Assembly: GCF_000023205.1 (NCBI RefSeq)
Contig: NC_012803.1
Coordinates: 330,001-362,000, forward strand
DNA: 32,000 nucleotides
Direction of reading: 5' to 3'
Source of the DNA: Micrococcus luteus NCTC 2665
GTDB lineage: Bacteria > Actinomycetota > Actinomycetes > Actinomycetales > Micrococcaceae
The notes below the pieces were generated by a model. The model saw only the letters and a list, made by a program, of their open reading frames with translations, made no database searches and was not told the DNA's origin. Numbering within the stretch: position 1 is the first letter of the stretch; every line of letters begins with the position of its first letter. Below, piece after piece: positions 1-32,000 of the stretch. The translations under genes and the position numbers were made by a program.

Positions 1-2
1 CG

Positions 3-104
3 CTGCAGGTCCTCACGCTCCAGGACGGGGCCGAGGTGCCGGCCGGTGAGTTCCGCTACCCGCCCGCGTTCGGGGCGGAGAACGCGCAGGTCGTCGGCCG
101 CTGA
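3..104 (+). CDS. 3' end of an unidentified CDS entering from upstream of the window (...FRYPPAFGAENAQVVGR*)
   Basis: Frame 3 is open from the window edge to TGA at 102-104. Third-codon positions are almost all G/C, as in the real genes here. It is convergent with the TetR gene. Too short to assign a family. Confidence 0.35.
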   Translation: MQVLTLQDGAEVPAGEFRYPPAFGAENAQVVGR

Positions 105-114
105 GGGCCCGGTC

Positions 115-729
115 TCAGTCCAGGAGTCGGCGCACGGCGGCGAGCGTCCGTTCGGCCTCGGCCGGCTCGGCCGTGAGCCGCGCGATGACCTCCGCGAGGT
201 CCGTGCGCAGGCTGGCCTCGGCGTCGTCGGCCGGGGCGTGGAGCCACGCCCGCAGGGCGCGGTTGTGGACGGCCACCACGGCCGCCGCCAGCCCGACGGC
301 GATCCCGCCGCGCACGGGCGTGTCCGGCAGGGCCGTGGCGAGCCAGCCGGAGAACAGCTCCGTGTAGCGGTGCGAGGTGAGCAGCTCGCGCGTGCGCAGC
401 GCCTGGGAGCCGCGCAGCAGGCGGGAGCGCGCCCGGGCCCGGTCCGGATCGGCGGTGTGATGCCGGAAGACCTGGAGGACTGCCTCCTCCAGGGCCTCCC
501 GCACGCCGAGGGAGGTGCCGCGCAGGAAGTCGTCCAGGCGGGCGAGCAGCGCCGCGTGGTCGGCGAAGACCACCTCCTCCTTCCCGCCGAGGTGGCGGAA
601 GAAGCTGGCCCGGCTCATGCCGGCCTGGCGGGCGAGCTGGTCGGCCGTGACGGCGTCGTAGCCCTCGCGGTCCAGCAGGTGGATCAGGGCGGTGAGAGTG
701 TCCTCGGCGGGCGTCGTCATGCGGGCCAT
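115..729 (-). CDS. TetR/AcrR-family transcriptional regulator (204 aa)
   Basis: ATG at 729..727, TGA at 117..115. The N-terminal HTH 'YDAVTADQLARQAGMSRASFFRHLGGKEEV' is TetR-like. It is divergent from the acyl-CoA dehydrogenase gene. The 715-aa track ORF 115..2262 is an upstream run-on antisense to that gene. Confidence 0.85.
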   Translation of the reverse strand: MARMTTPAEDTLTALIHLLDREGYDAVTADQLARQAGMSRASFFRHLGGKEEVVFADHAALLARLDDFLRGTSLGVREALEEAVLQVFRHHTADPDRARARSRLLRGSQALRTRELLTSHRYTELFSGWLATALPDTPVRGGIAVGLAAAVVAVHNRALRAWLHAPADDAEASLRTDLAEVIARLTAEPAEAERTLAAVRRLLD

Positions 730-846
730 GGTGCCACGGGCGCGGCTCAGGAGTGAGACTGCGTCTGATTCTGTGAGATGGCGTGTCAGTCGGTGTAGGG
801 TGATGACAGACACATCCATCTCTCCGACCCCGCCCGGGAGGCCACC

Positions 847-2061
847 ATGACCGAGACCCTGCCCACCGTCGAGCCCGAGTACGACGTCGCCACGCCGCTG
901 GACACCGACTTCTACCTGGCGCTCGCAGACGTCTCCGACGCCGAGAAGGACGTGTGGCGTCGGGCCCGCGCCTTCGCGCTCGAGCCGGACGTGCTGCCCC
1001 GGATCCGGGAGGCGTGGGACCGCCACGAGTACCCGCTGGACCTCGTGGCCCGCCTGGGGCAGGCCGACCTGCTGCGCGACGGCGTCCCCGTGGACGGGCT
1101 GCCCGACGTCTCCCGCGTGGCCGCGGGCCTGGCCATGATGGAGCTCTCGCGGCTGGACGGCTCGATCGCCACGATGACGGGCGTGCAGGGCGGTCTGGCC
1201 ATGCGCTCGATCCAGCTGTGCGGCAGCGAGGAGCAGCGTGCCGAGCACCTGCCGGCCATGGCGCGCGGCGAGCTCTACGGCGCCTTCGCGCTCACGGAGC
1301 CGACCCACGGCTCCGACTCGGTCTCGCTGGAGACCCGCGCCGAGCGCGTCGACGGCGGCTGGCGGCTGCACGGGCACAAGAAGTGGATCGGCAACGGGGC
1401 CGCCGGCGGCGTGACCGTGGTGTGGGCGCGCAGCGCCGAGGACGAGAAGGTCCGCGGGTTCATCGTGCGCCAGGAGTCCGAGGGCTACACGGCCGAGGTC
1501 ATCAAGGGCAAGGTCGCGCTGCGGGCCATCGACCAGGCCCACATCACCCTCGACGGCGTGTTCGTGCCCGATGCCGACGTCCTGCCCGAGGCCCGCTCCT
1601 TCAAGGACACCTCCCGCGTCCTCTTCGCCACGCGCGTGGGGGTCGCGTGGTCCGCCCTCGGGAAGGCCGTGGGCTGCTACGAGGCGGCGGTGCACTACGC
1701 GGGGCAGCGCGTCCAGTTCGGCCGGCCGCTGGCGGCGGCCCAGAGCGTGCAGACCCGCCTGGCCGAGATGCTCTCCCAGCTCACCCAGGTGCAGCTGCTC
1801 GTGCTGCGTGCGACCCGGCTCGAGGACGAGGGGCGGCTCACCGGGCCGATGGCGTCCCTGGCCAAGTACTCGGCGACGCGCGCCGCGCGGTCCATCGCCG
1901 CGAACGCGCGCGACCTGCTCGGTGGCAACGGCATCCTCATCCAGAACGAGGTGGCCCGCCACTTCGCGGACATCGAGGCGATCCACACCTACGAGGGCAC
2001 CGAGACCGTGCAGGGGCTGATCATCGGCCGCGAGATCACGGGGGTCGGCGCGTTCGTGTGA
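847..2061 (+). CDS. acyl-CoA dehydrogenase family protein (glutaryl-CoA dehydrogenase-like), 404 aa
   Basis: GGGAGG Shine-Dalgarno about 7 nt before the ATG. ACAD motifs 'FALTEPTHGSDS' and the C-terminal 'IHTYEGTETVQGLIIGREITG' are present. High GC3. Confidence 0.9.
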   Translation: MTETLPTVEPEYDVATPLDTDFYLALADVSDAEKDVWRRARAFALEPDVLPRIREAWDRHEYPLDLVARLGQADLLRDGVPVDGLPDVSRVAAGLAMMELSRLDGSIATMTGVQGGLAMRSIQLCGSEEQRAEHLPAMARGELYGAFALTEPTHGSDSVSLETRAERVDGGWRLHGHKKWIGNGAAGGVTVVWARSAEDEKVRGFIVRQESEGYTAEVIKGKVALRAIDQAHITLDGVFVPDADVLPEARSFKDTSRVLFATRVGVAWSALGKAVGCYEAAVHYAGQRVQFGRPLAAAQSVQTRLAEMLSQLTQVQLLVLRATRLEDEGRLTGPMASLAKYSATRAARSIAANARDLLGGNGILIQNEVARHFADIEAIHTYEGTETVQGLIIGREITGVGAFV

Positions 2062-2085
2062 GATGACGCGAGCGGGGGGCGGCGT

Positions 2086-2161
2086 GAGCCAGAGATTTCT
2101 GCTGGTACGCACGCCCCCCTGCCGCCGATTCGTCTGGCTCGGTGGCCGATTCGTCTGGCTC
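2086..2161. repeat. Repeat cluster downstream of the DUF559 gene: outer inverted-repeat arm GAGCCAGAGATTTCTGCTG (2086-2104) plus two 17-bp direct repeats GCCGATTCGTCTGGCTC (2124-2140, 2145-2161; 21-bp period)
   Basis: Read directly from the sequence. The arm at 2086-2104 is the reverse complement (17/19) of 3273-3291. The second direct repeat overlaps the DUF559 stop codon. Confidence 0.8.
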
Positions 2162-3101
2162 ACGCAGGCAGAGGGAGCCGCAGGTGGGCGGCGAGGTCGC
2201 GCAGCAGGGCGTCGAGACCGCGCCGAGTGAAGACGCTGGCGGTCACGCGCAGCACGATCCACCCCTCGGCCTGCATCCGGCGGTCGCGCTCGATGTCACG
2301 GCGCCACTGCCGCGGGTCCGTCCGGTGATGATCGCCCTCGTACTGCACGCAGACGCGCGCCTCCCGCCACACCAGGTCCGGCCGGACGGTGGACCCGTCA
2401 CTCAGCAGAAGCAGCGGATTCACCTCCGGCCCTGGTACGCCCGCGTCGGTCAGCGCCAGTCGCAGGAGCGTCTCGGCCCTCGAATCCGCGCCGTCCCTGA
2501 GCAGCGGCAGGGTCGCCCGCAGGGTCCGCGTCCCTCGCCGCCCACGGACCCGCAGCACCTCCGCCTCCAGATCGCGCACGGTGCACCGTGGATGCTCGCC
2601 GGGGCGACACCGGCCCGCCGGGCCGTCAGCCCGTTGCAGCAGGCTGTCCCCGGCGGCGACGACGTCGGCCAATGGCAGACCCAGCTGCGCCAGGGCCGCC
2701 CAGGTGGCGGCCGGCGTCGTGATCCGCACCCCGGCACGCACCAGCACGGGGTCCTGCGGGTGCAGCTCATGCCCGACGACGCCGCTGCGGCGCGGCGCCC
2801 CGCCCTCGGCCCGCGTGCGCGCCAGATGGATGGGGCCGCGTTCCCACTGCCGCGGCAGCCACATCCCCCAGAGGCGAGCGGCGGTGGCGTGGGTGGCCGC
2901 GGTGCCGGGGTTCGTCCGCTGGAGGGCGCGGACGACGTCGGCCAGTGAGGGCTGACCCCCGGCGAGGTGCCGCAGCCCGTGGTGCGGGGCGTCGAACCGG
3001 GGGCCGCGCAGCTGCGAGGCCGTCAGACCGGCCTGCAGCCCCGCGGCGACCGGGAAGACGGGGCTGAGGGCGTCGTCGTCGTGCGGAGGAGGGGCGACCA
3101 T
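2160..3101 (-). CDS. DUF559 (Vsr-like endonuclease fold) domain protein with an AbiEi-like N-terminal region, 313 aa
   Basis: The C-terminal 'VCVQYEGDHHRTDPRQWRRDIERDRRMQAEGWIVLRVTA' matches the DUF559 tail pattern. The N-terminal 'LTASQLRGPRFDAPHHGLRH' resembles the usual partner domain. ATG at 3101..3099. Confidence 0.7.
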   Translation of the reverse strand: MVAPPPHDDDALSPVFPVAAGLQAGLTASQLRGPRFDAPHHGLRHLAGGQPSLADVVRALQRTNPGTAATHATAARLWGMWLPRQWERGPIHLARTRAEGGAPRRSGVVGHELHPQDPVLVRAGVRITTPAATWAALAQLGLPLADVVAAGDSLLQRADGPAGRCRPGEHPRCTVRDLEAEVLRVRGRRGTRTLRATLPLLRDGADSRAETLLRLALTDAGVPGPEVNPLLLLSDGSTVRPDLVWREARVCVQYEGDHHRTDPRQWRRDIERDRRMQAEGWIVLRVTASVFTRRGLDALLRDLAAHLRLPLPA

Positions 3102-3195
3102 GCCGCCAGCCTCCCCGTCCGTGGGAGGACCCGGTGCCGCGACGGCGAGGGCCGTGGAGGGCGAGCCGGGCCGGCGGCCCTGTGCAGGAGCCGCT

Positions 3196-3291
3196 GAATC
3201 GTCTGGCTCACGTCCCCCACGCGTCCGGGCGGCGCTGAGCCAGACGAATCGGTCGTGACAGCCCCCTCAGAACAGCAGAAACGTCTGGCTC
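3196..3291. repeat. Repeat cluster upstream of the DUF559 gene: GAATCGTCTGGCTC (3196-3209), inverted GAGCCAGACGAATCGG (3237-3252), and the outer inverted-repeat arm CAGCAGAAACGTCTGGCTC (3273-3291)
   Basis: Read directly. The 10-mer CGTCTGGCTC or its complement occurs at 2131, 2152, 3200, 3237 (reverse complement) and 3282. Confidence 0.8.
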
Positions 3292-3350
3292 GCGCCCGTC
3301 GCAGCGTGCTGGCGCGTGCCGTCACAGCGTGTCGGCGCACCCGGCTCCCC

Positions 3351-4760
<1,410 letters not shown>

Positions 4761-4818
4761 TCAGAGGCGAGTACACTGGACATCACGGGACGCGCTTCGG
4801 CGTCTTCCGTCCAACCGG

Positions 4819-4840
4819 ACCCCCGCCTTCGAGCGGGGGT
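4819..4840. terminator. GC-rich hairpin (8-bp stem ACCCCCGC/GCGGGGGT, 6-nt loop) at the left edge of the island
   Basis: It lies 16 nt downstream of the stop of the minus-strand gene ending at 4856. On the plus strand it is followed by TTCGTGTGTCTGCGTT. It could terminate transcripts from either direction. Confidence 0.5.
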
Positions 4841-4855
4841 TTCGTGTGTCTGCGT

Positions 4856-5484
4856 TCAAGGGGTCCAGACGTAAGAGTGCTGACGGATCTTGTTCAGCGA
4901 TCGGCCGATGGCGTTCATTCGGCGAACGGCATCGCGGTGGCGCTCAGTGACATGGCGGCGGCGCTGCTCGAAGTACGTCAGGACGTCCACGGCCTGCAGC
5001 AGGCGGCTCTGGTTCGAAGGGCCGAAGTACATCGTGTCCAACAGGTGGTCGAGTGCTCCGTCGGAGAGGCCCTGGACCGAGGCGGCTCGCATGCGTCGGT
5101 AGGTCAGACGGCTGTCATCGCGGAGGTGGTGGTCATCGGCGATCACCAGGAGGCCGTCCGCACGCAGGGACGTCCTCCGGTGCACGCGGTTCAAGAGCTG
5201 AGCGGACACCACGATGTGCGGTTTGGCGTCTTCCCATCCAGGCCGCTGACGCAGCCTGTCGACGTCGACACCCTGGAAGCCGAACCACGGGGTGTGCGCG
5301 GCGATGAGTTCGACGGCGCGTTGGCTGGCCCATGCGCGGACGCCGACGGGGGCGGCAGTCCAGTCGTCCTTGCCGTTAAACACCGCAGGCCATGGAACTC
5401 GAGCTGCTCCGGCACCGCCTGCGGGTGGTCGGCTCGGAGCTGTGCATGGAGCTGGTCCAGGTCCCTTGCCTGCCTGTCCCTCAA
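4856..5484 (-). CDS. Hypothetical protein, third gene of the RM-linked operon. Probable frame change near 5385-5398, so it may be a pseudogene; otherwise a GTG start at 5385.
   Basis: A long GC3-rich frame runs from about 5398 down to TGA at 4856. Upstream, a different GC3-rich frame opens at TTG 5484, overlapping the native stop of gene 2. The track ORF start at 5581 lies inside the IS256 inverted repeat and is an artefact. I recognise no family. Confidence 0.5.
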
Positions 5485-5538
5485 TCAGTCGCTTCAGACT
5501 CTTTCCCACTTGTCGCTGAGAGCCGACCCTGGTGGTCG

Positions 5539-6963
5539 AGTAGTGCCCCATAGAGTGGTGTAGCGCACGGTGACTGGGCACGTCGTTCCGGATGTGGACG
5601 CGGCCACCGTGTGATCCTTCGAGTCAACCTTCCACAGAATCCTCGAACGGAGTCATCACGATGACCGCTCCTCATATTGTCGACCCTGCCGGCCTGCTCG
5701 GCGAAGCCCTGTCCGAAGCATCCCCGGATTTGATGCGTTCGTTGCTGCAGACCGTGATCAACTCCCTGCTCTCCGCTGACGCCGACGCGGTGGTCGGCGC
5801 CGAATGGGGTAAACCCACCCCGGGCCGAGCTACCCAGCGCAACGGGTACCGGCACCGGGACCTGGACACCCGGGTCGGGACCCTGGACGTGGCGATCCCC
5901 AAACTCAGGTCGGGCACGTACTTCCCGGAGTGGCTGCTCGAGCGCCGCAAAAGGGCCGAATCCGCGCTGATCACGGTGGTCGCCGACTGCTACCTGGCCG
6001 GGGTCTCGACCCGGCGGATGGACAAACTGGTCAAGACCCTCGGGATCAACGCGCTGTCGAAGTCCCAGGTCTCGCGGATGGCCACCGAGCTGGACGAGCA
6101 GGTCGAGTCCTTCCGTCATCGCCCGCTCGGGGAGGCTGGGCCGTTCACGTTCGTGGCCGCCGACGCGCTGAGCATGAAGGTCCGCGAGGGCGGCCGGGTG
6201 GTCAACGCCGTGGTGCTGCTGGCCACCGGGGTCAATGGTGACGGCCACCGCGAGGTCCTCGGCCTGCGGGTGGCCACCTCGGAGACGGGGTCGGCGTGGA
6301 ACGAGTTCTTCGCCGACCTGGTGGCCCGGGGCCTGACCGGAGTCCGCCTGGTCACTTCCGACGCCCACACCGGGCTCAAGGACGCCATCGCCGCGAACCT
6401 GCCCGGAGCGACCTGGCAGCGGTGCCGGACCCACTACGCGGCGAACCTGATGGGCATCACCCCCAAGTCCATGTGGCCGGCCGTGAAGGCCATGCTGCAC
6501 TCGGTGTATGACCAGCCCGACGCCGCCAGCGTGGACGCCCAGTTCGACCGGCTGCTGGACTACGTCAGCGAAAAGCTGCCCGCGGTGGCCGAACACCTCG
6601 ATGGTGCCCGGGCGGACATCCTGGCGTTCACCACGTTCCCCAAGGACGTGTGGACCCAGATCTGGTCGAACAACCCGGCCGAACGGCTCAACCGCGAGAT
6701 CCGGCGTCGCACCGACGCCGTGGGCATCTTCCCGAACCGGGCAGCGATCGTGCGCCTGGTCGGGGCGGTGCTGGCTGAGCAGACCGATGAGTGGGCCGAG
6801 GGCCGCCGCTACCTCGGCCTCGAGGTGTTGGCCCGCTGCCGCCTCACCACCGTGGACGACACCGGGAACGAGGTGAACGCCGAACCGGAAACCACCCTCG
6901 AACTCAGCGCCTAACAGCACCAATGGAGGATCAGAGCGTTACACCACTACTCGGGACTTGACC
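5539..6963 (+). mobile_element. IS256-family insertion sequence (1425 bp)
   Basis: Imperfect 30-bp terminal inverted repeats (AGTAGTGCCCCATAGAGTGGTGTAGCGCAC versus the reverse complement of 6934-6963, 20/30 identical). Flanked by a perfect 8-bp direct repeat GGTGGTCG at 5531-5538 and 6964-6971. Confidence 0.8.
5661..6914 (+). CDS. IS256-family (Mutator-type) transposase
   Basis: Typical IS256 transposase sequence: 'GYRHRDLDTRVGTLDVAIPKLRSGTYFPEWLLERRKRAE', 'LVTSDAHTGLKDAI', 'WQRCRTHYAANL', 'SNNPAERLNREIRRRT'. ATG at 5661 is preferred over the track ORF start at 5592. Confidence 0.9.
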   Translation: MTAPHIVDPAGLLGEALSEASPDLMRSLLQTVINSLLSADADAVVGAEWGKPTPGRATQRNGYRHRDLDTRVGTLDVAIPKLRSGTYFPEWLLERRKRAESALITVVADCYLAGVSTRRMDKLVKTLGINALSKSQVSRMATELDEQVESFRHRPLGEAGPFTFVAADALSMKVREGGRVVNAVVLLATGVNGDGHREVLGLRVATSETGSAWNEFFADLVARGLTGVRLVTSDAHTGLKDAIAANLPGATWQRCRTHYAANLMGITPKSMWPAVKAMLHSVYDQPDAASVDAQFDRLLDYVSEKLPAVAEHLDGARADILAFTTFPKDVWTQIWSNNPAERLNREIRRRTDAVGIFPNRAAIVRLVGAVLAEQTDEWAEGRRYLGLEVLARCRLTTVDDTGNEVNAEPETTLELSA

Positions 6964-7450
6964 GGTGGTCGCGGGACCAGCGGTCGCCAGCGGCGTCGGT
7001 GAAGGTGAAGGCGGTCACCCGGAACCGTTCGGCGTTGGTCAGCGGCCGGGGGACCACGTCCAGTTCATCCGCCTGGACGCCGTAGCCCCACTCGTTCTTG
7101 CTCAGTTCGAAGTAGGTGCGTCCTGGAGGCAGCATGGCGGCGGTGAGATCGGGAACGGGATACTTCGACGCCACCGTGGCCCGTGCCCCGTAGACCGGGA
7201 CCTGGGAGGAGTTCTCCACGGCGAGGAACCAGCGCCGCGTGGGTGGGGCGCCGAACTCGTCATTGATCCGGGCGGCGACGCACATCCACGCGGCGACCTG
7301 GCGTGCCTGTTCCTGCTTTTCGCGCAGGTCCTGCCGCTCGTCGCGGCCCTTCTCGATCTGGCGCAACCGCCACGACTCCACGGCGGACCATGCCGCGGCC
7401 AGGAGCGCCAACACGGAGACCACGAGGGCGATGACGTTCGCAGCGTCCAT
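6947..7450 (-). CDS. Small membrane-anchored hypothetical protein (167 aa as found, 178 aa before the IS256 insertion), second gene of the RM-linked operon
   Basis: N-terminal hydrophobic helix 'VIALVVSVLALLAAAWSAV', then a charged helix, then a beta-rich region. High GC3. Its ATG shares one base with the stop of the upstream methyltransferase gene (TGATG, 7448-7452). The last 5 codons and the stop are supplied by the IS256 end. Confidence 0.65.
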   Translation of the reverse strand: MDAANVIALVVSVLALLAAAWSAVESWRLRQIEKGRDERQDLREKQEQARQVAAWMCVAARINDEFGAPPTRRWFLAVENSSQVPVYGARATVASKYPVPDLTAAMLPPGRTYFELSKNEWGYGVQADELDVVPRPLTNAERFRVTAFTFTDAAGDRWSRDHRSSPE

Positions 7451-9115
7451 CAGAACATCTCCTCCTGCGCAGTGGAGAAGTCCCGCTTGATCGTCTTGGG
7501 AACCTTCCGTTCGGCCGGGGTCGGTTCGGGGAGTTCGTTCGCCGGGATCAGGTCTCCGGCGAGGATCTCGTCCAAGAGGTCTGCCTGGTCACCGCCCAGT
7601 GACACGGTCTCGGTCAGCACTCGGAGCAGATCGAGCAGCTCGTCGTTCCACTCGTCTGCCCACTCAGTGGGGCGGATACGGTCCAGCGGGGTGGCCGCCT
7701 TGCCGGCGGCGCGGCCGATGCCGGTGGCCGTCCTGGCGCCGAGCCACTTGTCCAGGATGTTCATGCCGGACACGGTGAAGGCCCTGACCTCCGGGCTCAC
7801 GCCGGTGACGACGCCGTCCCCCACCGTCAGACGCTGGGTGGCAGGGTCGTAGGACACGGCCCGCGGGGAGGCAGGCAACGCCGTCACGGGGGCTTCCCAA
7901 CCCAGGCCAGGAATGCGGGGTACGCGGCCGGCGGGGCGATCTGCACCGGTGAACCGCTCCCCGTAGGTCTGCAGCCACAGCAGACGTTCACCCAGCTTCA
8001 CGGCACGGGTGAACAGGTCAGGGTCGGCAGTCAGCGGCACGCGGACGGGGCTGCCCTCCAGGGCTTCGTCGAACCGCTGGACGTAGGCGTCGTGGCCGGC
8101 GACGCCCATGACATAGGCGGCCAGGTCTTCCGGCGTGACCTCTCGGCCGTAGCGCTCCCCCAGCAGCGGGAGCAGCCCGCCGGTGACGTTGGGCTGAGCG
8201 GCTTCAGCGTCCCGGTAGAGGGGGATGACGTCCTTGCCGCCGTAGGAGCCGACGAAGTAGTGCTTGTCCGGCACGGCCGTGGCCACGGTCACGGCGGGGC
8301 CACCGCTGATGCGGGCTGTCCTAGGGGAGACAAAGAACAGCTGGCGGTCCGACAGCGCTTGCCAGAGTGCGGGGCTGTCCGTCTTCGCCAACCGGGGGTC
8401 GTCGAAGGTCCACTGGCGGTCGAAGGAGCGCCACGCCACCCGTGTGATCGGCCGGTGCTCAGCGTCGGCGGGCAGCGCCGCCAAGGGGGTCAGGCCGCTC
8501 ACGGCGGTGTGGATGGTGCGCCCAGAGTGGCCCGTCACATACTTCTCCGCACGGGCGTCCGCGGACGGGTCAGCCAACAGCTCTCGCCACCGCCGTTGCA
8601 AGGTGTCCTGATCCGGGGCCACGGGCCAGGCGCGGTTGTACATCATCCCCGGCTGCTGCCAGGGGAAGAGGTCCGCCAGGGCGGGCATCGCCGCCCAGTC
8701 CTCCCCGCCGCTGGCCGGTGCCAAGGGGTCGCCCGCCCCACCGGGCAGGCACTCCCATGTGCCGTCGTCGGGATCCAACCGGGCCACCTCGTCCAGGGCC
8801 GCGAACTTCTCCGCGCGCGTGCCCCGGAAGCGCCGGTAGTACACGGACGCTTCCCGGGCGGCCTTGCCGGTGCGCACCAGAGTCACGATCGCCACCGGGG
8901 TCTGGATGTCGAAGACGTTCTCCTCCTGGCGTGCCCCGCGGCCCTCGCCGCCAAGGTCCATCACCCAGATCTCACTGGCCGTCCGACGGGCCAGATCGCG
9001 CAGACCCACAAAGGCCGGGCCGGTCAGCCACGAGGACGCCGTGATGAAGGAGATGATCGCCTGGTCCCCGGGGTCCTGCTGGAACGCCTTCCAGATGGCC
9101 CACCGCCAGAAATAC
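7450..9115 (-). pseudogene. C-terminal fragment (551 native codons) of a type IIG / 'type ISP C-domain' restriction-modification enzyme, separated from its N-terminal part by ISL3
   Basis: Native sequence resumes at '...YFW|RWAIWKAF...'. It contains 'VAWRSFDRQWTFDDPRL', which I associate with the type ISP/IIG target-recognition C-domain. The first 57 codons of track ORF 7450..9288 are read-through from IS DNA. Confidence 0.8.
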
Positions 9116-10512
9116 GGCTCTCCTGACGCTTCCGTGGGTGTTCTGGCGAGCCGTTGACGAGGGCACGCCGCTCTCTGCCTAGGTTTCTGGCTGTTGAGGT
9201 CAGTTACCTGAAGGGCGGAGAACGGCGTGCGGAACGCAAGCCTATGGCGGTCCTTGCTGGGCGTCGAGAAGACGGTCGTGGAGGGCATCGAGTTCGATGA
9301 GGACGACCAGCTCCTGGTGGCTCATGTCCGTCCCCGGGCTCGAGTGCGTGGCCGGTGCGGGCGGTGCGGGCGCAGGTCGCCCGGGTACGACCGTGGCGAG
9401 GGTCGGCGGCGGTGGCGGGCGCTGGATCTGGGCACGGTGCAGGTCTACCTCGAGGCCGACGCCCCGCGGGTGGCCTGCCGCGAGCACGGTCCCACGGTGG
9501 CCGCCGTCCCGTGGGCCAGGCACGGGGCCGGTCACACCGTGGTGTTCGACGAGCAGGTGGCCTGGCTGGCCACGCAGTGCTCCAAGTCCGCGGTCACCGA
9601 GCTGATGCGCATCGCCTGGCGCACCGTCGGGGCGATCATCACCCGGGTCTGGGCCGACGTGGAGGCCCTCGGCGACCGGTTCGCCGGCCTGCGACGGATC
9701 GGCATCGATGAGATCTCCTACAAGAAGGGCCACCGCTACCTCACGATCGTGGTCGACCACGACACCGGCCGGCTCGTCTGGGCCGCCCCGGGCCGGGACA
9801 AGGCGACCCTGGCGGCGTTCTTCGAGGCCCTCGGGCCCGACCGGTGCGCCGAGATCACCCACGTCAGCGCCGACGGGGCGGACTGGATCGCCGCCGTGGT
9901 CGCCGAGCGGTGCCCGAACGCGGTGCGGTGCGCTGATCCGTTCCACATCGTCAAGTGGGCCACCGAGGCCCTGGACGAGGTCCGTCGCCAGGCGTGGAAC
10001 GAGGCCCGTGGCGCGGTCCGGCAGCGCCGGGCCGGGCGGGCCGGCGGGCACGCCAAGGCGCTCAAGCACGCCCGGTACGCGCTGTGGAAGAACCCCGAGA
10101 ACCTCACCACCCGGCAGCAGGCCAAGCTCGCCTGGGTCGCCAAGACCGACCCGCGCCTGCACCGGGCCTACCTGCTCAAGGAAGGACTGCGCCTGGTCTT
10201 CCAGCTACCCGCCGACGAGGCCGAGACGGCCCTGGAACGCTGGATCGGCTGGGCCCGACGTTGCCGCATCCCCGCCTTCGTCGAGCTCCAACGCCGCATC
10301 GTCAAGCACAAGGCCTCGATCCTCGCCGCGATCGAGCACGGCCTGTCCAACGGACGTATCGAGTCCGTGAACACGAAGATTCGGCTCATCACCCGCGTCG
10401 CCTTCGGCTTCAAGTCCCCCGAAGCCCTCATCGCCCTGGCCATGCTCAACCTCGGCGGCCACCGACCCGTCCTACCGGGCCGGAAATGACCCACGGATCA
10501 GTCAGGAGAGCC
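9116..10512 (+). mobile_element. ISL3-family insertion sequence (1397 bp)
   Basis: 24-bp terminal inverted repeats: GGCTCTCCTGACGCTTCCGTGGGT (9116-9139) versus the reverse complement of 10489-10512 (21/24). Perfect 8-bp target-site duplication AGAAATAC at 9108-9115 and 10513-10520. Confidence 0.9.
9227..10489 (+). CDS. ISL3-family transposase (420 aa, GTG start)
   Basis: N-terminal zinc-finger-like 'GRCGRCGRRSPGYD' and DDE region 'IGIDEISYKKGHRYLTIVVDHDTGRLVW ... HVSADGADWI ... SNGRIESVNTKIRLITRVAFGF' are typical of ISL3 transposases. Confidence 0.9.
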   Translation: MRNASLWRSLLGVEKTVVEGIEFDEDDQLLVAHVRPRARVRGRCGRCGRRSPGYDRGEGRRRWRALDLGTVQVYLEADAPRVACREHGPTVAAVPWARHGAGHTVVFDEQVAWLATQCSKSAVTELMRIAWRTVGAIITRVWADVEALGDRFAGLRRIGIDEISYKKGHRYLTIVVDHDTGRLVWAAPGRDKATLAAFFEALGPDRCAEITHVSADGADWIAAVVAERCPNAVRCADPFHIVKWATEALDEVRRQAWNEARGAVRQRRAGRAGGHAKALKHARYALWKNPENLTTRQQAKLAWVAKTDPRLHRAYLLKEGLRLVFQLPADEAETALERWIGWARRCRIPAFVELQRRIVKHKASILAAIEHGLSNGRIESVNTKIRLITRVAFGFKSPEALIALAMLNLGGHRPVLPGRK

Positions 10513-12127
10513 AGAAATACACGTACAGGTTGTACAGCGAGGCCTGGGCGGAGAAGATCACCCCCTGCTCCTGGGCGGGGCCGATCACGTCGTCGAACAG
10601 CGCGTCCTCGCCGTCCCCGTGCTCCACCCAGCCGCCGGTGCCGGAGGTCACCCGGTCATAGGGCGGGTTGCCGATGGCCACGGTGATGCGCCGGTCCCGC
10701 TTGATCCGGCGGGCCGCCTCGGCGGCCTCGGCGAGGACCCGCGCGTCGCCGAACAACCCCTCCGCCATGCCCGCCGACGGGTCCTCCAGGGTGTCCGTCA
10801 GGTACACGCCGATCTCCTCCGCCTGGAAGGCGTGACCCTGCGCCTCAGCGAGCCGCTGACCGATGCGCAGGTGCGCCACCGAGTATGGGCCGGGCAGCAG
10901 CTCGAAGGCCAGCAGGTTCTTCGTGAGGTTCTTGGCCACCTGGGCCACCCCCGCCGGGCCGCGTTCCTCCCGGGCCGCTGCCTCCGCGCGGTCGATGACC
11001 GCCAGCGGGTAGGTGCCGGAGCCCGTCGCGGGGTCCAGCGTCACCACCGAGGGGGCGCCGAAGCCCAGGGTCTGACCGAAACGTTCCCGCAGCAGCGCGT
11101 CCACCACGCGCACCTGGCACTGCACCACACTGATCGGCGTGTAGTAGACACCCGCGCGGTTACGGGCGGCCGGGTCGTAGCGCTGGAGGAAGTCCTCGTA
11201 GAACCACAGCCACGGCTCACCACGGGAGTCCGTGGAGCGCTCGATGGCGGCCACGTCCATGCTGGACACCAGCCGCATGATGGCCCCGACCTCCGGGGCG
11301 ATGTACTCCATGAGCGCCGGGATGCCGATGATCGGTCCGAGGGACGCCGCCAGAACATTGCGGTGGGCCGTCTCCAGGGCGTGCTTGGCCTCCTCGAGCG
11401 TCACCACGCCGTCGGCGTTCCGGTCCGCTTGGCCGGAGAGACCGGCGATGGCCATGGAGTAGGCCACCACCTGGGCGACGTCGCCCGCGAACTGGGCGTC
11501 CGTGGTCGTGTGGTGCACCGTGTGGTCCCAGGCCGCCTTCGCCTCCCGCACCGAGCGGTAGTTGTTGGACAGGCCTTCCTGGAGGCGCTCTCGAAGGAAG
11601 CGGGCCAGCGGGGCCAGGCGGTCCGCGAGCTGGCCCACTCGGGTGATCGGCCGGGGCTGGGCCAGGGTGAACTGTTCCAGGACGGTGCGCAGGCGGTCCG
11701 CGTCCCAGCCTGCGACGCCGTCGACGGGCAGGAACGCGGTGTCCACAAGGGAGCCGGAGACATAGAGGGCGATCTCGTCTCCGTTCGAGACGAGCAGCGC
11801 GTCCAGCTGGGAGAGCAGGTCCCACTGGCCCTTCTCCCGGCCGCGCCACTTCTCTCCGATGACCGTGTGGCCGGGTGCCTTGAGTTCCACCCATCCGCAG
11901 GGGCGACCGTCGATCAGGGCGGCGAAGTCCGGGCGCACGCCGTCGAGCTGGGCCTCTCGCAGCAGGCTGAGGTCCCCAAGCCCGGTGACGAAGGAGAACG
12001 CGCGCAGGAACTCGGAGACCGGGACCGTCAGCTGCGCCTCCGGCTCGGCGGAGACCCCGCTCGTGGAGGCGAGCCGCACGTCACGGGCGTACGTCTCAGC
12101 GAGCTGGGCGAGGGGTGCGTCGATCAT
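10502..12127 (-). pseudogene. N-terminal fragment (539 native codons plus 2 IS-derived codons) of the same RM enzyme: PD-(D/E)xK-like motif plus gamma-class N6-adenine DNA methyltransferase
   Basis: ATG at 12127. 'RPDFAALIDGRPCGWVELK' is a D...ExK motif. 'GVYYTPISVV' and the AdoMet motif 'LDPATGSGTY' are present. Catalytic 'NPPY' is at 10658-10669. The frame ends 'YVYFW-LS*' inside the ISL3 inverted repeat. Confidence 0.85.
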
Positions 12128-12327
12128 GTGTCCTGCCTTGCAGTGAAGAGGGTGGCGCGAGTCACTCTATCCAGACGGGGCGTGCTCGACTGGGCTGACA
12201 CCGCGGAGGCCGGCCTCGCCCCGCTCGTGGCGAGAAATCTGGTCGGGCTCGCCGGCGCCCTCGTCCTCCTCGCCGTCAGCCGCCGGGACACGCCCTCGGT
12301 CCGCCAGCTGGACCCGGCCGCCCCGGC

Positions 12328-13290
12328 TCAGCCCAGCACCTCCCGCGCCACCGCGCTCGCCACCACCAGGTCCTGCCAGGGCATGCCCGTGGTGACGAAC
12401 AGGGCGGGCGCGCCCTCCCGACGACGCGCGGTCCCGGCCACGAGCTCGGCCAGCGTCACCGTGTCCTCGATCCCGGCGAGGGCGCCGGAGGCCACCGCGA
12501 GGGTCACGTCCCCGGCCTCGCGGGCGGCCGAGTCCCGCGACTCCACCGCCACGGTCGCGCGGCGGGCCAGGGCGTCGTCGGTCTCGCGGGCGTCCGTGGT
12601 GTGCGAGCCCATCGCCACGACCGTCGCGTGCTCCGGCACGAGCGTCCCGTCGAACAGCGGGGCCGTCGCGGCCGTGCACGTCACCACGACGTCCGCCTCC
12701 GCCACGGCCTCCGGGCCCGCGGCGCTCGCGGTCACGCCCAGCTCCGCTTCGCTGCGCGCGGCCAGGGCGGCGGCCCGGCCGGCGTCGCGGCCCACCACGG
12801 ACACCCGTTCCAGCCCGAACACGTCCTGGAACGTGAGCGCGTGCTCCCACGCCTGCACGCCCGTGCCGAACACGACCAGGTGCCGGGGCGAGGCGTCCGC
12901 GAGCAGCCGCACCCCGAGCGCGGACACCGCGGAGGTGCGCAGACCCGTGAGCTCGACGCCGTCCAGCACGGCCCGCGGCGCCTGGCCGGGGCTGCCCGGG
13001 GCGCCGAACAGCACGTAGACGCCCTGGATGACGGGCAGTCCGCGCTCCGGGTTGTCCGGCGTGAGGGTGAGCAGCTTGGTGCCGACCTCGGTCCCGCGCG
13101 TCGAAGGCATCTGCAACAGCTGCCCGGCGGCGGTGGCCACGCGGGTGCGGGGGGCGTCGGCCTCCGGGTCCAGGCCGGCGGCGAGGGCCGCCTCCAGTGC
13201 GTCCACGGCGGCACACGGGCTCAGGGCGGAGCGCACGGCGGGGCCGTCGATCCAGGGCAGACCGGGGGCGGTCGAGATCGGGGTGCTCAT
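12328..13290 (-). CDS. ornithine cyclodeaminase / mu-crystallin family protein (320 aa)
   Basis: Family-typical 'GLRTSAVSALGVRLLA' and Rossmann motif 'LVVFGTGVQAWEH'. High GC3. Confidence 0.8.
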   Translation of the reverse strand: MSTPISTAPGLPWIDGPAVRSALSPCAAVDALEAALAAGLDPEADAPRTRVATAAGQLLQMPSTRGTEVGTKLLTLTPDNPERGLPVIQGVYVLFGAPGSPGQAPRAVLDGVELTGLRTSAVSALGVRLLADASPRHLVVFGTGVQAWEHALTFQDVFGLERVSVVGRDAGRAAALAARSEAELGVTASAAGPEAVAEADVVVTCTAATAPLFDGTLVPEHATVVAMGSHTTDARETDDALARRATVAVESRDSAAREAGDVTLAVASGALAGIEDTVTLAELVAGTARRREGAPALFVTTGMPWQDLVVASAVAREVLG

Positions 13291-13370
13291 GGCCCCACCC
13301 TACGGAGGGGCAGGACGGGGCAGGGCGTGCGAGACGCCCGGCCCGACCTGGCCCCGGCGCGAGGTGCGGC

Positions 13371-14165
13371 TCAGCCGAACAGCGTGCGGAAGTTCGCCAG
13401 GATCCGGCGCGGGTGCTCGGGGTCGACGGCGGCTAGCCCCGCCACCGTGGGCTCGTACTCGCCCGGCGCGAAGTACCCGTGGTCGCGGTAGATCTCGAGG
13501 CGCTCGAGGATCCCGGCTTGGTCCAGCTCCGGGTGGAACTGGGTGGCGTACTGGCGGGTGCCGAGCCGGAACATCTGCACGGGGCAGTCGGCGCCCGCGG
13601 CGAGCAGCACCGCGCCGGGCGGCAGCGCGCTCATCGCCTCCTTGTGGCCGAGGTACGCCGCGAACGTGCGCGGGACCCCGGCCAGCAGCGGATCTGCGGC
13701 ACCCTCGTCGGTGAGCGTGACCTCGACGGGCGCGGCCGATTCGCCGTACGCGTTGTCCACGACGCCGCCGGCGTGCCGGCCCAGCGTGCCGACGCCGTAG
13801 CAGCAGCCGAGGAACGGCAGGTCGCGGCGCCGGACGACGTCGAGCATCCGGCCCAGCTCCGCCTCCACGGCGCGCTGCACGGGGGACTTGGTCTCCTCGG
13901 GATCGGAGCCCGTGAACGGGCTGCCGGGCAGGATCACGGCGGCGACGTCCGCGAGCTCCGCCTCCCAGTCCAGGCCGTGCGTGGCCACGTCCGGGCGCTG
14001 CACGACGCGGTCCAGGCGCAGCACCCGCAGCCGGCCCTCCGGATAGCCGCCCAGTCGCTGGACGGCCTCGACCTCGGCGGCCGCGGCGTCGTCTTCGGGG
14101 CGCGTCTGGACGAGGAGGAACGGCCGCGGATGCGGGCTCGGGACGGCGCCGGTCGGGGTGGTCAT
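13371..14165 (-). CDS. type 1 (class I) glutamine amidotransferase-like protein (264 aa)
   Basis: Nucleophile elbow 'FLGCCYGVG' and 'QFHPE' His/Glu motif. Confidence 0.8.
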   Translation of the reverse strand: MTTPTGAVPSPHPRPFLLVQTRPEDDAAAAEVEAVQRLGGYPEGRLRVLRLDRVVQRPDVATHGLDWEAELADVAAVILPGSPFTGSDPEETKSPVQRAVEAELGRMLDVVRRRDLPFLGCCYGVGTLGRHAGGVVDNAYGESAAPVEVTLTDEGAADPLLAGVPRTFAAYLGHKEAMSALPPGAVLLAAGADCPVQMFRLGTRQYATQFHPELDQAGILERLEIYRDHGYFAPGEYEPTVAGLAAVDPEHPRRILANFRTLFG

Positions 14166-14179
14166 CTCGGCAGACTAGC

Positions 14180-15294
14180 TGTTGTGGGTCATGAGGTTCT
14201 TGCCACGGGGTACGGGCTGAGATGAGACGAGCGGGCCTCTCCCGCAGGATGGAAGTTCCTCAACAACCCACCTGCCAGAAGAGACCCGCTCATGACTCAC
14301 GCTAACGCACCCCTGACCCCGACCGGCCGTCTCAGGATGGTCCACCGCCACCTGCACGACGGCATCCCGCAAGCGCACGTGGCCGCCGAGTTCCGCGTCA
14401 GCCGCCCCACGGTGGCCACCTGGGTGGCCCGCTACCGCGCCGAGGGCGAGGCCGGGCTGCTCGACCGGCCCAGCCGGCCGCACCGTTCACCTGCCCAGCT
14501 CGATCCGGTCCTGGTCGCCCAGATCCACGCCCTGCGGCGGGAGCGCAAGTGGTCCGCACGGCGCATCCATCACCACCTCGTCTCCGAGGGCCACCGGGTG
14601 TGTCTTCGTACCGTGGGGAGGTGGCTGCACCGGCTGGGCATCTCCCGGTTGCCAGACCTCGCGCCCACGGGTGAGGACCTGCGCCAACGACCGCAGAAGA
14701 TCACCGCCCGCGGCCCGGGGCACATGGTGCACCTGGACGTGAAGAAGATCGGGCGCATCCCCGAGGGGGGCGGCTGGCGTGCGCACGGACGGGACTCCGA
14801 GAACGCGCGAGCGGCCAAGCGCGGGCCTGGCCGGCGGGTCGGGTACACCTACCTGCATTCGGCGATCGACGGGTTCACCCGCCTGGCCTACACCGAGGCG
14901 TTGGAGGACGAGAAGGCGGTGACCACGATCGGGTTCTTCTGCCGGGCGAGGGCGTTCTTCGCCGCCCACGGCATCACCGTGGACCGGGTGGTCACGGACA
15001 ACGGGAACAACTACCGGGCCGTGGACTTCACCGCCAAGGTGGTCTCGCTCGGGGGCCGGCACCACCGGATCCGCCCCTACACCCCGCGTCACAACGGGAA
15101 GGTCGAACGCTACAACCGGCTGATGGTCGATGAGGTCCTCTACGCCCGCCCGTATACCTCAGAGACGGCTCGGCGTGAGGCCCTGCAGGTGTGGGTGAAC
15201 CACTACAACTATCATCGGCCTCATACCTCCTGCGGGGACGCCCCGCCGGCCTCGTTGGCCCCGGCCCGAGTCAACAACGTCATGACCTCTTACA
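14180..15294 (+). mobile_element. IS481-family insertion sequence (about 1115 bp, TGT...ACA termini)
   Basis: Terminal inverted repeats: TGTTGTGGGTCATGAGGTTCTTGCC versus the reverse complement of the right end, TGTAAGAGGTCATGACGTTGTTGAC (18/25). 6-bp direct repeat ACTAGC at 14174-14179 and 15295-15300, matching the NCTAGN target known for IS481. Confidence 0.8.
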
Positions 15295-15299
15295 ACTAG
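14292..15299 (+). CDS. IS481-family transposase (integrase-core DDE), 335 aa
   Basis: N-terminal HTH 'IPQAHVAAEFRVSRPTVATWVARYRAEGEAGLLDRPSRP'. DDE core 'VHLDVKKIG ... VVTDNGNNY ... PYTPRHNGKVERYNR'. The stop TAG (15297-15299) lies in the duplicated CTAG of the target. Confidence 0.9.
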   Translation: MTHANAPLTPTGRLRMVHRHLHDGIPQAHVAAEFRVSRPTVATWVARYRAEGEAGLLDRPSRPHRSPAQLDPVLVAQIHALRRERKWSARRIHHHLVSEGHRVCLRTVGRWLHRLGISRLPDLAPTGEDLRQRPQKITARGPGHMVHLDVKKIGRIPEGGGWRAHGRDSENARAAKRGPGRRVGYTYLHSAIDGFTRLAYTEALEDEKAVTTIGFFCRARAFFAAHGITVDRVVTDNGNNYRAVDFTAKVVSLGGRHHRIRPYTPRHNGKVERYNRLMVDEVLYARPYTSETARREALQVWVNHYNYHRPHTSCGDAPPASLAPARVNNVMTSYN

Positions 15300-15360
15300 C
15301 GGGGCATCGGGCCGGGAGGGCGCGGCGGCGTCGTGGGGCGTCGTCGGGGGCGGGCCGCGG

Positions 15361-15933
15361 TCAGCGGTCGGCCCAGGGGCGGGCGTCGGAGGCCCACGGC
15401 AGGGGACGGACGCGCTCCTCGGGCAGCGGGTCCGTGGCCAGCCGGCCGTAGCGGTGCACGTCGAGCCGCCGCCCGCCCGCGCGGAGGCGGCCGCGCTGCG
15501 TGCCTTCGTGTCGGAGCCCGGCGGCCCGGGCGACGGCCCCCGCCGTCGGGATGTCCGCCCGGTGGGCCAGTTCGATCCGCTCGAGGCCGCCCTCGGCCAG
15601 TTCGGCGCCCGCCACGGTGGTCGCCGCACGCGACATGATCGCGTCCCCGCGCCAGCCCTGATGCAGCCAGGCGGTGAGCGCGCCGGTGCCGTGCGCCTCG
15701 TCGCGCACGACGGCGACCAGGCCGATCAGCGTGTCCGTCCCGCGCTCCACCACGGCGACGGCGTCCGTCCCCTCCGCCTGGACCAGTCCGTCGACGTAGG
15801 CGCGGGCGGAGGCCTCGTCGGTGACCTCCCCGGGGTCGGCCATGCCGACGGTGCCCGCGTGGAAGGCCGCCAGGACGGCGGGCGCGTCCGTGGAGCGGAG
15901 GGGGCGGAGCTGAGCGGGTGCGGAGCCGGTCAT
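15361..15933 (-). CDS. GNAT-family N-acetyltransferase (190 aa from ATG 15933)
   Basis: RimJ/RimL-like layout: 'LRPLRSTDAPAVLAAF', 'IGLVAVV', 'RGDAIMSRAATTVAGAELAEGGLERIELAHRADIPTAGAVARAAGLRHEG'. The start is less certain. Confidence 0.7.
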   Translation of the reverse strand: MTGSAPAQLRPLRSTDAPAVLAAFHAGTVGMADPGEVTDEASARAYVDGLVQAEGTDAVAVVERGTDTLIGLVAVVRDEAHGTGALTAWLHQGWRGDAIMSRAATTVAGAELAEGGLERIELAHRADIPTAGAVARAAGLRHEGTQRGRLRAGGRRLDVHRYGRLATDPLPEERVRPLPWASDARPWADR

Positions 15934-16050
15934 GTCGGGAGCATGGCCCCGACAGGGGCTGGAAAGTGAGGTGCACCACACGAACCGGACCCCGGAGGGC
16001 GGGTCACCGGGGACGGGGCCGGCTCTCGACGCCCGTCCCGCGGCCGGGCC

Positions 16051-16950
16051 TCACCGGCGCGTGGCGGCCTTCGCCTCGAGCTCGTCGGCGAGGGTGCGCA
16101 GCGTGCCGAGCTCACGGGCGATCCGGGAATCCAGGTCGGCGTCCGTGAGCGTCTCCGAGCCGCCGCGGGCACGCAGGTAGAGCAGCTGGTCGAACCGGGC
16201 GCGGCGCCACTGGTACTCGGCCTCGGCGTCGCGGGCCTGCAGGGCGCGGGAGATCTCCCGGTCGTAGAGCGGCGGCTCGTTGAGCTGACGCTGGCGCACT
16301 TCGAGCACGCGGGACGCCCGGCCCGGCTCGGAGGGGACCTCGTCCGCCTCGAGCAGGCGCCGACCGAGGTTGGCGGCGGCGATGTGCTCGCCCTCCTCGC
16401 GCAGGATCATCGACGCCAGGGACAGCGCGGCCTGGATGGACTTCCACCGCCCTACAGCCCCGTCCCACGGCAGGTTCGTCAGCAGGCCCAGGGTGGCGAG
16501 CGTGCCCTCGGTGTCCTCGTGCAGCAGGTAGAGCCGCTCGGCCATGCCGAACACGTCCTCCAGCTGGGAGCCGGAGCGCAGGTTCAACCCGTGCGAGAGC
16601 CGGGCCGCGGTGGCGGTCAGCTCGGTGTCCTCGAGGTGGCGCTTGCCGACGGCGACGATCCGCTCCTCGGGGGAGCCTGCGTCCACGGGGGAGAAGGTGG
16701 TGTCCGGGACGGCCCTGCGCTCCTCCGGACGGTCCGTGCGGACCCGGATCACGGAGCCGTGCGCGATCCTGACCTCGCGGCCGCCCTCGAGGGTGGCGAT
16801 CACGAGCGCGGGGGTGCCGAAGTCGTCCCGCATCACCCGGGTCGAGGCCACGGGCGGGGCGGGCTCGCCGCGGCGGGTCAGGAAGCTGTCCCCGGGCTGC
16901 ACGTCCTGGGACTTCAGATGGCGGAGATAGCCGCCGACGACCGGTGCCAT
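16051..16950 (-). CDS. Hypothetical protein (299 aa): small N-terminal beta-rich domain plus an all-helical C-terminal domain
   Basis: ATG at 16950 lies 2 nt after the NUDIX stop (TGAGCATG). High GC3. I recognise no family. Confidence 0.6.
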   Translation of the reverse strand: MAPVVGGYLRHLKSQDVQPGDSFLTRRGEPAPPVASTRVMRDDFGTPALVIATLEGGREVRIAHGSVIRVRTDRPEERRAVPDTTFSPVDAGSPEERIVAVGKRHLEDTELTATAARLSHGLNLRSGSQLEDVFGMAERLYLLHEDTEGTLATLGLLTNLPWDGAVGRWKSIQAALSLASMILREEGEHIAAANLGRRLLEADEVPSEPGRASRVLEVRQRQLNEPPLYDREISRALQARDAEAEYQWRRARFDQLLYLRARGGSETLTDADLDSRIARELGTLRTLADELEAKAATRR

Positions 16951-16952
16951 GC

Positions 16953-17492
16953 TCAGCGCCCCCATCCCACGTGGGCGAGGGCCTGGCGCACCAGGTCCCC
17001 GCGGCCACCGATGAACTCGGCCTGGATGTCCTCGCCGAGGGCCTCCTCGGGGGTGAGCCAGGTCAGCTCGAGCGCGTTCTGGCGCGGCTGGCACTCACCC
17101 GTCACCGGCACCACGTAGACCAGGGCCACGGCGTGCTGGCGGTCGTCCGTCAGCCCGGTCTCGGACGGCGCCGGGAAGTACTCGGCGACGGTGCAGGGGA
17201 CCACCGACGGCGGCAGCTGCGGGAACGCGAGCGGGCCGAGGTCCTTCTCCAGGTGGCGCATCAGCGCGGCGCGGATGGTCTCCCGGTACTGGACGCGGCC
17301 GGAGACGAACGACCGCTGGAACGTGCCGGTCTCGTCCGCCACGTAGAGCAGGCCGATCTCGGTGACGTAGCCGAGGGAGTCCAGCCGCACCGGGATGGCC
17401 TCCACGTACACCATGGGCAGCCGACGCCGGGCCTCGTAGAGGTCCTCGTCGGACAGCCAGCCCGGATTCGGGTCGGGGGTGCGCACGCTCAT
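16953..17492 (-). CDS. NUDIX-fold family protein with a degenerate Nudix box (DUF4916-like), 179 aa
   Basis: 'GRVQYRETIRAALMRHLEKDLG' fits G-x5-E-x7-R, but the REUxEE core reads RHLEKD. Confidence 0.7.
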   Translation of the reverse strand: MSVRTPDPNPGWLSDEDLYEARRRLPMVYVEAIPVRLDSLGYVTEIGLLYVADETGTFQRSFVSGRVQYRETIRAALMRHLEKDLGPLAFPQLPPSVVPCTVAEYFPAPSETGLTDDRQHAVALVYVVPVTGECQPRQNALELTWLTPEEALGEDIQAEFIGGRGDLVRQALAHVGWGR

Positions 17493-17548
17493 GGTTCTGT
17501 TCTACCGGAGTTCCGCGCCGGGGGCACACCGGGTCCCGCGTGTTCCGC

Positions 17549-18676
17549 TCACCACTTGGCGCGGAAGTACTGCCGGGCCATCGGCACCTGCTCCGAGGGG
17601 ACGTCGAGGGCGAGGGCGGCCGCGGTCGGCCAGTTCGGGTTCGCCAGGGCGGCGCGACCCACACAGACGGCGTCGGCGCGGTCCTCGTCCACCACGGCCG
17701 CGACCTCCTCGGCGCCGGTCAGCGAGCCGACGGCGGACACCACGATCCCCTCGGTGCCCTCCTTCACGGCGGTGGCCAGCGGCACCTGATAACCGGGGCC
17801 CTGGGGGCCCTCGTAGGTGTCCCCGATGCCCGCGGAGGACAGGTCGAACCAGTGCACCTGCCCCTGCAGCTCCTGCGCCAGGCGGACGGTCTCCTCGATG
17901 CTCCAGCCGCCCTCGACCCAGTCCGAGCCGGAGATGCGGATGCCGAGGACCTTGTCCGCGGGCCACACCTCGCGCACGGCCGCCACGACCTCCTTGAGGA
18001 AGCGGGTGCGGCCCTCGAAGTCCCCGCCGTACTCGTCGGTCCGGGTGTTGGTCAGCGGCGAGAGGAACTGGTGGATGAGGTAGCCGTGGGCGGCGTGCAG
18101 CTGCACGGCGCCGAAGCCGGCACGGTCGGCGCGCTCGGCGGCGTCGGCGAAGGCCTGGACGGTCTCCCGGATCTCGTCCACCCGCATCGCGTGGGTGCGG
18201 ATCTCCATGGAGTTGGTGGCCACGCCGGAGGGGGAGAGGGTCTCCCAGGAGTCGGGGCCCTCGAGGATCGGCTGCCCGGCGGGCGCGCCCGGGTGCATGG
18301 GGACGGTCGAGGCCTTGGCGCCGGCGTGGCCGAGCTGGATGGCGGGCAGGGCGCCCTGGGAGGCGATGAACGCGGCGATCGGCGCCCACGCGTCCCGCTG
18401 CTCGTCGTTCCACAGGCCGGTGTCCCACGCGGAGATGCGTCCCTCGGGTGTGACGGCGGTGGCCTCGGCCACCACGATCCCGAAGCCGCCGGCCGCGCGG
18501 GCGCCCAGGTGCTGGAAGTGCCAGCCGTGGGGGACGCCGTCGCGCGCCTCGCACGAGTACTGGCACATCGGCGGCAGGATCAGGCGGTTGCGCACGCGCA
18601 CGCCGTTGATCTCGAACGGTTCGAAGATCGCGGTCACGGCGGGGGCGTCGGTCTGCGGGGTGGCGGTCTGAGTCAT
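17549..18676 (-). CDS. NADH:flavin oxidoreductase / NADH oxidase (Old Yellow Enzyme family, YqjM/NamA-like)
   Basis: 'ILPPMCQY', 'HAAHGYLIHQFLSPLTN.RTDEYGG', 'GRAALANP'. ATG at 18676 is preceded by an AAGGTGG Shine-Dalgarno. The track ORF start at 18706 is less likely. Confidence 0.88.
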   Translation of the reverse strand: MTQTATPQTDAPAVTAIFEPFEINGVRVRNRLILPPMCQYSCEARDGVPHGWHFQHLGARAAGGFGIVVAEATAVTPEGRISAWDTGLWNDEQRDAWAPIAAFIASQGALPAIQLGHAGAKASTVPMHPGAPAGQPILEGPDSWETLSPSGVATNSMEIRTHAMRVDEIRETVQAFADAAERADRAGFGAVQLHAAHGYLIHQFLSPLTNTRTDEYGGDFEGRTRFLKEVVAAVREVWPADKVLGIRISGSDWVEGGWSIEETVRLAQELQGQVHWFDLSSAGIGDTYEGPQGPGYQVPLATAVKEGTEGIVVSAVGSLTGAEEVAAVVDEDRADAVCVGRAALANPNWPTAAALALDVPSEQVPMARQYFRAKW

Positions 18677-18801
18677 GCACCCCACCTTACGAGCGGGTCC
18701 GGACACGGGAGGGCTCGCGTCCGCCGCGGGCGGAAGGGCGGGCCGGCCCGTGCGACGAGAGAAGTCGTCACCGCTGCTGCGTCCACCCCTACCCTGGGCC
18801 C

Positions 18802-19125
18802 ATGCCCTCCTACCGCGCCCGCCTGCAGATCGGCGACCTCCTGCCCGGCCACCGGCCCGAAGAGGTCATGGACCTGGCCGAGGCCGCCGTCCAGGCCACG
18901 CACGTGCTCGCGGCCAAGGACCTCGAGGTCGTCGCGCGCGTCCCGCGGATCGTGCTGCGCTTCACGGTGCCCGGCTCGCACCGGGCCGGCGAGGACGCCG
19001 AGGCCGCCGAGGTGGCGCGGCGGATGGCGGAGGCGGTGTCCGGCGTCGCCGTGACGGGCCGGTTGGACGTGCTCCGGCGCGACGGCGGCCGGTGGGTCCC
19101 GGTGCCCGCTGGGCCCGGGCGCTGA
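18802..19125 (+). CDS. Small hypothetical protein (107 aa)
   Basis: Open frame with near-uniform G/C at third positions. Convergent with the gene ending at 19138. No family recognised. Confidence 0.5.
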   Translation: MPSYRARLQIGDLLPGHRPEEVMDLAEAAVQATHVLAAKDLEVVARVPRIVLRFTVPGSHRAGEDAEAAEVARRMAEAVSGVAVTGRLDVLRRDGGRWVPVPAGPGR

Positions 19126-19137
19126 ACGGGGCTGGGC

Positions 19138-21471
19138 TCAGGCGCCGGCCGGGAGCGGCCGGCGGGCGGCGTCGCGCTCGATCTGGCGGACCCAGGAGCG
19201 GCGCACGGCCGCGGCGGTGAGCAGCAGCAACGCCCCGAAGGCGGCCGCGAGACCCACCCACGCGCTCTGCTGTGCCCCGAGCGGGCTGGGCAGCAGGCGG
19301 GGCAGGGCGAGGCAGAGCAGGGTCCAGGCCATGCCCAGGGCCACACCCATGCGGCCGCGCCCACCGAGCACGAGGCGCAGGGCCGCCAGCAGCAGGGCCA
19401 CCAGCACCAGCAGGGCGAGCAGCTCAGTCGGGAACCAGTCGACGTGCACACCCCAGGCGTGGAGGGCGGCGCCCACCGCGGTGGGTGCGCCGGCGAGGAG
19501 GGTGCCCAGCAGCACGCCGAGCGCGCCGTCCTCGGCCACCCGTGCGAGGCGGCGGGCCGCCGGGCGGGCGCCGAGCCGCCGGACCACACGGAGCATGAGG
19601 ACCAGGGCGAGCAGCCACGGGACGACGTCGAAGCCCCCGGGGGCCAGGACGGCCAGGGGGAACCACAGCGTCAGCGCCAGCAGGGTCCCCGCGACCGCGC
19701 CCCGGATGCGGCGGTGCCGCGGCGACGCCCCCTGGCCCCGCCCCCACTGCCGGAGCACGTACATCCCGGTCAGCAGCCACAGCACCGGCCAGATCGCCGG
19801 GTGCAGCGGGGACAGCCCGAACACGCTCGCGCCGGGGCCGTGTCGGCCGTCGGCGGTGAGCGGGTACGCACCGGCGTCGAGCGCGCCGAGTCCCGGGACG
19901 CGCCCGGCCAGGCCGAGGCCCCACGCACTGGAGAGCACGAACAGCGCCCACACGAGTGTCAGCAGCGCCTGGCCGAGCCGGTCCGCGCGGGTCGGTGAGC
20001 CGGCCGGCTCCTCGGGCGGGGCGGGGGTGTAGCCGGGGATCAGGGGAAGGGCGCCCGTGACCGGCCCCGCCGAGGAGTGGGCGATGGCCTCGGCCCGGAC
20101 GGCCTGCGCCTTCGTGGACAGTCGCTGCCGCCGCCGCCACTCGGGCAGGGCCACCCGGGCCCGGGCGAACAGCTCCTCGTCGGTGAGCCGCTCCTCCGGG
20201 TCGGACAGCAGCGGCCGGTCGGCGGCGGCCGGGAAGACCTCGGGGCCCTCGAGCTCGCGCGCGGCCCGGGCGAGCGCGCGGGACTCCCGCTCCTCGTGCT
20301 CGCGACGGCGGCGGGCGGCGTCCTCCGCCGCACGGCGCTCGGCCTCCCGGGCGCGGTCCTCGAGGAGCCGGGCCTGGGCGAGGGCGCGTTCGGCGTGCAG
20401 CACGGTGTGGGCGCGGACGCGTGCGGCCTGGCGACGACGTCGCTCGGCCTCGCGGCGGGCGGCCTCCTCCGCCTCGCGACGGCGCCGCTCGGCCTCCTCG
20501 GCCCGACGGCGCCGCTCGGCCTCGACGCGTTCGGCCTCGAGGCGACGGCGTTCGGCCTCGGCCGCCTGCCGACGGCGCTCCGCCTCCGCCTCCGCCTCGA
20601 GCCGGAACCGCTCCCGCTCGGCGAGCGCGGCCTCCTCGCGGGCCCTCCGCTCCGCCTGCACGCGGGCGCGCTCGGCGGCGACCTCCGCCTCCCGGCGGCG
20701 CCGTTCCTCCTGCTCCTGGCGGCGGGCGTCCGCCTCGGCGGCGGCACGGGCCTTCTCCTCGGCCGCCACCCGACGGCGCCGCTCGGCTTCACGCCGACGG
20801 CGCTGCTTCTCCTCCTCGCGGCGGCGGCGGGCCACCCGCGCGGCCTGGGCCCGGCGGGCCTCCTCGTCGAGGCGGGCCTGGAGGGCGGCGGCGTCGCGAG
20901 CCCGGGCGGCGTCGCGGGCCTGTGCGGCGGCGGCCTCGGCGGCGACCCGCTCATGCTCGGCGGCCCGGCGACGGGCGGCCTCGGCGGCGCGCTCCCGGCC
21001 GGCTCGCAGGCGGGCCCGCCGGCGCTCCTCGGCCGCGGTGCGGCGGCGTGCGGCCTCCGCGGCCTTCGCCGGGTCCCGCCCCGGGGCGGGGAGGATGCGC
21101 TCGACCGTGCCGACGAGCGGATCGGCGAAACGGGCGAGGTCCGGGCTGCCGAGGCGGTCCAGGATCTCGCTGAGGTCGCGGCGTGGACGCTGCTCGGCGG
21201 GGGCGCCCGGGGTGCGCAGGCGGTCCATGGCGCGGTGCACGTCCGCGCGGCGGTCCTCGCGCACGCGGCGCTCGGCGGCGGTCTCGGGTCGGCCCGAGCG
21301 CAGGGCGCGCTCGTGACGGCGCAGATCGCGGCGGGAGATCTCCCCGGGCGCGGCCAGGGCGCGGCGGGGGCGCGCGGCGGGGGCACGCGTCGCGTCGTCG
21401 TCGGGACGGGGCGCCGAGGCGTCCCGGAGGCGCTCGAGGGCGGCGCGGGACTCGGAGGACGCGTCCTGCAT
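19138..21471 (-). CDS. Membrane protein (777 aa) with a very long E/R/A-rich charged helical region and a multi-pass C-terminal membrane domain
   Basis: ATG at 21471 lies 2 nt after the dedA stop. Residues about 135-408 are almost only A/E/R. Residues about 500-770 contain several hydrophobic helices (for example 'LGQALLTLVWALFVLSSAWGLGLA' and 'LLALLVLVALLLAALRLVL'). The upstream part of track ORF 19138..22035 is a shadow of dedA. Confidence 0.7.
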   Translation of the reverse strand: MQDASSESRAALERLRDASAPRPDDDATRAPAARPRRALAAPGEISRRDLRRHERALRSGRPETAAERRVREDRRADVHRAMDRLRTPGAPAEQRPRRDLSEILDRLGSPDLARFADPLVGTVERILPAPGRDPAKAAEAARRRTAAEERRRARLRAGRERAAEAARRRAAEHERVAAEAAAAQARDAARARDAAALQARLDEEARRAQAARVARRRREEEKQRRRREAERRRRVAAEEKARAAAEADARRQEQEERRRREAEVAAERARVQAERRAREEAALAERERFRLEAEAEAERRRQAAEAERRRLEAERVEAERRRRAEEAERRRREAEEAARREAERRRRQAARVRAHTVLHAERALAQARLLEDRAREAERRAAEDAARRRREHEERESRALARAARELEGPEVFPAAADRPLLSDPEERLTDEELFARARVALPEWRRRQRLSTKAQAVRAEAIAHSSAGPVTGALPLIPGYTPAPPEEPAGSPTRADRLGQALLTLVWALFVLSSAWGLGLAGRVPGLGALDAGAYPLTADGRHGPGASVFGLSPLHPAIWPVLWLLTGMYVLRQWGRGQGASPRHRRIRGAVAGTLLALTLWFPLAVLAPGGFDVVPWLLALVLMLRVVRRLGARPAARRLARVAEDGALGVLLGTLLAGAPTAVGAALHAWGVHVDWFPTELLALLVLVALLLAALRLVLGGRGRMGVALGMAWTLLCLALPRLLPSPLGAQQSAWVGLAAAFGALLLLTAAAVRRSWVRQIERDAARRPLPAGA

Positions 21472-21473
21472 GC

Positions 21474-22079
21474 TCACCCCTTCCGGCCCCGGCGACGGTG
21501 GGCCATGATCCCCGCGATCATCAACCCTGCAAGGGTACCGAACACCATGCCGACCATCGCGGACGCCCACCACGGCAGGCCGGTGGCCCGGCCGGTGATC
21601 CAGCCGAGCCCCACCATGGACCCGGACCACGCGAGCGAGCCCGCCCCGGACAGCCACAGGAACACGGGCCAGCGGATCCCGCCGATCCCGGCCGCCGCCA
21701 TCGACGCCGTCCGTCCGCCCGAGACGAACCGCAGCACGGACAGCCCCGCCAGGCTGCCCGCCGGGCCCACCCTCACCAGCAGGGTTCGGATCCCCCGGTG
21801 GATCCGCCGCCACCACGCCCAGCGGTCCAGGCGGTCGGCGAGGCCGTGGCGGAACAGCGCGTAGAGGCCGACGTCCCCGGCCCAGCAGCCCAGCCACGCC
21901 GCCAGCACTGCGGCCACGGGGGAGACCCGACCCTCCGCCGCGAGCGCCCCCGAGCCGATGACCACCACCTCCGACGGGACGGGCGGGATCGGGGCGTCCA
22001 GGGCCACGAGCAGCGCGGTGAGCGGGTGGAACCACGCTCCGAGCGCGTCCAGCAGGCTGGCCGGGTCCCCGCCCGTCAC
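21474..22079 (-). CDS. DedA/VTT-domain family membrane protein (201 aa, GTG start)
   Basis: The hydrophobic profile and 'IPPVPSEVVVIGSGALAAEG ... GCWAGDVGLYALFRHG' are typical of DedA. The GTG start overlaps the rluA-family stop (GTGA). Confidence 0.7.
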   Translation of the reverse strand: MTGGDPASLLDALGAWFHPLTALLVALDAPIPPVPSEVVVIGSGALAAEGRVSPVAAVLAAWLGCWAGDVGLYALFRHGLADRLDRWAWWRRIHRGIRTLLVRVGPAGSLAGLSVLRFVSGGRTASMAAAGIGGIRWPVFLWLSGAGSLAWSGSMVGLGWITGRATGLPWWASAMVGMVFGTLAGLMIAGIMAHRRRGRKG

Positions 22080-23122
22080 CGCGGTCGCTCCTGCAGCTGG
22101 GCGGGGGAGGTGAACTCCCGCTCCTCGCCCGTCACCGGGTCCGTGAAGCGCAGCGACCGGGAGAGCAGCTGCAGGGGCTGTGTGACGTCGTCCGGGGCGA
22201 GGTCGAGCAGGTCCGGGTAGAACGGGTCGAACGCGATGCCCAGGCCCAGGGCGGCCAGGTGGATGCGCAGCTGGTGGGTGCGGCCCGTGCGCGGGGTGAG
22301 TCGCAGGTGCGCCACGCGCCGCCCCGCCAGCGTCCCGGCGGAGACGCCGACGCCCAGCAGCTCCACCCGGGACTCCGCGTTCGCCCCGGCGTGGGGCCGA
22401 TTCGACCGCCGGGTCCGCACCGGCGCGCCCGCCCGGCGTCCCGAGGCGGCCGGCGGGATCTCCTCCACCACGGAGCGCAGGACCCCCTTGTCCTTGCGGA
22501 TCCGGCTGCGCACGGTCAGCGGGAACCGCCCCAGGACGGGGTCGGCCGGGGTGCCGGGGCCGCGGGCGCCGTCGTCGGGGGCGTCCGGCAGGAGCGCCAC
22601 GGCCTCGTAGGTCTTGGCCACGGCACGCCGCTCGAAGAGCAGGTGGTAGGCGCCGCGGGTGGCCGGGTTCGCGGAGAACATCACGACGCCGGCCGTCGCC
22701 CGGTCGAGCCGGTGCAGGGGCACGAGGTCATCGAGGCCGAGCTCGTTGCGCAGCTGCACCAGCGCGGTCTCCTGGACGAAGCGGCCGCCCGGGGTGGTGG
22801 ACAGGAAGTGCGGCTTGTGGATGACCACGAGGTGCTCGTCGCGGTGCAGGAGCGTGTGCGTCACGGGCAGCGGGGCCTCGTCGGGCACGTCCCGGTAGTA
22901 CCAGAGGTCGTCGTGCACGCCGAGCGGCGTCGCCGGCGTCAGTGCGGTGCCGTCCGCCGCCACGACCTCGCCGCGGGCGAAGCGCGCGCGGATGCCGTCC
23001 GGGTCCACGTGACCGAACCGGTGGAGCACGTAGTCCTGCGCGGTGGGCCAGCCGGAGGCGGGCAGGCGCAGGCGCGTGGCGTTGACGCCGTTGCGCGGGG
23101 GGAGGGGAGAGGGGACGGCCAC
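22076..23122 (-). CDS. RluA-family pseudouridine synthase (348 aa)
   Basis: 'VVIHKPHFLSTTPGG', catalytic 'HRLDRATAGVVMF', and 'GRTHQLRIHLAALG'. GTG start with a GGGAGGA Shine-Dalgarno. Confidence 0.85.
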   Translation of the reverse strand: MAVPSPLPPRNGVNATRLRLPASGWPTAQDYVLHRFGHVDPDGIRARFARGEVVAADGTALTPATPLGVHDDLWYYRDVPDEAPLPVTHTLLHRDEHLVVIHKPHFLSTTPGGRFVQETALVQLRNELGLDDLVPLHRLDRATAGVVMFSANPATRGAYHLLFERRAVAKTYEAVALLPDAPDDGARGPGTPADPVLGRFPLTVRSRIRKDKGVLRSVVEEIPPAASGRRAGAPVRTRRSNRPHAGANAESRVELLGVGVSAGTLAGRRVAHLRLTPRTGRTHQLRIHLAALGLGIAFDPFYPDLLDLAPDDVTQPLQLLSRSLRFTDPVTGEEREFTSPAQLQERPR

Positions 23123-23168
23123 GGGTCCATCCTCCCAGCCCGGCGCGGCTGCGTCCGACCGGCGCCGT

Positions 23169-24419
23169 TCAGTCCGACCGGCCGGGCCGGCCGGAGCCGG
23201 TGGTCTCGTCCTCGGCCGGGCCTCGGCCCTGCGGGGTGAGCACCACGACCTCCTCGGCCGGCGCGGCGCGCCCCGTCACCTCGTGCGCCGGGACCGCCCC
23301 GCCGACGTCGACCACCACGGTGTCCAGCACCGCGCCCGCGGGGACCTCGCAGTCGCCGAGCAGGAGGCTGCCGCGCACCGTGGCGCCGGCCGCCACGACC
23401 ACCCCGGGGCCGACCACGCTGTCCGACACCTCGCCCTCGATCCGGCAGCCCGGGTTGAGCAGCGAGCCGGAGACGCGGGCGTCCGGGGCCACCCACGCCG
23501 GTGGCGCCTGGTGGGGGTTGGTGATCAGCGGCCAGCCTTCGGCGGCGACGTCCAGGCCGGTGCCCTCGAGGATCTCCCGGTGGGCGCGGACGTACGCGTC
23601 CAGGGTGCCGATGTCCCGCCAGTACCCCACGAGGCGGTGCTCCCGCACGCGCCCCCGCGCCACGAACGCCGGGATGATGCTCTCCCCGTAGTCGCCGAGG
23701 GAGGAGCCCACGGGGTCGCCGTCCTCATCGGTCTCGCCCTCGTCCTTGGTGGCCGTCTCGTCCTCGCCCGCCACGAGGTCGCCGACCACCCCGGAGAGCG
23801 CGGCGACGTCGAACACGAACACCTCGGTGGCCACGAGCGTGCCCGCCGGGTCCTCCGGCTTGTAGGCGTAGTCGGTCACCGCGCCGTCGTCGTCCACCTG
23901 CACGACGCCGAAGCGCGAGGGGTCCTCGTCCGTCTCGGTGGTGACCACGGTGAGCTCGGCGCCGGAGCGGGCGTGCTCGGCCAGCACGGGGCGCAGGTCC
24001 AGCTGGTACAGGTGGTCGGCGGAGAGCACCACGACGGTCTCGGCGCCGAACTGCTCCAGCAGCGGCAGCTGCTGGGCGATCGCGTGCCCGTTGCCGCGGG
24101 CGAAGCCCTCCTCGGCGCGGCCCTGCGCGGGGGGCAGGAGCCGCAGGCCGTGGCGGGTGCCGTCGAGATCCCACGGCCGGCCGCCAGCCAGGTGCTGGTT
24201 GAGCGTGAAGGGGCGGTACTGCTCCACGACCCACACGTCCCGCAGGCGCGAGTGGGCCAGGTTGGACAGGACGACGTCGATCAGCCGGTACTGGCCCGCC
24301 AGCGGCACCATCGGCTTGGCGCGGGCCGCGGTGAGCGGCATGAGGCGGCCGCCGGTGCCACCGGCCAGCACGAGCGCGACGACGGCGCCCTCCGGGTCCT
24401 TCGGGAACGGGTCGGCCAT
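23169..24419 (-). CDS. glucose-1-phosphate adenylyltransferase (GlgC) family sugar-phosphate nucleotidyltransferase (416 aa)
   Basis: 'VLAGGTGGRLMPLTAARAKPMVPLAGQYRLIDVVLSNLAHS', 'VVEQYRPFTLNQHL', and a C-terminal left-handed beta-helix-like repeats. Strong GAGGAGGAG Shine-Dalgarno. It is diverged from canonical GlgC, so I give no gene symbol. Confidence 0.75.
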   Translation of the reverse strand: MADPFPKDPEGAVVALVLAGGTGGRLMPLTAARAKPMVPLAGQYRLIDVVLSNLAHSRLRDVWVVEQYRPFTLNQHLAGGRPWDLDGTRHGLRLLPPAQGRAEEGFARGNGHAIAQQLPLLEQFGAETVVVLSADHLYQLDLRPVLAEHARSGAELTVVTTETDEDPSRFGVVQVDDDGAVTDYAYKPEDPAGTLVATEVFVFDVAALSGVVGDLVAGEDETATKDEGETDEDGDPVGSSLGDYGESIIPAFVARGRVREHRLVGYWRDIGTLDAYVRAHREILEGTGLDVAAEGWPLITNPHQAPPAWVAPDARVSGSLLNPGCRIEGEVSDSVVGPGVVVAAGATVRGSLLLGDCEVPAGAVLDTVVVDVGGAVPAHEVTGRAAPAEEVVVLTPQGRGPAEDETTGSGRPGRSD

Positions 24420-24495
24420 GACTCCTCCTCGGGTCGGGGCGGGTTCAGCGTAGGGAGCGGGGACGACACGTGGCCACCGTTCGGGTGCGTCCGGC

Positions 24496-25437
24496 TCAGC
24501 CCTGGCAGTGCGGGCACCACCACAGCCGCCGCGCGTCGTCCTCGGCGGAGCCGTAGTCCTCCTGGCGGACGGGGCCGCGGCAGCGCAGGCACGGGGCGCG
24601 GTCGTGCCCGTAGACCCAGTACGACGGCGTCCCCCCGCCGCGCGCGCCGGGCGTCCGGCCGGGCGTCGTGCCGGGTGGCGGACCGGCCGGGACCAGCACC
24701 TCGACCCCGAAGGGTCGCCCCGGGTTGGGACGCACGCCCGTGGTCCGGCGCCGTGCGCCCGCGGCGGGGGCGGCGGGCGGGACGTTGGCGCGCAGCAGGT
24801 CCCGGGCGAGCAGCACGAGTCCGGCGACGTCCTCGACCTCCCCGACCGGCCGGTGCGGGTCGATGCCGGCCAGCAGGAGGGTCTCGCAGCGGTAGATGTT
24901 GCCGATCCCGGAGACGAGCCGCTGGTCGAGCAGGGCCAGGCCGACCGGCCGCTCGGGCCGGGCCGTGAGCCGCCGCACGCCCTCGGCGAGCAGCGCGGCG
25001 CCGTCGTCGGGGGTGTCCCAGGCCGGGTCGAGCAGGTCGGGGCCGAGGTGGCCGAGGACGGTGGCCTCGTCGGCGGTGGGCACGAGGGTGAGCAGGCCCA
25101 GCTGGGCGCCGAGCACGCGGTGCCCCGCCGTCTCCAGCACCGCCCGCACCTGCCAGGCGGGGGCGCCCCACCGCGCGTCGACGGCCGAGACGAGCCAGCG
25201 CCCCTCCATCTTCAGGTGCGAGATCAGGGTGAGCGGCCGGGCCCCGGGGCGGGCCGTGGGCGGGGTCAGCCGCATCAGCAGGTACTTGGCGCGCGGCAGG
25301 ACCTCGGCCACCGTCCAGCCGGTCAGGTCCGCGGTGGCGTGGCGGGGCACGCGCAGATCCGCGTGCGTCAGGACCCGGCCCTCGAGCACGGGGCGGAGCC
25401 GGTGCGCGACGCGGACGAGGGAGTCGCCTTCAGGCAC
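24496..25437 (-). CDS. nei: Fpg/Nei-family DNA glycosylase (endonuclease VIII, Nei2-like), 313 aa
   Basis: N-terminal (M)PEGDS with catalytic Pro2/Glu3. H2TH 'SGIGNIYRCETLLLAGIDP'. C-terminal zinc finger 'CLRC...CPHC'. GTG start. Confidence 0.85.
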   Translation of the reverse strand: MPEGDSLVRVAHRLRPVLEGRVLTHADLRVPRHATADLTGWTVAEVLPRAKYLLMRLTPPTARPGARPLTLISHLKMEGRWLVSAVDARWGAPAWQVRAVLETAGHRVLGAQLGLLTLVPTADEATVLGHLGPDLLDPAWDTPDDGAALLAEGVRRLTARPERPVGLALLDQRLVSGIGNIYRCETLLLAGIDPHRPVGEVEDVAGLVLLARDLLRANVPPAAPAAGARRRTTGVRPNPGRPFGVEVLVPAGPPPGTTPGRTPGARGGGTPSYWVYGHDRAPCLRCRGPVRQEDYGSAEDDARRLWWCPHCQG

Positions 25438-25451
25438 GGGCCGTCACCGGC

Positions 25452-25964
25452 TCAGGCCGCGTTGAGCTGCCAGGTCACGCCGAAGCGGTCCCCGACCCAC
25501 GCGAAGCGGCGCGAGAAGCCGTAGTCGTCGGGCGGCATGTAGTCACGGCCACCGCCGGCGAGGAGCGTGTCGTGGATGGCGTCCACCGCGGTGGCGTCCG
25601 GCAGCTCGACGAACAGGCTGATGGCCGGGGTGAACGTGAACCCGTGCGGGGTGAAGGAGTCGAAGAACCGCAACCGCTGGCCGGCGATCTCGAGCTCGCC
25701 GTGCAGGACCTTGCCCGCCCATTCGGCGCCGCGCGGGGAGGAGTCGTCGAAGAGGTCGCGGCGGACCTCGGTGACGGGCAGGTGCTCCACGAACGCGGTG
25801 AGGTAGGCGTCCATGGCCGCACCGGCGTCGCCCTCGAACATGAGGAACGGGGTGACGGAGGGGTCCGAGGGGTGCGGCAGGGCGTCCTCGAGGGCCTCGG
25901 GGGCGGGGGACGTGCCCGTGGGGGCGGTGCCCACGTCCTCGGGCGGGGCGGCGTCGATGCTCAT
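25452..25964 (-). CDS. VOC-family (glyoxalase fold; PhnB / 3-demethylubiquinone methyltransferase-like domain) protein, 170 aa
   Basis: 'VTPFLMFEGDAGAAMDAYLTAF ... HGELEIAGQRLRFFDS ... FAWVGDRFGVTWQLN' is typical of this family. Confidence 0.75.
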   Translation of the reverse strand: MSIDAAPPEDVGTAPTGTSPAPEALEDALPHPSDPSVTPFLMFEGDAGAAMDAYLTAFVEHLPVTEVRRDLFDDSSPRGAEWAGKVLHGELEIAGQRLRFFDSFTPHGFTFTPAISLFVELPDATAVDAIHDTLLAGGGRDYMPPDDYGFSRRFAWVGDRFGVTWQLNAA

Positions 25965-26012
25965 GGGCCGAACCTACCCCCGGGACCCGCCTCCGCGACA
26001 GGGCCGCCCCGG

Positions 26013-26077
26013 GCAACGCGGGTTGAGTTGTCGCGGGTGTCCGACGGCGGGACCCGCGACAACTCAACCCGCGTTGC
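26013..26077. repeat. Perfect 26-bp inverted repeat (GCAACGCGGGTTGAGTTGTCGCGGGT, 13-nt spacer, reverse complement); possible lhr terminator or protein-binding palindrome
   Basis: Read directly: arms at 26013-26038 and 26052-26077 are exact reverse complements. It lies between the lhr stop (26102) and the VOC gene start (25964). Confidence 0.85.
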
Positions 26078-26101
26078 GGACGGACGGACGGCGTCGAGCT
26101 C

Positions 26102-31126
<5,025 letters not shown>

Positions 31127-31130
<4 letters not shown>

Positions 31131-31585
31131 GCGTGGTGGTACGGTCGGCCGGCGGAGATCTCCTGGGCCCGGTAGACCTGCTCCGCCAGGATCAGCCGCA
31201 CGAGCTGGTGCGGGAAGACGAGCGGGGACAGGGACCAGACGCGGTCCGCGCGGGCGTGGACCCGGGTGTCCACCCCGTACGCGCCTCCGATGACCATCGT
31301 CACCGGGGCGCCGACGTCGAACCGGCCCTGCAGGTGCCGCGCCAGGCCCGGCGAGTCGAACGCCGTCCCCCGCTCGTCCAGCAGGATCAGGTGCTCGTCC
31401 GCGCCGACCGCGCCCAGGATCCGGTCCGACTCCTCGGTGCGCGCCGCCTCCTCCTGCCGCGCGGAGTGCGGCAGCAGACGCCACGAGAGGTCGTAGGGCT
31501 TCTTGAGGCGCCGCTCGTAGCGGTCGATCCCGTCGACGACCCACGCCTCATGCTTCTTGCCGATGGCCAGCACCCGAACAGACAT
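31127..31585 (-). CDS. rlmH: 23S rRNA (pseudouridine1915-N3)-methyltransferase RlmH (152 aa)
   Basis: SPOUT/RlmH sequence 'VRVLAIGKK ... LILLDERGTAFDSPGLARHL ... VTMVIGGAYGV ... WSLSPLVFPHQLVRLILAEQVYRA'. ATG at 31585. The longer track ORF to 31864 is a run-on. Confidence 0.9.
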
Positions 31586-31690
31586 GGCCCCATGATCGCA
31601 CCGGCGGCGGAGAGGGTACGGGGGTCGGCCCCCGCCGCTCGGTTGCGCTCGCCGGGGCGGGGTGCCTGGCTCCGCACCGGAAGGGGGCCC

Positions 31691-32000
31691 ATGACGTCGA
31701 CCGCACGGTCCGCGCGGGTGTCCCGCCGCGCCGCGCTCGGCCTCGGGGTCGGCGCCCTCGCGGTGGGCGGGGTGGCCGTCGTCGCCGACCTGGTCGGCGC
31801 GCCCGCCGGGCCGCTGGGCGCCAACTCGACGGCCCTGTACGGCATGCGCAGCTCCACCGGCCACACGTACGCGGCCCTGCCCGGGCGCGCCGGACGCATC
31901 GACGTGTACCGGCCGCCGGGCCAGGGCCCGTTCCCGGTCCTCGTGTGGAACGCGGGCTCCGGCTGGCGCAGCGATCGCGGCTACAGCGACGGCGCCGACG
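31691..32000 (+). CDS. 5' part of a probable secreted alpha/beta-hydrolase (esterase/lipase-like) with a twin-arginine-type signal; continues past the window
   Basis: ATG at 31691 preceded by GGAAGGGGG. 'VSRRAALGLGVGALAVGG' signal-like region, then '...IDVYRPPGQGPFPVLVWNAGSGW'. High GC3. It is not in the ORF track because it has no stop in the window. Confidence 0.55.
   Translation, partial: MTSTARSARVSRRAALGLGVGALAVGGVAVVADLVGAPAGPLGANSTALYGMRSSTGHTYAALPGRAGRIDVYRPPGQGPFPVLVWNAGSGWRSDRGYSDGAD

What the first reader, a model, noticed from the sequence alone, without database searches (positions are those of the whole stretch)
4856..12127. Candidate undescribed three-gene defence-type operon: nuclease-MTase-TRD fusion + membrane-anchored protein + unknown protein, all translationally coupled and all damaged
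Seen in the sequence: once the two IS elements and one TSD copy each are conceptually removed, three minus-strand genes read head to tail with overlapping signals.
- Gene 1 runs 12127 to 7450 and is 1090 aa. Its stop shares a base with the gene 2 ATG (TGATG, 7448-7452).
- The native stop of gene 2 (5481-5483) overlaps a TTG (TTGA) that opens the 5' frame of gene 3, which runs down to 4856.
- Gene 1 combines a D...ExK motif, gamma-class N6-adenine MTase motifs (DPATGSGT, NPPY), and a C-terminal region with the RSFDRQW signature of type ISP/IIG specificity domains.
- Gene 2 has a TM helix, a charged helix and a beta-rich domain. I cannot place genes 2 or 3 in any family.
- The segment looks less GC-rich than its flanks. 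My hand counts of single 60-nt lines in gene 3 gave about 57-68%.
- It lies between core genes (tgt and an ocd-family gene).

Established knowledge: single-chain type IIG/IIL enzymes are normally self-sufficient.

Inference: obligate coupling to a small membrane protein and a third protein would be an unreported architecture, for example an RM-type sensor plus a membrane effector. The triple inactivation suggests the module is dead in this strain and may have been counter-selected.
Basis: partly seen in the sequence, partly recalled or inferred. Interest (0 to 1): 0.75.

Follow-up and report, generated by a model that had tools for sequence, protein, structure and literature searches.

The report
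IS-broken restriction enzyme with passenger genes
This is a single-protein restriction-modification gene of a known, common actinobacterial family, knocked out here by an insertion sequence and followed by a small membrane-protein gene linked to it only in Micrococcus and by a decayed DUF3800 gene; it is not a new three-gene defence system.

Summary
Removing an ISL3 element (9116-10512) and an IS256-family element (5539-6963), each with one 8-bp target duplication, restores a 1090-aa gene 1 and a 178-aa gene 2 joined by TGATG. It also restores a gene 3 that starts at the gene 2 stop and carries a 1-nt frameshift.

The three-gene interpretation does not hold.
- **Gene 1** matches a catalogued Type IIG restriction-methylase model over its full length. 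At least 2806 relatives exist, and they stand alone in 13 loci from other genera.
- **Gene 3** is a DUF3800 (RNase H-like) gene that lacks its N-terminal DES motif. Intact 236-aa copies sit at the same locus with or without gene 1, and never with gene 2 in the contigs I could read.
- **Gene 2** is a real gene (dN/dS 0.17-0.42; confident helix plus beta-sandwich model). It is translationally coupled to gene 1 in every Micrococcus-type contig that carries it. However, it is absent or frameshifted next to intact gene 1 copies that are 74-96% identical with the same catalytic motifs.
- **The gene 2 superfamily** has 770 clusters and no Pfam model. Its other members are stand-alone and not near restriction or defence genes.

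Verdict: an ordinary Type IIG enzyme in a variable locus between ocd and tgt, with a lineage-specific passenger. A functional gene 1-gene 2 partnership is not excluded (about 0.17).

The parts
10513..12127 (-). Gene 1, 5' part (codons 1-538). Contains the PD-ExK nuclease motif (D67, E81, K83), MTase motif I (DPATGSGT) and motif IV (NPPY). Ends at the ISL3 insertion inside the invariant YVYFWRW motif.
9116..10512 (+). ISL3-family insertion sequence, 1397 bp, transposase ORF 9227-10489. The 8-bp target duplication AGAAATAC lies at 9108-9115 and 10513-10520.
   Evidence: Inverted repeat I12. Sequence. Pfam DDE_Tnp_ISL3 5e-75, HTH_Tnp_ISL3 and Zn_ribbon_ISL3. It is the only copy in the window.
7450..9115 (-). 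Gene 1, 3' part (codons 539-1090). Contains the end of the MTase domain and the Type_ISP_C target-recognition domain with RSFDRQW. The stop TGA is at 7452-7450.
   Evidence: clean 1090-aa ORF after excising the IS. Pfam Type_ISP_C 1e-68 over residues 684-1032. PADLOC REase_MTase_IIG PDLC03631 1.7e-266 over residues 20-1077.
6964..7450 (-). Gene 2, 5' part (about codons 1-162). Contains the N-terminal transmembrane helix (about residues 5-24), a charged helix up to residue 50, and most of the beta-sandwich. The ATG at 7450-7448 overlaps the gene 1 stop (TGATG).
5539..6963 (+). IS256-family insertion sequence, 1425 bp, transposase ORF 5592-6914. The 8-bp target duplication GGTGGTCG lies at 5531-5538 and 6964-6971.
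   Evidence: Pfam Transposase_mut 5.6e-133. It is the only copy in the window.
5481..5538 (-). Gene 2, 3' end (about the last 16 codons, including the conserved G-R-L). Stop TGA at 5483-5481.
   Evidence: The restored 178-aa protein is identical to P0305 and 99% identical to P0001.
4856..5484 (-). Gene 3: a DUF3800 (RNase H2-like) remnant. It starts at the TTG 5484-5482, which overlaps the gene 2 stop. One base is missing near 5386-5392. It lacks the N-terminal ~27-35 codons, including the DES motif, of full-length 236-aa homologues. The C-terminal QxxD motif (QAVD) is retained.
   Evidence: Pfam DUF3800 6.9e-6, matching profile positions 51-148 only. Alignment A2. blastn breakpoint at window 5461 against L011 10105. 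tblastn with P0344. DE/QxxD motifs per PMC7736814.
3351..4703 (-). Flanking core gene tgt (queuine tRNA-ribosyltransferase family).
   Evidence: Pfam TGT 5.5e-123. The same neighbour is seen in L008, L011, L015 and L029/L030.
12328..13290 (-). Flanking ornithine cyclodeaminase/mu-crystallin family gene.
   Evidence: Pfam OCD_Mu_crystall 1.3e-44. The same neighbour is seen in L011.

Best explanation
The segment is a decaying part of a variable locus between ocd and tgt in a Micrococcus luteus-type chromosome. It holds three genes of separate origin, not one three-part machine.

**Gene 1** is a self-sufficient single-chain Type IIG/IIL restriction-modification enzyme. It has an N-terminal PD-ExK nuclease, a gamma-class N6-adenine methyltransferase and a C-terminal Type_ISP_C recognition domain.
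- Inferred from the family (MmeI, DrdV): it binds an asymmetric site through the C-terminal domain. It methylates one adenine with SAM to mark host DNA. It cuts unmethylated incoming DNA at a fixed distance from the site.
- Shown: in this strain it is destroyed by an ISL3 insertion inside the invariant YVYFWRW motif.

**Gene 2** encodes a small membrane-anchored protein. It has a transmembrane helix, a charged helix and a beta-sandwich, and the positive-inside rule predicts that the beta-sandwich faces the cytoplasm.
- It comes from a large actinobacterial family with no Pfam model, whose other checked members are stand-alone.
- In one Micrococcus sub-clade a copy sits directly behind gene 1 and is translated by coupling to it.
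- I judge it most likely a co-expressed passenger with its own, still unknown, membrane-associated role. It is not a subunit the enzyme needs.
- Here it is truncated by an IS256-family insertion.

**Gene 3** is a remnant of a DUF3800 (RNase H-like) gene that resides independently at the same locus. Its 5' end, with the catalytic DE motif, was lost at the junction with gene 2, and it carries a 1-nt frameshift.
For: **Gene 1.**
- Full-length match to PADLOC REase_MTase_IIG (1.7e-266).
- Type_ISP_C at 1e-68.
- The family profile matches the Type IIL enzyme DrdV (7lo5) over residues 293-923, E = 1.3e-45.
- The catalytic motifs are invariant.
- At least 2806 relatives of about 1090 aa exist.
- Downstream genes are unrelated in 13 loci from other genera.

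**Gene 2 is real and linked to gene 1 in Micrococcus.**
- dN/dS is 0.17-0.42.
- The AlphaFold model has mean pLDDT 83.8.
- TGATG plus a Shine-Dalgarno sequence is conserved in L001-L010.
- The gene call also starts on the gene 1 stop in L032-L034.

**Gene 2 is dispensable or independent.**
- The window and L011 are 95.4% identical exactly up to the gene 1 stop. After that, gene 2 plus 24 nt in the window replaces 128 nt in L011.
- L015 and L035-L037 lack gene 2.
- In M. porci gene 2 is frameshifted twice beside an intact gene 1.
- Gene 1 motifs are identical with and without gene 2.
- The superfamily has 770 clusters. Contexts of relatives at 53%, 41%, 33% and about 33% identity, and of about 29 metagenome loci, show no gene 1 homologue. 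Their neighbours are heterogeneous housekeeping genes with 0 of 38 PADLOC hits.

**Gene 3.**
- DUF3800.
- The N-terminal DES motif is missing relative to the 236-aa homologues.
- Full-length copies occur beside gene 1 without gene 2 (L011, L015), and also without gene 1 (L012, L013).

**Topology.** In 134 of 140 family members there are more Lys/Arg residues after the transmembrane helix than before it (mean 4.0 against 0.3).
Against: - The gene 1-gene 2 junction has stayed intact while synonymous sites are close to saturation (dS 0.6-1.5). Gene 2 of this clade was found only behind gene 1. Both facts also fit a functional partnership.
- Intact gene 2 is common in M. luteus (P0305 on at least 1000 contigs).
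- The sample of gene 2-less relatives is small: three haplotypes plus one pseudogene.
- No function is shown for gene 2. Foldseek gives only generic beta-sandwich matches.
- Some superfamily members are fused to an SBP_bac_8 domain, which is normally extracytoplasmic. This conflicts with the predicted cytoplasmic topology.
- Un-frameshifted 209-aa forms of gene 3 with the same start exist (P0344). The 175-aa part shows dN/dS of about 0.15 against intact orthologues, so residual function of a DE-less DUF3800 cannot be excluded.
- No enzymatic activity was tested.
Confidence: 0.7

Rival explanations
1. Two-gene system. In the Micrococcus clade, gene 2 is a true accessory of the Type IIG enzyme. 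It could act as a membrane tether that places the enzyme where phage DNA enters, as a regulator that delays or limits cleavage, or as a membrane effector triggered by the enzyme.
For: - The one-base stop/start overlap and the internal Shine-Dalgarno sequence are conserved in the contigs of three lineages checked (L001-L010). The gene call also starts on the gene 1 stop in L032-L034.
- Gene 2 is 60-86% identical across the clade and under purifying selection.
- This gene 2 clade was found only behind gene 1.
- The predicted topology puts the beta-sandwich in the cytoplasm, where it could meet the enzyme.
- The locus is a variable spot that also holds DUF3800 and DUF4411/M78 modules.
Against: - Gene 1 is intact, with identical catalytic motifs, where gene 2 is deleted (L011, L015, L035) or frameshifted (M. 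porci).
- The rest of the gene 1 family lacks it.
- All more distant gene 2 relatives that were checked are stand-alone and outside defence contexts.
Confidence: 0.17
2. One reading: an obligate three-gene defence operon, with a restriction-modification-type sensor, a membrane effector and a third protein. It would be a new architecture that was counter-selected in this strain.
For: - The overlapping signals TGATG and TTGA are real.
- An un-frameshifted 209-aa gene 3 with the same start exists (P0344).
- P0345, from the same 6021-bp contig size as P0320 in the lineage whose gene 2 is 86% identical, suggests that gene 2 and a longer DUF3800 co-occur there.
- All three genes are damaged here.
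Against: - Gene 3 lacks the family's N-terminal DE motif in every gene 2-linked form seen.
- Intact DUF3800 occurs with gene 1 but without gene 2, and also without gene 1.
- Gene 1-gene 2 occurs with no DUF3800.
- In L001 only about 30 codons of gene 3 remain.
- The frameshifted form is on 805 contigs. It is therefore not a lesion that arose together with the IS insertions.
Confidence: 0.04
3. Gene 2 and DUF3800 form their own two-gene module that landed downstream of an unrelated restriction gene.
For: - The TTGA overlap in the window, and the same junction (RDR...) in L001.
- P0345 and P0320 possibly lie on one contig.
Against: - The two genes are separable in both directions: L002, L008 and L032 against L011, L012 and L015.
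- DUF3800 next to gene 2 is always N-terminally truncated.
- Distant gene 2 relatives have no DUF3800 neighbour.
Confidence: 0.04

Closest known systems
Type IIL / Type IIG single-chain restriction-modification enzymes (DrdV, PDB 7lo5; MmeI family; PADLOC model PDLC03631)
   Same: - One polypeptide of about 1000-1100 aa.
- N-terminal PD-ExK nuclease, gamma-class N6-adenine MTase (motif I before NPPY) and a C-terminal recognition domain.
- Full-length hit to the PADLOC IIG model.
- Profile match to DrdV across MTase and recognition domain.
- MmeI is described as a complete system in one protein (PMC2582602, abstract seen).
   Different: - The nuclease region does not match DrdV at the sequence level.
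- MmeI itself was not hit by sequence search.
- In one Micrococcus clade a small membrane-protein gene is translationally coupled to the 3' end. I found no mention of this for the characterised enzymes.
Type ISP enzymes LlaGI / LlaBIII
   Same: The MTase and Type_ISP_C recognition domains are homologous. NCBI names the family 'type ISP restriction/modification enzyme'.
   Different: There is no helicase-like ATPase motor. The matches cover only LlaGI residues 666-1283 and LlaBIII residues 830-1182, and the protein is 300-500 aa shorter. The nuclease is a short N-terminal PD-ExK module. By architecture the NCBI name is a misnomer.
DUF3800 (PF12686), RNase H2-like proteins associated with type VII retrons and with several structured RNA motifs
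   Same: - Gene 3 matches Pfam DUF3800 above the gathering score (27.3 against 21 bits).
- It keeps the C-terminal QxxD motif.
- Full-length relatives match the whole profile (P0011).
   Different: - The window copy lacks the N-terminal DE motif described for the family (PMC7736814) and is frameshifted.
- No retron reverse transcriptase is nearby.
- No Rfam DUF3800-associated RNA motif was found in the window.
PrrC-EcoprrI type arrangement (an effector gene embedded in a restriction-modification locus)
   Same: This resemblance is recalled from general knowledge only. In both cases an extra non-RM gene is co-located and co-expressed with a restriction system.
   Different: Gene 2 has no nuclease or ATPase domain and no similarity to PrrC. 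It is dispensable in close relatives, and its family is otherwise unlinked to restriction genes.

Membership tests
Type IIG/IIL single-chain RM enzyme (gene 1) | Nuclease, methyltransferase and recognition domain in one polypeptide, with a full-length match to a family model | tested here: met
   PADLOC PDLC03631 REase_MTase_IIG, E = 1.7e-266, residues 20-1077 against profile positions 14-1062 of 1086. The ORF is 1090 aa after excising the IS.
Type IIG/IIL single-chain RM enzyme (gene 1) | N-terminal PD-(D/E)xK catalytic residues | tested here: met
   D67, E81 and K83 lie in the invariant block RPDFA...CGW.ELKAP across 12 relatives at 54-80% identity and in 8 Micrococcus loci.
Type IIG/IIL single-chain RM enzyme (gene 1) | Gamma-class N6-adenine MTase: SAM motif I upstream of catalytic NPPY, recognition domain at the C-terminus | tested here: met
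   DPATGSGT at 365-372 and NPPY at 487-490 are invariant. Type_ISP_C covers 684-1032. There are weak N6_Mtase and Eco57I hits, and a profile match to DrdV.
Type IIG/IIL single-chain RM enzyme (gene 1) | Site-specific one-strand methylation and cleavage at a fixed distance | not testable with these tools
   This needs a methylome or biochemistry on an intact orthologue such as WP_323662727.1.
Type IIG/IIL single-chain RM enzyme (gene 1) | Self-sufficiency: no obligatory partner gene | tested here: met
   In 13 loci from other genera and in 3 Micrococcus haplotypes, gene 1 is intact with no gene 2 or DUF3800 partner. This is inferred from genomics, not from function.
Type ISP RM enzyme (LlaGI/LlaBIII) | SF2 helicase-like ATPase motor between the nuclease and the MTase | tested here: not met
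   No helicase domain in Pfam. PDB matches start at LlaGI residue 666 and LlaBIII residue 830, downstream of their motors.
BREX PglX methyltransferase | Embedded in a brx/pgl gene cluster, with a best match to PglX models | tested here: not met
   The PADLOC hits at E <= 0.1 are all REase_MTase or MTase models, and none is named PglX or Brx. The neighbours are ocd and tgt.
DUF3800 (gene 3) | Match to PF12686 above the gathering score | tested here: met
   27.3 bits against a cut-off of 21, covering profile positions 51-148 of 149 only.
DUF3800 (gene 3) | N-terminal DE motif and C-terminal QxxD motif (PMC7736814) | tested here: not met
   QAVD is present. The DES segment seen in P0011-P0014 (MRICYLDESEQ...) is absent from the window copy and from P0344 and P0345. 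The copy is therefore a truncated member.
Any described family for gene 2 | Significant hit in Pfam, NCBIfam, PADLOC, PHROGs or a structural library | tested here: not met
   - Pfam: none. PADLOC: none.
- NCBIfam: GspM at E = 0.013, 15 bits against a cut-off of 60.
- PHROGs: phrog_22307 (unknown function) at 7.3e-5, over the helix region only.
- Foldseek against PDB and BFVD: best E >= 0.01, TM-score <= 0.43.

The most novel reading that the evidence does not exclude
In the Micrococcus clade, the small membrane-anchored beta-sandwich protein is a true partner of the Type IIG enzyme. It would either tether or regulate the enzyme at the cytoplasmic face of the membrane, or act as a membrane effector downstream of DNA sensing. 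That would be a restriction enzyme with a membrane-bound accessory, recruited from a widespread uncharacterised actinobacterial protein family.
Probability: 0.17. Interest if true: 0.6.

Novelty: new member of a known kind. Interest (0 to 1): 0.3.

Why it matters
- **For the scan.** A plausible-looking "new three-gene defence system" turns out to be a catalogued Type IIG restriction enzyme plus two neighbours of independent origin.
- **Gene 2 family.** It defines an actinobacterial protein family with no Pfam, NCBIfam, PADLOC or structural match: 770 clusters at 50% identity, made of a transmembrane helix, a conserved charged helix and a beta-sandwich. One branch has become translationally coupled to a restriction gene. 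If that coupling is functional, it would be an unusual membrane-associated accessory for a Type II enzyme.
- **The locus.** The ocd-tgt interval is a small variable spot in Micrococcus. It shows gene-level presence/absence changes and a recombination breakpoint exactly at the gene 1 stop codon.
- **Annotation.** The database name "type ISP restriction/modification enzyme" for this family is misleading.

Tried and rejected
I used a degenerate DNA pattern for the FTD(A/S)xGxRWxR motif instead. That sample is biased towards members that keep the motif.
- **Foldseek** found nothing better than generic beta-sandwiches (FlgD, ApaG, TRAP subunits, binary-toxin domains). I ran the full gene 2 model against PDB and BFVD and the domain-only model against PDB. 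Best E was 0.01-0.03 and TM-score <= 0.43. In the domain-only run only one of five AlphaFold models was confident.
- **The NCBIfam GspM hit** (E = 0.013, far below the cut-off) was rejected as a transmembrane/coiled-helix artefact.
- **The PHROG hit** phrog_22307 (7.3e-5) covers only the helix and the first strands, and the family has no known function.
- **Rfam** at gathering thresholds found nothing in the window, so there is no DUF3800-associated RNA motif.
- **The promoter/terminator scan** of 4600-5600 found nothing. It is a sigma-70 consensus scan and is of little use in a genome with 74% GC.
- **dN/dS of the gene 3 remnant** against intact orthologues (about 0.15) cannot date the pseudogenisation, because dS is saturated.
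- **Type ISP and BREX PglX** were considered for gene 1 and rejected (see the membership test).

Full report
**1. What is in the sequence**

The window has about 74% GC. Named homologues place it in Micrococcus luteus or a close relative.

On the minus strand between 12127 and 4856 there are three reading frames broken by two insertion sequences.

- *First element (ISL3 family).*
  - It spans 9116-10512 (1397 bp), with inverted ends GGCTCTCCTGAC.../...GTCAGGAGAGCC.
  - Its 420-aa transposase matches DDE_Tnp_ISL3 at 5e-75.
  - It is flanked by the 8-bp duplication AGAAATAC at 9108-9115 and 10513-10520.
- *Second element (IS256 family).*
  - It spans 5539-6963 (1425 bp).
  - Its 440-aa transposase matches Transposase_mut at 5.6e-133.
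  - It is flanked by GGTGGTCG at 5531-5538 and 6964-6971.

Removing each element with one copy of its duplication restores the genes as follows.

- *Gene 1.* It is an uninterrupted 1090-aa ORF (12127 to 7450).
- *Gene 2.* It is a 178-aa ORF from the ATG at 7450-7448 to the TGA at 5483-5481. The gene 1 stop and the gene 2 start share one base (TGATG).
- *Gene 3.* The gene 2 stop overlaps a TTG at 5484-5482 that opens gene 3.
  - An un-frameshifted 209-aa form from other assemblies (P0344) aligns to 5484-5389 in one frame and to 5386-4859 in another. One base is therefore missing near 5386-5392.

The IS-free segment has 0.697 GC against 0.758 for the rest of the window. The flanking genes are TGT and an OCD_Mu_crystall-family gene.

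**2. Gene 1 is a member of a known, large family**

- The restored protein matches PADLOC model PDLC03631 (REase_MTase_IIG) end to end, E = 1.7e-266.
- It matches Pfam Type_ISP_C at 1e-68 over residues 684-1032.
- In a 12-sequence alignment reaching down to 54% identity, D67, E81 and K83, the DPATGSGT motif, NPPY and the RSFDRQW region all fall in invariant or nearly invariant columns.
- A profile of that alignment matches the Type IIL enzyme DrdV (7lo5) over residues 293-923, E = 1.3e-45.
- The same profile matches LlaBIII and LlaGI only downstream of their helicase motors. The architecture is therefore IIG/IIL and not ISP, although NCBI names the family "type ISP restriction/modification enzyme".
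- At least 2806 proteins match at E <= 1e-20. The best 120 are about 1080-1100 aa and come from Micrococcus, Arthrobacter, Brevibacterium, Corynebacterium, Dietzia, Kocuria and others.
- The ISL3 element sits inside the invariant YVYFWRW motif, so the enzyme is dead in this strain.

**3. Gene 3 is a truncated DUF3800 gene and an independent resident of the locus**

- Pfam places gene 3 in DUF3800, but only profile positions 51-148 are matched.
- Full-length relatives (P0011-P0014, 236 aa, 67-68% identical) begin MRICYLDESEQQQDG... and match the whole profile.
- The literature describes the family as RNase H2-like, with an N-terminal DE motif and a C-terminal QxxD motif (PMC7736814). The window copy keeps QAVD but lacks the DE segment.

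The contexts are as follows.

| Locus | Arrangement |
|---|---|
| L011 (M. luteus JTKE01000011) | ocd - gene 1 (1090 aa) - full DUF3800 - tgt, no gene 2 |
| L015 (M. lacusdianchii) | same as L011 |
| L012, L013 | full-length DUF3800, no gene 1 |
| L008 | gene 2 followed directly by tgt |
| L001 | about 30 codons of DUF3800 left between gene 2 and tgt |
| L002, L032 | a GerE-type gene on the other strand follows gene 2 |

A blastn comparison of the IS-free window with L011 is 95.4% identical from 13838 down to 7450, which is exactly the end of gene 1. Homology resumes only at window 5461 against L011 10105 (about codon 36 of DUF3800), and at 86.7%. Gene 2 plus 24 nt in the window thus takes the place of a 25-nt spacer and the first 35 codons of DUF3800 in L011.

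The frameshifted 175-aa ORF (P0008) is found on 805 contigs, including ACS29866.1, whose UniProt mnemonic MICLC I take to be the type strain. This lesion is therefore old and haplotype-wide, not specific to this strain.

**4. Gene 2 is a real gene, linked to gene 1 only in a Micrococcus clade**

*Evidence that it is real and linked.*
- A word-indexed search found only seven 90%-identity clusters (60-99% identical).
- In every contig with upstream sequence, gene 2 starts on the stop codon of a 1089-1090-aa Type_ISP_C protein. The TGATG junction and an upstream GGAGG/GGAAGG sequence were read directly in L001-L010.
- Pairwise dN/dS is 0.17-0.42 with dS of 0.6-1.5.
- AlphaFold gives a confident model (mean pLDDT 83.8): one long helix (residues 3-50, with the first ~20 hydrophobic) followed by an eight-strand beta-sandwich.
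- The intact protein (P0305, for example AYO50901.1) is on at least 1000 contigs.

*Evidence that the coupling is not obligatory.*
- Gene 1 copies at 95.7% (L011), 92.8% (L015) and 74.4% (L035) identity have no gene 2.
- In M. porci (gene 1 80% identical and intact), gene 2 carries two frameshifts.
- The nuclease, motif I, NPPY and recognition-domain motifs of gene 1 are the same in all these loci.
- None of 13 gene 1-family loci from other genera has a gene 2-like ORF. This was tested with an HMM built from the seven close gene 2 sequences (A1).

**5. The wider gene 2 family is stand-alone and not defence-linked**

- An exhaustive profile search found 770 representatives at E <= 1e-3 and 119 at E <= 1e-10. 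Almost all are 165-190 aa and align over their full length.
- Conserved features are ExxRD, QAxxVsAW, NxSxxPVYDV, LPPG and F(T)DaxGxRWxRDxxGxL.
- No Pfam, NCBIfam or PADLOC model matches.
- A few members carry a C-terminal SBP_bac_8 domain.
- The closest relatives outside the Micrococcus clade are P0139 (53%), P0140 (41%), P0142 (33%) and P0148 (about 33%). Each is a separate gene with its own upstream spacer and unrelated neighbours.
- About 29 metagenome loci, recovered through the C-terminal motif, contain family members but no gene 1 homologue.
- The 38 flanking proteins of the metagenome loci and of L038 hit 40 different Pfam families, mostly housekeeping, with only one family seen twice. 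None hits a PADLOC model at 1e-5.
- In 134 of 140 members there are more Lys/Arg residues just after the hydrophobic helix than before it (mean 4.0 against 0.3). The positive-inside rule then places the beta-sandwich in the cytoplasm. This is an inference, and the SBP fusions sit awkwardly with it.
- Foldseek finds only generic beta-sandwiches.

**6. Explanation**

The best-supported reading (about 0.7) is a mosaic.

- *Gene 1.* It is a self-sufficient Type IIG/IIL enzyme, here killed by ISL3.
- *Gene 2.* It is a lineage-specific, co-translated passenger drawn from a stand-alone actinobacterial membrane-protein family, here truncated by an IS256-family element.
- *Gene 3.* It is the remnant of a DUF3800 gene that lives independently in the same variable interval.

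For gene 1, the mechanism is inferred from the family: one-strand adenine methylation of an asymmetric site and cleavage of unmodified DNA at a fixed distance. It was not tested here.

The main rival (about 0.17) is that gene 2 truly assists or regulates the enzyme in Micrococcus. The conserved junction supports this. The presence/absence pattern and the behaviour of the wider family weaken it. The three-gene model and a gene 2-DUF3800 pair model each get about 0.04.

**7. Novelty and score**

- Gene 1 is a new member of a known kind.
- Gene 3 belongs to a described domain family.
- Gene 2 belongs to a sizeable family without any model or annotation, which is mildly interesting in itself.
- The proposed new architecture is not supported as stated.
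- Interest is 0.3. The most novel reading still open is the gene 1-gene 2 partnership (probability about 0.17, interest 0.6 if true).

Noticed in passing
Protein clusters of genes 1-3: Partial proteins identical or near-identical to the M. luteus genes are deposited on tiny contigs labelled Xanthomonas citri, Escherichia coli, Neisseria gonorrhoeae, Pantoea, Staphylococcus lugdunensis and Aquicoccus. This most likely reflects M. luteus contamination of those assemblies.
   Followed up: no
window 7450-12127; NCBI names this 1090-aa family 'type ISP restriction/modification enzyme'. It has no helicase-like motor, and by architecture it is a Type IIG/IIL enzyme like DrdV.
   Followed up: yes
L002 192-1843, L032 904-2555, L012 5992-7287 and the window interval 4704-12327: The interval between GATase/ocd and tgt is a variable spot in Micrococcus. 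Different contigs carry gene 1, gene 2, DUF3800, a DUF4411 plus Peptidase_M78 pair, a GerE-type regulator, or two ORFs of 135 and 294 aa.
   Followed up: partly
window 7450 / 5461 versus L011 9976 / 10105: Identity to the M. luteus contig JTKE01000011 drops from 95.4% (ocd and gene 1) to 86.7% (DUF3800 and tgt) exactly at the gene 1 stop codon. This points to a recombination breakpoint there.
   Followed up: partly
P0187, P0236, P0258, P0263, P0267: Five 533-591-aa proteins fuse the gene 2-type module (transmembrane helix, helix, beta-sandwich) to an SBP_bac_8 solute-binding domain. That domain is normally extracytoplasmic, which conflicts with the cytoplasmic topology predicted by the positive-inside rule.
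   Followed up: partly
L029 3792-4330, L030 3623-4160 (M. porci): Gene 2 is a double-frameshift pseudogene lying directly between an intact 1090-aa gene 1 and tgt.
   Followed up: yes
P0344, P0345, P0009: Other assemblies hold variant forms of gene 3. P0344 (209 aa) is un-frameshifted with the same start. P0345 (221 aa) reaches further towards the N-terminus but still lacks the DES motif. P0009 (189 aa) has an internal deletion that rejoins the two frames.
   Followed up: partly
window 19100-22050: This stretch has 0.80-0.83 GC, a strong swing in AT skew and several short tandem repeats (periods 13-27). It lies inside a 965-aa minus-strand ORF (19138-22035).
   Followed up: no
window 26064-31544: A very long minus-strand ORF of 1826 aa, not examined.
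   Followed up: no
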